Origin: Promethearchaeota archaeon
GTDB lineage: Archaea > Asgardarchaeota > Hermodarchaeia > Hermodarchaeales > Hermodarchaeaceae
Direction: 5' to 3'
NCBI GenBank assembly: GCA_048938385.1
Contig: JBHLMG010000012.1
Span: forward strand, 1 to 64,000
Length of the DNA: 64,000 nt
Shown here: piece after piece, positions 1-64,000 of the stretch
Numbering within the stretch: position 1 is the stretch's first letter
Layout: each line of letters starts with the position of its first letter
Notes under the pieces: model-generated
Database searches by the model: none
Seen by the model: only the letters and a program-made list of their open reading frames with translations
Told to the model about the DNA's origin: nothing
Made by a program: the position numbers and the translations under genes

Positions 1-14
1 TTGTTTCCCCGCTT

Positions 15-944
15 TTAAACTCCTGACGCTTCGATAATCCGTGGAATCAGCTCTTCCCACTTAACCGCCATCACATGGCAACCAGCTGCATGCGTAGTCT
101 TCCGTAACTCCCGCAGAAACTCCCCAAAGTATTCCACATTGTATTCGGCAATTTCTTGCTTCCTTTTTGGCTTGTCCTCAATTGCTTGCAGTTCTTTCAA
201 TCGCTGAAGAAGATCGGGTGGTATTGATACACCAGGTACGAAATCATCCATCCACTTACCGATCTTATACGATTTTAAAGGGAAGATGCCAATGAGGGTG
301 GGTACTTTGATGTGTTTGATGGCTTGCATGAATGTTTTGGCACTTTCGATGTCGAACACGACCTGGGTTTGAGCGAACTCCGCGCCGATGGCTTCTTTGC
401 GTTCGAGCTTGAGAATTTCTGGTTCGAGGGGGACGGCGCCGGGATTGATAGCAACACCAACATGGAATTTAGGGGGGTGTTGGATTTCGTGGCCGTTGAG
501 GTCAACACCTTCATCCGTGATTTTCCGAATGAGGGCGGTAAGGCTGGCGGAATCCAAATCGAAGACGGGTTTGGCTTCGGGTTGATCTCCGAGGCTGGGG
601 TGGTCACCGGTTAGGGCGAGGATGTTCGTGATGCCTAAGGCCCCTGCTGCGAGTAAATCGGCGAACATAGCCAGGCGGTTGCGGTCACGGCAGGTCATCT
701 GGCACACTGCCTCTAACCCGGCTTTTTCTTGAATCATGTAGGAGGGGGCCAGGGAGTTCATGTAGGCAAAGCTTTGGGGGATGTCGGTGACATTGGCTGC
801 GACGACATGACCGACTAATTTTTTTGCGCCTTCGATGACTTCTTCCATGTCACCGATTTTTTCAGGCTCCAATTCACCGGTGTAAACGAATTTTTTGGCG
901 TGAATTTCTTCCATAAGTTTACTGTATGCTTCATGTTTTGCCAT
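15..944 (-). CDS. metF: Methylenetetrahydrofolate reductase MetF (MetV-associated type)
   Basis: Motifs NVTD, QMTCRDRNR, ILALTGDH, FAQTQ, HVMA; directly downstream of metV. Confidence 0.92.
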   Translation of the reverse strand: MAKHEAYSKLMEEIHAKKFVYTGELEPEKIGDMEEVIEGAKKLVGHVVAANVTDIPQSFAYMNSLAPSYMIQEKAGLEAVCQMTCRDRNRLAMFADLLAAGALGITNILALTGDHPSLGDQPEAKPVFDLDSASLTALIRKITDEGVDLNGHEIQHPPKFHVGVAINPGAVPLEPEILKLERKEAIGAEFAQTQVVFDIESAKTFMQAIKHIKVPTLIGIFPLKSYKIGKWMDDFVPGVSIPPDLLQRLKELQAIEDKPKRKQEIAEYNVEYFGEFLRELRKTTHAAGCHVMAVKWEELIPRIIEASGV

Positions 945-956
945 GCTCTGAACCTC

Positions 957-1625
957 CTAGATTTCCAGTTTTCGTGGGGATTGGGCAACCCGCCAGTCGC
1001 GCGGTTCGCGGTATTTCCGGTATAGATCCAATCGCCCGAGGGTCTTTAGGCGATCGTAGATGAGGTACCAGGCACAATCGTTCTTGTAATCGCCAACTTC
1101 ACACTTCCCGTTCAACATGCCACCGCAGGGGCCGTTCACCAAGGATTTGGGGCATCGGGTCATGGGGCAAATACCTCCGGTTTCGTTCAAAAGGCAGTCG
1201 CCACACCCGCTGCAATACTCGAAGAAGTGACCAAGCTCTCGATCTTTTCCACCCATACCATAAGTGTCTACAGCCGTGAAGACCTTCATGTCTGGGAAGA
1301 CATCAACTAGCGTTTGTGGGCCGACGCCACAGGCAAGTGAAACCATGGCATCCACCTTTTCTAGTTGAGGTTGAAGGGTTGTGGCCACTAACTGCCGATC
1401 ACATTGGCGTAACACGATGGTATGTCGAACTTCCCCGGGTTCGTTGTTTAGCTTTCGGTGCATTCGGATCAGGGTGGCTAGGGTCTCAGCTTGTTTAATG
1501 CCGCCAACCATGTAGATTCCTGAGCACCCATCACAACCAACAATCAGGATGTTTTCGATACCTTTGATGGTTTGGAGGATTTTTTCCAAAGGCATTTGTT
1601 TGGGGATAATCACTTGATTCACCAA
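957..1625 (-). CDS. metV: MetV, Zn/Fe-S subunit of methylene-THF reductase
   Basis: VGCDGC, RQCD, SLACGVG, CSGCGDCLL..TGGICPMTRCPKSLVNGPCGG..CEV..DCAW; start may be the GTG at 1613. Confidence 0.9.
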   Translation of the reverse strand: MVNQVIIPKQMPLEKILQTIKGIENILIVGCDGCSGIYMVGGIKQAETLATLIRMHRKLNNEPGEVRHTIVLRQCDRQLVATTLQPQLEKVDAMVSLACGVGPQTLVDVFPDMKVFTAVDTYGMGGKDRELGHFFEYCSGCGDCLLNETGGICPMTRCPKSLVNGPCGGMLNGKCEVGDYKNDCAWYLIYDRLKTLGRLDLYRKYREPRDWRVAQSPRKLEI

Positions 1626-1716
1626 AAAGTGCTGAAATCGATTTGGACTAGCGACTATATCGTATAGATTTTGGCTATATACGAATTATCCTCCTTCAGT
1701 AAAATCTCAAGAGGGG

Positions 1717-2082
1717 CTAGTGGTCATGGAGGATGTCTTCTATAGTTTTAATGAGGTAGGTGAACCTAACGGGTTTAATTAGAAAAGAAATGGCGCCTGC
1801 TTGGAGGGCTAAATCACGGGCTGTTTCATCTGCGCTTAGGAAGATGATTTTGCTCGTGGGATCAATTTGAGTGATTTCGCGTGTAGCCGATACTCCATCT
1901 TTGATGGGCATGCGGTAATCCATTATCAGGATGTCGGGTCGCGGATTGAGCTGGTTGAATATAGTCACAGCCTGCGCGCCATCGTAAGCGTTTGCAATCA
2001 CTGTGAACCCTTTCATCGAGAAAAGGGACTGGTACGCCCGGTGAAGATTTTCGTCGTCATCGACGATGAAGATTGAAGTCAC
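1717..2082 (-). CDS. Single-domain CheY-like response regulator
   Basis: IVDDD, MDYRMP, SAD, KP motifs. Confidence 0.9.
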   Translation of the reverse strand: MTSIFIVDDDENLHRAYQSLFSMKGFTVIANAYDGAQAVTIFNQLNPRPDILIMDYRMPIKDGVSATREITQIDPTSKIIFLSADETARDLALQAGAISFLIKPVRFTYLIKTIEDILHDH

Positions 2083-2097
2083 TCTACATCTCCCGTG

Positions 2098-3567
2098 TTA
2101 ATTTCTCCTCAAAGGAAGCGTCAATATGAAATTGGCTCCTTTGGTATGGTCACCTTCCACTCGATTCGCTACTTCAACTTCTCCTCCATACCGTTGAAGA
2201 ATTCGGGTTACTAGCGTTAACCCAATTCCTGAACCTTTCACTCCAGAAATCCGTGAAGCTAATCGTGAGAAGATTCGCGGCTTTTCACTATCGGGGATTC
2301 CTGGACCCTGGTCCATTATCTGAATTTTTAGAAAGCTTTTATCCGGACTTGTGGATGCGCGAACATCAATCGTTACACGATCAGAGCGGTCATATTTTGA
2401 AGCGTTGTGGAGCATGTTGAAGAATAGGTCCGTGAGGAAATTATCAGCTTGCACGAAATGTTGCTGCTTTTTTACATTGGTCGTAACCAGTAAGGTCTTT
2501 TCAGGAAACGCGAGTTTTGTAGCTTGGATGGCGGACTCTAACGGCTCAAAGATATCCATTCGTTTAAGCTGAATGGGTTCAAAGTCAATACGCTGAAACC
2601 GCTTTACATTATCAATAAGGCCTGCACTTCTCTCAACCTGATTTAGTGCCCCTTGTAGGCGTTCTATTAGTGTTTCTGGAAAACTCGGGTCATGCTGTAA
2701 TATTTCTAACGCAGACATTATGCCCTGGTTGATGTTGTTTAGGTCATGTGCCATCAAATCTACCAAGAATTCTGCAAGATTCCGGGCCCGCTGCATCTCC
2801 TCCTCCGTTTCTTTACGAGCGGTGATATCACGAGCCACACCCTGTAAAGCGACAAGTGCGCCGTCCTCATCATAAATGGGGGTGCTCTTTAGTTCGGTCC
2901 AAATGACTTTTCCATCTTTGCAGACCCAACGGATTTCGTTTGGGCCAGTAACAGATCTAGGGTCTTCATGGCTCCTTAAAAGGGCAGCTTGATCCTTTGG
3001 GTGAACTATTTTAAAAACTAATTCTGGCTTGGCATAGAATTCGTCGGGAGAATACCCTGTCATGGTTTCGACAGCGGGACTCACATAATCGAATTTTGGT
3101 TTGGGTACAAAAGAGTAGAGGTAAATTGCCTCTTGGGCGTTTTCAGCTAATAAGCGAAATAACGCCTCGCTCGCTTGAAGCTTTTCTACCGCCCTCTGAT
3201 GTTCGGTGATATCTATGCCAATACCAACGATTTCTTTCAGGTTCCTTTCATCGTCGTAAAGGAGGGCATTACGCCACCGAGCTACTCGGAGTTCGCCGGT
3301 TTTTGTTTTCCATCGCGCGACTGGCGGGTATTCTGGGGGTTTCCCCTCCTTTAACTGTTTGAACCATTTTTTCATCTTTGCACGATCCTCTTCAGGGATG
3401 AACAAAGAAAAAACAGATTTCCCCACAACCTCTTTTTGAGAATAACCTGTGACTTCCTCACACACGCGATTAAACAGCGTGATGTAGCCACGGAGGTTCA
3501 TGCTGACGATTAACGCATCCGCTGTTTCTACAAGCTGTTCAAATCGGTCTTTAGGTCCTTTTTGCAC
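2098..3567 (-). CDS. PAS-PAS sensor histidine kinase
   Basis: Two PAS/PAC repeats, H-box MAHDLNN, NASKY, DQGPGI, GSGIGL. Confidence 0.92.
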   Translation of the reverse strand: MQKGPKDRFEQLVETADALIVSMNLRGYITLFNRVCEEVTGYSQKEVVGKSVFSLFIPEEDRAKMKKWFKQLKEGKPPEYPPVARWKTKTGELRVARWRNALLYDDERNLKEIVGIGIDITEHQRAVEKLQASEALFRLLAENAQEAIYLYSFVPKPKFDYVSPAVETMTGYSPDEFYAKPELVFKIVHPKDQAALLRSHEDPRSVTGPNEIRWVCKDGKVIWTELKSTPIYDEDGALVALQGVARDITARKETEEEMQRARNLAEFLVDLMAHDLNNINQGIMSALEILQHDPSFPETLIERLQGALNQVERSAGLIDNVKRFQRIDFEPIQLKRMDIFEPLESAIQATKLAFPEKTLLVTTNVKKQQHFVQADNFLTDLFFNMLHNASKYDRSDRVTIDVRASTSPDKSFLKIQIMDQGPGIPDSEKPRIFSRLASRISGVKGSGIGLTLVTRILQRYGGEVEVANRVEGDHTKGANFILTLPLRRN

Positions 3568-3716
3568 TATATTGATGCCCCCATTCCTTTATTCTAGTGG
3601 GAAAAGTGAATTGAATTAAAATCCTATTTCCCATAGCTGGAGTTAATAGTCAGACTATGGTTTTTTAACTCATTAAGTCTTTTCAGGAAGTGCCTGCTGG
3701 GTTCAATGGTTAAGAT

Positions 3717-4523
3717 TTACACGAGGTCTTCTAGCAAGGATCGAATCAGATTGTCAACCGCAAAGCGATTTTCGGTGTTCGGAAGATACCAGGGTTCAGG
3801 AAATCCTAACTCCTCCTTGATTTCCGGAATTGCCTTTCCTTCTTCAGCGAATTGTCTAACCTGCTGTTGGAGATTCACCAAGAAATTAATGCGGGTTTCA
3901 ATATGGTGTTGAGGATTTACAATTGGTCCCCGATGTCCATCAAACAAAACCTTCACTTTCATATTCAAAATTTCCTTCATTCGTGTAATCATCTTGGGAA
4001 TGTTCTCTTCTGGCATCGCCATTTGCTTACGCGAAGGTAGAGGAACGGCATCTGCTGAAAAGAGCCACTGCTGTTCTGGCTCCCAAAATCCAATCATCTC
4101 CTCACAGTGCCCTGACAAGTCCATGACCTCAAACTGATAGTTTTCCACTAAAATCAGAGAATCCTTGAATGCTTTAGCCTGCTTAACTGGGGAGGGTTGT
4201 CCCCATACAAACCGGAAAAATTCCGGTAGGGCATATGGCTTGTTCAGCGACTGCAAAGTCACAGGTCCAGCAAACACCTCGGCCTCTGGAAGAAAGGCAG
4301 TACAACCCCCAAAGTGATCCTCGTGATTATGGGTGACTATTACCTGGCTCACCCTATACCTCGTTTTATACCTTCGCAATTCATTGATAGCGTTCGCACA
4401 TCCCGCATCAAAGAGGACATTTCCCACTTGATATGCGTATACCCACATAATCGCCTGATCGCCCAAGGGCGAAGCTGTTTTGATACATGTCACTACATCC
4501 TCAAATCGGGTTATTTCTATCAT
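3717..4523 (-). CDS. Metallo-beta-lactamase-fold hydrolase
   Basis: THNHEDH, GH, SAD, DGH motifs. Confidence 0.88.
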   Translation of the reverse strand: MIEITRFEDVVTCIKTASPLGDQAIMWVYAYQVGNVLFDAGCANAINELRRYKTRYRVSQVIVTHNHEDHFGGCTAFLPEAEVFAGPVTLQSLNKPYALPEFFRFVWGQPSPVKQAKAFKDSLILVENYQFEVMDLSGHCEEMIGFWEPEQQWLFSADAVPLPSRKQMAMPEENIPKMITRMKEILNMKVKVLFDGHRGPIVNPQHHIETRINFLVNLQQQVRQFAEEGKAIPEIKEELGFPEPWYLPNTENRFAVDNLIRSLLEDLV

Positions 4524-4654
4524 AGTCTTACATCCCGCTCACCTCTACACTCTCTAATTTTATATCTAGTCCCTTGTATAGCACTCGTACATGTAATGAG
4601 TATATATGCGGGTTTTGTCACCGCTATCCCATCTTTTACCCTGGGTGCCACATC

Positions 4655-7006
4655 ATGAACATTGGCGTCATTCTTTGCAACTGCGGTGACACCATCAGTG
4701 ATACCCTCGATTATACAGACCTCGCCACTTTCACCCAAACTCTCCCTCAAGTAAAATACACCGACATACGAACTGACTGGTGTCAAAAGGAATCTCTTCA
4801 ATCCCTTACCGAAGCCATTCAAAAACACAAACTCGACCGCCTAGTAATTGCGGCTTGCAGCCCCCACCTCTTTGGCAAACGCTTCCTCCAAGCGGGCGCA
4901 GACGCTAACCTCACTAAGGGCCAAATCGTCTTCGCTAACATTCGTGAACACTGCGCTTGGGTTCATCAAGACGAACCTCAAGGTGCCACAGCAAAGGCTA
5001 AACGCCTAATTCGTTCAGCAGTCTTTCGAGCCGCAGCTCAAAGCCCCATTGCCACTAAAACATACCCCGTAACACAGGAAGTCTTAGTCCTTGGTGCCGG
5101 TATCGCGGGCATTCAGGCTAGCTTAGATCTTGCGAATCGCGGCATCAAGGTGCACCTTGTCGAAAAAGAACCCACCATCGGTGGACACATGGCTGTTCTT
5201 AACAAAACATATCCGACTTTGGATTGTTCAATTTGTATCTTAGGTCCGAAGATGGCTGAGGTCGCGTTGCATCCGAATATTGTGCTGTATCCGCACACGG
5301 AGTTAGTGGCAGCGGAAAATTCAGGTAAGGATTGGGTATTGACGCTTAACAAGAAGCCAACCTATGTGGATTGGGACAAGTGCACGGGGTGTATGCAGTG
5401 TACCGAGAAGTGTCCCACCAAGGTTGATGATGATTGGGCGTGGGGTATTGCTAAACGAAAAGCGATCTACATGCCCTTTTCACAAAGTGTGCCGCGAAAG
5501 GTCACGATTGACGCTGAACATTGTAAAATGATTACGAGTGGAAAATGTGGAGTCTGTGCTAAAATCTGTCCTGCAGAAGCGATTGACTACGAAATGAAAG
5601 AGGAAACAATCAAAGTTCAGGTTGGAAGCGTAATTCTCGCAACGGGATTCGAAGAGTTTGATCCCTCTGTGGTCCCCGAGCTACATTACGCCGAGAATCC
5701 TGATGTCATCACACAGATGCAGTTTATTCGCATGATGGATTCGGTAGGTCCGTTTGGTGGGAAATTAGAAGCTCCTTCAGATGGTAGGAAACCAGAAAAA
5801 ATTGTCATGGTTCAGTGTGTAGGAAGCAGGGATGAAAGGTATAGTTGGCAATGTTCGTCCTATTGTTGTATGGCTGCAATTAAGCACGCCGAACTTGCGA
5901 AGCTAGAATATGATCCCAACCTTGACATTACGATCATCGCGCGTGATATTCGAGCCGGAGGGAAGGGTTTTGAAGAATTCTATGTACGGGCTCGAGATGA
6001 GTATGATATTAAAGTAGTCTACCGTGGCAATGATTTAGAAATCGTTCAAAAAAATGGCAAACCAGCTGTGAAATATTCTGATCCAGATGGTAAGACGAAA
6101 TCGATTACAGCCGATTTAGTCGTACTCTCTTGTGCAATGACACCTTCGTCGGAAACGCAAGATCTCGCCAAGCTCTTCGGTGTTCCTTTGGGGCCTCTAG
6201 GCTTTTACAAGGCACTAGATGAGAAAGTTGCTTTAGCGCGAACTGAGGTGAATGGGGTGTTTCTTGCTGGAACCTGCCACGGTCCTAAGGATATTCCTGA
6301 ATCTGTTGAACTCGCTGGTGCAGCCGCAGAAGAAGCATCAGTATGGCTTGCGACGCAAGCAATTACGAAGGATTTGGACATTGCGGTAGTAGATGAGGAG
6401 TTGTGTAATGGCTGTATGCTATGTGTTCATGCCTGCCCCTCGCAGGCCATTACCTTGGATCCCAAAATCGGCTGTGTGGTGGTCGATGAAGTTCGCTGCC
6501 AATCATGTGGAGAATGCATGGCGATTTGTCCAGTTGGCGCAATTGGACCTCTCAATACTAATCCTAAAGTCATCGATTCTGCACTTGAGGGCTTGTTAGG
6601 AAACAGCATCGAAGGATCCGATTTGATAATTGTTGGGTTTGCGTGTAACGAATGCGTTTATCGCGCCGTCGATGAAACTGGTGAGGAACGGTTACAATAT
6701 CCTGCTGAATTGTGCATTCTAGAGGTTCCCTGTACAGGAAGTATTTCCGCACCAAAAATTCTTCAAACAATCGAAGCAGGGGCTGATGGCGTGCTTCTGT
6801 TTGCTTGTGATTCAAAACTTTGCCACTATGGACGAGGAGCACGGATGGCGAATAACCGTGCTCAAGTGGTACAAAATGTGATAAGACAATCAGGTGGGGA
6901 CCCGAATACCGTCCAGGTTGCGCAATTAATCGGGCGTGATGCGAAAGAATTCGCTGCCATTGCCAGGAAAGCTGTAGCTTCGTTCAAGGGAAGTAAAGGT
7001 GGATAA
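4655..7006 (+). CDS. hdrA: Heterodisulfide reductase subunit A fused to a C-terminal MvhD domain
   Basis: CNCG, ACSP, NIREHC, GAGIAG, KTYPTLDCSIC, QCVGSRD, ferredoxin CxxCxxC motifs; C-terminal FACNEC..VPCTG..CHYGRG (MvhD-like). Start moved to the ATG at 4655. Confidence 0.93.
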   Translation: MNIGVILCNCGDTISDTLDYTDLATFTQTLPQVKYTDIRTDWCQKESLQSLTEAIQKHKLDRLVIAACSPHLFGKRFLQAGADANLTKGQIVFANIREHCAWVHQDEPQGATAKAKRLIRSAVFRAAAQSPIATKTYPVTQEVLVLGAGIAGIQASLDLANRGIKVHLVEKEPTIGGHMAVLNKTYPTLDCSICILGPKMAEVALHPNIVLYPHTELVAAENSGKDWVLTLNKKPTYVDWDKCTGCMQCTEKCPTKVDDDWAWGIAKRKAIYMPFSQSVPRKVTIDAEHCKMITSGKCGVCAKICPAEAIDYEMKEETIKVQVGSVILATGFEEFDPSVVPELHYAENPDVITQMQFIRMMDSVGPFGGKLEAPSDGRKPEKIVMVQCVGSRDERYSWQCSSYCCMAAIKHAELAKLEYDPNLDITIIARDIRAGGKGFEEFYVRARDEYDIKVVYRGNDLEIVQKNGKPAVKYSDPDGKTKSITADLVVLSCAMTPSSETQDLAKLFGVPLGPLGFYKALDEKVALARTEVNGVFLAGTCHGPKDIPESVELAGAAAEEASVWLATQAITKDLDIAVVDEELCNGCMLCVHACPSQAITLDPKIGCVVVDEVRCQSCGECMAICPVGAIGPLNTNPKVIDSALEGLLGNSIEGSDLIIVGFACNECVYRAVDETGEERLQYPAELCILEVPCTGSISAPKILQTIEAGADGVLLFACDSKLCHYGRGARMANNRAQVVQNVIRQSGGDPNTVQVAQLIGRDAKEFAAIARKAVASFKGSKGG

Positions 7007-7008
7007 AA

Positions 7009-8997
7009 ATGACAATCGAAGAGCCCCGAATTGGTGTTTTCGTCTGTAAGTGTGGTACTAACATCGCCAAAGTCGTTGATGTCCCTGCTGTAGCTGAATA
7101 CGCCAAAAACTTGCCCAATGTAGCGTATTCTGGATGGCAATTATTCACATGCTCAGAAGAAGGCCAAAACATCATTAAAAAACATATCAAAAAACACAAA
7201 CTTAATCGAGTCATCGTTGCGTCTTGTAGTCCTAAATTACATGAACCAACTTTTCGCCGAACTGTGATGGAGGCAGGGATCAACCCGTTCTATTTTGAAA
7301 TGGTGAATATTCGCGAACAAGTCTCTTGGGCGCATATGAAACAAAAGGATGAGTACGCTGAAGCAACCGAAAAGGCAAAAGATCTTGTTCGCGCTGGGGT
7401 GTATCGTGCTGCACAACTCGAATCCATTGGTTCCACAACCCAAAAGGTGCCTCCAGTATGTATGGTAATCGGGGCTGGGATAGCAGGAATCGCAGCTACG
7501 ACGCTTCTGGCGGATAATGGGTATGAAGTTCACCTTGTTGAACGAAGTCCCGCGCTCGGTGGAAAATCTGCTCAACTAGGTTTTGTTTTTATGACTGATA
7601 CTTGTGGCGTTTGTGTACCCCCCCGTCACGGCGAAATGGCTCGGAAGTGCTTGTCAAAACGAATTCTCCTTCACGATCCTAAGATCCATGTTTATACTCA
7701 AACCGAGGTTAAGCAATTCAGTGGCTATATCGGTAACTTCCAAGCTCGACTTCATACAAAACCTCGGGGGGTCGATTTTGAAACTTGTACACTGTGCGGC
7801 AAATGCATGCAAGTATGTCCCATTGAAGTCCCTGACGAATTTAATTTTGGATTAGCCAATCGAAAAGCCATCTATTACCCATTTCCTCAAGCTGTTCCAC
7901 GCGCACCAGTGATCGATTTTGACACCTGCACACGATGTGGAAAATGCGAAAAAATCTGTCCAGTCAATGCGATCCATCTTGATGAAAAAGGCAAGGACAC
8001 CAACATCACCGCTGGTACAGTGATTGTGGCTACGGGCTTTGACGACTTCAAACCAGAGGGTTTGTACGGGTTTGGTGAATATCCAAATGTAATTACCCAA
8101 TTTATGCTTGCTCGAATACTTGATCCGATGAGCCCCACAGACGGTCAATTACAACGCATTTCTGACAAAAAACTTCCAAAACATGTTGGAATGATTCAAT
8201 GTGTAGGAAGCCGAGACCCAACCTACTATTCTCACTGCTCTCGAGTTTGCTGCCAAGTCGCTATGAAACATGCGGTCTATATCAAAGAACACTGGCCTGA
8301 AACAGAGGTTACGATGTTCTACAAAGACATTCGATTACAGGGCAAGGAATACGAACGCTACTACCTCGATGCTCAACGGCTAGGTGTGAAATTCCAACGA
8401 GTTGATGTCACTGAGGTCAGCGAAGAAAGTGGTAAAAGTCTGAAATTAGTGACTACCAATCATAATGGCGACAAAGAAGATCTCCAATTAGATCTCTTAG
8501 TTTTATCTGCTGCCATGGTTCCCGCGAGCGGTGCGAAGGAATTAGCCCGCACCCTCAATTTGGAAGTGGATCTACAAGGGTTCTTCCGCGAATACCATCT
8601 AAAACTCGCTCCTGTTGACACAACAACTGATGGAATCTACCTGGCAGGTGCCTGTAGCAGCCCACGCGACATTGCAGAATCCTCCTTCATGGGCGCTGCA
8701 GCCGCCTCTCATGCAGCCATCCCTATGAGTAAAGGCGAAGTCATCGTCGATTTAGCAAAATCCATTGTTGACGAATCTCTTTGTATAGGCTGCGCGAACT
8801 GTTTTGCCGTATGCCCCTATAGTGCCATCTACATGGAAGGCGGCGTCGCCAAAGTCATCGAAGTCGCCTGCAAAGGCTGTGGCATCTGCGTGGTTGAATG
8901 TCCCGCTGAGGCTATCCAACTCCGCCATTACCGCGACAAACAAATCTTCTATCAAATTGATGGACTCTTAGCCAATGTGGGGGTGTCTAGAAAATGA
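7009..8997 (+). CDS. hdrA: Heterodisulfide reductase subunit A (second, variant copy)
   Basis: IGVFVCKCG, SCSPKLHEPTFR, NIREQ, GAGIAG, QCVGSRD, CSRVCC, ferredoxin motifs. Confidence 0.93.
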   Translation: MTIEEPRIGVFVCKCGTNIAKVVDVPAVAEYAKNLPNVAYSGWQLFTCSEEGQNIIKKHIKKHKLNRVIVASCSPKLHEPTFRRTVMEAGINPFYFEMVNIREQVSWAHMKQKDEYAEATEKAKDLVRAGVYRAAQLESIGSTTQKVPPVCMVIGAGIAGIAATTLLADNGYEVHLVERSPALGGKSAQLGFVFMTDTCGVCVPPRHGEMARKCLSKRILLHDPKIHVYTQTEVKQFSGYIGNFQARLHTKPRGVDFETCTLCGKCMQVCPIEVPDEFNFGLANRKAIYYPFPQAVPRAPVIDFDTCTRCGKCEKICPVNAIHLDEKGKDTNITAGTVIVATGFDDFKPEGLYGFGEYPNVITQFMLARILDPMSPTDGQLQRISDKKLPKHVGMIQCVGSRDPTYYSHCSRVCCQVAMKHAVYIKEHWPETEVTMFYKDIRLQGKEYERYYLDAQRLGVKFQRVDVTEVSEESGKSLKLVTTNHNGDKEDLQLDLLVLSAAMVPASGAKELARTLNLEVDLQGFFREYHLKLAPVDTTTDGIYLAGACSSPRDIAESSFMGAAAASHAAIPMSKGEVIVDLAKSIVDESLCIGCANCFAVCPYSAIYMEGGVAKVIEVACKGCGICVVECPAEAIQLRHYRDKQIFYQIDGLLANVGVSRK

Positions 8998-9464
8998 CCG
9001 CTTCGAAACTCAAAGAGAAACCAGCATTACTTTCTGCTGACTTTGAACCTCGAATCGTTAGCTTTTGCTGCCACTATTGCTCCTATGGAGCTGCAGATCT
9101 TGCTGGTACTAGCAAAATGCCCTACCCCATTAATGTGGAAATCATCCGCGTACCCTGCTCTGGTCGAGTCGATCCTCTCCATGTTTTACACGCCTTCGAA
9201 GAAGGAGCGGATGGTGTCATGGTAACTGGATGCCTTAAGGAACAATGCCATTTTGTCACAGGAAACTTGCACGCAGAAAAACGCATGGCAAAACTCGCCA
9301 AAGATCTTGAAACGATCGGCTTTGGTGGACGATTAATATTCGAACTAATGAGCGCAGGAATGGCGGATAAATGGGTAGATACAGCAACATCGTTCTATAA
9401 ACAGATACTCGAACTTGGACCTAATCCCCTCAAGAACACAAAACAAGAGGTGAAATGCGAATGA
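8994..9464 (+). CDS. mvhD: F420-non-reducing hydrogenase [2Fe-2S] subunit D
   Basis: FCCHYCSYGAADLAG, RVPCSGRV, GADGV, CHF. Confidence 0.93.
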   Translation: MTASKLKEKPALLSADFEPRIVSFCCHYCSYGAADLAGTSKMPYPINVEIIRVPCSGRVDPLHVLHAFEEGADGVMVTGCLKEQCHFVTGNLHAEKRMAKLAKDLETIGFGGRLIFELMSAGMADKWVDTATSFYKQILELGPNPLKNTKQEVKCE

Positions 9465-10342
9465 CCGTCAGAATCGCCACCATGGGTATGGCTGGCTGCA
9501 GTGGATGCCACATCGCACTCCTCGACATCGGCGTTAAACTCCTCGAACTGCTCCAAAATGTCGAACTTGTCTATTCGTATCCCATTGTCGATACAAAGAA
9601 CCCAATTCCCCCTAACATTGATGTGGCTCTCATCGAAGGTAGCATTCGAACTGATCACGATAAAGAAATGGCGGAGCAAATGCGCAAACACGCCAAATTT
9701 ATCATCGCGTTCGGTGCCTGTTCCGCTCATGGGGGAGTGAACGGACTAGCAAACGTGTTCGATGCGCAGGAAGGCATCAAATACATCTACCAGAAAACCG
9801 TCCTAATGGCTCAAAAGGGTGTTCCATCAGAACATGTACCCCAAGTGCTACCTGCCGATCTTCGCCTTAGCGATGTTGTAAAAGTGGATTTTGTGCTCCC
9901 TGGGTGTCCACCACATCCTGATGAGATTGCCAGTGTCCTCACAGCTCTCCTTGCCGGAGAAACACCCAAACTCTCAGCAAAAAGCGTCTGTGATGAATGT
10001 CCCCTAGAACGGCTCACAGAGGCTCCCCAGCAACTCCGACGCACCCACGAAATCCCTGAACCCAAGAAGTGCCTTCTTTCTCAGGGTTTTCTGTGTATGG
10101 GACCAGCCACGCGCGCTGGTTGCAACGCAGAATGCACTCGCCGGAGTATGCCATGTACAGGCTGCCGAGGTCCTTCCGAAACGGTCTGGGACCAAGGAGT
10201 TGCCATGCTGGATGCTCTGGCAGCAATGCAAGAAGGTGAAGTCACTAACTTCAAGCTACCCCGCCTTGCCAGCACCTTTGCCCGCTACACCTACGCCTCT
10301 TCAAAACTCGATAATATTCGAAAGGGAGGAACGCAAAAATGA
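9461..10342 (+). CDS. mvhG: Group 3c [NiFe] hydrogenase small subunit
   Basis: GCSGC, EGSI, FGAC, LPGCPP, VCDEC, CMGPATRAGC, CTGCRGP; ATGA overlap with the mvhD stop. Confidence 0.92.
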   Translation: MTVRIATMGMAGCSGCHIALLDIGVKLLELLQNVELVYSYPIVDTKNPIPPNIDVALIEGSIRTDHDKEMAEQMRKHAKFIIAFGACSAHGGVNGLANVFDAQEGIKYIYQKTVLMAQKGVPSEHVPQVLPADLRLSDVVKVDFVLPGCPPHPDEIASVLTALLAGETPKLSAKSVCDECPLERLTEAPQQLRRTHEIPEPKKCLLSQGFLCMGPATRAGCNAECTRRSMPCTGCRGPSETVWDQGVAMLDALAAMQEGEVTNFKLPRLASTFARYTYASSKLDNIRKGGTQK

Positions 10343-11739
10343 CCGAACATAAACACATCGAATTCGAACCCATGACCCGCTTAGAAGGACACGCGAAAAT
10401 CAGTCTGGATGTCACTGGCGGAACACTCAATCAATGCCACTTCCACATCATTGAGTCTCCACGCATGTTCGAACGCTTCATGGAAGGCGTTCCCGCTGAA
10501 GATGCTCCACAGCTCTCTGAACGCATCTGTGGCATCTGCTCTGTCGCTCACCATCTCGGATCCGTAAAAGCCGTTGAAGCCGCTTGGGACATCACTCCGC
10601 CCAAACAAGCAGTAAAGCTACGACATTTAGAAAATTTTGGAGAGTATATCCACAGCCATGCTCTCCATCAAGTTTATCTCGCCTTACCTGACTTCCTCAC
10701 CCCCCAAACACCCAATGTACTGGCTGTCGCCGCAAAAGATCCTGTCCTCGCTAAAAAAGGAATTGAACTCCGCATGTTCGGTCAAAACATCATCAAAGCC
10801 ATTGGAGGTCGAATGATTCATCCCTGCACTGCGATTCCTGGTGGAATGGCTGGGCCGCTCCTTGAAGAAGACCGAGATACACTGGTGAAACAAGCACCCA
10901 AAGCCCTTAAAACTGCGCGAGCTATCACAGAGCTCTACTTCAAACTTGCAAGGCAAAATGAGGTTGGTCTCGTACACTACTATTTGAGTGATCCCACCTA
11001 TTACCTCGGACTTCACAAGAAAGGCACACACGATATCTACGATGGCACTTTACGCTTCATCACACCCGACGGAAAACCCCTCCAGGACTTCAACCCTGCA
11101 GATTATACTCAATATATCGCAGAAGATGCAATGCCTTATACCACCGTCAAATACCCTTTCATCAAAAACCTCGGCCCTGAAAAGGGCAACTACCGTGTCG
11201 GACCCCTTGCTCGCCTTAATGTTGCGCAGAAGATGGCTAGCGAGGAAGCCCAGGGCTACGCAGATCAACTCTTCGAACACTTTGGTGGTCGACCTATCCA
11301 TGACCCAATCCTCTACAACCTTGCCCGATCCATTGAACTCCTCAGCGCTGTTGAACAAGCCATCACACTCATCGAGGACAGCAGCCTCCAACAAGACAAC
11401 TTCCGTATTCCCGTTGAGCCCCGTGCAGGCGAAGGCGTTGGCGTCGTCGAAGCTCCACGCGGCACCCTATTCCATCACTATTGGACTAACGATGACGGCT
11501 TCCTCACTAAAGTCAACTGCATGATCGCCACTGGTCAAAATATCCGTACCATTGAACACGGCGTCCAACAAAAAGCGGAGGAACTCCTCCCCCAACTCCT
11601 CCTACCTCGCCCAGAAAGCCTCAAGGCACTGGCTAGACTCGAACCTTTGGTTCGTGCATACGATCCCTGTATCTCATGTTCAGTGCATATGATGGAGTTG
11701 ATCAGGGATGAAGATCGTATCTCACTAACTGAGTTCTAG
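10339..11739 (+). CDS. mvhA: Group 3c [NiFe] hydrogenase large subunit
   Basis: TRLEGH, RICGICSVAH, EAPRG, DPCISCSVH plus a cleavable C-terminal tail. Confidence 0.93.
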   Translation: MTEHKHIEFEPMTRLEGHAKISLDVTGGTLNQCHFHIIESPRMFERFMEGVPAEDAPQLSERICGICSVAHHLGSVKAVEAAWDITPPKQAVKLRHLENFGEYIHSHALHQVYLALPDFLTPQTPNVLAVAAKDPVLAKKGIELRMFGQNIIKAIGGRMIHPCTAIPGGMAGPLLEEDRDTLVKQAPKALKTARAITELYFKLARQNEVGLVHYYLSDPTYYLGLHKKGTHDIYDGTLRFITPDGKPLQDFNPADYTQYIAEDAMPYTTVKYPFIKNLGPEKGNYRVGPLARLNVAQKMASEEAQGYADQLFEHFGGRPIHDPILYNLARSIELLSAVEQAITLIEDSSLQQDNFRIPVEPRAGEGVGVVEAPRGTLFHHYWTNDDGFLTKVNCMIATGQNIRTIEHGVQQKAEELLPQLLLPRPESLKALARLEPLVRAYDPCISCSVHMMELIRDEDRISLTEF

Positions 11740-11902
11740 GATAAAGTTACAGGATAACTGAACAGCTGATTGGTTCAGTGTGTGCTTTCTAGAATATCGA
11801 AGCAGCTGTTTTTAGTTAACCGAGGGGGCTAGCGCTTCTAATCTACTCAGGTGGATTTTGATAAGTTCAGGTGCCGATTTTGAACCAGGATATAAACCCC
11901 TT

Positions 11903-12670
11903 TCAAACGATGTCGATTTCTCGGTTTTCGCCTAATATCGAAAAGGCCTGTCCGCCCTGTGTGAGAAACAGGATAGGTGCAATCTCTGTGTGTCCTATTC
12001 GACGAGCTTTAATTGAAAGGGTGGTAACATAATCCTCTTCAGGTTTCAGTTTTCGATTGCGAAGAAACGCGGTCTGACGAAGGATGATGTTGGGTGTGAC
12101 GCCATCCAGCTCAAAGAGTGGGGGAACCGCGTTCACAATGGCTGTTAAATTCATTGGCGCTTGACTGCTATTGTGAATGTAGTAGCGGACATTCACACTA
12201 TTGCCTCGATAGACCGTCTCCTTTGCTGGATCGAGATCTGTGAGAAAAGCCACCTTAGGGGGTTCAGTAATCTCCTCCGTATCACACCAGATACACCCTG
12301 CGACGATCTGGTCAAGCAAAGGTTCGAAATCTTCGAAGGGGCCTTCCAGGCTATTCCAGGTATGGATGCGGTCACCATATTCGCCAATGAAGGTAGACTT
12401 GATAAGACCCATCAGGTTCGTAAGATCGGGTTGTCGCTCTTCCGGAGTGGCAAAAATAGCGACAAAGTCACCAGGGCGTTCGGTAAGACCGTCCACAAAG
12501 ACTTCTGAGCCTTCAAACCGTGCTTGACGAAAATCTCCCGTGGCAAATTCCTTCGAAGACACCCGGAATGCCGTCAGCAATCCTGAAAGCATCGTGGGGT
12601 CCACTTGGTCGGTATACTGTCGGGAAAACGCATACGCACCATTCAAGACGATGAAAATGGCTTTAATCAT
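11903..12670 (-). CDS. Longin/roadblock-like N-terminal domain plus Ig-like C-terminal domain protein
   Basis: N-terminus IKAIFIV..G..FSRQY..DPTMLSGLLTAF..F..E resembles Asgard longin-like domains; beta-rich C-terminus. Confidence 0.6.
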   Translation of the reverse strand: MIKAIFIVLNGAYAFSRQYTDQVDPTMLSGLLTAFRVSSKEFATGDFRQARFEGSEVFVDGLTERPGDFVAIFATPEERQPDLTNLMGLIKSTFIGEYGDRIHTWNSLEGPFEDFEPLLDQIVAGCIWCDTEEITEPPKVAFLTDLDPAKETVYRGNSVNVRYYIHNSSQAPMNLTAIVNAVPPLFELDGVTPNIILRQTAFLRNRKLKPEEDYVTTLSIKARRIGHTEIAPILFLTQGGQAFSILGENREIDIV

Positions 12671-12954
12671 CTCTGGGCTCCCCACCCGATTTACATTCTG
12701 GTTGCTCTCAATCACAACGCTCTTGAGGGGTTGTAACTTGAGGGTCGGAAGAGATTTTTCTCACTTTCTCTTTTCTTAGTCGGCAATAATTATTTCGTTT
12801 AAAAAGAAGAGCCTTAATTTCCACTGGAGAAGTCTTGGTGATTCGTCTGCAAGGCACTCAGAAGGCGTTTCTACAACATCTGGTTTGTTCTGTAACAAAA
12901 CCCAAGCATTTTTAGGTTAGCCTAAAATATTTGATTGCCAAGAGGTGGTCAATC

Positions 12955-13428
12955 ATGTCGGAAGAACATTTAAACAAAGAAAAATGGCATCGAAAACAAT
13001 CCGTCGATCTCTTCAATGAAACCTGGAACTACCTCGATAAAGAAGAGCGTACGCCAGAAGAAGAGGATTTAATGGTGAACCTCTCTCATGCTTCTCGATA
13101 TCATTGGGGGGTCCGTGTCGAGAAGGGATGGGACGCCACACCAATAAATTTAGGTCGTGGGGACTGGCAGCTTTCCCGCGTTTATGCGATCATTGGTGAT
13201 GGAAAGCGCGCCGTACATTACGGCAAGAACTACCTTGACATCTGTGAAAAAGAAGGTATCAAAGATTGGGATTTAGCCTACGCCTATGAAGCCCTTGCCC
13301 GGGGATACGCTGTTATTGGTGATACTACGAACAAGAACAAATACATAGAACTAGCCAAGAAGGCCACAAATGATGTCCAGGATAAAGACACCAAAGAAAT
13401 GATTCTCGCGGATCTTAAGACAATCTAA
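12955..13428 (+). CDS. Conserved alpha-helical (TPR-like) hypothetical protein
   Basis: LFNETWNYL, HASRYHW, WQLSRVYA, YAYEALAR pattern. Confidence 0.75.
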   Translation: MSEEHLNKEKWHRKQSVDLFNETWNYLDKEERTPEEEDLMVNLSHASRYHWGVRVEKGWDATPINLGRGDWQLSRVYAIIGDGKRAVHYGKNYLDICEKEGIKDWDLAYAYEALARGYAVIGDTTNKNKYIELAKKATNDVQDKDTKEMILADLKTI

Positions 13429-13435
13429 GTTTCTC

Positions 13436-13789
13436 ATGCCTGAAATTGAAGACGAGACGGGGATTTTTATGCCCCCGCCACATCTTCTTTTTTGTAATAT
13501 ATGTTCCAATGTTCAGAGGCTGTTCAGTGTGACCCAAGAACCCTCCACAAAGCCCAACCGTAAGGAGTCGCAGTCAGCACTAGCAATCGAGATGATTCTC
13601 AGCGATGCGAATCGCCCCTTAACAACTTATGAGGTACAACGGATATTCCACGAAATTGGTTGCCCTGATTCACCAAGCCGCCTCCTAAACCAACTGCGCT
13701 TGGAAGGAAAAATCCAGGGGAAGCTGAGCATTAAGCGAAAAACCTGGTTATGGTGGGCCCCTGAGGTTGCTGCTCCACCTGAAGAATAA
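13436..13789 (+). CDS. Small winged-helix-like protein
   Basis: PLTTYEV..SRLLNQLRLEGKI..WLWW; start uncertain. Confidence 0.55.
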   Translation: MPEIEDETGIFMPPPHLLFCNICSNVQRLFSVTQEPSTKPNRKESQSALAIEMILSDANRPLTTYEVQRIFHEIGCPDSPSRLLNQLRLEGKIQGKLSIKRKTWLWWAPEVAAPPEE

Positions 13790-13797
13790 TTCTCCAC

Positions 13798-14646
13798 CTA
13801 AAAGATGATGTCAGCCTCGACACCATATTGGCGTGTAAGGTCCAATATTTGTTCTCGGACTAATTCGTAGTATTGACTACCTGGACGAAGTGCATCGAGA
13901 ATCGCTTTCGATTGAATCTCAAAGTGATTCTGTAACGCCTGATGAATAACTGGTCGGTTTCCATACTTGACATTTAACCGGTCAAAGAGAATGTAAGCGA
14001 CCCCACAATCCCCCAATAGCCGAATAAGCTCTGGAAGGTCAGGAGTGCTCAGATGCGGGATGATCGGGCCAATGAAGGCATATGTGCGAATCCCTTGACT
14101 AGCCAGGGTCTGTAACGCTTGTAGACGCCGCGAGCCTGGAGCTGCCCCGTGTTCAAACACCCGTCGAACTTTTTCATCGAGTGTGATAATGGTCAGACCC
14201 ACCTCATTCCCTGATCCCGTTCCTAACAGATCTACATCCCGTAAAACCAAATCCGACTTTGTTAAGATTGAAATAGGATACTGATGTCGAGTCAAGACTT
14301 CAAGGCAATGGCGGGTCAACTGAAACCGTTGCTCTAATGGTTGATAGGCATCTGTTACACTAGAAAAAAGCACAGCATCCTTGGGTAGGTTGCGTCTCCT
14401 ACGGAGCTGTTGCTGTAACACAAGTGGGGCATTCACCTTGGCGTCAACAAAAGATCCCCACTCTTCTCCATGATGGCCACTATACCGGATCATGAACCGA
14501 GCGTAGCAGTAGCTACACGCGTGCTGGCAGCCTACATAGGGATTGATGGCATAGGTAACGCCACTGATTCGGCTCGGGTTCAAGATACTTTTCGCTGTGA
14601 CTTCGCGAATAAGAAGTGGTGATGGCACAGTTCCTCGTCCTTTCAC
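13798..14646 (-). CDS. SplB/Rv2578c-like radical SAM protein (DNA repair associated)
   Basis: INPYVGCQHACSYCYA, SSVTDAYQP, ILTKS. Confidence 0.88.
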   Translation of the reverse strand: MKGRGTVPSPLLIREVTAKSILNPSRISGVTYAINPYVGCQHACSYCYARFMIRYSGHHGEEWGSFVDAKVNAPLVLQQQLRRRRNLPKDAVLFSSVTDAYQPLEQRFQLTRHCLEVLTRHQYPISILTKSDLVLRDVDLLGTGSGNEVGLTIITLDEKVRRVFEHGAAPGSRRLQALQTLASQGIRTYAFIGPIIPHLSTPDLPELIRLLGDCGVAYILFDRLNVKYGNRPVIHQALQNHFEIQSKAILDALRPGSQYYELVREQILDLTRQYGVEADIIF

Positions 14647-14764
14647 CAGTAGCTCGATGTAATAAAGGCTCGCCTCCCCTCAAGATAGGTGAACCCCACG
14701 AAACTTGAGAAAAAGACAACACAAAAAAGGCAGCAGGTACGAAGTGGGCGACGGTGACAAGCCC

Positions 14765-15241
14765 ATGGAGAAGGACCAACTCAAAGTGTTCCTCAAAAAA
14801 CAAATCGCTTTAGAAGCAAAAATCGTTAAAGTAGCAAAGACAAGCGTTAAAAATACGAGAAACGAGCTCGTGCGTTACCTCATCGAAGCAATAGCAATTG
14901 ATTCCAATAAACATGCACTTCTGCTTAATGCAATTCTCGCTCGGCTCGAATCCAAGACGCCTTTTATCGAAGAAACCAAACGCGATGAACTAGGTGCTAA
15001 TATCCAGGAACACATCAGACTTGAAGCCAATGCCATTAAGACTTATAGTAACCTCATTCCTAAAACCGAGGACCCTGGCACTAAAAAAGTACTAGAATAC
15101 ATCCTTGAAGATGAGAAACGCCACCACACGCTGCTCAAACAACTCTACACTCTCGTCATCGAAAAGGAAACCCTTACCGAAGAAGATCTCTGGGACCTCA
15201 CCTGGAAAGATGTTCCCTGGCATGGCGGACCTGGTGGATAA
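14765..15241 (+). CDS. Ferritin/rubrerythrin-like di-iron four-helix bundle protein
   Basis: Repeated E..DSxKH and E..DEKRHH motifs. Confidence 0.75.
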   Translation: MEKDQLKVFLKKQIALEAKIVKVAKTSVKNTRNELVRYLIEAIAIDSNKHALLLNAILARLESKTPFIEETKRDELGANIQEHIRLEANAIKTYSNLIPKTEDPGTKKVLEYILEDEKRHHTLLKQLYTLVIEKETLTEEDLWDLTWKDVPWHGGPGG

Positions 15242-15333
15242 GCCTCACTCTCCCCTTGGTCTTTGAGGCCATAGTTTCTCACAAGGGTATTCCATCGTCC
15301 AAATTTATTGTCAACAAAGGAGTAGATAAAGCG

Positions 15334-16539
15334 GTGATTACAGGTATAGCTAAAAGACTGGTCGCATCGAGTTTTTCTGAACTCAACTATGACTATTGCG
15401 CAATAGATTGGAAAGAGGTTATAACGCGTCATGTAGGACTTTATGTCCATGTGCCTTTTTGCGAACGCTTATGTGCCTTTTGTCCCTTCCACCGCGTTCT
15501 ATTTGATTCAGAACTAAAGGATGCATACTTGAAAGCCTTACTTCACGAAATCGACCTTCGAGAATTAGAAGGCGATGTAGAGTGGCTTTATTTTGGAGGA
15601 GGCACTCCGAATCTTCTTAGCAAAGAGGAGATTAGTCAGATTTTACAGAAATTAAAAGAATATGTACAGCTCGAAGATATCACGCTAGAAGGCAAACCCC
15701 CCTATTTCACTGACAAATATCTTGAGGCGCTCCATCACTTCGATGTGACGAGGATAAGCATGGGTGTTGAATCTTTAACCAAAAAAGTTCTTGAGAATGT
15801 TCAACGCGACCGAACGGATGTACCAATGATTCGTGATATCATTAGAAAAGCTCACGATCTTGGGATTGCTGTTAATGCGGATCTTATGGTGGGATTACCC
15901 AAGCAACACCGTGGGGATTTTTTATTTGACATTACACGGTTAGCAGATCTTGGTCTAGATCAAATAACCACCTATCCTTTCACTAAGGCTCCTGGTGCAC
16001 GGGCTAAACCCGGTGTGACTGCTCGTGATTGTTTTGATATGATTGAAACCGCTGCAGATATCTTGACAGGTATGGGCTATGAGCGTGAAAATGTGTGGGT
16101 ATTCTCTACGCCAGAACTTGCGCAAAAAGCCCCGGGAGAACATCCTGCTGAATATTTCGGTTTTGGTCCTTCCGCTTTCAGTAAGATAGAGAATGTCCAG
16201 GTGGTTAATCCTTTCCTTGATGAATACATATTACGGTTGAATGAACATCAAACATATGGTTATAAAATCGAATTTAGCGAAATCTTCAATGCATGGCGTG
16301 AGTTTGCCCACCACCTCTACGATCTTAAACTCGAAAAATCCTTTCTTAAAACCCTTCCTCGGCGTCTTAGATTCGTGGCAAATCTCCTTAAACTTGCTGG
16401 GTATATTGATGGAGAAGAAGTCACGAAAAAGGGTCGATTCTTCGTCCATGATCTAACCATTCATGTTATCGAAAATCTCCCTCATCCGCTCAGCAATCCT
16501 GTGGCTCGAGGCATTGCTTGTATGAACATCTTCTTCTAA
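15334..16539 (+). CDS. HemN/HemW-like class C radical SAM protein
   Basis: LYVHVPFCERLCAFC, YFGGGTP, RISMGV, DLMVGLP, GFGPSA; start placed at the GTG after AAAGGAG. Confidence 0.85.
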   Translation: MITGIAKRLVASSFSELNYDYCAIDWKEVITRHVGLYVHVPFCERLCAFCPFHRVLFDSELKDAYLKALLHEIDLRELEGDVEWLYFGGGTPNLLSKEEISQILQKLKEYVQLEDITLEGKPPYFTDKYLEALHHFDVTRISMGVESLTKKVLENVQRDRTDVPMIRDIIRKAHDLGIAVNADLMVGLPKQHRGDFLFDITRLADLGLDQITTYPFTKAPGARAKPGVTARDCFDMIETAADILTGMGYERENVWVFSTPELAQKAPGEHPAEYFGFGPSAFSKIENVQVVNPFLDEYILRLNEHQTYGYKIEFSEIFNAWREFAHHLYDLKLEKSFLKTLPRRLRFVANLLKLAGYIDGEEVTKKGRFFVHDLTIHVIENLPHPLSNPVARGIACMNIFF

Positions 16540-16606
16540 GAAAGTAAGAAACCGATTCTAGTCAGGCTCGTCCTTAACCAAGAATTCTGCGGATCAATCT
16601 CTCAAT

Positions 16607-17995
16607 TCAATTCTTCGCCTTCACAACGAAATCTGTTAACCGTCGCTGGTATAACTGGCGTGCTAACAGGCTTCCTCCTTCGATCCAATGGTGTAAATTA
16701 ATTCGAAAACCCGACATCATATACCGAAGGGCTTCCTGGCGTGTGTCAAACCGTAAATATGGTTGACGCAATGCTTCCCGCGCGATTTCTCGAATTTTCC
16801 ACACACCGAGTGGCATGAGGTGTGATGGGCGGGATTCTCGGAGAACAACAATCGAAGCCTGTCGACCTTCTTCGGCAAGGTGTTGGGTGGTGACGGCTCG
16901 AACGGCATAGTAACAGCCACCGATCGATGCATAGGTGGTTCGACCTTTATACGGCTCCCAATCACTGCAGATACCGATGTGTTGGCCTGATGGATTCCAT
17001 GTTGTACCTGGAAACCAGGCTTCGAGCAGTTCATAACTAAAGGCTTCTGGGCTCATGAGAATCTTCACATGATCGCCTAAAAAATCTGATTCGTAAACAC
17101 GGTATTCGTTGATGAGTGGACTTTCCTTCACTGTAGCTCGATAATGGCGACCTACAGTACTGTCCACAGCTGTGATGCTCCATCGGGTAGGAACCATCCG
17201 GCGATTTTCTCCGATCCCGAAACTACCCATACTGAATGCGCGCGTGATTTTTGTTAAGGTGACATCATTGGCGTAGAGATCAACGATGGCGGGGGCAGCT
17301 TTGAGATCTCGGTCTTCATAGGCTCTCTCAAGGCGTCTGTGGCCTTTCATGGTGCCTAAAGAGAATCGTTCTAGCACGGCAGAAGGTCCCATGGGTTGAA
17401 CGCCTGATTCGAGTTGGAGTGGTCGTCGAGGTTTCTTTTTGAATAGCACTTCAGTTTCAACGGGGCCTGAGGACAGGGTCATGTCACGAGTATCACTGAT
17501 TATGCGTCCGGCTTGTTCGGGTTCGGTAACCATCACGCGATGCATACCACGAACAAGAGAGTAACGGTACTCGAGGATTTGGTTGAGTTCTAGATGCATC
17601 CAATCTTCGGAGGAATCGTAGATAGAGGTATCGCCGATGATGGGAGGCACTAATGGTCCTGCATAGACCTTAGGGTATCCAAAACGACCAACGAAGACGC
17701 CGGGAGGTGATGAGCCTGACATGTCGATTTTATCGAAGAGAGGTTGGACCTTTAAAAAAGAGTAGAGTCGGTGCAGGAGTGGACAGGAAGATTTGCCGCA
17801 AAGCATCTTCCCACCCTTGCAGACAAGACATCGGGTCTGGCTGGAGGAAGGTGACAGGTATGCCTGCATTGTTGGATTGAGGTCCTGGGCGGCTTCTACG
17901 CCATCCACCACAGGGCTTAGATAGGGTGCGATTTTGCGGACTTTCTTCACGAGCTTGACCCGTTTTGAGGCTCCTTGGGTCTTTGCTCGTCTCAC
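16607..17995 (-). CDS. nreA: Archaeal PCNA-interacting DNA repair protein Nre
   Basis: CLVCKG..LCG..CP zinc motif, GSSPPGVFVG, VPTRWSITAVD, GGCYYA, C-terminal PIP box QRRLTDF. Confidence 0.9.
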   Translation of the reverse strand: MRRAKTQGASKRVKLVKKVRKIAPYLSPVVDGVEAAQDLNPTMQAYLSPSSSQTRCLVCKGGKMLCGKSSCPLLHRLYSFLKVQPLFDKIDMSGSSPPGVFVGRFGYPKVYAGPLVPPIIGDTSIYDSSEDWMHLELNQILEYRYSLVRGMHRVMVTEPEQAGRIISDTRDMTLSSGPVETEVLFKKKPRRPLQLESGVQPMGPSAVLERFSLGTMKGHRRLERAYEDRDLKAAPAIVDLYANDVTLTKITRAFSMGSFGIGENRRMVPTRWSITAVDSTVGRHYRATVKESPLINEYRVYESDFLGDHVKILMSPEAFSYELLEAWFPGTTWNPSGQHIGICSDWEPYKGRTTYASIGGCYYAVRAVTTQHLAEEGRQASIVVLRESRPSHLMPLGVWKIREIAREALRQPYLRFDTRQEALRYMMSGFRINLHHWIEGGSLLARQLYQRRLTDFVVKAKN

Positions 17996-18132
17996 ATCCG
18001 CACCGCCATTTTATTTTTTCTCATCGCACACCTTTAAACAAAGAGAGGGCGCTGGATAAGTAAAGTTCTGTGATAGTAGGGTTAGGAGTTCTTTTACAAT
18101 TTAAGCTCTGTGAATTCGCTTTTTTTCTGGTT

Positions 18133-19521
18133 TTACGGTGCTGTATATTGAACTGTACAGATTTTACAGGCTTTGGCTGTGTAAGGTGCGAGTCCGGCTT
18201 GGATGATAACGGTGATTAATACTATGAGAAAGATGTAGCCAGGGATTTGTGGAAGAGATAATCCGTAGCCTACATCAAGAGTTATGGCAATGAAAACACC
18301 CGTTGCCGCAATTACGATACCTCGGGGTCCAAAGAAGCTCATGAACAATCTTTCACGAAGGTGGAACTTGGTTTTGATTGTAGACACCATTACCGCAAGG
18401 GGGCGTATAACTAGCATTAAGAGAATCACTACTACCAGTCCCGCCATGAAGAAAGGCGTAAAGAGGGTGACCAATAACAAATCCCAGGTAAGGAAAGCAG
18501 TAAGCAGAAGAAAGATTGTGGCAATCGCAAGTTGAGCAAGATCCGATTGGAACGCATGAACACCCTTTTCGATATGGTGCTTCAAGTCCATTTCCGCAAA
18601 AGTTGTTTCATGCCAATTAGCAGGATGTTTGAATCCAAGCCGGTCACGATTCCCAATTAGAATTCCTGCGATTAGTGAGGCGATAATTCCTGTTTCGTGG
18701 GCGAAGAACTCAGCAACTGCATACGCGCTGAAGGCTGCTACTATCATTCCGATGCGTGATAGGTGTTCAAGCCCAGGTTGATCACACCGATCCTGGAACC
18801 GTTTGAGGAAGCGAGGACCCAGCCACTGAGACACAAAAACCCCCATAACACCAACACCAATTCCGACGAAAATCCCTACCGTAAGGTTAAATGCCACAAC
18901 AACGGGGAGGGCAAAGGGGCTCCCAGAGATTGAGGCAAGAATTGCACTAAAAATTCCTGAAGCAACAATAACGCCTAACGCGTCGTTAATCAAGCCTTCT
19001 CCTTCCAGGGTAAATGCTACTTCCTCCTTAATTCCTAACCGGCGTACACAGGGGTTAATGACAGTTGGTCCAGTGATCATGGTCAAAGCTCCCATTAGTA
19101 GGGCAAAAGGAACAGAGATGCCTGCGAGGAACAGAAAGACTAGAGTCATCAGAGCTGCCGTGAGGAATCCGCCAATCAAGGAGAGTCGTAATACATTCCG
19201 GATGAGGGTTCGAAATTCGATAGGAGAACACGCTTGTTCATGAGGCATGCAACGGTTGAAGCTGTATCCTCCCTCAAAAACAATAATCGCCACAGCCACT
19301 CCAATAATGGCACGAAGGATTTGACCATCAGGGTCTAAAACTGCGAATAATGTAGGATTCAGGAAGTTAAATCCTAAGGGCCCAATTAACAAGCCAACAG
19401 CGATGTAAAAGATCAAGCGTGGAAACTGTGTGATTTGCATAAAAAGATGGGAGAAAAAAGTTACAATGACTACGAGAGCTGCAAAAATAATGACTAGGAG
19501 GGCAAATTCCAACACCATCAT
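18133..19521 (-). CDS. CPA1 (NhaP-type) cation/H+ antiporter
   Basis: About 12 TM segments, FEGG, TGPTVI, EGLIND, GPRGIV. Confidence 0.88.
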   Translation of the reverse strand: MMVLEFALLVIIFAALVVIVTFFSHLFMQITQFPRLIFYIAVGLLIGPLGFNFLNPTLFAVLDPDGQILRAIIGVAVAIIVFEGGYSFNRCMPHEQACSPIEFRTLIRNVLRLSLIGGFLTAALMTLVFLFLAGISVPFALLMGALTMITGPTVINPCVRRLGIKEEVAFTLEGEGLINDALGVIVASGIFSAILASISGSPFALPVVVAFNLTVGIFVGIGVGVMGVFVSQWLGPRFLKRFQDRCDQPGLEHLSRIGMIVAAFSAYAVAEFFAHETGIIASLIAGILIGNRDRLGFKHPANWHETTFAEMDLKHHIEKGVHAFQSDLAQLAIATIFLLLTAFLTWDLLLVTLFTPFFMAGLVVVILLMLVIRPLAVMVSTIKTKFHLRERLFMSFFGPRGIVIAATGVFIAITLDVGYGLSLPQIPGYIFLIVLITVIIQAGLAPYTAKACKICTVQYTAP

Positions 19522-19548
19522 ATACTCCTACTAATGGAGTCTAACCTT

Positions 19549-19902
19549 CTACACTGTGGCTACATCGACGCGCCATTCGCCATTTAGCTCTTTATCTCGA
19601 ACAATAGTTATAGGAGCAGGACTAGCACTTTTTGAGCCATCAGGCTTGTATCGCTGGAAAAAGAACTTCCAACGATTCTCATTCAGCTGGGTATCTCTAT
19701 CGGGTACATGCTTGTAGGTATACCCATAATCGCGTTGCATCTTCTGCCCCGCTCGCCAATACAAATCGGGGGATGACCCATAGCGCTCTGCCTGGTCTTG
19801 GTGAAACTTCCGGAAGGTCAACAACCATTTCTCTTTATCCTTTTCAACTAGATATTTGTAAAATAGTTTAGCAACTTCAACTGGAGCAATTCCTTTCTTC
19901 AA
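19549..19902 (-). CDS. Hypothetical protein
   Basis: 117-aa ORF with RBS-like GGGAGG, co-oriented with mch. Confidence 0.6.
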   Translation of the reverse strand: MKKGIAPVEVAKLFYKYLVEKDKEKWLLTFRKFHQDQAERYGSSPDLYWRAGQKMQRDYGYTYKHVPDRDTQLNENRWKFFFQRYKPDGSKSASPAPITIVRDKELNGEWRVDVATV

Positions 19903-19975
19903 GGGAAAAGCCTCCCTAGATTCTTTCTCTAACGGTGTTGTTCACCGCTTTTTAGCTTTTGTCACAAATATTTAC

Positions 19976-20953
19976 CTACTCAAGGGTAGATTTCAAGGCT
20001 TGGAGAAAAAGGGTGGGATCAAGTCGTCCCGCCGTGTAGAAAAGCCCTGTGCGTAGATCATTAACAGCGATTTGAGCAGGAGCAAAGAGCATTTTATCAA
20101 TCTTATAAAAATCACCTTCGGCATCCTTGAAAATTTGTCGGAATGGTTTACCATAATCCGAGGAGGTGGAGGAGGGCACCTGCTTGACGAGCTCTCCCAG
20201 ATTATCACCCTCAGTGGATTGAATGAACAGAAAGGTTTCACCCATCATAAGGATGGCGTCGTTGGTGATGCCCATGGCTCGCATGTCTTTTCGGGCAACA
20301 GGAACAATAGGGCATGATCCGATCCCGCTTCGTACCTTGAGGAAGTCATAGCCAAGAATCTTGAGTTTATGGATTCCCGTCTCAACGATGCGTGCAGCAA
20401 TTTGAACAGAACCTACGATACTCGCTGTAGGTGCAACGAGAAGGTAGAGATCTTTTTCCGCGATGCGACAAGCTTTAGCGATGTATTCGCACACCGCGGG
20501 GTTAGGAAGTGTGCGGGTTTCCATCACAAGGATGGCTTCAGGATGGTTGTCTTTGTAGTCAAGTTTTGTGAAGAGTTTGTCTTCGACTCTGGCCCGTGCT
20601 CGAGCAGGTCCAGAACCAAGGGCAAAGAATCCTTCTACCTTTATATCCCAACCCGCAGCTTGAGCGCCAATACAAGCAAGGGCAGGCATATCTGTGCTGA
20701 CATAAGCGGCTGGAAACACGGAATCCCCGATTCGCGTAGTTCCAATCACAACCGTGCTAATTCCGCCCATACATATTTCAGCAACGAGCCGCCCGGCTTC
20801 TAAACTTCCAGGAATTTCAATACCACAATCAATTACGGTTGCTTTTCCTTTTTGTTGGTGAATTTTTACCTGTAACAGATCGCTGTCGCTTATTAGTTGC
20901 TTAACTAAGGGCATGGCCCTTTGGTTAACACTAGGTTCCGTTTTCGCCACCAT
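19976..20953 (-). CDS. mch: Methenyl-H4MPT cyclohydrolase
   Basis: SVN..A, IDCGI, ICMGG, QAAGW, LGSGPARA, VAPTASIVGSVQIAAR, TNDAIL, FYKID..LFAPA. Confidence 0.95.
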   Translation of the reverse strand: MVAKTEPSVNQRAMPLVKQLISDSDLLQVKIHQQKGKATVIDCGIEIPGSLEAGRLVAEICMGGISTVVIGTTRIGDSVFPAAYVSTDMPALACIGAQAAGWDIKVEGFFALGSGPARARARVEDKLFTKLDYKDNHPEAILVMETRTLPNPAVCEYIAKACRIAEKDLYLLVAPTASIVGSVQIAARIVETGIHKLKILGYDFLKVRSGIGSCPIVPVARKDMRAMGITNDAILMMGETFLFIQSTEGDNLGELVKQVPSSTSSDYGKPFRQIFKDAEGDFYKIDKMLFAPAQIAVNDLRTGLFYTAGRLDPTLFLQALKSTLE

Positions 20954-21836
20954 TGTTATTCGCCTCAAGGTGATGAGTGTTCTTCGGTTTAAATAGGAGA
21001 ATTTCACCACGTCCATTCGAACCGAAATCTCCAGTAAACCGAAGATATGGTCCTACACGGTCTTTTTCTGAAAATTTTACACCTGGAATTTCGGCTTCAA
21101 TAGCGTCTAAGAGTAATCGTAGGACCAGCATGTCCGTATATTCGCCGTTAAACAGGTGTGTGGGCATTAGGGGTTCTGCTCTACCTAAGGCGATGATTGT
21201 GCCCTTATAACGCATTGCAGCTCCTGCGCGTGGTCCAAGTCGACCTCGAACAATGATGGTTCCAGCTAGCATTTGGGTGCCTGTGTACGATTCGGTGTCT
21301 CCATCAACAACAATGATGCCACGGCGCATTCCCATGCCTAGCTCGTGCCCTGTATTCCCTTTGATATGGAGGCTTCCACCGTTCATTCCATATTTACTCC
21401 CAAGGTAAGCGGAAGCCGCCTTATCGCCTACATCTCCTGAAACATAGATACTTCCACCTGACATCTCCGCGCCGAGCCAGTGATCAGCATTTCCCCTTAT
21501 TTCGATACTGCCACCTTTTATTCGGGCACCTAGATGCATCCCAACATTACCTTTTACTAGGATGTATCCCGCGGTCATGTCTTGACCCAGATGTCGGATC
21601 TGTGGAACATCACCATCAACCTCAATAATGGTTTCTGCGGGGGTTTTTGCAGATTTTCCTGATATCTCAAAGGTCTTGTTTAAGGTAATGCGGCGGTTTC
21701 CATGCCAGATTTTGAGCTTACTTAGATTATCCAACGATTTACCGGCAAATGTGTCTGGTGAGATATTTGATAAATCAAGAGGGATGCGTTCTTTGGGATC
21801 AAATATTGGTCGTAGTACAACTTTCGAGGAAGACAT
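20931..21836 (-). CDS. fwdC: Formylmethanofuran dehydrogenase subunit C
   Basis: ISPD.FAG N-terminus, GxxMxGG beta-helix repeats, FTGD..GRGEI. Confidence 0.93.
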   Translation of the reverse strand: MSSSKVVLRPIFDPKERIPLDLSNISPDTFAGKSLDNLSKLKIWHGNRRITLNKTFEISGKSAKTPAETIIEVDGDVPQIRHLGQDMTAGYILVKGNVGMHLGARIKGGSIEIRGNADHWLGAEMSGGSIYVSGDVGDKAASAYLGSKYGMNGGSLHIKGNTGHELGMGMRRGIIVVDGDTESYTGTQMLAGTIIVRGRLGPRAGAAMRYKGTIIALGRAEPLMPTHLFNGEYTDMLVLRLLLDAIEAEIPGVKFSEKDRVGPYLRFTGDFGSNGRGEILLFKPKNTHHLEANNNGGENGT

Positions 21837-22248
21837 AATCAGATCACTTCATCATAACTTCGTTAGATTCCTAAACAGACCAGTCGCAATTCGTGGAACT
21901 AGCATAAACAGATTTTGGATATCTATGCGAAGCATAAATATTCTTATACGCATTTTCAGAATATATCTTCGAGGTTTGTTGAATTGGCAAGGTATCCCAA
22001 ATCCGTTTTTGTGAACGCAGATAATGAAGCGTTCGTACATAAGTACTTTGCAGAGCACCGTTGAGAGTTTTCCAGACAGCAGCAAAGTGTGCTATTTTTG
22101 GTGGTATTTGCAGCTACTTCAATAGCATCTTACAGGGCGGTAACAGGAAAGATTTTCAAAATAGTAAGAAATTAATAATATGCATACCCGATAATTAAGC
22201 AAGTTTTGCCTAATCAAAGGCAAGACAGAAATATTGGAATGGTTTTCG

Positions 22249-23295
22249 ATGAATGTCAAAAAAGTAAGTAAAGTACTTCTGGTTCCACTAATTACTGGTG
22301 TCTTCATTGGTTCACTTTTCGTACTACCCATTGCTCAAGGCATATCTCTTCCGATATTGGGTCCATTAATTCTAACATTTGGCAATGATGAAGCAATCAA
22401 CAATGGTGCACTTCAGCTATCGAGAAATATCCCTGATGCACAGCGCTTCAGCATCCACAATTACATTCATTTTCAAATTACTTTAAGCAAAGCAATTGGA
22501 GAAATCTTCTATGTAGGGCATGGAACTAAAGACGGACTTCAAACCCCATTTGGAATCATACCCTGGCTCCAAATCGATAATATGGTCGAATTAGCACCGG
22601 CAAAAGTTCACTATTTCGCTGTTTGCTACTCAACGGGCATAGAGGCCGATGACAAACTCGTCTTTTGTTCAGGAGGACCATGTGACGCAGTAGTGACTGC
22701 AACCATGTTCTCAATGGCTCATTACTTGCTACAAAATGAACATGACCAAGCTTATAACATTCTGACTTCATTTATTGAGACAGGTGGGTTGACAAGACTT
22801 CAAAACCCAATTGATTTACTCGGACCCTCCTGTCCTCCCGGAGGTAGTCCCTTTGGTATTGACTCGTATACGGTCGTCCGGTCTCCATGTTATCAGGTTG
22901 GTTGGACACCGTATGGCTTGTTAAATCCGCCAGCTCTACACACTCACTGGGATACTCGAGATATCACGAATTTCGTTAATGGAGTATTAGGATTTAACTT
23001 AGTATTCACTGCAGTATTGGGCGTCCTCGCAAAATTTGGTGTAGAGTTTACGCCCCCAGGAGCAGTAGCGATAGCCATCGCAATAGTCGTTTTGTTATTT
23101 GTGAATCTATGGGCACTAAGCCTCAACAGTATGCGAGTAATGGAAGGAGGAGGCAATGTCGAACAGTACACCCCCCTCGACCCCATCAACACAGCATTAA
23201 TTGCCGCGGATGTCCTTGGATTTGCTTGGTGGTACTTCAAGACACAAAGCCATTGGTGGCTTTGCCATGACACCCTTGCCTTTGTGATAAGCTAA
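22249..23295 (+). CDS. Secreted protein: signal peptide, caspase/CHAT-like (clan CD) domain, hydrophobic C-terminal domain
   Basis: Basic then hydrophobic N-terminus; FYVGHG and HYFAVCYS His/Cys motifs; two hydrophobic helices in the C-terminal part. Confidence 0.6.
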   Translation: MNVKKVSKVLLVPLITGVFIGSLFVLPIAQGISLPILGPLILTFGNDEAINNGALQLSRNIPDAQRFSIHNYIHFQITLSKAIGEIFYVGHGTKDGLQTPFGIIPWLQIDNMVELAPAKVHYFAVCYSTGIEADDKLVFCSGGPCDAVVTATMFSMAHYLLQNEHDQAYNILTSFIETGGLTRLQNPIDLLGPSCPPGGSPFGIDSYTVVRSPCYQVGWTPYGLLNPPALHTHWDTRDITNFVNGVLGFNLVFTAVLGVLAKFGVEFTPPGAVAIAIAIVVLLFVNLWALSLNSMRVMEGGGNVEQYTPLDPINTALIAADVLGFAWWYFKTQSHWWLCHDTLAFVIS

Positions 23296-23303
23296 GGAGG
23301 CTA

Positions 23304-23828
23304 ATGAAATTGGTGAAGATGGTGAAGGTGAAAGATAAGGGGTCTGGATTACAACAATTTCCACCGGTTCGTGGACTACTCATAGAGGCAATGATGTACT
23401 TAGTTCCCTTTTTAGCCCTATTTTTGACACTGAATCCCTCCTTTCCTCCAGGGGCTGAATTCATGCTACCCCTCGCCTTCTTAGGTGCAATCAGCCTTGG
23501 GAGCATCATCAACATACCCTCTATCCTGTGGTGCTACCGTCTTTACAAGAGACAACAGGCACAACTAAACACCAGCCATTTAATTCTCCAAACCGTAGTG
23601 GATGTTTCCGTGTTATTTATCACCTCAATTGGTGGTGTTTCATCCAGTTCGCTCGTCCTTCTACTTTCTGGAATACTATATGTCAGCGTTTCAGCCGGAC
23701 TCCGGATCGCCAGTTACGCTGGCCTCTCTATATTATTAAAAGCGCGACAGGACACCATTATCTGGGAAAGAACTCGACCTCCAAGTACAACTCTACCTGT
23801 CTACAATGTATCCACAAGCTCTAGATGA
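23304..23828 (+). CDS. Small membrane protein with about 4 TM segments (candidate immunity protein)
   Basis: RBS AGGAGG right after the upstream stop; four hydrophobic segments. Confidence 0.65.
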   Translation: MKLVKMVKVKDKGSGLQQFPPVRGLLIEAMMYLVPFLALFLTLNPSFPPGAEFMLPLAFLGAISLGSIINIPSILWCYRLYKRQQAQLNTSHLILQTVVDVSVLFITSIGGVSSSSLVLLLSGILYVSVSAGLRIASYAGLSILLKARQDTIIWERTRPPSTTLPVYNVSTSSR

Positions 23829-23860
23829 GGGAATACTCCCTCATCTCCCACCCTTTTTTT
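23824..23860 (+). terminator. Hairpin plus U-tract terminator
   Basis: GATGAGGGA-ATAC-TCCCTCATC perfect 9-bp stem, followed by T7. Confidence 0.65.
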
Positions 23861-24217
23861 GCCCTGCCAAGTCCATCCATTCACCCCTTTGACCTCCTTT
23901 GGCGCAGTAGTTTCAGCAATATTGATTCTTCACTCTGCACTCTCACAGCAACTTTGACAAGAAAGGCATCAATTTCTGAGTGAAATGCCAGCTTTGACCT
24001 GCTGAGGTTATTATGCTGTACTATAACACTTATACTACCTAGTGTCTCTAAACTCAGAACTCTAGACTTAAACACATCGAGATTGAGTTTTAAGTACTTC
24101 TTTAGACAAAGAGGTATTCTACTCTATTACTGCCGAGAAAGTCTAATTGTCGGTTATTTCTTTTAAGCTGCTCCGCACCGAAAACTGCATATGGTTTTTC
24201 GGATTGACGCAAAAGAG

Positions 24218-24417
24218 TGCACTAGGTCACATGGTGTGTGGGGGATAGCCGAGGGCACCTATCTAGGGCTAACTCTGGACAAACGCCGAGGAACGAGGAC
24301 TAAGCTCCCCAGATGGTGTCGTTGCAGAGTGTTACAGTGGAGCTACTGGGAGAGAGTCGCCTGTAGGGTAAGCTAGGTGAGTAGCTTGCGGACAGACGGT
24401 GAAAGTGACCAATTGCA
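24218..24417 (+). ncRNA. Candidate structured non-coding RNA (unassigned)
   Basis: Closing stem GGTCAC/GTGACC; internal stems TAGCC/GGCTA, AGCTCC/GGAGCT, GTAAGCTA/TAGCTTGC; G-rich patch in an AT-rich spacer. Confidence 0.35.
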
Positions 24418-24618
24418 GTAATAACTCCCCGACCAACAACTCTACTGCTGCAGAAATCTATATGTAGGTAGGTGTAGTTGGGTTAAGTAATTTAATTTCA
24501 TGAGTGTCACTAGTTTTAGTGTATAAGGTAAGGCGCCCATCTGATGGGAACTCATGACCCTATCAGAAATGTCTGTGGCGGCTGATGTTGAAGCATTCAT
24601 TGGAAAGGAGTTGGTAGA

Positions 24619-24801
24619 ATGACTGCAGCTGATAAATGCCATTGGCATAACAAAAAGTGCCCTAGAAAACCTCGCCCAGAGAAAGACACTGCTGGTGCTT
24701 GCTTCATCTGTCGCACAGCTAATCTCGTTGAGGTGGGTCTCTACACTCAGGGGCTCTTGAAACAGATGCTTTACTATCTGAAGCTAATGGTTGAGGAGTA
24801 A
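24619..24801 (+). CDS. Small Cys/His-rich (possible zinc-binding) protein
   Basis: RBS GGAAAGGAG; CHWH..C..CFIC. Confidence 0.5.
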   Translation: MTAADKCHWHNKKCPRKPRPEKDTAGACFICRTANLVEVGLYTQGLLKQMLYYLKLMVEE

Positions 24802-25161
24802 TCTAGAGAGAGAAAGAGAGAGATGTGATTCACCAGTGTATCTCCTCTTAGAGCATATTTATGCAAAAGTGAAATAGATTTTGAATATTTATGAGTAACC
24901 ATTAATTTGTTACACTGTGTTTCAGAAATAATTGTGCAGTATGTTGAATCAAGGATGCATCAACACTACCAGCTATTACATTAAAACAAAATTCAACCTT
25001 TCAAATGCTCTTCAATGTAATGGAGTGCAATACCAATTAAACAGACATGTTCTTCATAATAGGCTCAGACGCCCTAAAAATTCAGTCTAAGCCGACCTAG
25101 TATGTATTTAAATACAAGTGTTAGATTGCTGCACATACCACCATATTCAAAGTGGTAGTAG

Positions 25162-25359
25162 ATGTCAAAAATCAAAGCAGCATTCGGATTAAGCGGTTTG
25201 ATCGGAATTCTCTGGATTATAATCGGTGCGATCTTTATTATTTACCAACCTTTTGGTGGAATTCCCCTCTACCTTGGGTTTAGCATCATTGGTGTGCTGA
25301 TTCTCATTATTGGAATTCTACAACTGCTTAAGGTTATTGGTGTATTTGAAAAGACTTAA
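25162..25359 (+). CDS. Small two-TM membrane protein
   Basis: Two hydrophobic helices; TATA-like TTTAAATA upstream and a terminator downstream. Confidence 0.7.
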   Translation: MSKIKAAFGLSGLIGILWIIIGAIFIIYQPFGGIPLYLGFSIIGVLILIIGILQLLKVIGVFEKT

Positions 25360-25372
25360 CACCAAAAAGCCA

Positions 25373-25405
25373 GGGAAGGCTGGGTAACCAGTCTCCCTTT
25401 TTTTT
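25373..25405 (+). terminator. Hairpin plus U-tract terminator
   Basis: GGGAAGGCTGG-GTAA-CCAGTCTCCC followed by T8. Confidence 0.7.
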
Positions 25406-25667
25406 CTTCCTCCCTCACCTTAGAACCTCAAGAACATGTTTACCAGGTCACACAGAACCTGGGCGAATAGAATCTATAATATCAGAGTAGGTTAACCCTT
25501 GTGACTTACAATTTGAAAGAAATGCACAGGGAGATATCCAAAAGGAAATTCAACTAACGGAATTCCAACAGGTTCTAATATATTTAAGGAAATGGAGAAT
25601 AAGTCTTGGTGGTACGGTACTATTATTAACATAATAGTCATTACGACTCTGGTTCGGGGTTCATACT

Positions 25668-26564
25668 ATGGAACTGAATGGAATAGAAATCGAGGATACC
25701 TACGCAGAAGCTTTTGATATGAAAGTTGCGCGCATTCTCATGACTGCTGAAACCAAAAAATGGGCGCAAACTTGTGCATATTCTGCTGCAGGCTTCGCCA
25801 CTTCTGTCATTGAATGCAAAGTTGAAGCTGGGATTGATCAAGTCGTCCCCGCCACAGATACACCCGATGAGCGACCTGGTATCACCCTGCTCTTTGCGGC
25901 ATTGAAATCTAAGGACCTTGCTAAACAACTTCGTAAGCGAACAGGCCAGTGTATCCTTACCTGCCCGACATCTGCAGTGTACAATGCACTTGATGATGCT
26001 GAAGAATGGGTGGATGTTGGAGATCAGCTCCGATATTTTGGAGACGGGTTTGAAGACCGGAAACGAGTAGGTGATAAATTATTAGTCTGGCGTATTCCAG
26101 TGATTGAAGGCGAGTTCCTAATTGAAGAAAAGTTTGGGATTCGAACCGGAGTAGGTGGTGGTAATCTCATTCTCATGGGGAAAAACTCCAAAGACACCTT
26201 AAAAGCCGCAGAAGCGGCTGTCGATGCTATCCATACAGTAGATGGGTGCGTTGCTCCGTTTCCTGGCGGTATCTGCCGTAGCGGTAGCCAAGTCGGCTCA
26301 AAATACGACTTTTTGGAAGCCTCAACTAATGTAAGGCTTTGCCCAACTCTTCGAGAACATGTAAAAGACTCTCTTGTTCCTCTTGGAGTTAACAGCGTCT
26401 TAGAGATAGTTCTGAACGGACTCAGCAAAAACATAGTCCAAGATGGTATGCGTGCAGCGCTCCATGCTGCCGTACAAGTTCCCGGGTTGATCAAGGTAAC
26501 TGCTGCCAACTTTGGCGGGAAACTCGGGCAACACAAATTCCACCTCAAAGCGCTCATCGATTGA
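25668..26564 (+). CDS. ftr: Formylmethanofuran:H4MPT formyltransferase
   Basis: IEDTYAEAF, GFATSVI.C..EAGI, GQCILTCPT, FGDG, PFPGG..SGS, STN, NFGGKLG. Confidence 0.96.
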   Translation: MELNGIEIEDTYAEAFDMKVARILMTAETKKWAQTCAYSAAGFATSVIECKVEAGIDQVVPATDTPDERPGITLLFAALKSKDLAKQLRKRTGQCILTCPTSAVYNALDDAEEWVDVGDQLRYFGDGFEDRKRVGDKLLVWRIPVIEGEFLIEEKFGIRTGVGGGNLILMGKNSKDTLKAAEAAVDAIHTVDGCVAPFPGGICRSGSQVGSKYDFLEASTNVRLCPTLREHVKDSLVPLGVNSVLEIVLNGLSKNIVQDGMRAALHAAVQVPGLIKVTAANFGGKLGQHKFHLKALID

Positions 26565-26725
26565 CAGCATCTATTCCCTCCTTTCCCTTTTTCTCGCAAT
26601 AATAGCAGGAACTAACACTTCTGAACGAAAGACACTTATCTGCACCTGATTGATGTGAATTCTGAGAAGAGGTTGGGGAATCCAGCCAGTTCTATGTCTT
26701 AGCAACTCATGTTAGGTGGAATGTT

Positions 26726-29266
26726 TTGCCACCAAAGAAAAGCCCTACACGCGTTAGTAAGGCTGTACCTAACACACAAATTGGCACAGCCTTTTTTTCT
26801 ATCACGGAAGCACCCGGTGTATTAATTATTGGATTGGATCAACAAGGACGAACTAAATTCTTCAATAAAGGCTGCGAAGAACTCACCGGGTACTCGCGCA
26901 GTGAAGTACTTGGTCGCTCCATGATTTCAAACTTCATTCCCACTAAACAACGCACCACAATTCGTCAGGCTTTCAAGGAACTATTGAGGACGAAGAAACC
27001 CAAACATGTAATTTTCGACTGGACGACCAAACAGGGTCAGCATCGAACCATTGAATGGAATATAACCCCCTTTTTTGATGCCCAAGGAACTGTGAAAGAA
27101 GTCTTTGCAATTGGTGTAGATGTTACTGAACAAACACAAGCCGAGCAAGCCCTTCGTGAGAGCGAAGAAAAATTCCGAACTTTCTTTGACAATGCTACAG
27201 ACGCCATCATCATAGCTGACACAAAAGGTCGAATCATCGAAGTCAACAACATCGCTTCAGAATTAACAGGATATCATCATGAAGAACTACTCAAAATCAC
27301 CCCACACAAATTCATGGGATTAGCCACTCAGGAACAAGTAATTCAGCGTATTCAGGAAGTACTGAAAAAAGGTTCAGTTATTTTTGAAGCTCAAATCGCT
27401 CATAAAGATGGACACACGATTCCTGTAGAAATAAGAGCGCGTAAAATCGACTACAACAACCGACCTAGAATTATCGCCAGTGTTCGAGATATCATTGAGC
27501 GAAAAGAAGCTCAATCTCTACTCCGACTTCAAGAAAAAGCCATCGCTAGCTCCCGAAGCGGTATCATTATCACCGATTTAAACGGCACAATTACATATAC
27601 TAATCAGGCTTATCTAGATCTCGTGGGTCACGAAAGCTCTGTTAGCGTCCTTGGAAAGCAAGCAATGGAGGATCTCGGGCGTGAAGGCTTAACACCGGAG
27701 GCCTTGCAGGCATTTCTCAAGAAGGGCTTTTTTAGCACAGAATACTCTCATCGCCTTCCAAACGGATTATCAGTGGACCTTCATGTCCAGGCTACCATTA
27801 TCGCAGATGAGGACGGAAAACCCAGCCATATTATGGCAACAGTCACGGACATCACTGAACTCAAAGCAGCAGAGGCTCAATATCGTCATCTCTTTGAAAG
27901 CGTTCCAGTTGGTCTATTCCGCACCAAACCAGGAGTCGGAGAAATATTGGATGCCAATCCTGCTTTAGTAAACATCCTAGGGTTTCCCGATGAAGAATCA
28001 CTACGAAAGCGCAAAGCCTCCTCGTTTTACCTCGATCCAGAAGATCGACGGAAATGGGAACGGCAAATTGCTGAAGAAGAAGTCATTCGGGGATTTGAAT
28101 CTCAGTTTGAACGTCTTGATGGTCGAAAAATCTGGGTTCGACTTAGCAGTCGTGCCTTTCGTGATCACAAAGGGCAGGTCAGTTATTATGAAGGTACACT
28201 CGAAGATATTACGGATCGGAAACTTGCTCAACAAGCTTTAGCAGCTAGCGAAGAAAGGTATCGCCTCTTTTTTGAAAATATTTCTGATGTGATTCTCCAG
28301 CTTGACCCACAACTTCGCCTAGTCGATGTTTCTCCCTCGGTAGAGAAGCATCTTGGGTATCATCCCGACGAACTCAAGGGTAAGTTTTACCCTGATCTCA
28401 ACATTTTGGCTCCTGAGCATCTCGAAGTGGCTTTAGAGAATTCGAAAAAGCTCTTTTCAGGTGAACTCGTCGGACCAAGAGAGTATTCGTTTATCGCAAA
28501 GAACGGCTCACGAATTTGGGGGGAAATCAATACCACACCCATAACGCGAGATGGCGAGGTGGTCGCCCTCTTTTCCCTCATTCGGAACATCAATGATCGA
28601 AAACTTGCTGAAATTGAACTTCGCAACATTAACCGTGACCTTGAAATCTACGCTTCGTTACTTCGCCATGATTTGGGAAACGATCTGCAAGTGATTTTTA
28701 GCACCACCGAGGTGGCACAGCTGCTTGCTCCTGAAGGCTCGGAGATTCGTGATTTTACCGAAACCACTCGCGCTGCCGCCGAACGGATGGGTCGTCTCCT
28801 CGATTTGTTTGGACGACCCGACAAAGAGGCTGAAAAAGAAATTGTTGCTTTAATTGAACGGGTTGCTAAGCAGGCCACAAAAGCTCATAAACAACTAAGT
28901 ATCCAGATTGAGGCTCCTGATGAAATCAAGGGGATTAGAGTGGCTAGCGGACGATTACTCCCCATGGTTTTTGATAACCTCTTTCGTAACGCGGCTCAAC
29001 ACGCTGGACCCCGACCTTCTGTCAAAGTATCGATTGCCCAAGAACATAATCAGGTAAATATAGAACTGACTGATTTTGGTCCAGGTATTCCCAAGAAATT
29101 GTTAGGGCAACTCTTCCAGCGTGGAACTTCCACAACTGGAAGTGGGTTGGGCTTGAATTTGAGTCAACGCATCCTAGAGGCTTACGGAGGATCCATCGAA
29201 CTGCTCCCGTCTAAAGATGAGCAAGGCGCAGCGTTTCGGATAACCCTCCCCCTAGAAGAATCATAG
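26726..29266 (+). CDS. Multi-PAS (five domains) sensor histidine kinase
   Basis: Five PAS/PAC repeats, LRHDLGN, NAAQH, DFGPGI, GSGLGL. Confidence 0.92.
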   Translation: MPPKKSPTRVSKAVPNTQIGTAFFSITEAPGVLIIGLDQQGRTKFFNKGCEELTGYSRSEVLGRSMISNFIPTKQRTTIRQAFKELLRTKKPKHVIFDWTTKQGQHRTIEWNITPFFDAQGTVKEVFAIGVDVTEQTQAEQALRESEEKFRTFFDNATDAIIIADTKGRIIEVNNIASELTGYHHEELLKITPHKFMGLATQEQVIQRIQEVLKKGSVIFEAQIAHKDGHTIPVEIRARKIDYNNRPRIIASVRDIIERKEAQSLLRLQEKAIASSRSGIIITDLNGTITYTNQAYLDLVGHESSVSVLGKQAMEDLGREGLTPEALQAFLKKGFFSTEYSHRLPNGLSVDLHVQATIIADEDGKPSHIMATVTDITELKAAEAQYRHLFESVPVGLFRTKPGVGEILDANPALVNILGFPDEESLRKRKASSFYLDPEDRRKWERQIAEEEVIRGFESQFERLDGRKIWVRLSSRAFRDHKGQVSYYEGTLEDITDRKLAQQALAASEERYRLFFENISDVILQLDPQLRLVDVSPSVEKHLGYHPDELKGKFYPDLNILAPEHLEVALENSKKLFSGELVGPREYSFIAKNGSRIWGEINTTPITRDGEVVALFSLIRNINDRKLAEIELRNINRDLEIYASLLRHDLGNDLQVIFSTTEVAQLLAPEGSEIRDFTETTRAAAERMGRLLDLFGRPDKEAEKEIVALIERVAKQATKAHKQLSIQIEAPDEIKGIRVASGRLLPMVFDNLFRNAAQHAGPRPSVKVSIAQEHNQVNIELTDFGPGIPKKLLGQLFQRGTSTTGSGLGLNLSQRILEAYGGSIELLPSKDEQGAAFRITLPLEES

Positions 29267-29316
29267 CATCTATATACTAGGGGTTAACACTGTTAAGCGT
29301 ACGAGGGCGGCTAACT

Positions 29317-31968
29317 ATGACCAATAAACAAGATACGAGTGAAAACACTAGTCCGCGTGACTCCAAACGACTCTCGATGCGAATTGAAGGAATGCACTGC
29401 GCAGCCTGCGTAGCAACCATTGAAAAAGCCTTGATTCAACAGAAAGGCGTTACTAACGCCGCTGTCAGTCTTCTTGAAGAAAAAGCTACCATTGATTTCG
29501 ATCCTACACTGGTTTCACGGGAAAACCTTGAAGCTGTTGTTAAATCAACGGGCTATCAACCGCGACGTCCAACCATGACTTTGTCTCTAAGTCCTACACC
29601 ACGAACAGATGAATGGTCATTCATCACTAAGTCGCTGGAGGACGAGGAAGGCATTCTCTCTGTTGGAGCCAATGCGGTGACTGGGCAGTTAATCATAGAA
29701 TACGATGAAGGGCTCGTCTCGAACAAATCGGTTAAAAAATCACTCAAGAAACTTGGATATAGCATCGTGGATGATAAAGTCGCTGATATTGACCGAGAGG
29801 TTCTAACTCGACATCAAGAAATTCAGTTTTATTCACGCCGGTTAGTATTCGCCCTCTTTCTGACAATCCCCATTGTCATCTTTTCTTTTCTTCCTCATCT
29901 TCTCATACCTGTCTTACCCTTGGGAATTACACCCAACCACATTAACTTCTTGCTAACCACCCCTGTCCAATTTTTTGCAGGGTATCCTTTCTACAAATCC
30001 AGTATCAACGCTGCTCGCCATGGTAAAACGAATATGGATACTCTCATCATGCTGGGCACTAGTGTCGCTTACTTCTATTCAGTGTTCGCCACCTTTTTTC
30101 TCCCAGGACGAATGGCGTTCTTTGAATCTGCAGCATTGCTGTTAACATTCATCTTATTGGGGCGCACACTCGAAGCATTAGCTAAAGGTCAAACCTCTCG
30201 AGCCATTCGCGAATTAATGAACCTACAACCTAAAACAGCCGTCGTACTTCGAAATGGTGACGAACTAACAGTGCCTACCGAAGAAGTGGAGGTAGGGGAT
30301 CTTCTTCTGGTGCGCCCAGGTGCTCAAATCCCCGTTGATGGGACAGTCGTTCGTGGGCAATCCGCAGTAAACGAAGCCATGATCACAGGCGAATCCATTC
30401 CCGTCAGTAAGACCCTAAAAGACAAGGTGATTGGCGGAACGATTAACCAAACCGGGACCCTCACAATTCAAGCCAAGAGTGTCGGCCAAGACACCGTTTT
30501 GGCTCAAATCATTCGAATGGTTGAAGAAGCCCAAACCCACAAACCTCCAATTCAACGACGCGCTGATGCCATTGCAGAAAAGTTCGTACCTTTCATTCTC
30601 CTCCTCGCCTTTGTCACCTTCGCAATCTGGTTCTTTTTAATTGACTGGATCTGGGCGCTGAGCTTTGCCATCGCCGTATTGGTCGCTGCTTGTCCCTGCG
30701 CATTAGGATTAGCCACACCAGCGGCTTTAATGGTGGGTATTGGTCGTGGCGCACAACTCGGCATTCTTATCAAGACAGGAGATGGATTAGAAGTAATTCC
30801 GAAAGTCGATACCATGGTTTTCGACAAAACCGGAACACTCACCACAGGGCGTCCTACTGTCACAAATGTCATTACAGCAAAACACACGACAGAACAAGCC
30901 GCGCTCTCCCTAATCGCCAGTTTGGAACAGCTGAGTGAACACCCACTTGCTGAAGCCATAGTTCATTATGCCAAAGAACATGAGATCCAATTTAAAGAAG
31001 TTACTGATTTTCTCTCCACACCAGGGCAAGGCGTTCAAGGACGAATTGGAAACTCCTTGATCGAAATCGGTAGTGATACCTACATGCAAGATCACGGGGT
31101 TAACCTCCAAGAACTTTCAGCACATCTTCAGCATCTTCAACAACAAGGAAAAACCACCATATTCGCTGCAAAGGACGGACACGCAATCGCGCTAGTAGCA
31201 GTTGCTGATACTTTGAAAGCCGATTCAGCATCGGCAGTCAGCCAACTACGCACACTGGGAATTAATGTAATCATGCTGACTGGCGATAAGGAAGTTACAG
31301 CCCAAGCCATTGCTCGAAACGCGGGTATTGAGCAGCTCATCGCAGAGGTCCTTCCCAGTGAAAAGGCAAAGGAAATCCAACGCCTACAGAACGAGGGACA
31401 CACGGTAGCTATGGCTGGAGATGGCGTAAACGATGCTCCAGCTCTCGCCCAGGCAGATGTTGGAATTGCCTTGGGTTCAGGTACTGATGTCTCCGTCGAA
31501 GCAGGAGAAATTGTGTTGGTTCGCGATAACCTCTTGGATGTGGTATCAGCCATTCAGTTAGGACGAAAAACCATGCTGAAAATCAAACAGGGCTTTTTCT
31601 GGGCATTAATCTACAATATGATACTCCTGCCATTAGCTGCAGGTGTACTCTTTCCCAGCCTTGTTCTCCGCCCAGAATGGGCGGCTCTCGCCATGGCTTT
31701 ATCTAGTGTAAGCGTTGTCACAAACGCGCTCCTTCTTTATCGATTCCAACCACAACCGCATAGCCCTTCAACGCCTCCGCCCTCAAAACCACTCATCAAG
31801 GAATCAGTATTTGCCATTGATCCTATCTGTAAAATGGAAGTAGATACTGCAACGGGCCTTCAAAGTGACTACAAAGAGAAACGCTACTACTTTTGCTCCT
31901 CACACTGCAAAACTCAGTTCGAAGCCACCCCTCAGCGATATGAGAATCAAGATGTAATTGAAGAGTAA
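29317..31968 (+). CDS. copA: Cu(I)-translocating P1B ATPase with HMA and C-terminal YHS/TRASH domains
   Basis: GMHCAAC, TGES, CPC, DKTGT, SEHP, GDGVND, YN, MALSS; DPICKM..YYFCSSHC. Confidence 0.93.
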   Translation: MTNKQDTSENTSPRDSKRLSMRIEGMHCAACVATIEKALIQQKGVTNAAVSLLEEKATIDFDPTLVSRENLEAVVKSTGYQPRRPTMTLSLSPTPRTDEWSFITKSLEDEEGILSVGANAVTGQLIIEYDEGLVSNKSVKKSLKKLGYSIVDDKVADIDREVLTRHQEIQFYSRRLVFALFLTIPIVIFSFLPHLLIPVLPLGITPNHINFLLTTPVQFFAGYPFYKSSINAARHGKTNMDTLIMLGTSVAYFYSVFATFFLPGRMAFFESAALLLTFILLGRTLEALAKGQTSRAIRELMNLQPKTAVVLRNGDELTVPTEEVEVGDLLLVRPGAQIPVDGTVVRGQSAVNEAMITGESIPVSKTLKDKVIGGTINQTGTLTIQAKSVGQDTVLAQIIRMVEEAQTHKPPIQRRADAIAEKFVPFILLLAFVTFAIWFFLIDWIWALSFAIAVLVAACPCALGLATPAALMVGIGRGAQLGILIKTGDGLEVIPKVDTMVFDKTGTLTTGRPTVTNVITAKHTTEQAALSLIASLEQLSEHPLAEAIVHYAKEHEIQFKEVTDFLSTPGQGVQGRIGNSLIEIGSDTYMQDHGVNLQELSAHLQHLQQQGKTTIFAAKDGHAIALVAVADTLKADSASAVSQLRTLGINVIMLTGDKEVTAQAIARNAGIEQLIAEVLPSEKAKEIQRLQNEGHTVAMAGDGVNDAPALAQADVGIALGSGTDVSVEAGEIVLVRDNLLDVVSAIQLGRKTMLKIKQGFFWALIYNMILLPLAAGVLFPSLVLRPEWAALAMALSSVSVVTNALLLYRFQPQPHSPSTPPPSKPLIKESVFAIDPICKMEVDTATGLQSDYKEKRYYFCSSHCKTQFEATPQRYENQDVIEE

Positions 31969-32126
31969 GAGCCAAAAACTACTTAAGACTACTCCCAATT
32001 TACCCAAAGATAACAAGCCTATCAATGATAACAGGGGATTCTGGGGAATAGGGGATAACCAACAAAAAGGACTTTGCCATAATTCCAAGAACGACAGCTA
32101 AGGATAACACAAGGACAGCGAGATCA

Positions 32127-32492
32127 ATGGCATCAATCTTCATCATTGATGACGAAGAAAATCTTCATCAAGTCTATAAGGCTCTCTTTGCCGTGAAGGG
32201 TCACACCGTCATTGGCTCTGCGTTCGATGGAGACGAGGCAATACAGATATTTACAAAGTTAGACCCAAAACCTGATGTTATCATCATGGACCATCGAATG
32301 CCACGCATGGACGGTATCGCGGCGACTAGGCATATTTTATCTATTTACCCGACGAGTAAAATTATCTTCGTTAGCGCTGATGAAACTGTACGCTTTGAGG
32401 CTTTAGAAGCCGGCGCAGTGAAGTTTCAAGTCAAACCCGTGAGGGCAAGTGACCTTTTCAAGATCGTCGATCAAATCACGCATATGAGCTGA
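32127..32492 (+). CDS. Single-domain CheY-like response regulator
   Basis: IIDDE, MDHRMP, SAD, KP; clear paralog of 1717-2082. Confidence 0.9.
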   Translation: MASIFIIDDEENLHQVYKALFAVKGHTVIGSAFDGDEAIQIFTKLDPKPDVIIMDHRMPRMDGIAATRHILSIYPTSKIIFVSADETVRFEALEAGAVKFQVKPVRASDLFKIVDQITHMS

Positions 32493-32500
32493 AGCACGAC

Positions 32501-32941
32501 CTAATCGTCATATCGATCTTCACGCGCTAACTCGGTCGATCCACTATCTAAATGATCGGTATGTCGTTTCCAAGCACGACCCTCTCGACCCTCCATAAAA
32601 AATAACTCTGCTACAGTAATCTCGTCAGCTTCAAGGAGTTCGTTAAGGGCTGCTTCATCATAGATTTCTCCACCGGGTTCAGCTTCTTCTAATCGAATCT
32701 GCTCAAACTGCCTTTCTAGATACGCAAATCGTTGTGCTAGCTTCTCCGTTATTAAAGCATCATATGATCGGAGCAAGTCCAGAATCATCACACGAATCGT
32801 TTCGATAGGGGTATTAATCTTGGATTTTACAATAACTTGATTGGCAACTTCGTCAGCGAGACCGGCGGGGACATTGAATCGTAACAGCAAGTCCATTATT
32901 TGGAGCTTAAAGATCTGGCGGTTTTTAGGAATCTTAGCCAT
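32501..32941 (-). CDS. Hypothetical protein with an acidic C-terminal motif
   Basis: RBS GGAGG before the ATG at 32941; IYDE..ELLEADEIT..E.FFMEG. Confidence 0.65.
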   Translation of the reverse strand: MAKIPKNRQIFKLQIMDLLLRFNVPAGLADEVANQVIVKSKINTPIETIRVMILDLLRSYDALITEKLAQRFAYLERQFEQIRLEEAEPGGEIYDEAALNELLEADEITVAELFFMEGREGRAWKRHTDHLDSGSTELAREDRYDD

Positions 32942-33077
32942 CAGAAACCCTCCATTTAAAGAGGATACCAAATATTGGGACAGTATACTGTTTAACAACT
33001 TTCCTAATTACCAATAACTTAACAGCTAAATGGCTGATGCACCTTTCCATGCGTTAAGAGGATGTCTCATTTAGGAG

Positions 33078-33950
33078 ATGAACCCCCTGAAACTCGAACA
33101 GACAAGTCCATCCGTATGGGCAATAACGGATGGATCCACTTTTGGTAATGTTGGTTGCATTCGTCTACCACAAGGTATCGTCGTCGTGGATACTGGCATG
33201 TCACCACATCTGGCGCAGAAGTTTCGAAACCTTATTCACCAACAGGTAGGGACCCAGCTCATTGCCGTTGTATTAACCCACTATCATAGCGATCATGTTT
33301 TTGGAACCCAAATCTTCGGAGATTGCCCAATCATCGGGTCAACGGCACTAGCTGCATTATACGATGCACAGTTCAAAGCCACCTGGTCACCAGAAGGGCT
33401 CCAAGAATTAATTACCGCGTACCAACAAATGCGACCCGAACTGGCTGGACAACTTGCAGATCTACAAATAATACCCCCAACACAAACCTTCAAACACTCC
33501 TTAATCTTAGGTGAAGCTGACGAAGTGTGTATTCAACATACGGGGGGTCATACCGCAGGTCATTCAACAGTCTATTTTGCACCCGAACGCGTCCTATTCG
33601 CTGCTGATTTAGTATTTTGCCAACAGTATCCCTATGCAGGAGATGACACCAACGATCCACCCCAATGGATGCAGGCTTTCCAAACCATTCTAGCTCAACC
33701 GGTCGATGTAATTGTTCCAGGACATGGTCCTTTGTGTACAAAAGATGAGATTAGACTCCATCTAGCTTATTTTCAAGAACTCGAAAATTGGATTCTAACG
33801 CAACTAGACCAAAATCGGTCGTTGGACGAAGTTATTCAGGCTAGCGCTTCGTCCCCACCCTTTCCTTACAAAGAGAGAGCAGATGCCCGACTCTCTTCGA
33901 CTCTAAAGCGTTGGTATGAATACTACTCTTTAAAAGGTAGAGCGCTGTAA
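33078..33950 (+). CDS. Metallo-beta-lactamase-fold (cyclase-like) hydrolase
   Basis: VDTG, THYHSDH, GGHT, AAD, VPGHG. Confidence 0.88.
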   Translation: MNPLKLEQTSPSVWAITDGSTFGNVGCIRLPQGIVVVDTGMSPHLAQKFRNLIHQQVGTQLIAVVLTHYHSDHVFGTQIFGDCPIIGSTALAALYDAQFKATWSPEGLQELITAYQQMRPELAGQLADLQIIPPTQTFKHSLILGEADEVCIQHTGGHTAGHSTVYFAPERVLFAADLVFCQQYPYAGDDTNDPPQWMQAFQTILAQPVDVIVPGHGPLCTKDEIRLHLAYFQELENWILTQLDQNRSLDEVIQASASSPPFPYKERADARLSSTLKRWYEYYSLKGRAL

Positions 33951-33955
33951 ATTCG

Positions 33956-36900
33956 CTAGAGCGAGAGGTTAGCGAGAACTGCATAGGCTTTGGCTTCCTT
34001 CCAGGGTTGATCACTGATAACGAGGAAGCTTGTTCTTTCCACCGTACCCTTTGGGTTGACATCGAGAAGCTCTTCGGTATTTATCCAGATGCTATCCTTG
34101 CCTAAATCTCCGACGAAGAGCTCACCCTTAACACTTAATTTTGAGACGAATATAGCCGTCATATCATCTTTCAAATGTTCAATTCCCAAATAGGGTTGTG
34201 TGGCTGTTGGCCAAGAATGGGTGGATACTCGCCGCCGATGTAGTTCTGTTACTTGGCGAGGAATTATGGTTTCCAAACCCTTGGGATCGCCCTCTGAAGG
34301 AAATGAAATCCTGAGACGATGGTTGATTTGTCGTGGAGCGGATGAACGATTAATCACACGACTAACTAGTGCGACAATATTGCTGAAAGGTTGGGTTAAC
34401 ACTTGCAATTCTAACCTGAAGCCCTTGAGTTTGCGTTCGATTTTCCTCGGTTGGGTTGAGAGAGTCACTCCACTCCATGTGCCACGGTGAATTTCTTTGG
34501 CTCGCCACCGTTCCTTGTCAAGCTTAGTTGGAAACCATCCAGGGTGCTTCGGTGCAAAGGGATCGAATCGAATTCCCCCATACCACGGGTTCCTCCACAC
34601 TTTTGGTCCCGCCTTGGGAAAGCTGGATTCCAGATAGTTAGTTTTAGTAGTTTTGTTAATCAACCCAATGATGGTCCCTGCAAACTCTGGTGCTATTTTT
34701 AGCAGGTATGCCCCGTTATCGATGGTATGAATTTCTTGGTTCTCCTCCTGAGCCGTTGACAGAGTGACTGATCCAGGCCTTCGATGGAGAATCACAGGGA
34801 GCGTGAATTGATAATCACGAGCGCGGGTTCTTACGGTGGCCTTTAGTGGTAAAACGCTAGGCTCTGGACGACTATGAGGGTGGGCAGTGAGCGTCAATGG
34901 AACTAAAAGTGGCTGGGTGCGGGTCACACCCTTGAATTTGTAGGAACGAGGCGTTACGGTCCATTGAATAGGTGCCGAGAACTTCAGAGTTCCTTCAAGT
35001 GGACGTTGTACAAGGTGTCGCAAGTGAACGGGCATGATGATTTTGCGAGCTATCTCAAGCAAAGCTGGAAAGTCAGCTGTTTGGACATCAATAGCTCTGG
35101 AAGGCTGAAGTTCTGGGATGAGTTGACTTGGTTGAGAATCGTAGAGTTGATGCCAAAGTTGTCGGACATGCCGCCAGGTTCCCAACCCCGTGTAGAGGGA
35201 CATTGGGGGTAAGGTAACCTTCTTTTTTGGAGGAAGGGGTGGGATTTGGAGCTGAAAGTTGAGGAAGGTGTAACCATCGGCTTCGTAGAACACAGAAGGA
35301 TCGCACATAATCGCTGTTACATCTCCTGTGTGTGGGCGTTCAGCACAATACCAGGTTTCAAGCCATTCTTCACGCTCCTTAGGGATTTCGCGTGATGTTG
35401 CAAAAAATTCGTCCTCAACACATTCTTCCCGGAGAAGTCCCTCTTTTAAAGGGAGTACATGGAGATGATCCCAAATTCCTGCAATACTACCTGTGGTGAG
35501 CCGCAACTGATAGGTATTCGAGGGGTGCACATTTTCAAAAGCATATTCAACCTGGAGGAGAGAGGAACCACTATTCAGCACGAAGGTCTTCGTAAATGTT
35601 AAACCTGGATAGCGTTGGCACTCCATCCAGGTAACAATTCGGGTAGTTCCATCCACCCGGTGATGAATGCTATGCTGAAAATGCGTTTGCATCTGTTCGG
35701 ATGGCCAAAAGGGCGGTCCAAGGCTATTACGGAAATGGGATCGGAGGTGTTGTCTTTGAGTGAGGGCATTCTCAAGCCGATCAATGTGGGCTCCTTTAGA
35801 CAGGTTAATTGAAAACGATAAAGTTTCGGTGTGGATTTGTAACCGCTTGTTATCATCAAAGGCAGTGACTAAGACACCACCAGTACTCATACAATGAAGG
35901 TGAATTGTTTCTGTGCGTGTTGTTAGCTGATGGTCCTCAAGGCGTAATTTTGCATAGAGTTTGATTAGCAAAGCTTTGGTTGCTATGTTCTCGTCTACTT
36001 TTACAGGAACTTCGATACCTGAATAATCCTCGGATTTGAGAGCAATTTTAAACTGCTGTTTTTCGATCTGTAATTCCTCAGGAGCTTCCAGAAATACTGT
36101 TCCTTGGGCTGGCGATTTTAGGTTACTTTTTATAGCGATCGCCAAGTTCAACTTGTTTCCAGGTCGACACCGAAGTGAGGTTGGTACAGTAGAAATTTGA
36201 ATTGGGTGTTTCACTCGGATACCGGTCATCAAGTCAATGGGTAGGTTTCCAAGGGTGAATTTCGAATTGATAGCTAACGCCTTTTGTGATTCGGCAGGTG
36301 GGACAACAGACACCTTGGCCTGGATTGTTCCTTTCAGAGTCAGGGTAGCCTCGGGTTGGACTACAAACTCCCCAGGGGGACATTCTATGAGATCAACGCC
36401 TTCAGGCAATGTCACTTTGAGGGTTCCCTGTAGGGGCGTAGCTTTTTGCTTGTTTTGAATCGTCCATTCGACAACAAATGGTACTCCCAGGGGTGGTTCG
36501 GGATCTGTGATCCAACATTCAACTTGTAACTCGTCGGTTTCAATTAGGGTTGGTCCGCGGCTTTCTCTATCAATGAGAACTCGTAAGTTTTCACCGTTAG
36601 CGCTCCATCGCAAATCGTAGATCGGTAGACCACGATGCGTCATATCATCTGGGACGATCTCGATTTGCCGTTCGAAGGTTTCATACCAGTTGTGTTTAGT
36701 AAAATAGGGTTGAGTGATTGGAAGCTTCAAGACAGTTGGAATGTAGTTTTCCATGAGCACCTGCGTGTCAGGTCGCCAGAAAAAGCCTGTGCGTTTATAC
36801 GCTGGAACGGCATTTAGGTTGCCGGCCCAGGTGTGAAGGAAGAGGCGTTTGTATCCTTTATCGACGACCTGTTTCACAGATTCGATCAGAAGTGCTTTAC

Positions 36901-37186
36901 CATATCCTCGCTTACGAAATGCATCACTGACATTCAGAAATCCTAAGTAGGCTGCTTCGGGGTCATCGAAGTGCGGAGTTAGTGTCGATATACCAGCTAC
37001 CTCATCTTCTTCAGTGACTGCTATCAACCATGTGAGCTTGGCTTCCCTTTCGTAATCGTCGAGGATATGCTGTGCTGTATGTTCCATACCACCTGAAATG
37101 CCACCTGGCCATCCTCCTTCGCTTTGGTTGATACACTTCGCTAATCCTTCAGCATCTTTAGGTGTGAAGTTTCGGACCTTGCGCAT
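33956..37186 (-). CDS. Large GNAT acetyltransferase-domain protein with beta-rich C-terminal domains
   Basis: LNVSDAFRKRGYGKAL, LHTWAGNLNAVPAYKRTGF. Confidence 0.8.
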   Translation of the reverse strand: MRKVRNFTPKDAEGLAKCINQSEGGWPGGISGGMEHTAQHILDDYEREAKLTWLIAVTEEDEVAGISTLTPHFDDPEAAYLGFLNVSDAFRKRGYGKALLIESVKQVVDKGYKRLFLHTWAGNLNAVPAYKRTGFFWRPDTQVLMENYIPTVLKLPITQPYFTKHNWYETFERQIEIVPDDMTHRGLPIYDLRWSANGENLRVLIDRESRGPTLIETDELQVECWITDPEPPLGVPFVVEWTIQNKQKATPLQGTLKVTLPEGVDLIECPPGEFVVQPEATLTLKGTIQAKVSVVPPAESQKALAINSKFTLGNLPIDLMTGIRVKHPIQISTVPTSLRCRPGNKLNLAIAIKSNLKSPAQGTVFLEAPEELQIEKQQFKIALKSEDYSGIEVPVKVDENIATKALLIKLYAKLRLEDHQLTTRTETIHLHCMSTGGVLVTAFDDNKRLQIHTETLSFSINLSKGAHIDRLENALTQRQHLRSHFRNSLGPPFWPSEQMQTHFQHSIHHRVDGTTRIVTWMECQRYPGLTFTKTFVLNSGSSLLQVEYAFENVHPSNTYQLRLTTGSIAGIWDHLHVLPLKEGLLREECVEDEFFATSREIPKEREEWLETWYCAERPHTGDVTAIMCDPSVFYEADGYTFLNFQLQIPPLPPKKKVTLPPMSLYTGLGTWRHVRQLWHQLYDSQPSQLIPELQPSRAIDVQTADFPALLEIARKIIMPVHLRHLVQRPLEGTLKFSAPIQWTVTPRSYKFKGVTRTQPLLVPLTLTAHPHSRPEPSVLPLKATVRTRARDYQFTLPVILHRRPGSVTLSTAQEENQEIHTIDNGAYLLKIAPEFAGTIIGLINKTTKTNYLESSFPKAGPKVWRNPWYGGIRFDPFAPKHPGWFPTKLDKERWRAKEIHRGTWSGVTLSTQPRKIERKLKGFRLELQVLTQPFSNIVALVSRVINRSSAPRQINHRLRISFPSEGDPKGLETIIPRQVTELHRRRVSTHSWPTATQPYLGIEHLKDDMTAIFVSKLSVKGELFVGDLGKDSIWINTEELLDVNPKGTVERTSFLVISDQPWKEAKAYAVLANLSL

Positions 37187-37277
37187 AATATGACACCCTA
37201 GCTCCGCTCCTTTGATTATTTGCTTCAAAGGGCAGAGTGGAACATTGCAGGCTGCTTTTGGATATAAATTTGACGGC

Positions 37278-38987
37278 TTAGGAACCGGCTTCTAACCTAA
37301 TAGGGGCTGATCGATGAAGGTATCGTTTAGACACTGGATAGTTTTCAAAGGATATCGTATAGGCGCTCATGAACTTCCCACGAATGTCTTTTTCAACTTC
37401 CTTTGCAAGTTCTGGTTCGACTTTAGCATCAATCCAATGTGTACTTCCCTTCGGAACAGCCACCATCTTGCCATCGCGCTGAACTATGTGACCGTTCTTG
37501 AGAGTAAGCCATGCTTTGGAGAATCCGCGTATAAGCTTACCCGGTTGCTTTGCGTAGTCTTCCTTTGCATCAAGATCATAGATCGCAATGTCAGCATCTG
37601 CACCTACACCCAAATGACCCTTATCCTGTAATCCAAGGATGCGTGCAGGGCCCGGGCGAGTGGCGGTGATATAATCTTGCATGGACCATTCGGTATCGAT
37701 GGCAGGTATAATCATCCGTTTCTTCGCAGGGCGACGGATTTCTGCCAAAACCTCGTCGCGGGCTTTTTTGCTCATAAGCCATGCAGCAATGTATGGGTAG
37801 TTTACAAAGGTTCCTGCGTTGGGGTGATCAGTACTGGGTATCACTCGCCAAGGATCGTTCACCATGAGCGCAATTTCCAATCCAATCCCCCATTGAATAG
37901 CATTAACGCGTGAACTCTTTTTGAATACATAAGGGACAACTCCACCACCACATTCCACTTCGATGTCATCGTTGACCCAGCGGCTCCCTGAGATGCCCCG
38001 AAGAATCCATTCCCAGGGTCCATCAGCTGTCATGGTGGTAGTGTCAGAGAAGATAATCTGACCTAAATCGCAACTGACATTTTTATGTGTTTGAAGGTGT
38101 TTTGCAATGGACTCGGATCCTGAACGAAATGTTATGAAACTGTCTCCCCCATAAGCGTGGAACTGGATATGGGTCATATGCAGGTTATACCCTGATGCGC
38201 GTTTGGTTTCGGGGCGGTTACTTGCTAACTCCATGGTTTCAATAGTGATGTCCGTATTACCAGGGCGTCCTAGCATGTTAGCATGGAGGTGTAATGAATG
38301 CGGCAAGGCAAGGCGTTCTGCGCCTTCTAACAAGCCAATAATAGCTTCTCTTGGTGTTACATCAAAACAAGCGATTTGCTGGTCGAGGGCTTCGACATTC
38401 CCTCCCCAGCTCCAATCGCATACACCCGTGGGGTTGACGGCTTTAATTGCCCATCCCTTAGTGGAGCTTAACATCCAAGCCGCAAAAGCTGCAAGCTTAT
38501 CGTATTCCTTTTCACGAGCATAGTCTAACACGAGTTGGTAGTTCCCGAAGAGAGGAAACATGATTTTGTCATGGGGTTGGATTTCGCCGAGTTCTTCGTG
38601 GGTATGGCGTGCAACAAGACCGGCAGAAGCTGCTTCTGTGACAAAGGTATACCCCATTTGTGAGTATTTGTATCCGGTCATAAATGTCGGGGGAACGCTA
38701 GCCCAGACGCCAGCCCGGCAAATATCGGAATAAGTGTAAGGATCCATGCGGGATTGATCACACCGGAGTACGCGCCCTGAATCCACTTTAGGTGTGGCTA
38801 GATGCGCATGAATTTCAACACCGCCTGCAACCACCATACGACCTTTTGCATCGATAATTTCTGCGGATTCAGGGTTAACGGATTCTACAATTTTTCCGTC
38901 TTGGATGGCGAGATCTTTGACTTCGAATATCATGTTTTTCGGGTCGATAAGGAATCCGTTCTTAATGACTATGTTTTTCGTTTTCAC
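37278..38987 (-). CDS. fwdA: Formylmethanofuran dehydrogenase subunit A
   Basis: IKNG..IDP, GGVEIHAH, ARHTHEE, KAVNP, HSLHLH, THIQFH, TMTADGP, STDHPNAG; start at GTG 38987. Confidence 0.95.
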   Translation of the reverse strand: MKTKNIVIKNGFLIDPKNMIFEVKDLAIQDGKIVESVNPESAEIIDAKGRMVVAGGVEIHAHLATPKVDSGRVLRCDQSRMDPYTYSDICRAGVWASVPPTFMTGYKYSQMGYTFVTEAASAGLVARHTHEELGEIQPHDKIMFPLFGNYQLVLDYAREKEYDKLAAFAAWMLSSTKGWAIKAVNPTGVCDWSWGGNVEALDQQIACFDVTPREAIIGLLEGAERLALPHSLHLHANMLGRPGNTDITIETMELASNRPETKRASGYNLHMTHIQFHAYGGDSFITFRSGSESIAKHLQTHKNVSCDLGQIIFSDTTTMTADGPWEWILRGISGSRWVNDDIEVECGGGVVPYVFKKSSRVNAIQWGIGLEIALMVNDPWRVIPSTDHPNAGTFVNYPYIAAWLMSKKARDEVLAEIRRPAKKRMIIPAIDTEWSMQDYITATRPGPARILGLQDKGHLGVGADADIAIYDLDAKEDYAKQPGKLIRGFSKAWLTLKNGHIVQRDGKMVAVPKGSTHWIDAKVEPELAKEVEKDIRGKFMSAYTISFENYPVSKRYLHRSAPIRLEAGS

Positions 38988-39182
38988 TGTAATTCCACCG
39001 CAACATGGGCTTTGGAGGGCTAGAGTGAGAGGCGTATGACGCAATACATCAATTCAGCTAATTAAGCGTTCTGCCATTCCGAATTTCCTAAGGCTTCTCG
39101 AATAATTTCCGCTAAAATCGTAAGCCTTATACGCAGATAACAAGAGGGAGGTAACCGCTCTACATTGAGCGGGGGAACAGTA

Positions 39183-40202
39183 ATGCGCCAATTTCAAATC
39201 ACACTCCCTGAAGAAAAAGTCTCCCAAGTCATGGATTTCCTCGAAGAAAACGCACAAATCCGCAACATCGCCAAAATTCACACCGCTCCTGGGTTCATGT
39301 TGATATTCCGCGTTTCGCTAGTGAAGACTCAAAAAATACTCACAGATCTCGAAGCCATCGGTGTCGGAGTCCACTATGGTATCATCGATGTTCTCCCACT
39401 TGAAGCAAGTAAACCCATGCCAAAAGAAGAGGCTGCAAGAATCACTCCCACTGAACGGCTCTCCGTCGAAGAGATGTATGGTAAAATTGCAGCGGGAACA
39501 CGTCTATCTTTTGATTTCTTAGCGCTGATTTTCGTTTCCTGTATTATCGCTGCTATCGGTCTTGGTACCAACAGTGCGGTCCTCATTGTTGCGAGCATGC
39601 TCTTGGCCCCACTTATGGGGCCTATTCTTGGTCTAAGTCTTGGAGTAGTCATCAAAGACAGACGGTTGGTTTTAACGGGTGTTAAAAACGAAGCTTATGG
39701 TCTCTTGATAGCTGTAATAATAGGGGTTCTCATGGGTGCAATACTAATGCCCTTTGCACCGATACTATATCCAACCTTACCAGGATGGCCTACCCCCGAG
39801 ATGGCGGTTCGTGGATTATTCGTTGGCTTAATTGTTGGTATCGCAGTTGCTGCGGCTTCTGGTGCGGGAGTAGCCCTAGCGGTGACGCGTGGTGAAATTA
39901 GTAGCCTAGTTGGAGTTGCGATTGCTGCTTCTTTAATGCCCCCTGCAGTGAACGCGGGGATGAATCTTGTATACGCTCTAACAGGACCGCTCATCTTTGG
40001 ACTCGGCGTAAATGTTGCCTTACATATGGGAATCGCGGGCATCAGCTTCGTTTTAGTGTTAGTCAACATTCTGTTCATTAATATCGTAGCTATGCTTGTC
40101 TTCATTCTGAAACGAGTGGCTCCAATTAAAAGCAAATCAATCTTCTGGCACGACTTACCTAACCTGGACAAGAAGCGGCGTGAAGAACTCTGGCACCGAT
40201 AA
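39183..40202 (+). CDS. DUF389/TIGR00341 membrane protein
   Basis: IVASMLLAPLMGP, LVGVAIAASLMPPA. Confidence 0.85.
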   Translation: MRQFQITLPEEKVSQVMDFLEENAQIRNIAKIHTAPGFMLIFRVSLVKTQKILTDLEAIGVGVHYGIIDVLPLEASKPMPKEEAARITPTERLSVEEMYGKIAAGTRLSFDFLALIFVSCIIAAIGLGTNSAVLIVASMLLAPLMGPILGLSLGVVIKDRRLVLTGVKNEAYGLLIAVIIGVLMGAILMPFAPILYPTLPGWPTPEMAVRGLFVGLIVGIAVAAASGAGVALAVTRGEISSLVGVAIAASLMPPAVNAGMNLVYALTGPLIFGLGVNVALHMGIAGISFVLVLVNILFINIVAMLVFILKRVAPIKSKSIFWHDLPNLDKKRREELWHR

Positions 40203-40349
40203 TGCGTAAGGTTGCGCCACCGCACCATCGGTGTCCTTTCTCTCCTTTTTTTGGAAATTCTCCAATTGCATAAGGCTTAAGAGAGAGCTCTGATATGCAT
40301 CATGATGCATATCATGAAGGCTCACTTTCTCAAGAGAGCGTGCAAATTC

Positions 40350-41477
40350 ATGTTCAATAAAACAGGAAAGGCAAAGGGATTCGGAAGCCTCTGGCCTTAT
40401 GGAGTGGTCATCGTTCTCGCTGCTATTATCATTTCTGCTGGTGCAATCGTGGCCCTGTACCAGCTATCGCAGCTACCTCCACCGCTGACTGGGGACCTCG
40501 ATGTTCAAGTCAAGAAGGGCGATACAGTTGTAGACCTGGATTTCTCATCCGTCATCGCTCTTCAGGCTGTTCAAGGAGCTTCTAAATACCAGAACCGGTT
40601 TGGTAACTGGCGAGGTGCTGGTACTTACATCGGTGTATCATTAGCCAGTTTAGTGGAACTCGTTGGTGGAATGGATCAAAATGATGTTGTCCGTATCAAC
40701 GCGACAGACGGCTATTACCAATACTACGCCTACCACAATCTCTACCCCAACTCAACCATCGCGGCTTTGCAAGGTCAGTTCGTTCTTGCCTATGCCCTAA
40801 ACGGAACCACCCCCACGACCTGGGTGGATGGCCCCACAACTGCCTTCCTCCCGACAGATGGCGCTTACAGCAACGATGATGCTAACTCAACGACTCATCC
40901 TGCGTGGTTCTTCGGAAGCGCAGGTGCACGATGGGTCCGCAATGTCGCAGCCATCGAAGTGATACCGGATGTCTACATTGGAGGATCATACCATGTCACT
41001 GTCATTGATGACGACACTACACGAGATGTGTATCTTGTGGATCTCACTTTGATGAAGCAGATGGAAGCCTTCTCTGCCTACCAAAAATTCACAGGAAATT
41101 GGGGAGGTAACGGAACCTACAAAGGTGTAATGCTAGCGGATCTCGTTGACCTAATCACGACCATTGACAGTGATGATGTTGTCAATGTCTCTGCTACCGA
41201 TGGGTATACTCAATCATTTGCGTACTACAATCTCTACCCCAACGCCACAATTCACGCCATCCAAGGGGATATGATCCTAGCGTACAGTTATAATGGAACT
41301 GTAGCGACAATTTGGACGGATGGGCCTCGAATAGCGTTCCTAGCTCCGGATGGTGGGTATAGTAATACTGATGCAAGTCTCACGACTTATCCAGCCTGGT
41401 TCTTTGGAAGTGCTGGGGCCCGATGGGTTAGCAATGTGCTTACAATCACTATCATTCGCGACAGCCTACCTCCATGA
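40350..41477 (+). CDS. Membrane-anchored protein with two tandem molybdopterin-oxidoreductase-like domains
   Basis: N-terminal TM anchor; internal duplication G.W.G.GTY.GV.LA.LV..A.DGY..LAY..NG..W.DGP..ARWV.NV. Confidence 0.7.
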   Translation: MFNKTGKAKGFGSLWPYGVVIVLAAIIISAGAIVALYQLSQLPPPLTGDLDVQVKKGDTVVDLDFSSVIALQAVQGASKYQNRFGNWRGAGTYIGVSLASLVELVGGMDQNDVVRINATDGYYQYYAYHNLYPNSTIAALQGQFVLAYALNGTTPTTWVDGPTTAFLPTDGAYSNDDANSTTHPAWFFGSAGARWVRNVAAIEVIPDVYIGGSYHVTVIDDDTTRDVYLVDLTLMKQMEAFSAYQKFTGNWGGNGTYKGVMLADLVDLITTIDSDDVVNVSATDGYTQSFAYYNLYPNATIHAIQGDMILAYSYNGTVATIWTDGPRIAFLAPDGGYSNTDASLTTYPAWFFGSAGARWVSNVLTITIIRDSLPP

Positions 41478-41487
41478 TAAGTAGATT

Positions 41488-42552
41488 ATGGTGAATGGAT
41501 TGAGCCGATCCACTACCTACTATTTGAGCACTCGAGACCTGGTCACGATTGCTGTGCTTAGTGCCCTAGGTGGCGCTCTAAGCACCTTTGTCGGCTATTT
41601 GGGTTTGCTATTGAATACGGCTATTGGAACACCCTTTGGAGCAGGGCAATTTCTCAGTGGGCTGCATGCATTCTGGATTATCCTTGCAGTAGGGCTTGTA
41701 CGAAAAACGGGTGTTGCTACCACAACAGGATTACTTAAAGGCCTTGTTGAATTCTTTACCGGGAGTACTCATGGACTTGTGGTAGTTCTGGTGAGCCTTA
41801 TTCAAGGGCTCATAGTAGACATTGGCTTTACCATGATAAAAGGGCGCGACTCCTTACCCCTTTATGCAATTATCGGTGGGGCTTCATCCGCCTCTAATGT
41901 TATCGTTTTCCAGCTCTTCTACTTCTCAGGGGCTCCTTTGCTCTTCCTGTTGCTCCTTGTAGTTCTCGCGTTTTGTTCAGGAATTATCTTTGCGGGGTAC
42001 TTTGGTCACGCCACAACCCGTCTTGTTCGCATATCCCGCATATATCGAATGCCATCCAATACTCAAGAAGAGCCTTCATCTCCTTCGGTGTGGCGACGAC
42101 TTGGACCTTATCGCCTGTCGGCTTTGGTATTCTTAATCGTCATCGCTTTTGGAGCAAGTCTTTATGCAGTTTTCGTATGGCGACCAGTTATTGATCCTTA
42201 CAGCTGTGATGTAACGGGGTCGGTCACTTTCCCCTACAAGTTTTCCTATACGGTCTTTTCTTCTCAGGAAGTCATCGTGGAAGCCGAACTCATTGGTTCT
42301 GTCACCCATATTCCTGCAAGAAACTACACGGGTATACCTCTACCCCTTATCCTCAGCCAAGCTCAGCCTTTCAATTCTGCCACTACCTTGCAAGTACTAG
42401 CTTCAGATGGATACAGTGCTACCTTCCATTTAGATGAGGTAATCCGCAATTCGGAAGTTATCCTTATAATCGACAACGGACTACGGCTCATCGCAAAAGA
42501 TTTCCCAGGAGAGTTCTGGGTTCAAAAGGTCGTCTCCCTTGTCATCACCTGA
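41488..42552 (+). CDS. ECF transporter S component fused to a molybdopterin-oxidoreductase-like domain
   Basis: STRDLVTIAVLSALGG S-component start, about 7 TM, C-terminal YTGIPL..ASDGY..LRLIA..WVQKV. Confidence 0.75.
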   Translation: MVNGLSRSTTYYLSTRDLVTIAVLSALGGALSTFVGYLGLLLNTAIGTPFGAGQFLSGLHAFWIILAVGLVRKTGVATTTGLLKGLVEFFTGSTHGLVVVLVSLIQGLIVDIGFTMIKGRDSLPLYAIIGGASSASNVIVFQLFYFSGAPLLFLLLLVVLAFCSGIIFAGYFGHATTRLVRISRIYRMPSNTQEEPSSPSVWRRLGPYRLSALVFLIVIAFGASLYAVFVWRPVIDPYSCDVTGSVTFPYKFSYTVFSSQEVIVEAELIGSVTHIPARNYTGIPLPLILSQAQPFNSATTLQVLASDGYSATFHLDEVIRNSEVILIIDNGLRLIAKDFPGEFWVQKVVSLVIT

Positions 42553-44125
42553 TACTTCAACACCGACGACAAATCCCATACTCCAAATCAAGAACCTCTC
42601 CTTTACCTATCAAGGCAACCTATCACCGGCCTTGAGTAACATCAACCTCACTGTTGGTGCTGGTGAATTCGTGGTTATTGCAGGACCCAGTGGAAGTGGT
42701 AAAAGCACCCTAGGTCGTTGCCTTGCGGGATTTATCCCCCATGAATATCTAGGTGAATTTCAAGGTTCGGTAATTGTCCAGAACCAAGATTCTACGACTA
42801 GCACTATTCCCGATCTGGCCCGAAAAATCAGTCTCGTTCAGCAAGACCCTGATAGTCAACTCGTTACCCTAAGTGTCATGAACGAACTAGCTTTTGGTCC
42901 AGAGAATTTCTTAATCCCACCAAATGAAATACGCGAAAAAGCGGACTGGGCGTTAAACGCGATTTCAGCGCAGCATCTTCAAGCACGCAACACATACGCC
43001 CTATCAGGGGGCGAAAAACAAAAAATCATCATCGCGTCATTCCTTTGCATTCAAGGTCCGATTCTTCTCCTGGATGAACCAACCGCCCGTCTTGATCCCA
43101 CCACAGCGGAAGATGTTATCAGAACTCTTCGACAACTCAACAGAAAGGGCTTAACAATCATCGTAATTGAACATCGAATCCAACCTTTTCTCGCCTATGC
43201 TACACGCGTGGTTCTGCTCAACAATGGTACCCTGTTCTTTAATGGTACACCTTCTCAACTCCAAGCCAACCCTGAAACCCTCATCAATTTAGGCGTAGCG
43301 CTTCATCCTTCTGCCTTTGCTCCTGTGGCATCCCCCCCTCTACCCACACCACACCAAAAACGGCTAGAAGTTCAAAACCTTACCTTCACCTACCCTGAAA
43401 CCGAAACCAAGTCACCCAATCCGCCAGCAATCGAGGAACTCAGTTTTTCACTCCATCCCGGAGAAATCATTGCTTTAATGGGGCCTAATGGTTCGGGAAA
43501 AACCACGCTACTCATGCACATCATTGGACTCCTCAAGCCTGATGTAGGAACTATCTTCCTTGATGGTGAACCTCTCCATAGACAACCCGTCTCACAAATA
43601 GCTCGTAAGGTCGGTTTTATTTTTCAAAATCCACTGCATCAAATCTTCACTTCAACCGTCTGGGATGAAATCCTTTTAGCTTCTCGGCATCTCGGCGTTC
43701 CCCTCGCCACTCAAGCTCAAGCGCAAGCAGAAATACTCCTTGACGCAATGGGGCTCCAATCTTACCGCGATCAGTCCCCCTTCTCCCTCAGCTTAGGCGA
43801 ACAACGCCGGCTAACAATTGCCTCCGTCCTTTTGCATCGACCTAAGCTCCTTCTACTCGATGAACCATTCATCGGTCAAGATTACCGTAATGTCCACCAA
43901 CTCATGACCCTCCTCCAACAATCAGCTCAACAAGATACAACCATCGTTCTCGCCACCCATGATGCAGCTATCGCTGAAACATACTGTCAACGCCTACTCT
44001 TCTTGCATTCAGGACAGCTACTCATCGACGCACCCGTCAAACAAGGTCTCGATTACATCGAAACGCTTGGAAAAACCGCCTACCAACATAAACCAACCAC
44101 TAGAGAGGTGACAGCTCAACTATGA
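42539..44125 (+). CDS. ecfA: ECF transporter fused double ATPase (EcfA-A')
   Basis: Two Walker A motifs (GPSGSGKS, GPNGSGKT), LSGGEKQ/LSLGEQ, LLDEP twice. Confidence 0.9.
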   Translation: MSSPDTSTPTTNPILQIKNLSFTYQGNLSPALSNINLTVGAGEFVVIAGPSGSGKSTLGRCLAGFIPHEYLGEFQGSVIVQNQDSTTSTIPDLARKISLVQQDPDSQLVTLSVMNELAFGPENFLIPPNEIREKADWALNAISAQHLQARNTYALSGGEKQKIIIASFLCIQGPILLLDEPTARLDPTTAEDVIRTLRQLNRKGLTIIVIEHRIQPFLAYATRVVLLNNGTLFFNGTPSQLQANPETLINLGVALHPSAFAPVASPPLPTPHQKRLEVQNLTFTYPETETKSPNPPAIEELSFSLHPGEIIALMGPNGSGKTTLLMHIIGLLKPDVGTIFLDGEPLHRQPVSQIARKVGFIFQNPLHQIFTSTVWDEILLASRHLGVPLATQAQAQAEILLDAMGLQSYRDQSPFSLSLGEQRRLTIASVLLHRPKLLLLDEPFIGQDYRNVHQLMTLLQQSAQQDTTIVLATHDAAIAETYCQRLLFLHSGQLLIDAPVKQGLDYIETLGKTAYQHKPTTREVTAQL

Positions 44126-44952
44126 AATTACGCACAATCTCCTTCGGATACATTCAACGTAACTCCTTTATTCATCGCCTCAACCCCCTTACCAAATTTC
44201 TCGTCCTACTGCTCACTGCAATTCTAATAGTGATCTTGGTATCAGACATTGCTGGTTGTGTGATCTTCAGCTTCTTACTACTAGGTTATGCTGGAGCCGG
44301 TATCAGCATTCGATATCCGTTCAGCCGCCTGCGACGATTAATCTCCTTCATCCTCCTCATTACCTTGATTCAACTGATCTTTACACCTTTTGGCACAATT
44401 CTCTTTTTCCTCATTCCCCCGCTCGCACCAAGCATCGGCCCTCTTTTTCCCATCACAACCACAGGTGTTAGGAACGCGGTTAACCTCGCTTTTCGCCTCA
44501 TTAATATTATCTTAGCCAGCGCACTCTTCGTGGTTTCTACGAACCCAAGCGATTTCGCAGCATCGCTCACGCGAATAGGCATTCCCTACCGTTATAGCTA
44601 CACCCTCGTCTTAGCCCTCAGGCTAGTACCACTTTTCGACCATGAAACCAATACCGTACAAGCTGCACAACGCACACGCGGCATAGCCATAGATCGTGGC
44701 CTTCTCCGCGGCTTTATCCGACAAATCCGCTATACCTTTACTCCCCTACTCTTCTCTGCGCTAACCCGGGTAGATGCCCTAACCTTAGCTATGGACGGTC
44801 GTGGCTTCGGTTATGAATCCACTCGCACATTCCTCTCCCTACCCCGTTACACTTGGATGGACGGCCTCATCACTATTCTTAGCCTCTTTTTAACTGGATT
44901 TCTCCTCTGGTTTTTCCTCCTCGTTACTCCACTTCCATCGATTATCAGCTAA
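44122..44952 (+). CDS. ecfT: ECF transporter T component
   Basis: IHRLNPLTK, AQRTRG, AMDGRGF. Confidence 0.9.
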   Translation: MKLRTISFGYIQRNSFIHRLNPLTKFLVLLLTAILIVILVSDIAGCVIFSFLLLGYAGAGISIRYPFSRLRRLISFILLITLIQLIFTPFGTILFFLIPPLAPSIGPLFPITTTGVRNAVNLAFRLINIILASALFVVSTNPSDFAASLTRIGIPYRYSYTLVLALRLVPLFDHETNTVQAAQRTRGIAIDRGLLRGFIRQIRYTFTPLLFSALTRVDALTLAMDGRGFGYESTRTFLSLPRYTWMDGLITILSLFLTGFLLWFFLLVTPLPSIIS

Positions 44953-45291
44953 CAGCGACTACTTAAAACGACATTCATAAATTTGGTTAGTGCCTTTCGA
45001 CTTTCGCATCAGCCACAAACCCGGCATCCAACTGTGGCAAATCCCCAACTCTTCCAAAGGCTTAGAAACCAAGCAACTTATTACTAGTAGACGCACCGAA
45101 CGCCAAATCATCGAATGAATAACTGAAACTGATCAGAAAGCCCTTGTCAAAACCGGTTAATATCTCTACAATGTTTTCAATGAAATCTTCGAGGTCTGTC
45201 AGCACGATCTGTCATACATGCTAGCAAAGCACCAGTTTTTTCAATTCCTTGGCGAATTGTTTAAGAAGCACTCCAAACCCTGCATATCAAG

Positions 45292-45972
45292 GTGATGCCA
45301 ATGGGTAAGGCTGACAGTGTCTTTGAAGTCATCGGCCCAATCATGATTGGACCTTCCAGCTCACATACTGCCGCCGCAGTTCGAATAGGACTACTCAGTC
45401 GTACGATTTTAGGAGAACCCGTGACTAATGCTATTATCCAACTTCACGGATCTTTTGCCCTCACCGGCAAAGGACATGGTACAGACAAAGCCATCATCGC
45501 AGGGCTACTCGGATATGATGCAGCGGACGAGCGGATTAAAAGCGCTATCACGATCGCTCAAGAGCAAGGTATCAAAATTGAATTCCATTCAATCGATCTT
45601 GGCGACGATTATCATCCCAACACTGTTCGCCTCCTCATCGCTGGTGAAAGTGGTGCCCATTTTGAAATTACCGCCATCTCGGTTGGAGGGGGTAATATCA
45701 GCATCGTTGAACTCAACAGCCTTCCAATCCAACTCTCCGGAGAATATCACACACTTATTTCAATCCACAATGACAGACCCGGAATAGTTGCAAAAGCCAC
45801 TGCCCTAATCGCCCAAAATAAAGTCAATATCTCTACCATGAATGTCAGCCGACAACATCGAGGTGGCCTAGCCGCTATGGCTGTTGAAATGGATCAACCT
45901 CTTCCAGTAGAAGCCGTTAAAGAATTAGAAAATGAAGCCCAGATTGTACGAATAATACCACCGATTTACTGA
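45292..45972 (+). CDS. sdaAB: L-serine dehydratase beta subunit
   Basis: IGPIMIGPSSSHTA, GSFALTGKGHGTD, HPNT, C-terminal ACT domain. Confidence 0.93.
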   Translation: MMPMGKADSVFEVIGPIMIGPSSSHTAAAVRIGLLSRTILGEPVTNAIIQLHGSFALTGKGHGTDKAIIAGLLGYDAADERIKSAITIAQEQGIKIEFHSIDLGDDYHPNTVRLLIAGESGAHFEITAISVGGGNISIVELNSLPIQLSGEYHTLISIHNDRPGIVAKATALIAQNKVNISTMNVSRQHRGGLAAMAVEMDQPLPVEAVKELENEAQIVRIIPPIY

Positions 45973-45973
45973 G

Positions 45974-46843
45974 GTGAAACACATGTATTATGATAACCTC
46001 GAACAACTCATCAAGCTTGCAGCCCGGGAGAAACAACGCCTAGGTGAAATCGTTCTTGCCGTTGAGGCCGAACAAGAAGACAACTCACCTGACACGATTC
46101 GTGGTCAAATGGTCATCTCTTGGGAAGTCATGAAACAAGCCCTTGAACGCGGCGTAACCGAAGATATTCGCTCACTCAGTGGACTCAGTGGAGGAGATGG
46201 AAAACTTCTCGCTTCTCGAACACCAATATTCCTCAGTCCTGGCATCACTGCTGCTGTCGCTCGAGCGCTGGGAGTCGCTGAAGTAAATGCCGCTATGGGT
46301 CGAATCGTAGCTTGCCCTACAGCAGGTAGTTGTGGTATCGTACCTGCCGCGCTGCTCTTCGCCAAAGAGCGGTTAAAACTCGATGAAGAAACCATCATCA
46401 CTGCTCTCTTCACAGCTGCTGGTATTGGTATAGTGTGTTCGAAAAAAGCGTCCATCTCCGGGGCAGAAGGTGGCTGTCAAGCTGAATGTGGCGTCGCTGC
46501 AGCCATGGCTGCAGGAGCCCTCACTGAACTGGCGGGTGGCAGCCCGACTTCGGTAGGTCACGCTGTGGCGTTGTGCCTTTCTAACATGCTCGGATTAGTC
46601 TGTGATCCAGTGGCTGGTCTTGTTGAAGTTCCCTGTGTTCTTCGAAATGCTGGAGGTCTAATGCAAGCCTTCTTAGCTAGCGAATTGGCACTCGCTGGTA
46701 TACAAAGCCGAATTCCTGTGGATGAAGTAATCGTAGCCATGCGAGAAGTGGGAGAAGCTCTACCAGAGAGCCTACGTGAAACCGCTCAAGGAGGATTGGC
46801 TAATACTCCTACCGGTAACGAGCTAAAAAAGAAACTCGCCTAG
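45974..46843 (+). CDS. sdaAA: L-serine dehydratase alpha subunit
   Basis: PTAGSCG, SGAEGGCQAE, LGLVCDPVAGLVEVPC, LRETAQGGLA. Confidence 0.93.
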   Translation: MKHMYYDNLEQLIKLAAREKQRLGEIVLAVEAEQEDNSPDTIRGQMVISWEVMKQALERGVTEDIRSLSGLSGGDGKLLASRTPIFLSPGITAAVARALGVAEVNAAMGRIVACPTAGSCGIVPAALLFAKERLKLDEETIITALFTAAGIGIVCSKKASISGAEGGCQAECGVAAAMAAGALTELAGGSPTSVGHAVALCLSNMLGLVCDPVAGLVEVPCVLRNAGGLMQAFLASELALAGIQSRIPVDEVIVAMREVGEALPESLRETAQGGLANTPTGNELKKKLA

Positions 46844-47187
46844 ACTGTCTCCTTCAAGGGGATAATGCACAAAAATACTAAGGGGTCGTCACCTAAATTT
46901 CGGTATCCGTGTGGCTCATTCGGTGGAATATACAAAAACATGTCGGGTTCAATCGCAACTTCCTGCTCACTAGAAAAAGCTACACCCCTTCCTGAAAGAA
47001 TATAGATCTCATGATCCGCTTCATGGTCATGGAGTGGGATTTCACCTTTTGGCTGAACCTCGAACCGCCGCATAGCAAAGGTACGCGCCCCATTATCTTT
47101 GTTAATCAACCAACGAATCGTTGTTCCTGTCGAACCGTAATTGGTGACTACTTCTTCAGGACGCTCAGGATACCGACCCACAATCAT
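46840..47187 (-). CDS. Cupin domain protein
   Basis: FAMRRF, PLHDH..HEIY, PPNEPHGY. Confidence 0.88.
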   Translation of the reverse strand: MIVGRYPERPEEVVTNYGSTGTTIRWLINKDNGARTFAMRRFEVQPKGEIPLHDHEADHEIYILSGRGVAFSSEQEVAIEPDMFLYIPPNEPHGYRNLGDDPLVFLCIIPLKETV

Positions 47188-47367
47188 CTATACTCACCTG
47201 TAAACTCAACACATTAATAACCAAACAAGTACGGAACATTCAGCAATACCCTATTATATTAAAACCCGACTGATGGGTTAACCGAACACTTAATTGGATG
47301 AAAAATAAGGCATACAGACACTGAATACAATGGTGCAATATGCGAAGTTAAGACAGGCGGGTACAAT

Positions 47368-47727
47368 ATGGCGAGGAAAGACTTGGTAAAACAGACGCTT
47401 CTATCGCTCCTTCAAGAGGCAGAGCCCGCCGTTGCTGATGACGCACTTTTTCTCGGTAAACTCAGAATCCACTGCACAGAATCGGGGTACGCTAACATCC
47501 AAATTAGCCGTCCCCTCGACATCGAATATGTCAAACAGTTCTTCCAGGGCATGGATGTCTACACAGAGGCCAACCAGGCAAGCGTCATCATCAAAAAAAG
47601 CGCCAATGTCTTCATCTATTCCGAACCCAACGACACACAACGCATTGCCTTCGGTCCCTTGATGGATTACGAACTCCTCGTCTTAGTTTTCAAATATATC
47701 CGAACCGTAATGCAGCGTAGTACTTAA
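47368..47727 (+). CDS. Hypothetical protein
   Basis: 119-aa ORF filling the gap, ATG start. Confidence 0.65.
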   Translation: MARKDLVKQTLLSLLQEAEPAVADDALFLGKLRIHCTESGYANIQISRPLDIEYVKQFFQGMDVYTEANQASVIIKKSANVFIYSEPNDTQRIAFGPLMDYELLVLVFKYIRTVMQRST

Positions 47728-47740
47728 CCTGAGAGCTTGC

Positions 47741-48151
47741 TCAACACTCTGGTCTCTCCTCAAGTCGAAAACCTTTTGGAAATAATGAGGAGAGCTTTGT
47801 CCGCTCGCTTCTCCCAGACGCACTAACCGCTATAATCTCAAGGTCTGGAGCAAATTCAAAGAGGACATTCCGACAGATTCCACACGGCATGACGGGTTCA
47901 TCGCTATCTGTGACCACAACGATCTTCGAAAAATGCTGACTACCATCACAGACGGCCTTGAAGACTGCAGTACGTTCAGCACAGTTTGTTGCTCCCAATG
48001 TCGAATTTTCAACATTGCATCCTGTATACACTTTGCCATCTTGGCTGAGCAGAGCTGCTCCGACTTTAAACTGGGAGTATGGGGCATAAGCCCGTTGTTG
48101 CGCCTCTCGGGCTCGCTTTATTAAATCTGCATCACTTGGCGAAGTAACCAG
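47741..48151 (-). CDS. cdd: Cytidine deaminase (tetrameric type), probable CTG start
   Basis: AYAPYSQFKVGAA lies upstream of the track start; GCNVEN, CAERTA, PCGIC; GGTGAGGAG precedes the CTG at 48151. Confidence 0.9.
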   Translation of the reverse strand: MVTSPSDADLIKRAREAQQRAYAPYSQFKVGAALLSQDGKVYTGCNVENSTLGATNCAERTAVFKAVCDGSQHFSKIVVVTDSDEPVMPCGICRNVLFEFAPDLEIIAVSASGRSERTKLSSLFPKGFRLEERPEC

Positions 48152-48448
48152 CTCCTCACCTGTAGCGTAGTGACGATGGTCTATTGAGCTTAATCTATAA
48201 GAGCTCGTCGGTTATCCGTGCCTAAACGATGTGAGCGGCGAGGGTATTACTGGGTATAAAAATAAGCATTTTAGAATTCCTTAACCGCCCATATCTCTCC
48301 TAAGGCAGCTTAAAACCTGTAAATCTCCTAAAAAACCCTTTTTGCTTCTTATACGAGCTTTTAGGAGATAATGTCGGCGTATACCGAAATCCAAGGGTTT
48401 AAATATACCGCTGAGCGCGAATCTAGTGAGTGAAAGAAAAGGGGCGTA

Positions 48449-48634
48449 ATGTTGACGACCATGATGGAATCTGGCACGGTCACATCTGTGCACCGATCGA
48501 CCACTAAACCCATCACATGCCCTGCCTGTGGGCGCCTTAACCTCATCCAGCGAAAGCTCTATTTTTGGCTTGTATCCAAAGAGAAACAAGCCCGATGCCG
48601 CCACTGTGGGCGCTCAATCCCCCTCACATCCTAG
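48449..48634 (+). CDS. Small zinc-ribbon protein
   Basis: CPACG..CRHCG; TTTAAATA promoter-like element upstream. Confidence 0.65.
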   Translation: MLTTMMESGTVTSVHRSTTKPITCPACGRLNLIQRKLYFWLVSKEKQARCRHCGRSIPLTS

Positions 48635-48748
48635 CTTCGTATCTTTTTCAACGCTGTGTTCCTCTGACCTTACAAACTTAAATTAAGAAGAGGGGGAACA
48701 CCTCACTACTCTTGTGACAAACCTTCCTGTCCTTGGATGTGTTATTCG

Positions 48749-50044
48749 ATGAACAAAGAAAAGAAAGCATTCAGTTGGGTAACGATTTTCCTAATTGGTA
48801 TGGGATTCTTTACCACTGGAATATCATGGTCTGTTTTCAACTCGTTAGCGCCACTCTGGCTTCAGCTCACCATTGGTAATGCACTCCCAGGTTTTATCTT
48901 CGTCTCCTTACTCGCGGGGTTCATTATGGGTGTAGACAATTTTATCGCTATTATAATGAATCCACTAATGGGTTCAAGATCAGATAAAACTTGGACCCGA
49001 TTCGGTCGTCGAATGCCTTACATCATTATAGGTATCCCACTAGCAGCTGGCTTCCTCATCGGAATGCCAATTGCAGTGATTTTACCTGGGTTATTCGGCT
49101 TCCTCGGATTGGTAATTCTCATCCTCGGATTCGATATTGCCATGGCTATTTATCGCGCTCCAGTTGTGGCAATGATGCCAGACTTTACTCCTCCAGAGAA
49201 ACGCAGTCCAGCGAACGGTATCATCAACCTCATGAGTGGAGTTGGTTCAATAATTGCTTTTGTCATTGGACTTTTGCTTTTTGATATCAATCAGCTACTC
49301 GCTTTTGGTATCGTTGCAATAATCATGATATTCTGCTTAGGTCTCCTTATTTTTACAATCCACGAACCTGAGATCCCCCATGAAGTCGAAAAAGTTGAAT
49401 CTCTCCTTGGAGAAGCGGCGAAGGAAGCTTTCTCCGATCGATCAGTTCTTAGTATTCTTTTCGCTATTTTCGCTTGGTTCATAGCCTTTTACACTTTGGA
49501 GACTTGGTTTACTTCCTATGGAGTCTTCGCTCTCAGCATGTCCGAGGGGCTTGCTACCTTTACAATGACCCTGTTTGCATTAGTTTTTGTGATTTTTGCT
49601 GTTCCTGGTGGGTTGCTTGCCCTAAAGCTGGGAAGACGCCGTACTATCATGATAGGCCTAGTTGGCATGATCTTCACGCTAGGTGCAGCTGCTTTCATTA
49701 CAAACCAATTAGTGCTCATGGGCGTTCTTGGTATCGGAGGGTTCTTCTGGGCCTTTATCAATGTCAACAGTATCGTCATACTCTGGGAGGTCAGTCGGAA
49801 GAAACAAGGGACCTATACAGGTATCTACTATGTATTTAGCCAATTAGCCGCAGCGATCGGACCAATCGCGTTTGGAGGCATCGTAGACCTTCTCGTCATC
49901 TTTTCTCTAGCGACACCTACCTCGAAATGGGTCTTCATTTGGCCCTATTCGATCCTCTTCCTCATCCTAGCCTTGATTGCGATGATCTTTGTCAAGCGAG
50001 GTGAAGTTGGTGAGGAAGACGAATTAGCAGCAGGTACAACTTAG
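48749..50044 (+). CDS. MFS (GPH/SLC45-like) sugar transporter
   Basis: 12 TM, SDKTWTRFGRRMPY, YRAPVVAMMPD, KLGRRRT. Confidence 0.88.
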   Translation: MNKEKKAFSWVTIFLIGMGFFTTGISWSVFNSLAPLWLQLTIGNALPGFIFVSLLAGFIMGVDNFIAIIMNPLMGSRSDKTWTRFGRRMPYIIIGIPLAAGFLIGMPIAVILPGLFGFLGLVILILGFDIAMAIYRAPVVAMMPDFTPPEKRSPANGIINLMSGVGSIIAFVIGLLLFDINQLLAFGIVAIIMIFCLGLLIFTIHEPEIPHEVEKVESLLGEAAKEAFSDRSVLSILFAIFAWFIAFYTLETWFTSYGVFALSMSEGLATFTMTLFALVFVIFAVPGGLLALKLGRRRTIMIGLVGMIFTLGAAAFITNQLVLMGVLGIGGFFWAFINVNSIVILWEVSRKKQGTYTGIYYVFSQLAAAIGPIAFGGIVDLLVIFSLATPTSKWVFIWPYSILFLILALIAMIFVKRGEVGEEDELAAGTT

Positions 50045-50053
50045 GATATTACT

Positions 50054-50094
50054 AGGAGAGGTACAAGTAACCCACACCTCTCCTCCTCTTTTTT
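50054..50094 (+). terminator. Hairpin plus U-tract terminator
   Basis: AGGAGAGGT..ACCTCTCCT stem followed by T6. Confidence 0.55.
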
Positions 50095-50177
50095 ATACTA
50101 ATCTCAACTTTTCAGGTAGATAGGTTTTTTACTGGCTAGCTGTTCATCTGATTAATAGAAAACCCTGGAGGGTTTCA

Positions 50178-50642
50178 ATGTCAAAGATTCTTGATCGCGT
50201 GACTACCTACCTTAAATCAATGCAACTAGCCTACGAAGTTAAACCAGTGAAAGGCAAAGTTCAGCGGATCATGGTCCCATACACTGCTCCCGATGAGTCC
50301 TTGGCATTCAATGTAGTTATTGATGTGTCAAAACAGTTTCTCCGATTTTGGGTCATCATCATGCCTCACGAAGTCGTTCGAGGGAAAAAACAACGCGAGG
50401 ATTTGTATCGGGAACTCTTGCTTGCGAATGGTAAATTAGCAGAGATCAAGTACTTCGTTACTGATAAGGGCGATGTGGGTATCATTGGTCATGAGGGAGT
50501 GAATGTGTTGACAATTGATGGCTTCCGGGAGGAATTCCGAGCCCTACCGTATGGTATCATCCATTTTTTGACTGTCATTGCAAGTAAGCTGAAGCTTAGC
50601 TTTAAGATCCCAGGTCCAGGAGATCTATCGATTTATTCCTAA
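50178..50642 (+). CDS. YbjN/T3SS-chaperone-like protein
   Basis: LYRELLLANGKLAEIKYFVTDKGDV pattern; paralog of the next gene. Confidence 0.65.
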   Translation: MSKILDRVTTYLKSMQLAYEVKPVKGKVQRIMVPYTAPDESLAFNVVIDVSKQFLRFWVIIMPHEVVRGKKQREDLYRELLLANGKLAEIKYFVTDKGDVGIIGHEGVNVLTIDGFREEFRALPYGIIHFLTVIASKLKLSFKIPGPGDLSIYS

Positions 50643-50723
50643 CCCAATACTGTTTTTTTGAAGAGGAAAGGAAATCTTTTTCTAAAGGCTGCCGGTCAAT
50701 GATTGTTGCTCAACGAGGTTACC

Positions 50724-51146
50724 ATGATGACAACAATGGACAAAATCGAAGACTTTCTTAAACAAATGAACCTGACCTACCGTGTTGTTCCAGAAGAGGA
50801 CCGTATCCTTCTACCCTACCAAATCAAGGACCGACGGTTCATGTTGGTGGTAGACCGAGGAGATAAATGGGTACGCTTTTTCACCATCATCGTAGAGGCC
50901 GCGAACCTCAAGTCTGTCAACAAACTTGACCTATATACAACGCTCCTTGAAGCAAACGGCCAATTGGCTGAAGTAAAATATTTCATTACTGATGAGGGTG
51001 CCGTTGGTGTAATTGGACATGAAGGTATCCAAAACCTAACCTTTGAAGGCTTTCAGGAAGAATACAACGCACTTCCATTTGCGGTATCGTATTTCATTGA
51101 AAATGTTGCACCCAAACTTCAGATTGATGTCCCAGGTATTGAATAA
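50724..51146 (+). CDS. YbjN/T3SS-chaperone-like protein (tandem paralog)
   Basis: LYTTLLEANGQLAEVKYFITDEGAVGVIGHEG. Confidence 0.65.
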   Translation: MMTTMDKIEDFLKQMNLTYRVVPEEDRILLPYQIKDRRFMLVVDRGDKWVRFFTIIVEAANLKSVNKLDLYTTLLEANGQLAEVKYFITDEGAVGVIGHEGIQNLTFEGFQEEYNALPFAVSYFIENVAPKLQIDVPGIE

Positions 51147-51166
51147 ACCCGAAGAATAATAGCGGG

Positions 51167-51961
51167 TTGTTCCTTCACTGCACACAGACGCTTGGCGTGA
51201 TGTGTGCTACCGTGCCTTTCAAGGCTCTATTGATTGATTTTGACAATACCCTTGTTCTCTTCAATGAGGATGAATTCCTCGCTGCCTACGCTAGGCTCGC
51301 CTACCCGTACCTATCGGATTATTTCGATCAATCTACTTTTTTTCAAAAACTCCTTCAATCAACAATCTTCATGATTCATAATGATGGCAGTCAACTCAAC
51401 ATTGAGGCTTTCACGAACAACTTCATAGCTGACACTCCCGCCCTTCACTATGGGGAATGCATTACGCGCTTTCAAACCTTTTACGCTGAAACCTTCCATC
51501 AACTAGGTGCCACGGTTAAGGTGGTTCCTAATGGGCGGGCTCTACTTCAAGGAGTCATCGACGCAGGGATAAAAGTAGTCATTGCCACCAATCCAATTTT
51601 TCCGAAACGAGCCACGGAAATCCGGCTAGGGTGGGCAAACCTCGAAGATTTAGATATCACCTTTACAACACATGCTGAGAATTGCTCCTACTGCAAACCT
51701 AAACTCGAATACTATCAAGCGATTCTTGATGTTCTCGATTATCTTCCGGAAGAATGTGTCATGGCGGGAAACGATGCCATAAGCGATATGGCCGCTTCAG
51801 ACCTCGGGATTAAGACCTTCTTGGTGGATTTGGATCAAGAGAAGGGGCGGTTGGGTCTACTCTCCAAAGAAATTGGTAACTCGGCTAAAAAAAGGGTCAA
51901 ATCCAAATACACTATTGATGCACGAGGGTCCCTTGAAGACCTCAAACAATTCCTATTGTAA
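51167..51961 (+). CDS. HAD-superfamily hydrolase
   Basis: DFDNTL, ATNP, KP, GNDAISD; start uncertain. Confidence 0.85.
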   Translation: MFLHCTQTLGVMCATVPFKALLIDFDNTLVLFNEDEFLAAYARLAYPYLSDYFDQSTFFQKLLQSTIFMIHNDGSQLNIEAFTNNFIADTPALHYGECITRFQTFYAETFHQLGATVKVVPNGRALLQGVIDAGIKVVIATNPIFPKRATEIRLGWANLEDLDITFTTHAENCSYCKPKLEYYQAILDVLDYLPEECVMAGNDAISDMAASDLGIKTFLVDLDQEKGRLGLLSKEIGNSAKKRVKSKYTIDARGSLEDLKQFLL

Positions 51962-51963
51962 TT

Positions 51964-52668
51964 TTGCATGGTGTGGTGATTACGATACCTATTAAACAAC
52001 TCATTGGTGCTGTTCTTTTTGATGTTGATGGTGTAGTTGTTGAAAGTGAACTTCTCCATCTACTCACATTTAACGAGCTTCTTCAACCCTTTGATATTCA
52101 TATCAGTGAATCTGAGTGGAAGACACGGTTTCTTGGTGCGGGCTCAGCAACTGTTATGACGACACTATTCAAAGAACACAGCATTACTCAGGACCCAGCA
52201 CCATGGGTAGATAAACGCCGGGAACTCTATCGGCAGCATGTTGCTCAAGGCGACTTACAACCAGTTCCTGGATTCCTCGATTTCTATCAATCGATCCAAA
52301 AAGCTCATCTTCCTGTCGCCTTTGTTAGTACTGGGCACCCCCTTAGTTTATCTGCTGCTCTTGAACATCTTGGACTTGAAGGAAAACATCCAGTAATTGA
52401 TGTCACAAAAGTAAAGCGGTTGAAACCTGATCCCGAAGCCTATCTGCTTGGTGCTCAAACCCTTCAGGTTCCTCCAAGGCAATGTCTTGTCTTTGAGGAT
52501 TCGCCAATTGGTATCGCTGCTGCAAAATCTGCAGATATGTTATGTGTGGGACTCACTACGACAAATCCCGAAAAAGACCTCAAGAACGCTGATTTGGTTA
52601 TTCAAAACTTTCAAAACTGGACGATTCAAACGATTCTTGATACAATAGGTGGTCAAATAGGGAACTGA
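51964..52668 (+). CDS. HAD-superfamily phosphatase (beta-PGM-like)
   Basis: FDVDGV, VST, KPDP, FEDS. Confidence 0.88.
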   Translation: MHGVVITIPIKQLIGAVLFDVDGVVVESELLHLLTFNELLQPFDIHISESEWKTRFLGAGSATVMTTLFKEHSITQDPAPWVDKRRELYRQHVAQGDLQPVPGFLDFYQSIQKAHLPVAFVSTGHPLSLSAALEHLGLEGKHPVIDVTKVKRLKPDPEAYLLGAQTLQVPPRQCLVFEDSPIGIAAAKSADMLCVGLTTTNPEKDLKNADLVIQNFQNWTIQTILDTIGGQIGN

Positions 52669-52680
52669 GGTTCTGGTTTC

Positions 52681-54150
52681 TCATTCTGCATAGCGTTTAA
52701 TTCCCTTCAACCGGCAGACTTCATGTACAATCATCTCTAGGATCTTATCATCACTTTTTATACCGGGTGGTGAATCAACGATTTTACTCAGTTGGAGAGG
52801 AATCCCATCCATCCGGTAAGCGGTTTGTATACCATCGGCTTCAATTCCCACATACGATGATGGTAACGCAACATCTGCAATTTCTGTGGTCGCACACCGC
52901 TTTGGGTCGAGAACAATGACGGGTATCTTCATCATGTGTTTTACTGCGGCGGATGGGAATGAAGCTGCTGGGTCTGCAGCAATTGCAAAGACAGCGTCAG
53001 CCTCACCGCGCACTAGAATGTCTACAGCGCTTGTTTCTCCTGGCATATAGTAGGGAGCACCATGTTCTAGACTCACCGAAAAGGGATATCCGTAAGTCCA
53101 TGTGGAAACATGGTTAGAACCTGTCACATTAAAGTGACCACGCATTGGCATAATCACGGCTTTAGTGTAATGGTTCAAATCAGCGGTTAAATCAATAGCT
53201 GCAATAACATTGTGGTCTTTACCGTGGGTTTGGGTTAACCCAAGCCCAAAGAAAATCGTAGTAAATTGTGCGTTCTTCAAATCAGCAACAAACTCTCGGA
53301 TTTGGCGCATAGGTACTCCCGCTACTTCCGACGCTTGTAGTTCCTTGCCTCGAAGAAGGGCTCGTACTGCTTGGAGTAGCTCATAATCTTTGTTAGGTTC
53401 AACAATAATGGAATTTGTTACCTGGTCTGTAAACCGAGTCGGTCGCACATCGATGTGGTAAACTTTTCGATCTTCTACTTGACGGAACAAACCTTCAATG
53501 AATTGAGAATACCGACGCGTATGGCGTGGGTGTGCAGCAATTGGGTTGCACCCCCAATAGACGATCATATCGGAGTAGTTCTTGATTTTTCCCAGCGTGC
53601 ATGTTCCGATACCAACCCGCTGAACCGCTTCGATTCCAGGTCCATGGCATACTGATGATGTATTATCCACAACTGCACCTGATACTTCTGCGAGTTCAAG
53701 GGCTCTTACATTAGCCTCATTTGAAGTGCTTGCTAAACCGTAAATCAATGGCCGTTTAGCCTGGGCAAGTATTTTTGCTGCGGTCTTCACAGCTTCCTCT
53801 AGGGAAACTTGCTTGACCTCAGATTTATTCGGACCCGTTCGGAGTTCAGGTTTATAGATTCGGTATTCATCACGCACTTTCAAGAACTTCGTATGACCAA
53901 TCCGACACGCGTTCAGCGCTTCAACAATAGTACCTTCTGGAACTCGAGGTAGGGGACCAGTCATAGTAACCGCTACTTCGATGTCATCACACAGGCAGCC
54001 GCTATGGCTGTGTACACTATTTAGTGTCCACACATGCCACGGCTAGACAGGATGTCTATACCTGAATGGGCAGATGACATGCTTGATGACACGAGCTCGC
54101 GGAGTCGATAGGATCCCATCAGCGTCGCCTCGATGTGCATTGGAGTCCAT
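52681..54150 (-). CDS. fwdB: Formylmethanofuran dehydrogenase subunit B, split: join(54150..54064, 54034, 54002..52681), 469 aa after splicing
   Basis: Exon 1 ends VIKHVICPF; the downstream part has GCLCDDIEV, NACRIG, SSVCHGP, WGCNP..AHPRH, MRGHFNV, TAYRMDG; RBS GGGAG before the ATG at 54150. Confidence 0.92.
54003..54033 (-). other. BHB-type mRNA intron B (31 nt) in fwdB
   Basis: Outer helix UAGCCG/CGGCUG, central helix UGGC/GCCA, bulges AU^G and UA^G, intron stem UGUG-G-ACACU/AGUGU-A-CACA. Confidence 0.85.
54035..54063 (-). other. BHB-type mRNA intron A (29 nt) in fwdB
   Basis: Central helix CCAU/GUGG, bulges UC^A and CA^U, intron stem GGU(A)UAGACA/UGUCUAGCC; contains an in-frame UAG. Confidence 0.82.
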
Positions 54151-54310
54151 AACTCCCACTATTCCAAGGGTACAGATATAAAATGTTAGTTTCCACCAGG
54201 TTGCAACTTCCCTGTCGCTTTCGACAATTAAAAAACTGGTTGTGAAGCTGGGAGGTGCTTGGCAACCATACTCAAAGAATATCGATTACAGTTAATCGAG
54301 CTAGCAATTC

Positions 54311-56506
54311 TTAGGGAACTAGAACTGAAAGAAGTCCGCTTAGTCCAAGGTTTAAGGCAAAGATCAAAGGGAGGAAGAGCGTAGCTGTCAATGAAATCAC
54401 AGTCAATAGTGTATTAATGGATGGACCTGCAGTATCCTTGAAAGGGTCCCCGATAGTATCGCCTGTGATTGCGGCCGCATGGATATCACGATAGTTAGGT
54501 TTTTCGTGATCGTATTCAGGAGATTCGATGAATTTTTTCGTATTGTCCCAAGCTCCACCTGCATTATCCATAAACAGGGCTAAGATTAAACCTGTGATTA
54601 CAGCCCCGGCTAAGTATGCAGCAAGAGCTTCTAGACCCAAAATGGCACCGGTAACGATAGTAACAAGTATGGCTATCACGGTTGCAGGTAGCAGTTCCCG
54701 TAAAGCACCACTAGTTGCGATCTTTATCCCCCGCTCATAATCTGGAGATTTCGTTCCATCTAAAATCCCGGGTTGCTCTCGAAATTGCCGTCGAATTTCG
54801 TGGATGAGTTTATCAGCATTCTTTTGGACGCCCAGAATCAGCGTTGCAGAGAATGCAGCTGGGAGCATTCCACCAATCAGAGCACCTGCGAGGACGACAG
54901 GATTCAACAAATCAATGAAGATAGCTCCTCCTGTTAGGTTTGCGGCAAGTTCAACATAGGCGGCAAAAAGGGCGATGACTGTAAACCCTGTAGCACCTAT
55001 GGCAAAACCCTTCGTGATGGCCTTTGTTGTATTACCTAGGGCGTCAAGCCGGTCACACGCCTCAATTGCTTCCTTGGATGATCCCGCTTGTTCGATAATT
55101 CCGCGAGCGTTATCAACGATAGGACCATACGCATCCGAGCTAACAACTAGTCCATTGGTTGCTAAGAGGCCTACAGCGGCGATTGCTACAGAGAACACAC
55201 CACCATACCAAAATCCGATTGGTCCTGGAATCGGAATCAAGACTCCAAGGTAAAAAGACGCAACGAGGGCAACTACAATACCGATGATTGAAGGAATCGT
55301 GCTCAATAGTCCGTACGAATAGCCAGACAACACAAGGGTCGCTGGACTTGTTTCTGAGGCTCTGACCATGCTTTGTACTGGTTGTATACATCCCGCGCCA
55401 TAGTCGCTGGTGAAGACATCAGATACAAATCCAATAAGTACTCCGGCGAGGAGTCCAAGAACGCCAGAAATTGGAATGACAATGGGTAGTTGTAACAGAA
55501 CTAGAACAACCACAACAAGAATTCCAAACAATCCTGTGGCTAAGTAGGTGCCATGGTTAAGGGAACAATTCGCATCACAATAATCATGGGTTCGTACGCC
55601 AAAGACACCTATCACTGAAGCGATCGAACCAAGCGTCGCAATGATAAGAGGAATCATACCATAGGGAATTAAGGTGTAGATTCCATTTGAAATGAGAATT
55701 GCGTCAATACCTGCACCCAAGATTGCCGCTGCTAAGATTGCTGCAATGTTACTATCAAAGATATCAGCACCTGTTCCTGCCACATCGCCCACATTATCGC
55801 CTACAGCATCTGCAATTGTCGCAGGATTGCGTGGATCGTCTTCAGGGATATTCTGTTCGATTTTCCCAACTACATCTGCAGCAACATCTGCAGTTTTCGT
55901 ATAAATTCCACCACCTGCTCGAGCAAATAAGGCAATACTACTTGCCCCAAAGGAAAATCCTGCAATGATTTCCCAAAGTGCCACTGGTGGGAGCCAAAAG
56001 AAGAGAACATTCCACGCTAAGTAGAGTCCTGCAATTCCAATAAGGGCTAAACCGCTTATAATTAAACCCATAACGGATCCTGCACGAAATGAAACCCGGA
56101 ACGCTGGATTCACTCCACCTACCGCTGCTGCAGCGGCTGTACGTCGGTTTGCTCGTGTAGCAACAAACATGCCTACATACCCCGCTATCATACTGGAAAA
56201 TGCACCGATAGCAAAGGAGATTGCTACAACCACTGCCAATGAAACGAGACCAGATCCACTCGGACTGAACTGAGCCAAAAGCTCAGACAATGCAATGATG
56301 ATTCCCATGATCACTACGAATACGGTGAGAACTCGGTATTGAATGCTTAGAAAGGATTTAGCTCCTTCCTCAATGAGCTTGCTAACTTTCTTCATTTGAG
56401 CATTCCCCTCATCCGCTTTCATGACTAATCGAAAGAAGATGAAGGCAACAAGAATAGCAACAATCCCTGTGAAGATTGAAACGGCTAGGATTGATATTGG
56501 AACCAT
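54311..56506 (-). CDS. hppA: Membrane-bound H+-translocating pyrophosphatase (K+-independent signature)
   Basis: GGGIYTKTAD, IPEDDPRNPA, GDNVGD, YGPIVDNA, GNTTKA, GGAWDN, GDPFKDTAGP. Confidence 0.93.
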   Translation of the reverse strand: MVPISILAVSIFTGIVAILVAFIFFRLVMKADEGNAQMKKVSKLIEEGAKSFLSIQYRVLTVFVVIMGIIIALSELLAQFSPSGSGLVSLAVVVAISFAIGAFSSMIAGYVGMFVATRANRRTAAAAAVGGVNPAFRVSFRAGSVMGLIISGLALIGIAGLYLAWNVLFFWLPPVALWEIIAGFSFGASSIALFARAGGGIYTKTADVAADVVGKIEQNIPEDDPRNPATIADAVGDNVGDVAGTGADIFDSNIAAILAAAILGAGIDAILISNGIYTLIPYGMIPLIIATLGSIASVIGVFGVRTHDYCDANCSLNHGTYLATGLFGILVVVVLVLLQLPIVIPISGVLGLLAGVLIGFVSDVFTSDYGAGCIQPVQSMVRASETSPATLVLSGYSYGLLSTIPSIIGIVVALVASFYLGVLIPIPGPIGFWYGGVFSVAIAAVGLLATNGLVVSSDAYGPIVDNARGIIEQAGSSKEAIEACDRLDALGNTTKAITKGFAIGATGFTVIALFAAYVELAANLTGGAIFIDLLNPVVLAGALIGGMLPAAFSATLILGVQKNADKLIHEIRRQFREQPGILDGTKSPDYERGIKIATSGALRELLPATVIAILVTIVTGAILGLEALAAYLAGAVITGLILALFMDNAGGAWDNTKKFIESPEYDHEKPNYRDIHAAAITGDTIGDPFKDTAGPSINTLLTVISLTATLFLPLIFALNLGLSGLLSVLVP

Positions 56507-56536
56507 TCTTCTTCCCCAACTTTACGAGCCAGGATG

Positions 56537-56938
56537 CTATGTTGGTGTACTACTGCGCATTTCAGTAAAAAGCTCCCTTAAGCTCAACACCGCCTTATCC
56601 GGGGCAGGTTTCACGGTGGCAGGTAGGCCTTTCATTGTGGGCATACCAGTGCTGTCGGTATCTCCACCAATAAGGCAGTTAGCCCAGGGTCCGTAGGGAA
56701 CAAATCCTATACCCACACTAGGTCGCGGGGCTTCTTCTGCACGAAGAACCACGCTTCCATATTGAGTGGTAACCTCAACAACATCACCGGGTTCGATCTT
56801 CAATTTTTCCATGTCCTTCAGATCAAGGCGAATCTGGGTGGTTGCTTCTTCATAGATATCACTGAGTTTTCCCGCTTCAAGTCCTACGCCTTGTCGACGG
56901 GTTCGACCGGTCAATAATAAAATCTTTAGGACAGACAT
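56537..56938 (-). CDS. fwdD: Formylmethanofuran dehydrogenase subunit D
   Basis: LLTGRT..QG..GK, FVPYGPWAN, TDSTGMPTMKG. Confidence 0.93.
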   Translation of the reverse strand: MSVLKILLLTGRTRRQGVGLEAGKLSDIYEEATTQIRLDLKDMEKLKIEPGDVVEVTTQYGSVVLRAEEAPRPSVGIGFVPYGPWANCLIGGDTDSTGMPTMKGLPATVKPAPDKAVLSLRELFTEMRSSTPT

Positions 56939-57038
56939 TCGACGACAGCACTCCGCAACTGGTGGCAACCGAATAACTAGGACCTTTAATAAATTTCTTC
57001 CTGAAGCACCGCCTGGTTGGAATTCTCAAGGTCCACTG

Positions 57039-58103
57039 TTATGTAGTGGGTATTCGGATAATCCAGCCCTGAGTAGCTAGCGTTCCCACCACCACTTGAT
57101 TGCGAAGGAGGTTTCCATCCGCATCACGCACGGCCTCTGCGGTTCCCCGGATCCGGACACGGTCCCCCTCATTGAATACAGAAGAAAAAATACCTTCAAA
57201 TGATGTCACCTCAGTGAGCGCAGGTAATTCGACATCTCCCTCCTCAATAGTTATATCACCGACTAAATATCGGGCAGGAACGAAGAGATTATCCCTACTC
57301 TCAATAATGGTAGCGGTTACCTCAACCGTCTCAATGGCCGAGTACATTTCTCGACCATACTGGTTCATGATTTCAGCATCCGTTCGTACCGGACTAATGG
57401 AAAAAACAGTCTGGTCAAATCGACCTCTTTGCCAAAAGGACCAGGCAATAGACTCTGAATACTTAGATGGAATACCAAGAGTGTTTACTTGGCGTTGCTG
57501 CCATCCTTGAATCTCTTCCGGAGAGTATGGTTTTACCTTATTTTCACCAAACAGATCATCCATAGCGTTTCGCAATTGATGAGCGTTTTCTCGTCCATAT
57601 ACAAGTAAATCAATGTCTGAAAACATTGGGTTATGCAAATCCAACAGCAAGGAACCAGTGATGCCAAACCGGTTTTCGGGCACCCCACTCTCTTCCGATA
57701 GCAAAGTTACCAAGGAGCTGGTCTTTGACTCTAACGGGTCCTGTGGGTTCCGGATAATTTCAGCTAATCGAACTTCTGGCAGGTAGTATGCAATAAGGTT
57801 CTTCCAAGGAACGAGAGGTAATTCGAATCCTCGTACTCGATCCAAAGCGACATAGTCGGGGTAATGCTCACGAAGCCAATTGGCACTGTTCTGAACCTCT
57901 GCGGCGCTATACACTTGCATCATTCGACGATACCGTATACCATTGCGTTCCCAGCGTCCCTCTGAATCTGGACGGTACTTCAAGTAAACAGTGTAGGCAT
58001 CTGGAGGGTGAAGATACCCTACTACTGTGAAGAGTAATCCTTCTTTGGTTTCGACAAAGTCTTTGTCCTTCGGGTGGCGCGACACCGCAGGGTTCACAAC
58101 CAC
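57039..58103 (-). CDS. Predicted nucleotidyltransferase (COG1665-like)
   Basis: DFVET.EGL.F.V.GYLHPP, GITGSLL..SDIDLLVYG, C-terminal OB-like region. Confidence 0.8.
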   Translation of the reverse strand: MVVNPAVSRHPKDKDFVETKEGLLFTVVGYLHPPDAYTVYLKYRPDSEGRWERNGIRYRRMMQVYSAAEVQNSANWLREHYPDYVALDRVRGFELPLVPWKNLIAYYLPEVRLAEIIRNPQDPLESKTSSLVTLLSEESGVPENRFGITGSLLLDLHNPMFSDIDLLVYGRENAHQLRNAMDDLFGENKVKPYSPEEIQGWQQRQVNTLGIPSKYSESIAWSFWQRGRFDQTVFSISPVRTDAEIMNQYGREMYSAIETVEVTATIIESRDNLFVPARYLVGDITIEEGDVELPALTEVTSFEGIFSSVFNEGDRVRIRGTAEAVRDADGNLLRNQVVVGTLATQGWIIRIPTT

Positions 58104-58107
58104 CTAC

Positions 58108-59133
58108 TCAAAGGAGGTATCTTGGTAATAAGATATCCGTTGGCTGTTCACCTAATACAAAGCGTGACCAACGCTCCTTACCTGCATGTACTAACTCGAT
58201 TATCCCTTGAACCACAACACGGTCATCTTGTCTTACCTGTTCAGTAAAACGACCCCGAAAACTCACGATTTCACGAAGATTCTCCTCTTGAGCTCCTTCA
58301 ATCCATTCCACATCGTCAACTTCATATCGACAAGGAGTGAAAAGGCTGTCCCGATGGTTGACAATGCGACAAAACGCTCGAGCAGGACCAACCTGTTGGT
58401 ATGTTCGATCCCCATAGCGCTCTTCTAGCTCATCCCAATTAAGCACGGCTCGTACAAAGTAATGCCGATGCCCAATAAGACCATGCATGGCTTTTGGTCC
58501 ATCTATTGTGAGCATGGTGTTCAGTGGAACTCCCGTGCGCAACCAACGAAGTTCGTAAATCGGGCGATAGTTATTCAATAGATATCCTTTGATGTTGCTG
58601 TCTTCTGCCAAACGAATTCGTTGTAAAGCAAGCTGGACAGCTTGACTTGCTCGGCGTCCATAAACAATCAAATCAATATCAGACTCAGGTCCGTGTAATC
58701 CAATTTGGACGCTTCCTGATACACCCAAATCTCCAGCTTTAATCCGTGCTTCTCGCTGAAGCCTATTAGCAAATCCAACGATTACTTGTTCTAAGGGGTC
58801 ACGCTTAGATTTTTGCCTTAAATATTGGAGTTGTTCAACAGGTTGATACAGCTGTTGAATCCGATTTATCGGAACACCTTGAAGTTCACGCCCTGCAACA
58901 GGGTCGACAAAGAGATAATGGGGAAATTGTTGTTGCAGGAGGTTGAAGCGCTCAGCTAAATCATATACTTTCGCGTAGGTGGTGCCCTCTCTCACACGAG
59001 TGCCTTGTAAACTCGGATAGTAACGGAGGAACGCAATGGCCCGGTCGGGTGGATGCACTACACCTTTCACATCAAAAATTAATCCTTCCGGCGTCTCGAT
59101 GAAATCGCCTTCTCGGACTCTCAATTGCTTCAC
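58108..59133 (-). CDS. Predicted nucleotidyltransferase (COG1665-like, tandem paralog)
   Basis: REGDFIET.EGLIFDVKG..HPP, GVSGS..SDIDLIVYG. Confidence 0.8.
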   Translation of the reverse strand: MKQLRVREGDFIETPEGLIFDVKGVVHPPDRAIAFLRYYPSLQGTRVREGTTYAKVYDLAERFNLLQQQFPHYLFVDPVAGRELQGVPINRIQQLYQPVEQLQYLRQKSKRDPLEQVIVGFANRLQREARIKAGDLGVSGSVQIGLHGPESDIDLIVYGRRASQAVQLALQRIRLAEDSNIKGYLLNNYRPIYELRWLRTGVPLNTMLTIDGPKAMHGLIGHRHYFVRAVLNWDELEERYGDRTYQQVGPARAFCRIVNHRDSLFTPCRYEVDDVEWIEGAQEENLREIVSFRGRFTEQVRQDDRVVVQGIIELVHAGKERWSRFVLGEQPTDILLPRYLL

Positions 59134-59147
59134 AAGCGTTTCCCTCC

Positions 59148-60674
59148 TTAGAACTCTAAGCCTAGGGAAGGAAGGGCAAACTCGCTTTCATCCCACTCCC
59201 AGTAGGCTCCATTCCATTTTGGTAGTAAATCTAGGGTGGTCTTCGATCCAAGATTTTTGTATTGCTGGATTTGAAGGATGTCAAAGACTCCCTCTTCTTC
59301 TCCAATGAGTGAAAGTAGATATAGAATGGAACCCAGACTTTTCGTTGGAACTTTTATGAATAACACACAGCCAATATTTGATGGATAAGCATACGATGCC
59401 GGCATTTGGGCTGAGGCTAAAAGCAATTTTTCTGAAATTTCTGGCTTACAACGAATTGCAAAGGTCAAAAAGACAGGTAGCATGGGCGAGTCAAAAACGA
59501 TGTAGGGTACTATGGATCTGTCTTTTAATAGTTGGGACTTTCGCGTTGAGACTGTTGTTCGGGGTACATCAATTCCGAGCGATGATAATCGTTTTTGAAT
59601 CTTCTTCATTCGTACGCGTCCTTCCTCCGTTAGGATATTAGCTAGCGCATAATCGAGCTGATCAAACGAATTGAAGGAAGTCAATCGGATTCCTTTCGGC
59701 GGGTGGAGAACCTCCTGGTTTTCACGAATAAAATTCAACAGTCCAACTGTTGTAACGCCACTTTCGATTATCCAGTCGCCTGTTTGAAAATCGAAGTGAT
59801 CAAATGATATCGAACTATACTGCCCGGTTGTATCATGAACCTGTAATCTCTCAAGGTAGGATTCCTCGAGTGTAGTGATTTGCTCTTGAAGGAGGGAAAC
59901 CGGTTTTTGTTGGTCAGGTACAATGAATCCGACATATCCTCGCTGAAAGGTATTGTCGAAAATTGCCGTTGTGAGATAACTCGTCATTTCATTTTGCAGA
60001 ACAGATTCCAGTGCCCGAGAAGCTTCGACATCGCGCGATTCAAAAAACACGCCAAATCGTCGGAGTTTAAACCGACGCCAGTCAACAAAATGAGAAAACC
60101 GTAGATTAACTTTTGCTTGTAGTTTCTTCATCATTTTTCTGATGGTTGGTTGCGTGACGCTTAAACGCTTGGACCATTTGAGCGTTGAAGCTTGTGGGGT
60201 CTCGTAAATGAAAGAAAGTAACCGGTTCTCTTTCAAAGTCACAGGGTCAATAGGTCGATCAAATAAACCGGTTAACAAGTCGCGAATAATTTTTTCAGAG
60301 GATACAATTCGGAACCGCTGAATCACACGAAGCCTTCGCACCAAAGAATCGCTCACTTGTTGACTTGGCACACTCACCATTCCATCGAGATAAGGGTGGG
60401 GTCGTAGTTTGTAATCTGCGTCGTTTAAAGGAATTCCTTTGGTGCGCTTTGAATATACTATCACATTATCTAAAAGTAGATCGATTTCAGATTTCCCGTA
60501 GGAAGGCTGGTTACTATTTTGCACCTGTTCCTTGATGGCTTGAACTAGTGAAACAGTTTCCAGCTGGCTTTGCAAGTGCGCCACACCATCGTCAGAAAGA
60601 AACGAACACCTAGATAAAGTTTCCTTTTGACGAATATGCCACTTTCTAAACCTACTAAGCTTGGCGTAAATCAA
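59148..60674 (-). CDS. Large double Lrp/AsnC-like winged-helix transcription regulator
   Basis: Two HTH-like segments (WSKRLSVTQPTIRKMMKKL; EGRVRMKKI..PRTTVSTR), each followed by a ferredoxin-like region. Confidence 0.6.
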   Translation of the reverse strand: MIYAKLSRFRKWHIRQKETLSRCSFLSDDGVAHLQSQLETVSLVQAIKEQVQNSNQPSYGKSEIDLLLDNVIVYSKRTKGIPLNDADYKLRPHPYLDGMVSVPSQQVSDSLVRRLRVIQRFRIVSSEKIIRDLLTGLFDRPIDPVTLKENRLLSFIYETPQASTLKWSKRLSVTQPTIRKMMKKLQAKVNLRFSHFVDWRRFKLRRFGVFFESRDVEASRALESVLQNEMTSYLTTAIFDNTFQRGYVGFIVPDQQKPVSLLQEQITTLEESYLERLQVHDTTGQYSSISFDHFDFQTGDWIIESGVTTVGLLNFIRENQEVLHPPKGIRLTSFNSFDQLDYALANILTEEGRVRMKKIQKRLSSLGIDVPRTTVSTRKSQLLKDRSIVPYIVFDSPMLPVFLTFAIRCKPEISEKLLLASAQMPASYAYPSNIGCVLFIKVPTKSLGSILYLLSLIGEEEGVFDILQIQQYKNLGSKTTLDLLPKWNGAYWEWDESEFALPSLGLEF

Positions 60675-60809
60675 GGTCTAAGGACAATCCTCCCAAATGA
60701 GAGTTAACAAAGCCTTTTTCGCCGCTCTTTTCTAGGAATTGCCTTTTTTGTCTGCCCGGTTACTCCCTCAAAAATGCTCCATATAAAGGTAGTTGCACAT
60801 TGTTATCGA

Positions 60810-61006
60810 TAGATTCCAGCAAACACACTCGCTAAGGGAAAACTCAACGGAGCTGAACAAAAGATGGACAGTCCCTATGGAAGCCGACCCGATCCCCTCT
60901 GAAGTGTGTAGACTAACCGGCTACAATTAGTCTATCCAGCTTTCGTCCATCTTAATCGTTCACTTTCTGATTGTGCTTTTCTCTGAGTTCGTGGTGGGAG
61001 AAAAAA
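60810..61006 (+). promoter_or_regulatory. Structured 5' leader, candidate cis-regulatory RNA
   Basis: TATA (ATATAAAG at 60781) followed by nested stems and a hairpin that sequesters the SD. Confidence 0.4.
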
Positions 61007-61270
61007 GTGGCTACAGAAGTGATTGAAGAAACCCAGCAACTGGTAGGCGTCGTAGACGCTTATCCCGTCGACCTTGAAATTACCCCTGCAACGGGGGATG
61101 AAAATCTCCGAGAAATCGGAGCAATTGGTACCCTCCTATTAGAATTAGTGAGGGATACCTGCGGCCTAAACGGCCGGATCACCGTGGAGGCAACGCCTAC
61201 TGGTGTCCGTGTCCGCGTTGAGCCCAATGGTCTAGAAGTCTCGAGCGTCGCCGTATTCGGGGGTGCATAA
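61007..61270 (+). CDS. Hypothetical protein
   Basis: GTG start after GGGAG; operon-like spacing with the next ORF. Confidence 0.6.
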   Translation: MATEVIEETQQLVGVVDAYPVDLEITPATGDENLREIGAIGTLLLELVRDTCGLNGRITVEATPTGVRVRVEPNGLEVSSVAVFGGA

Positions 61271-61272
61271 AT

Positions 61273-61620
61273 ATGGCGACCCTGAGGGGAATTGCCGTGA
61301 CCACAGGGACAGATGAGACAAGCGACCAGTTATGGCGTTTAGCCCGTACCTATTTACGGTCGCACCAAGTCACAGGCAACGTTGACCAACTGGAGAAGGT
61401 CGCACTCGACGATGTGTTCCGTCTCCTGGAACGCCTTTCTCGTCAAGTAGATCGAATGGAATTACGTCGCCTTTACGACCTTCTAACGGAGCTCGCCGTC
61501 ATTCGCGAGAATCATCTTCTCGCGAAAAAAGCGCCGCGCGAGGCCCGGCTCATTAAGGCCATTCAAGGCACTGGTCGACTTGGTCAATTCCTAAGCCTCG
61601 TCCTCGATGAAGCCACTTAA
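61273..61620 (+). CDS. Hypothetical helical protein
   Basis: ATG 2 nt after the previous stop; RBS GGGGTG. Confidence 0.65.
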   Translation: MATLRGIAVTTGTDETSDQLWRLARTYLRSHQVTGNVDQLEKVALDDVFRLLERLSRQVDRMELRRLYDLLTELAVIRENHLLAKKAPREARLIKAIQGTGRLGQFLSLVLDEAT

Positions 61621-61820
61621 CCAGTCTGTCTCTCTGCCCCGATGCGCATACATCCATCGGGGCAGAGTCCGACTGGCTAAGTTTTGCTTCGCTGGGGATG
61701 CAGTAAGGCTTAGTTATTGGGGAAATCTAGGAAGGGTGTTAAAGAGAACTGTAGCCTTGAAGAAACAATCTGGGTTTCTCGCCCTTCTTAGAACTTTTAA
61801 CCTGTTTGTAGAGAGAAGGC

Positions 61821-62429
61821 TTAGCTGAGGCTTTTTAGGAAGTCTTCTGGTTCCTCGCCTTCTTCTACTAGAATGGTTTCTTGGTATCCGGCACGCTCGG
61901 CATCATAGCGTTCAGCGATTTTCGCACCTTCCCAGCGTTCAAAAGCCGTTGATTCTTTTCCACGCCAGATGTAGATTTTATTGTAGGTGTCAAGGATATA
62001 AACATCATCTGAGGTCAAGGAAGTCCTTTTCCGAGGAACTTCATAAAATAAGTTAAGATTCTTTTCAATGTGAATACGAAAGAGTTTGAATTCACGTTGT
62101 TTTAATGCAACACGCTTCAAGATACCTTCAGTATCTTGTAGCGTAACTTTGATTTTTCCCTTAAAGAGGTCGAGGAAGGTTTTGGGTTCGTCTCCTTCAT
62201 TCACGGTAACGAGTTTTGCTGCACCTCTCCGGTTTTGGTCTTTCCAGACTGATATTACAGCACCAATGAATTTCTCATCAACCGTGGATTTCTTACCGAT
62301 CCACAAATAGATGATAGATCCCGTATCCACTAAATAGACATCACCAGTGCCAAATTCTTTGTAATAATTCTCAGGGACACGAACTAGCTGCCCTTTTTGC
62401 ACATGATATTTGATGATTTTCTGAGCCAT
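61821..62429 (-). CDS. Two-domain gelsolin/villin-like protein (eukaryotic signature protein)
   Basis: Repeated GDVYLVD....YLWIGK.S..DEK..EGDEP..F and DDVYILD....YIWRGK.S..ER..EGEEP..F. Confidence 0.88.
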   Translation of the reverse strand: MAQKIIKYHVQKGQLVRVPENYYKEFGTGDVYLVDTGSIIYLWIGKKSTVDEKFIGAVISVWKDQNRRGAAKLVTVNEGDEPKTFLDLFKGKIKVTLQDTEGILKRVALKQREFKLFRIHIEKNLNLFYEVPRKRTSLTSDDVYILDTYNKIYIWRGKESTAFERWEGAKIAERYDAERAGYQETILVEEGEEPEDFLKSLS

Positions 62430-62582
62430 TTGAGTCACCTTCACTCGTTAAGGAATTCATCCTCCAAAAGGGAGGTGAAATCTTACACAGTGATATCTCT
62501 GCTGCAGTGATTCTCGTCTTTATAATTTTCCTTTCAACCTGAACTTATTCAAGTCGGCAAACTCTTAAGCGGGAAAAACGGA

Positions 62583-63383
62583 ATGCCGAAAGATCCCCCA
62601 ATGTCATTGCATAGTTCTCATTCCTCATCCGCTTTTTCAGTTCAAGCACTTCCTGGACTCGGGATTATCCATGAAGGTGATGATGTCGGTCGATTTATTT
62701 GCCAGGCTAGTCTGGAATCGAAGTTTCCGCTTCAAAATGATGATATCTTGGTTATTGCTCAAACTATTATTTCTCGAGCCGAAGGACGAGTAGTAACCCT
62801 TTCCGAAATCAAGCCCTCACGCCGTGCGCGCCGGTTAGCCTCAAGACTGGGGAAGCGTGCGGAACAAGTTGAAGTTATTTTACAGGCGTCCAAACGGATA
62901 CTTCGTGCTGAACAAGGTCATCTCATTGTGGAAACTCCACATGGATTTGTTTGTGCTAATGCTGGCGTCGATTCGTCTAATGTCCCTGATATAGATGCCG
63001 TTACGCTGCTTCCCGAAAATCCTGACGCCTCAGCGCAGCGTATTCGACGAACAATTCATGAGCATTTGAAGGTAAAGGTCGGTATCATTATTTCAGATAC
63101 ACATGGTCGACCTTTCCGTGAAGGAGCAATCAATGTGGCAATCGGAATAGCGGGAATCGTTCCGCTGAAGACTTATGTGGGAATGATCGATTTGTTCGGC
63201 TATGAATTACGGACGACGAGAGTGGCTGTTGCTGATGAGTTAGCTTCCACAGCGGAATTGATCATGGGGGAAGCGGATGAAGGTAACGCGGTCGTTGTCA
63301 TTCGCGGATACCGGTTTGAAGCGGGTGAGGGTTCTGCACAAATGCTTGTTCGAGATGCTAAGCGAGATCTATTTCGAAGGTGA
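62583..63383 (+). CDS. cofE: Coenzyme F420-0:L-glutamate ligase
   Basis: IISRAEG, GFVCANAGVDSSN, ISDTHGRPFR, ADELAS, MGEADEG, DLFR. Confidence 0.92.
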   Translation: MPKDPPMSLHSSHSSSAFSVQALPGLGIIHEGDDVGRFICQASLESKFPLQNDDILVIAQTIISRAEGRVVTLSEIKPSRRARRLASRLGKRAEQVEVILQASKRILRAEQGHLIVETPHGFVCANAGVDSSNVPDIDAVTLLPENPDASAQRIRRTIHEHLKVKVGIIISDTHGRPFREGAINVAIGIAGIVPLKTYVGMIDLFGYELRTTRVAVADELASTAELIMGEADEGNAVVVIRGYRFEAGEGSAQMLVRDAKRDLFRR

Positions 63384-63388
63384 AAGAG

Positions 63389-64000
63389 ATGAGAAACGAG
63401 ATTCAACGAGTTGGAGTTGCCTCCGCAGAGCCCAAGGGCTGGGAAACTAGTCAAGTGGTCAACGAAATCCAACGGCGTGGAGTTGAATGCGTCGTCTTTG
63501 ATGTTACCCAAACCGTAGTCCGAGTGGGTGGAAAGTACCCCCGGGTGCAGTTCAAGAAAGAGGATTTAACCACACTTGATGGGGTCTTTACCCGTGCGGT
63601 CCCAGGCGGGTCTCTTGAACAGGTAATCTTGCGAATGGATACGCTGCATTGCTTAGAAAAGCTTGGCATTCCATTTATGAATCGGCCCCACTCCATCGAA
63701 AAGGCTGTGGACAAATACTATACTTTACGATTACTTGAACTAGGAGGGATTCCTGTTCCTCGAACCTGTGTGGCACAATACGCCCGAGATGCTCATCGGG
63801 CTTTTCGTCGGTTCAAGGATGTCGTGGTGAAACCTCTATTCGGCTCAGGGGGCGTAGGGATGACGCGAGTTAGCGACCCAGAAATTGCTCGTCGTGTATT
63901 TCGAAACCTCGAAGCAAACCGCTATGTGATTTATGTCCAAGAATATCTCGAACATGGTACTCGGGATATTCGTGTTTTTGTTATTGGAGGTAAGGCTGTA
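63389..64000 (+). CDS. RimK-family ATP-grasp ligase (MptN/CofF-like), runs off the window end
   Basis: Manual translation: MRNEIQRVGV..RAVPGGSLEQVILRMD..DKYYT..GIPVPRT..VVKPLFGSGG..YVQEYL..DIRVFVIGG; missing from the ORF track because it has no stop in the window. Confidence 0.85.
   Translation, partial: MRNEIQRVGVASAEPKGWETSQVVNEIQRRGVECVVFDVTQTVVRVGGKYPRVQFKKEDLTTLDGVFTRAVPGGSLEQVILRMDTLHCLEKLGIPFMNRPHSIEKAVDKYYTLRLLELGGIPVPRTCVAQYARDAHRAFRRFKDVVVKPLFGSGGVGMTRVSDPEIARRVFRNLEANRYVIYVQEYLEHGTRDIRVFVIGGKAV

Follow-up and report, generated by a model that had tools for sequence, protein, structure and literature searches.

A putative pair of overlapping bulge-helix-bulge introns around a single-nucleotide exon in the fwdB gene of a Hermodarchaeal species

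Among the archaea, cbf5 was recorded in 2009 as the only gene with confirmed pre-mRNA splicing, other genes being predicted to be spliced (Yokobori 2009, PMC2738675). The cbf5 intron of Crenarchaeota (Watanabe 2002; PMC2738675) resembles the fwdB insert described here in that a bulge-helix-bulge (BHB) lies in a protein gene and in that it goes together with tRNA-splicing enzymes and a two-subunit EndA. However, the single cbf5 intron is shared by inheritance between two orders and has been confirmed in RNA, whereas fwdB has two overlapping introns, present in one species and predicted from DNA. The pattern of cbf5, namely the same gene and the same site inherited across orders, is not repeated here: the gene is a different one, and 13 congeneric species, like every other lineage compared, are free of the insert. 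In the papers on Asgard archaea that the search found (PMC11291895; bioRxiv 10.64898/2026.10.13.758758), only tRNA introns are described.

Several BHBs in one transcript, with small internal exons between them, are known from the multi-intron pre-tRNAs of Thermoproteales and Asgard archaea (Sugahara 2007/2008; Tocchini-Valentini 2009, PNAS 106:20246, cited in PMC3978253; PMC11291895; bioRxiv 10.64898/2026.10.13.758758), and fwdB is similar in this respect. In those pre-tRNAs, however, the motifs owe part of their definition to the mature fold, whereas the substrate in fwdB would be an mRNA, and fwdB differs further in that its internal exon would have only 1 nt and that one intron contains the 5' strand of the motif belonging to the other. 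In the twintrons of Euglena plastids, an intron interrupts a functional element of another intron. They share with fwdB the obligatory order and the restoration, by one removal, of the element needed for the other; in fwdB, however, intron 2 is not inside intron 1 but splits the exon half of BHB-1, 1 nt past the 3' splice site of intron 1, and the chemistry of twintrons differs from the route predicted for fwdB. Ordered removal has reportedly been established by Tocchini-Valentini in 2009 for multi-intron pre-tRNAs, in which one motif forms only after another intron has been removed. The two fwdB motifs likewise exclude each other, and one of them would be completed only after removal of the other intron.

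Single-nucleotide exons have been found in Arabidopsis APC11 (PMC4674806), placozoan mitochondrial cox1 (PMC5436844) and Fusarium CYP621A (PMC12940212), and there, as in fwdB, the nucleotide is needed for the correct codon. Unlike the prokaryotic fwdB, these exons are nuclear or mitochondrial, independent of EndA and not the outcome of BHB splicing by protein enzymes; in the literature searched, no 1-nt exon in a prokaryote is described. Another comparison is offered by HAC1/XBP1 (IRE1 plus tRNA ligase/RtcB; PMC4090602), in which, as proposed for fwdB, an mRNA is cut at paired stem-loops without a spliceosome and joined by a tRNA ligase. That system differs from fwdB in its IRE1 endonuclease, its eukaryotic setting, its regulation by stress and its single intron.

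The window analysed here is the whole stretch of 64,000 nucleotides. A preliminary description, made from the sequence alone, had taken the host for a probable Asgard archaeon, and the relatives are indeed Hermodarchaeota MAGs (recorded as Candidatus Hermodarchaeota or Hermodarchaeum, an Asgard group). The runs that hold the DNA of the fwdB insert are sediment and mangrove metagenomes. The fwdB gene is encoded on the minus strand, in a frame opening at ATG 54150; a TATA-like TTTTATAT was spotted by eye at 54183-54176, before this start. Exon 1 (54064-54150, minus strand) would extend from the ATG to TTC over 29 codons, with the translation MDSNAHRGDADGILSTPRARVIKHVICPF, and its stretch ILSTPRxR..KHVICPF is kept in congeners. 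Exon 3 (52681-54002, minus strand) would begin with the GC of a Cys codon, continue as GCLCDDIEV... and run to the stop; it is 88-91% identical to its counterparts in congeners, with zero internal stops. This downstream part is FwdB: it was matched by TIGR03129, the equivalog model of formylmethanofuran dehydrogenase subunit B, with 503.3 bits (curated cut-off 327.8) at positions 8-420 of the 421 positions of the profile, and therefore just the first seven profile positions are absent. The closest solved structure is 5t5i_B, subunit B of a tungsten formylmethanofuran dehydrogenase (E 3e-122). The genome has a single fwdB copy, the other match being a 28%-identical paralogue that is also present in relatives. 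Upstream of fwdB, a fwdD-like gene was found at 56537-56968 on the minus strand, with an H+-pyrophosphatase gene (54311-56506) in between. Rfam and ARAGORN gave no matches over the whole window.

On the minus strand, the sequence reads CAT GTC ATC TGC CCA TTC, then 29 nt, T, 31 nt, and GC GGC TGC CTG TGT GAT GAC, in exact agreement with the letters and coordinates (54063-54003) given in the preliminary description. The gene is 60 nt longer than all homologues compared. Read without splicing from ATG 54150, the frame passes through ...ILSTPRARVIKHVICPF into the insert, encounters an in-frame TAG after six codons and resumes beyond the insert as GCLCDDIEVAV, so the CxxCxxxC motif of FwdB is non-contiguous in the DNA and would be whole only in the predicted doubly spliced mRNA. 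Gene callers report a truncated FwdB, as had been foretold, with 427 aa in Logan and 450 aa at NCBI. We consider it probable that the 60 nt are two BHB introns of the fwdB pre-mRNA, which EndA and RtcB would remove in an obligatory order. Intron 1 (29 nt, 54035-54063, minus strand) would belong to BHB-1 and intron 2 (31 nt, 54003-54033, minus strand) to BHB-2. The putative single-nucleotide exon between them, a U at 54034 on the minus strand, would open the rebuilt Cys codon UGC. Each motif has it in a bulge: in BHB-1 it is third in the 3' bulge, and in BHB-2 it is second in the 5' bulge.

Two BHB folds and a cut rule had been proposed for this site. Under that rule, a 4-bp central helix is accompanied by 3-nt bulges on opposite strands, 3' of the helix, and the cut falls after the second bulge nucleotide; this geometry is found at both motifs, and the predicted product is TTC-TGC-GGC. 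The central helix of BHB-1 pairs CCAU (54069-54066) with GUGG (54040-54037) by three Watson-Crick pairs and one G-U, its bulges are UC|A and CA|U, and its inner helix consists of GGU/GCC and a 6-bp hairpin, UAGACA/UGUCUA. Its outer helix, CUGC (54073-54070) with GCGG (54002-53999), is contiguous only once intron 2 is gone; with intron 2 in place, just C-G, G-U and U-G are available. BHB-1 as modelled is a modest motif: each of its three helices includes one G-U, and an A is bulged out of the inner one. In BHB-2, the outer helix pairs AGCCG (54044-54040, within intron 1) with CGGCU (54001-53997) by 5 Watson-Crick pairs, with 1 G-U in addition, and the central helix pairs UGGC (54039-54036) with GCCA (54008-54005) by four Watson-Crick pairs. 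The bulges of BHB-2 are AU|G and UA|G, and its inner helix, UGUG-G-ACAC with GUGU-A-CACA, has 4 + 4 bp. Intron 1 supplies, with its 3' end, the 5' strand of BHB-2.

A site-blind BHB scan of the genome, in which 4 of 4 pairs in the central helix, at least 3 pairs in each flanking helix (outer and inner) and introns of 12-120 nt were demanded, returned exactly 54035-54063 and 54003-54033. In this neighbourhood, the same scan gave two further motifs, of 99 nt and 112 nt, and no more; the loose 99-nt motif (53985-54083) was rejected, as its excision would delete the entire conserved cluster motif. The genome contains 38,093 loose BHBs and the reversed-sequence control 38,169, the numbers being equal at every stringency, and therefore the presence of a motif alone is weak evidence. 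The significance comes from the position of the motifs, not from their existence. As AGG and AGC are the first and last triplets of the 63 nt that separate TTC from GGC, any single 60-nt excision leaves Ser (AGC) or Arg (AGG). By script, every way of leaving TGY was enumerated, with BHB geometry demanded at each cut; no single BHB intron restoring TGY was found, which disposes of single-intron readings, and the sole BHB-consistent solution was 29 nt, T, 31 nt. BHB-consistent restoration of Cys of any kind arose 20 times in 200,000 shuffles of the 61 nt, and an ordered two-intron solution once in 400,000. Chance is an unlikely explanation of the Cys-restoring BHB pair.

A comparison for presence or absence of the insert, suggested in the preliminary description, found all of the 189 other fwdB loci, including those of the 13 congeneric species, to be insert-free, with an uninterrupted CxxC-G and an invariant second Cys. 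Excision of both introns would give TTC-TGC-GGC, equal to the CPFC-G of 189 of 189 homologues. These loci comprise 29 relatives (12 same-genus loci, four of its sister genus and 13 of other families within the phylum), for which the region upstream of GCLCDD was taken, and 160 further loci, drawn both from species-representative genomes and from JGI metagenomes. All 29 relatives read TGY-CCN-TTY-TGY-GGN without interruption, and the 189 homologues as a whole read TGY-CCN/xxx-TTY/xxx-TGY-GGN. Among the 160 further loci, the residue following Gly varies (C, S, A, T) while the second Cys is constant, and the interrupted codon is therefore that of an invariant cluster ligand; what had been described as an Fe-S cysteine can thus be specified as the second ligand of CxxCxxxC. 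Because the congeners are uninterrupted, the insert must have arisen after this species split from those sampled, and, to judge from the alignments, it is a recent gain specific to one species. In the JGI metagenomes, a pattern search for the splice-site contexts had no match, and a protein-guided scan recovered only two Hermodarchaeal loci, both uninterrupted and neither of the same species. No donor copies of the insert were found in this genome or in the 18 other family genomes searched. On balance, we favour a recently gained, overlapping BHB pair that is confined to one species, lies in a core carbon-metabolism gene and would combine a hard-wired order of removal with a single-nucleotide exon.

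The insert might instead be a recent, unspliced lesion, FwdB being absent or truncated and the BHB-like folds incidental, which we consider unlikely. The truncated protein would start at GTG 54033 or ATG 53964, with two of the four cluster ligands lost, and products of exactly this kind are what gene callers yield; the limitation of the insert to one species, which implies that it is young, and the genome-wide frequency of loose BHB motifs by chance also agree with a lesion. However, the Cys-restoring cut sites coincide with BHB geometry (p ≤ 1e-4), none of the 189 homologues is without the CxxC, and the interrupted gene has no second copy in the genome. From what is established for Mo/W-bisPGD enzymes, moreover, truncation would remove the cluster from which electrons reach the pterin site, which counts against a lesion.

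Variation between strains that carry the insert also bears on this question. Run X5, a mangrove metagenome from a separate study, contains a 621-nt contig that spans 53700-54233 gap-free, with 17 substitutions, and represents a strain about 97% identical to that of the window, with the insert present. Eight of the nine listed exon differences between the window and X5 are synonymous, the only one in exon 1 among them, and one is non-synonymous (N-to-D). Such an 8:1 synonymous excess between insert-bearing strains argues against a decaying pseudogene; the signal of purifying selection lies nearly all within exon 3, and a functional truncated protein would fit it too. The two strains differ at 4 of the 61 nt in the insert and at 13 of 473 nt outside. 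At 54036, X5 has a U-G for the C-G of the central helix of BHB-2, and the same position is a bulge nucleotide in BHB-1; another change puts a G-C where the inner helix of the BHB model has a G.A mismatch, and the other two strike both sides of one pair. The X5 changes are compatible with the structure of BHB-2 and leave 30 of the 31 model pairs; four random substitutions do equally well in 4.5% of trials. Structure-preserving evolution of the insert is thus only suggested, by one strain comparison (p about 0.05) with a contig depth of about 4.

If the two introns are real, the folds themselves would dictate the order in which they are removed. Both motifs need GUGGC (54040-54036) and therefore exclude each other, and this overlap would force the removal of intron 2 before that of intron 1. 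A script found the order 2 then 1 to be valid and 1 then 2 to be invalid: were BHB-1 the first to be cut, intron 1 would take the 5' strand of BHB-2 with it, and the message would read UUC-UGU-GUG-GAC-ACU-AAA-UAG, with a premature stop. When imposed on the primary transcript, BHB-2 has -23.3 kcal/mol and BHB-1 -11.6 kcal/mol, the values for the X5 variant being -24.2 and -18.2 kcal/mol, respectively. The unconstrained fold of the primary transcript already shows the outer and central helices of BHB-2 and its 3-nt 3' bulge. In the intermediate, imposing BHB-1 gives -14.1 kcal/mol, a lower stability than that of the minimum-energy prediction (-20.1 kcal/mol).

In the proposed pathway, the stronger motif, BHB-2 (5 + 4 + 4 Watson-Crick pairs), would form in the primary transcript, EndA would cut after ...GGCAU and ...CCAUA, and RtcB would join U to GCGGC. 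With intron 2 gone, CUGC/GCGG would become contiguous and GUGG would be released to pair with CCAU, so that BHB-1 could form. In a second round, cuts after UUC and GGCA would allow UUC to be joined to UGCGGC. The product would be UGC-CCA-UUC-UGC-GGC-UGC-CUG-UGU, that is, CPFCGCLC, in which the N-terminal [4Fe-4S] cluster regains its invariant second Cys ligand, and the peptide to be expected from the spliced gene is HVICPFCGCLCDDIEVAV. The lone U would stay on the 3' exon after the first round, and therefore a free mononucleotide exon would never exist; '1-nt exon' is a genomic description, and the proposed pathway needs no ligation of a free nucleotide. The cleavages and ligations, together with their order and efficiency, are those that we infer for the fwdB transcript.

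Partial or regulatory splicing would give the same elements another meaning. Intron 2 might be removed while intron 1 is removed inefficiently or conditionally, or BHB-1 might be cut prematurely, either of which would act as a throttle on FwdB. BHB-1 is the weaker motif and has competing folds; it can form weakly in the primary transcript, where a premature cut would lead to a dead-end mRNA, and the premature stop produced by the reverse order would suit a throttle as well. However, we regard this as quite improbable, as no sign of regulation was seen, constitutive ordered splicing fits the same data, and the energy gap favours BHB-2 first.

A translational solution is very improbable. The insert of 60 nt is in frame, and a hairpin and a stop follow soon after the interruption, as might be expected if the ribosome hopped over it in the manner of T4 gene 60 or if read-through of the TAG added 20 residues. 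Both are, however, disfavoured by the sequence: no matching take-off and landing codons would place the frame on Cys, the sole repeated CCA preceding the TAG, and the product of read-through, RYRHPVxPWHVWTLNSVHSHS, has no Cys at the ligand position.

The insert is bridged by contigs of runs X3 and X4 with zero differences, and the identical 61 nt occur in two Logan contigs and in NCBI assembly GCA_048886565.1, two of these three records differing from the window elsewhere, at 2-3 sites. An assembly or binning artefact, which had been named as something to be excluded and is conceivable in a MAG of 51 contigs, therefore has a negligible probability and is refuted by at least five runs or assemblies that bridge the insert gap-free, including the divergent X5 strain from a different study with its substitutions.

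The splicing enzymes that the preliminary description had assumed are encoded in this genome, which has two EndA paralogues (PF01974; 107 and 67 bits), situated on contig 23 at 325049-325303 and 190407-190667, and one RtcB (PF01139; 579 bits) at 204997-206307. A two-subunit EndA is reported for most Asgard genomes (bioRxiv 10.64898/2026.10.13.758758), and the two EndA-domain proteins here would fit this type. Many tRNA genes of this genome contain introns of 26-32 nt.

A second protein gene of the same genome, dnaG, contains a frame-breaking BHB insert of 28 nt (contig 23, 180501-180528), and its excision by the same BHB cut rule yields a 23-letter protein stretch. The dnaG insert is found at the same site in all of the 18 matching family genomes, with a length of 28, 30 or 31 nt; its loops vary freely, and its stems show compensatory changes, for example CTTCATATC/GATGTGAAG versus CTTTATATC/GATATAAAG. 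That an essential gene is out of frame throughout the family, and has a covarying hairpin, makes a strong comparative case for splicing of mRNAs by the BHB route in Hermodarchaeia. In screens for more mRNA introns by ORF rescue, ordinary gene junctions overwhelmed the output whether or not codon usage was scored; the shifted control gave no separation and the true dnaG intron came only about 23rd in rank, and therefore no genome-wide count of mRNA introns is given.

If our reading of fwdB is correct, this would be the first 1-nt exon outside the eukaryotes and the smallest exon in archaea to date, and, within the literature searchable here, the first case of tandem, interdependent BHB introns in an archaeal mRNA. 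The one-nucleotide exon would be handled by an ordered two-step pathway encoded by the RNA structure itself. EndA/RtcB splicing would then extend to ordinary metabolic mRNAs of Asgard archaea, beyond tRNA, rRNA and cbf5. Genes like fwdB would in that case be mis-annotated as truncated (427 or 450 aa), which can distort the metabolic reconstruction of uncultured Asgard archaea. The gain of introns at the level of species would be continuing, with fwdB as a datable example of how BHB introns arrive, and the pair would be direct evidence that such introns still colonise protein genes among the archaea most closely related to eukaryotes.

The region immediately upstream of fwdB is organized differently in this archaeon and in its congeners. 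In the latter, a gene for a 288-aa membrane protein (positions 441-1307 of the congener locus L004) sits between the H+-pyrophosphatase gene and fwdB, whereas here the two genes are spaced by 160 nt only (window 54151-54310, compared with L004:283-1395); an upstream element, GGGCGAACCGCTTAAATGACAGAACC, which is conserved in the congeners, is absent here. In the sister genus and in one congener (L006), fwdD instead lies immediately 5' of fwdB. By eye, a TATA-like sequence, TTTTATAT, is seen at 54176-54183, about 26 nt 5' of the ATG at 54150; as a candidate promoter element, it would be consistent with fwdB transcription beginning at exon 1, with a short leader or none.

Outside the window, dnaG of the same genome contains a frame-breaking BHB intron of 28 nt (contig 23, 180501-180528, minus strand), which interrupts the FGQTEGLLG motif. 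The same insertion site was found in 18 genomes of the family, namely those that matched (loci L196-L213), with intron lengths of 28-31 nt, compensatory changes in the stem and a freely variable loop. ARAGORN found only 31 tRNA genes in the whole genome, about half of them intron-bearing, and some calls have implausible introns of 1.6-2 kb. Standard tools thus seem to overlook many tRNA genes with more than one intron.

A loose BHB motif of 99 nt (53985-54083) covers both fwdB introns and the flanking codons; its excision would remove the entire CPFC..GCLCDD cluster motif in frame, and it is probably a chance match. In the predicted doubly excised fwdB mRNA (53997-54073), the exons pair as CUGC-CCAUUCU-GCGG, with a 4-bp stem and a 7-nt loop. 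Intron 1 (54035-54063) falls after position 6 of the loop and intron 2 (54003-54033) after position 7, corresponding to tRNA positions 37/38 and 38/39, respectively. This placement follows from the BHB geometry, but may hint at the type of site able to accept such introns.

Follow-up and report, generated by a model that had tools for sequence, protein, structure and literature searches.

The fwdB gene described here, from an Asgard (Hermodarchaeota) archaeon and on the minus strand of a 64 000-nt stretch of DNA (the window), is best explained as giving rise to a pre-mRNA with a bulge-helix-bulge (BHB) 'twintron', a reading that we hold to be likely: two introns of tRNA type, A and B, would be spliced out by proteins, in the productive order B, then A. 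What is new is an interlocked pair of introns with a one-nucleotide exon lying inside a codon of a protein gene. The observation itself goes back to a sequence-only reading of the same DNA; it is confirmed, and the core interpretation of ordered splicing is supported in silico.

The gene comprises five segments, the introns being candidates:

54064..54150, minus strand: fwdB exon 1, with ATG at 54150; 29 codons (MDSN...VICPF), 3' end ...CUGC CCAU UC.
54035..54063, minus strand: intron A (29 nt); it contains an in-frame UAG, and its inner hairpin has 3+6 bp.
54034, minus strand: the one-nucleotide exon U, first base of the second Cys codon UGC.
54003..54033, minus strand: intron B (31 nt); its inner hairpin has 4+5 bp.
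52681..54002, minus strand: fwdB exon 3, starting GC GGC UGC (GCGGCUGC...) and ending at the stop codon.

Exon 1 matches the N-termini of intronless congeners and provides the CxxCxxxC motif with its first Cys. Exon 3, even when taken by itself, reaches 503 bits with TIGR03129 (formylmethanofuran dehydrogenase subunit B, FwdB), and its product displays 88-91% amino-acid identity to congeners. Joining exon 1, U and exon 3 yields a 470-aa protein reading ...VICPFCGCLCDDIEV..., and double excision keeping U is the only one that restores the CPFCGCLCDD iron-sulfur motif. The same genome encodes a distant FwdB-like paralogue with 28% identity (contig C48, 61373-62614, minus strand), similar to distant paralogues present in nearly all relatives; it is no substitute for the intron-bearing ortholog.

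The boundaries of the insert are fixed by comparison with homologues. The survey took in 29 relatives together with 80 loci from genome contigs and 80 from metagenomes. An N-terminal match was obtained for 187 loci, representing 165 distinct sequences of which 17 are close relatives, and every one of these loci was intronless at the site, where intronless relatives read TGY CCN TTY TGY GGN TG; two distant loci (L023 and L027) that have no N-terminal match stand outside the 187. The insert is absent from all 12 congeneric species with this fwdB ortholog, from 4 genomes of the same family and from more distant relatives. A second intron-bearing strain, 96% identical, was found in a mangrove metagenome of a different study (run X6). 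It has both introns, and its 621-nt contig spans 53618-54233 without gaps and with four substitutions in the insert:

54011 T>G, 54013 T>G, 54030 A>T and 54036 G>A, given as plus-strand letters: substitutions of the variant strain.

The presence of a gap-free insert in an independent contig shows that it is not an assembly artefact. It had been predicted that relatives would show no intron, A only or both introns, and never B only: the first and third states were recovered (165 distinct sequences and 2 strains, respectively), B-only was not found, and neither was A-only. In the contigs of four metagenome runs, two of them low-depth with gaps, there was no allele lacking one or both introns, nor any joint. 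The two intron-bearing strains diverge at 19 exon positions, of which 17 are synonymous and 2 non-synonymous, a pattern that indicates purifying selection on a frame predicted to exist only after splicing, and hence a gene that is alive.

Both introns display a 4-bp central helix between two 3-nt bulges on opposite strands, which is the defining architecture of a BHB, and both also take the strict hBHBh' form with outer exonic and inner intronic helices, A acquiring its full outer helix after the removal of B. The base pairs of both folds were checked by script, and all the pairs named in the sequence-only reading are present. The elements are the following (a hyphen within a bulge marks the position after its second base):

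54045-54040 with 54001-53996, minus strand: outer helix of B, UAGCCG/CGGCUG, 6 bp.
54039-54036 with 54008-54005, minus strand: central helix of B, UGGC/GCCA.
AU-G and UA-G, minus strand: bulges of B.
53996..54008, minus strand: 3' half of B's BHB, with the GCCA central helix, the UA-G bulge and the CGGCUG outer helix.
54069-54066 with 54040-54037, minus strand: central helix of A, CCAU/GUGG.
UC-A and CA-U, minus strand: bulges of A.
54066..54073, minus strand: 5' half of A's BHB, with the CUGC outer helix and the CCAU central helix, then the UC-A bulge.
C:G, G:U and U:G only (3 weak bp): outer helix of A in the primary transcript.
54073-54070 with 54002-53999, minus strand: outer helix of A once B is removed, CUGC/GCGG, 4 bp plus a clamp (see below).
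54035..54045, minus strand: shared segment UAGCCGUGGCA, with roles in both the intron A and the intron B folds.

In the B fold the shared segment furnishes the outer helix, the central helix and the first bulge base, in agreement with the earlier proposal that the 3' end of A supplies these parts of B's motif; in the A fold it furnishes the inner-stem base, the central helix and the 3' bulge. Since nucleotides 54036-54045 are used in both, the two folds cannot coexist, and the mutual exclusivity proposed in that reading is thereby borne out. A cut after the second bulge base restores CPFCGCLCDD as it is found in the 165 distinct homologous sequences.

For the real insert, a scanner for the strict hBHBh' form (outer helix, bulge, central helix, bulge, inner helix) returned a single solution, in which B (31 nt) leaves before A (29 nt); it found no A-then-B and no single-intron solution there, and shuffling the 61-nt insert 300 000 times gave no solution of any kind. 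Loose BHB-like matches turn up frequently (about 12 in 171 nt), and a genome-wide screen for strict BHBs that fuse open reading frames (outer and inner helices of at least 3 bp, at least 80 open codons on each side) produced 37 132 motifs and 269 fusions, none of them convincing among those inspected. Because BHB-like matches are common, whether loose or strict, the significance of the pair rests on its coincidence with boundaries fixed by homologues, and two exact BHBs at such boundaries are not expected by chance.

The genome encodes the enzymes that splicing of this type would call upon, namely two EndA subunits (107 and 67 bits against PF01974) and an RtcB ligase (579 bits). The EndA alpha subunit (186 aa) has a Y-x9-H motif with a downstream Lys and is closest to the catalytic subunit of the Aeropyrum pernix heterotetramer (3P1Z_B, 3AJV_B), and its stretch aligned with the loop region of 3P1Z_B resembles the Crenarchaea-specific loop (CSL). 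The second EndA-family subunit (204 aa) has, by eye, no His at the position of the alpha Y-x9-H motif. Two further genes carry candidate introns, which the genome-wide screen missed, being too strict, and which were found by motif search. The dnaG intron (28 nt, contig C23, 180501-180528, minus strand) has an inner stem of 9 bp and an outer helix of 1 bp, and a cut after its second bulge base restores FGQTEGLLGEDL / FGQTEGLLGEDLDLRELQ; the cbf5 intron (41 nt, contig C4, 12651-12691, plus strand) has an inner stem of 5 bp and an outer helix of 0 bp, and splicing by the same second-bulge-base rule restores GIINLDKPPGPTSHEV. If these introns are spliced, the EndA of this genome appears to accept relaxed motifs and to need no outer helix, in which case any A fold arising in the primary transcript could be cut.

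Elsewhere in the genome, contig C22 has at 63801-63831 on its plus strand a very strong motif of BHB shape, 31 nt long, with 8 bp in its outer and 7 bp in its inner helix, just after an acyl-CoA-dehydrogenase-like C-terminus (...EGTNQIQRMV...); it may represent an mRNA intron, belong to an unannotated RNA gene or be a chance match. The tRNA genes of Asgard archaea are heavily interrupted (bioRxiv 10.64898/2026.10.13.758758). ARAGORN, run on the whole genome, reported only 31 tRNA genes, 18 with an intron call, some of these calls being implausibly long (1.6-2 kb), and many tRNAs have probably been missed by it through non-canonical or multiple introns.

In the proposed pathway, intron B would interrupt A's motif at the point where the third base of the 3' bulge meets the outer helix, with its own 5' half-motif built from the last 11 nt of A. 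The (alpha-beta)2 endonuclease EndA would bind the more stable B fold and cut after the second base of each bulge, after which RtcB would ligate ...GGCAU to GCGG.... With GCGG now adjoining the bulge, A's canonical BHB, extended by an exon-exon clamp of ~17 bp, would come to dominate and be cut in its turn, and a final RtcB ligation of ...UUC to UGCGG... would re-create the Cys codon of the [4Fe-4S] motif. The folds being mutually exclusive, the cuts flanking the lone U would never be simultaneous on one molecule, and the one-nucleotide exon would therefore never be released as a free nucleotide. The clamp has two arms:

54074..54090, minus strand: arm in exon 1, forming ~13 further bp with 53983-53998 in the minimum-energy fold after B removal.
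53983..53998, minus strand: arm in exon 3, pairing with 54074-54090.

The clamp as a whole (~17 bp) joins 54070-54090 to 53983-54002 on the minus strand. The 30 nt flanking the junction on either side form a duplex of -21.9 kcal/mol; in 16 intronless relatives, which lack the clamp, the values range from -5.6 to -15.3. The distal arm, GUCAUCA/UGAUGAC, covers lineage-specific residues (V-I, where congeners have I-T). Either the exons changed adaptively so as to keep the splice sites together, or the site was permissive because its flanks were already complementary.

The case for an order of removal comes from what each excision does to the other motif. As the sequence-only reading had it, removal of B completes the outer helix of A, CUGC/GCGG replacing the weak C:G, G:U and U:G pairs, while removal of A first leaves CAUU opposite GCCA, an arrangement for which no BHB with B's sites was found, so that 31 nt are retained and the frame is shifted. 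An A-first RNA being a dead end, B before A is obligatory for function, and on these folding models B-then-A is predicted to be the only productive order, obligatory for a functional product. The earlier claim of an obligatory order thus stands in so far as no other order yields FwdB in silico; that splicing happens at all, and that the cell enforces this order by avoiding the wrong one, is what we infer.

The computed energetics point the same way for this genome. In the primary transcript the minimum-energy fold is a non-BHB one and both BHB folds are minor species, with ensemble populations of 0.8% for B's BHB and, for A's, of 3e-5 in the relaxed form and 7e-7 with the adjacent weak outer helix (the strict form); this amounts to a preference for B of ~260-fold or more at 37 °C and of 1,000-2,000-fold at 20 °C. 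In the B-spliced RNA, A's BHB is the minimum-energy fold, with a population of 0.43. As in nested introns, then, A's BHB is dominant only after B removal, and B's BHB is impossible after A removal. Taken in isolation, the B motif has an energy of -21.6 kcal/mol and the A motif one of -8.4 before and -13.6 kcal/mol after B removal, B's being 13 kcal/mol more stable than A's. The weak UGC/GUG helix, which had been put forward as the block on A, is probably not one: the outer helices of the dnaG and cbf5 introns measure 1 and 0 bp, and if those introns are spliced, a weak outer helix is not what protects A. In these models A is probably disfavoured instead by competition with the more stable B fold.

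The variant strain bears directly on how secure this preference is. One of its substitutions turns a C:G pair of B's central helix into U:G, keeping the helix, and changes a bulge base in A, while the other three lie in B's inner stem, one making a pair and two breaking one, the stem being kept. Together, the variant substitutions abolish a competing UG/CA register of B's stem and create a GUGA that stabilizes the relaxed A fold. That fold reaches a population of 2.2% in the variant strain, against 1.6% for B (about 1:1), with the canonical A fold staying ~60-fold lower. As modelled, the thermodynamic guarantee of the removal order is not conserved between the two strains.

Such findings would suit a different reading, which seems to us unlikely but deserves weighing, namely that both introns are genuine and spliced with their order unenforced, A-first RNAs being degraded and maturation being leaky or possibly tunable. 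Besides the near parity of the relaxed A fold and B in the variant strain, it would be consistent with the relaxed outer helices of the other mRNA introns of this genome, with the (alpha-beta)2, CSL-type architecture of its EndA, which belongs to a broad-specificity class (PMC5829648), and with the fact that A's motif is transcribed before the 3' half of B's. However, the advantage of B in this genome, both in population and in the energy of the isolated motif, is difficult to reconcile with a free choice, and the loss of half the transcripts would be costly for the gene of a core enzyme.

It has also to be asked whether the insert is removed at all. It could be retained, either in a recent pseudogene or in a gene expressed unspliced by read-through of the UAG or from an internal GTG at 54033, and there is indeed a stretch of 60 nt between TTC and AGC that is in frame with a single TAG, as well as a 450-aa ORF starting from this GTG. 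Nevertheless, read-through would swap the second cluster Cys for Ser and add 20 residues, with no PylS above cut-off to favour a pyrrolysine, and the internal start would drop two cluster cysteines from a motif that is intact in all 165 distinct homologous sequences. The 17:2 ratio of synonymous to non-synonymous differences speaks against a pseudogene, and two exact BHBs at the comparative boundaries would have to be coincidental, which makes retention very improbable. A single-step excision, with one cut at the 5' site of A and the other at the 3' site of B, is hardly credible: although a single exon-exon helix encloses both introns in the minimum-energy fold of the primary transcript, 61 nt would be removed with loss of U and a shifted frame, the required central helices cannot coexist, the strict scanner finds no single-intron BHB and a 60-nt in-frame deletion gives Ser, not Cys.

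Candidates of other kinds were rejected. A ribosomal bypass like that of T4 gene 60 lacks matching take-off and landing codons and would still leave the Cys codon absent. For a self-splicing group II/III twintron, the introns measure 29 and 31 nt and Rfam gives nothing above threshold; a CRISPR-repeat match in Rfam is sub-threshold and on the opposite strand, and is taken as chance.

As regards the origin of the twintron, the comparative record is that of a pair recently gained and, as sampled, confined to one species-level lineage. Neither intron has a paralogous copy in its own genome beyond chance 10-13-mers, and neither the exact nor the degenerate patterns of A and B matched in 185 579 species genomes. 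B's motif needs the sequence of A, while A's needs only A and the exons; B being dependent on A and not vice versa, arrival of A and then B, or of both jointly, is parsimonious, and it is plausible that B was gained after A. The further suggestion that B was gained at a site cleaved by EndA is not supported as worded, B lying 1 nt downstream of A's 3' cleavage site rather than at it. A single 60-nt insertion would account for the DNA only with an extra substitution, and it would form no BHB.

The closest known systems are the nested multi-intron pre-tRNAs of Crenarchaeota/Thermoproteales, in which, as summarized in reviews (PMC3978253, PMC3728597, on Sugahara 2007 and Tocchini-Valentini 2009), the last BHB forms only once the others have been removed. 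The likeness to ordered removal in archaeal pre-tRNAs drawn in the sequence-only reading is therefore well founded, nested introns being documented there (PMC3978253): in both cases several BHB introns share one RNA, one interrupting the motif of another, with EndA and a ligase as the enzymes. From the pre-tRNAs as the reviews describe them, fwdB differs in three respects. The substrate is the coding mRNA of FwdB (TIGR03129), a different class of RNA; the dependence is two-way, B borrowing the 3' end of A; and the intervening exon consists of one nucleotide that belongs to a codon. In the searchable literature, ordered removal of nested BHB introns is known only in tRNAs.

The EndA-spliced mRNAs documented in archaea are, in the searchable literature, only cbf5 and HVO_1309 (PMC10485636). 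The former is the BHB intron of the crenarchaeal cbf5 pre-mRNA (Watanabe 2002; Yoshinari 2006; Yokobori 2009, PMC2738675), the latter an EndA-type mRNA intron of Haloferax (PMC7714728; PMC10485636). Like them, fwdB would have an EndA-type intron inside an archaeal mRNA, associated with a heterotetrameric (alpha-beta)2 endonuclease, whereas theirs are single introns and fwdB has an order-dependent pair, in a metabolic gene of an Asgard archaeon and in one species-level lineage. In pre-tRNAs of Cyanidioschyzon merolae, the order of BHB removal follows the free energy of the motifs, the more stable leaving first (PMC3728597). B ahead of A in fwdB (-21.6 and -8.4 kcal/mol) fits this stability rule, but the motifs of C. 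merolae fold independently, whereas those of fwdB compete for shared nucleotides, and removal in the wrong order leads to a dead end. In the group II/III twintrons of Euglena chloroplasts, an intron that interrupts the functional structure of another must leave first. The same is proposed for fwdB, where the interrupting intron would be excised first; the Euglena twintrons, however, are self-splicing ribozymes, while fwdB would depend on a protein endonuclease and a ligase and has no ribozyme structure. On balance, we lean towards regarding fwdB as the first BHB twintron in a protein-coding mRNA, with mutually dependent introns, a one-nucleotide exon, splicing forced into two rounds and exons remodelled into a clamp.

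The fwdB pair would extend the logic of ordered nested introns to mRNAs, in a gene of core C1 metabolism of an Asgard archaeon. It would offer a natural substrate for the question of how RNA refolding gates successive rounds of EndA and RtcB, and a snapshot of a second intron colonizing the splicing motif of a first. On a practical level, gene callers will mis-annotate such intron-bearing genes as truncated. If the proposed twintron is real, ordered, structure-gated and protein-dependent mRNA splicing would be evolving now in the closest prokaryotic relatives of eukaryotes.
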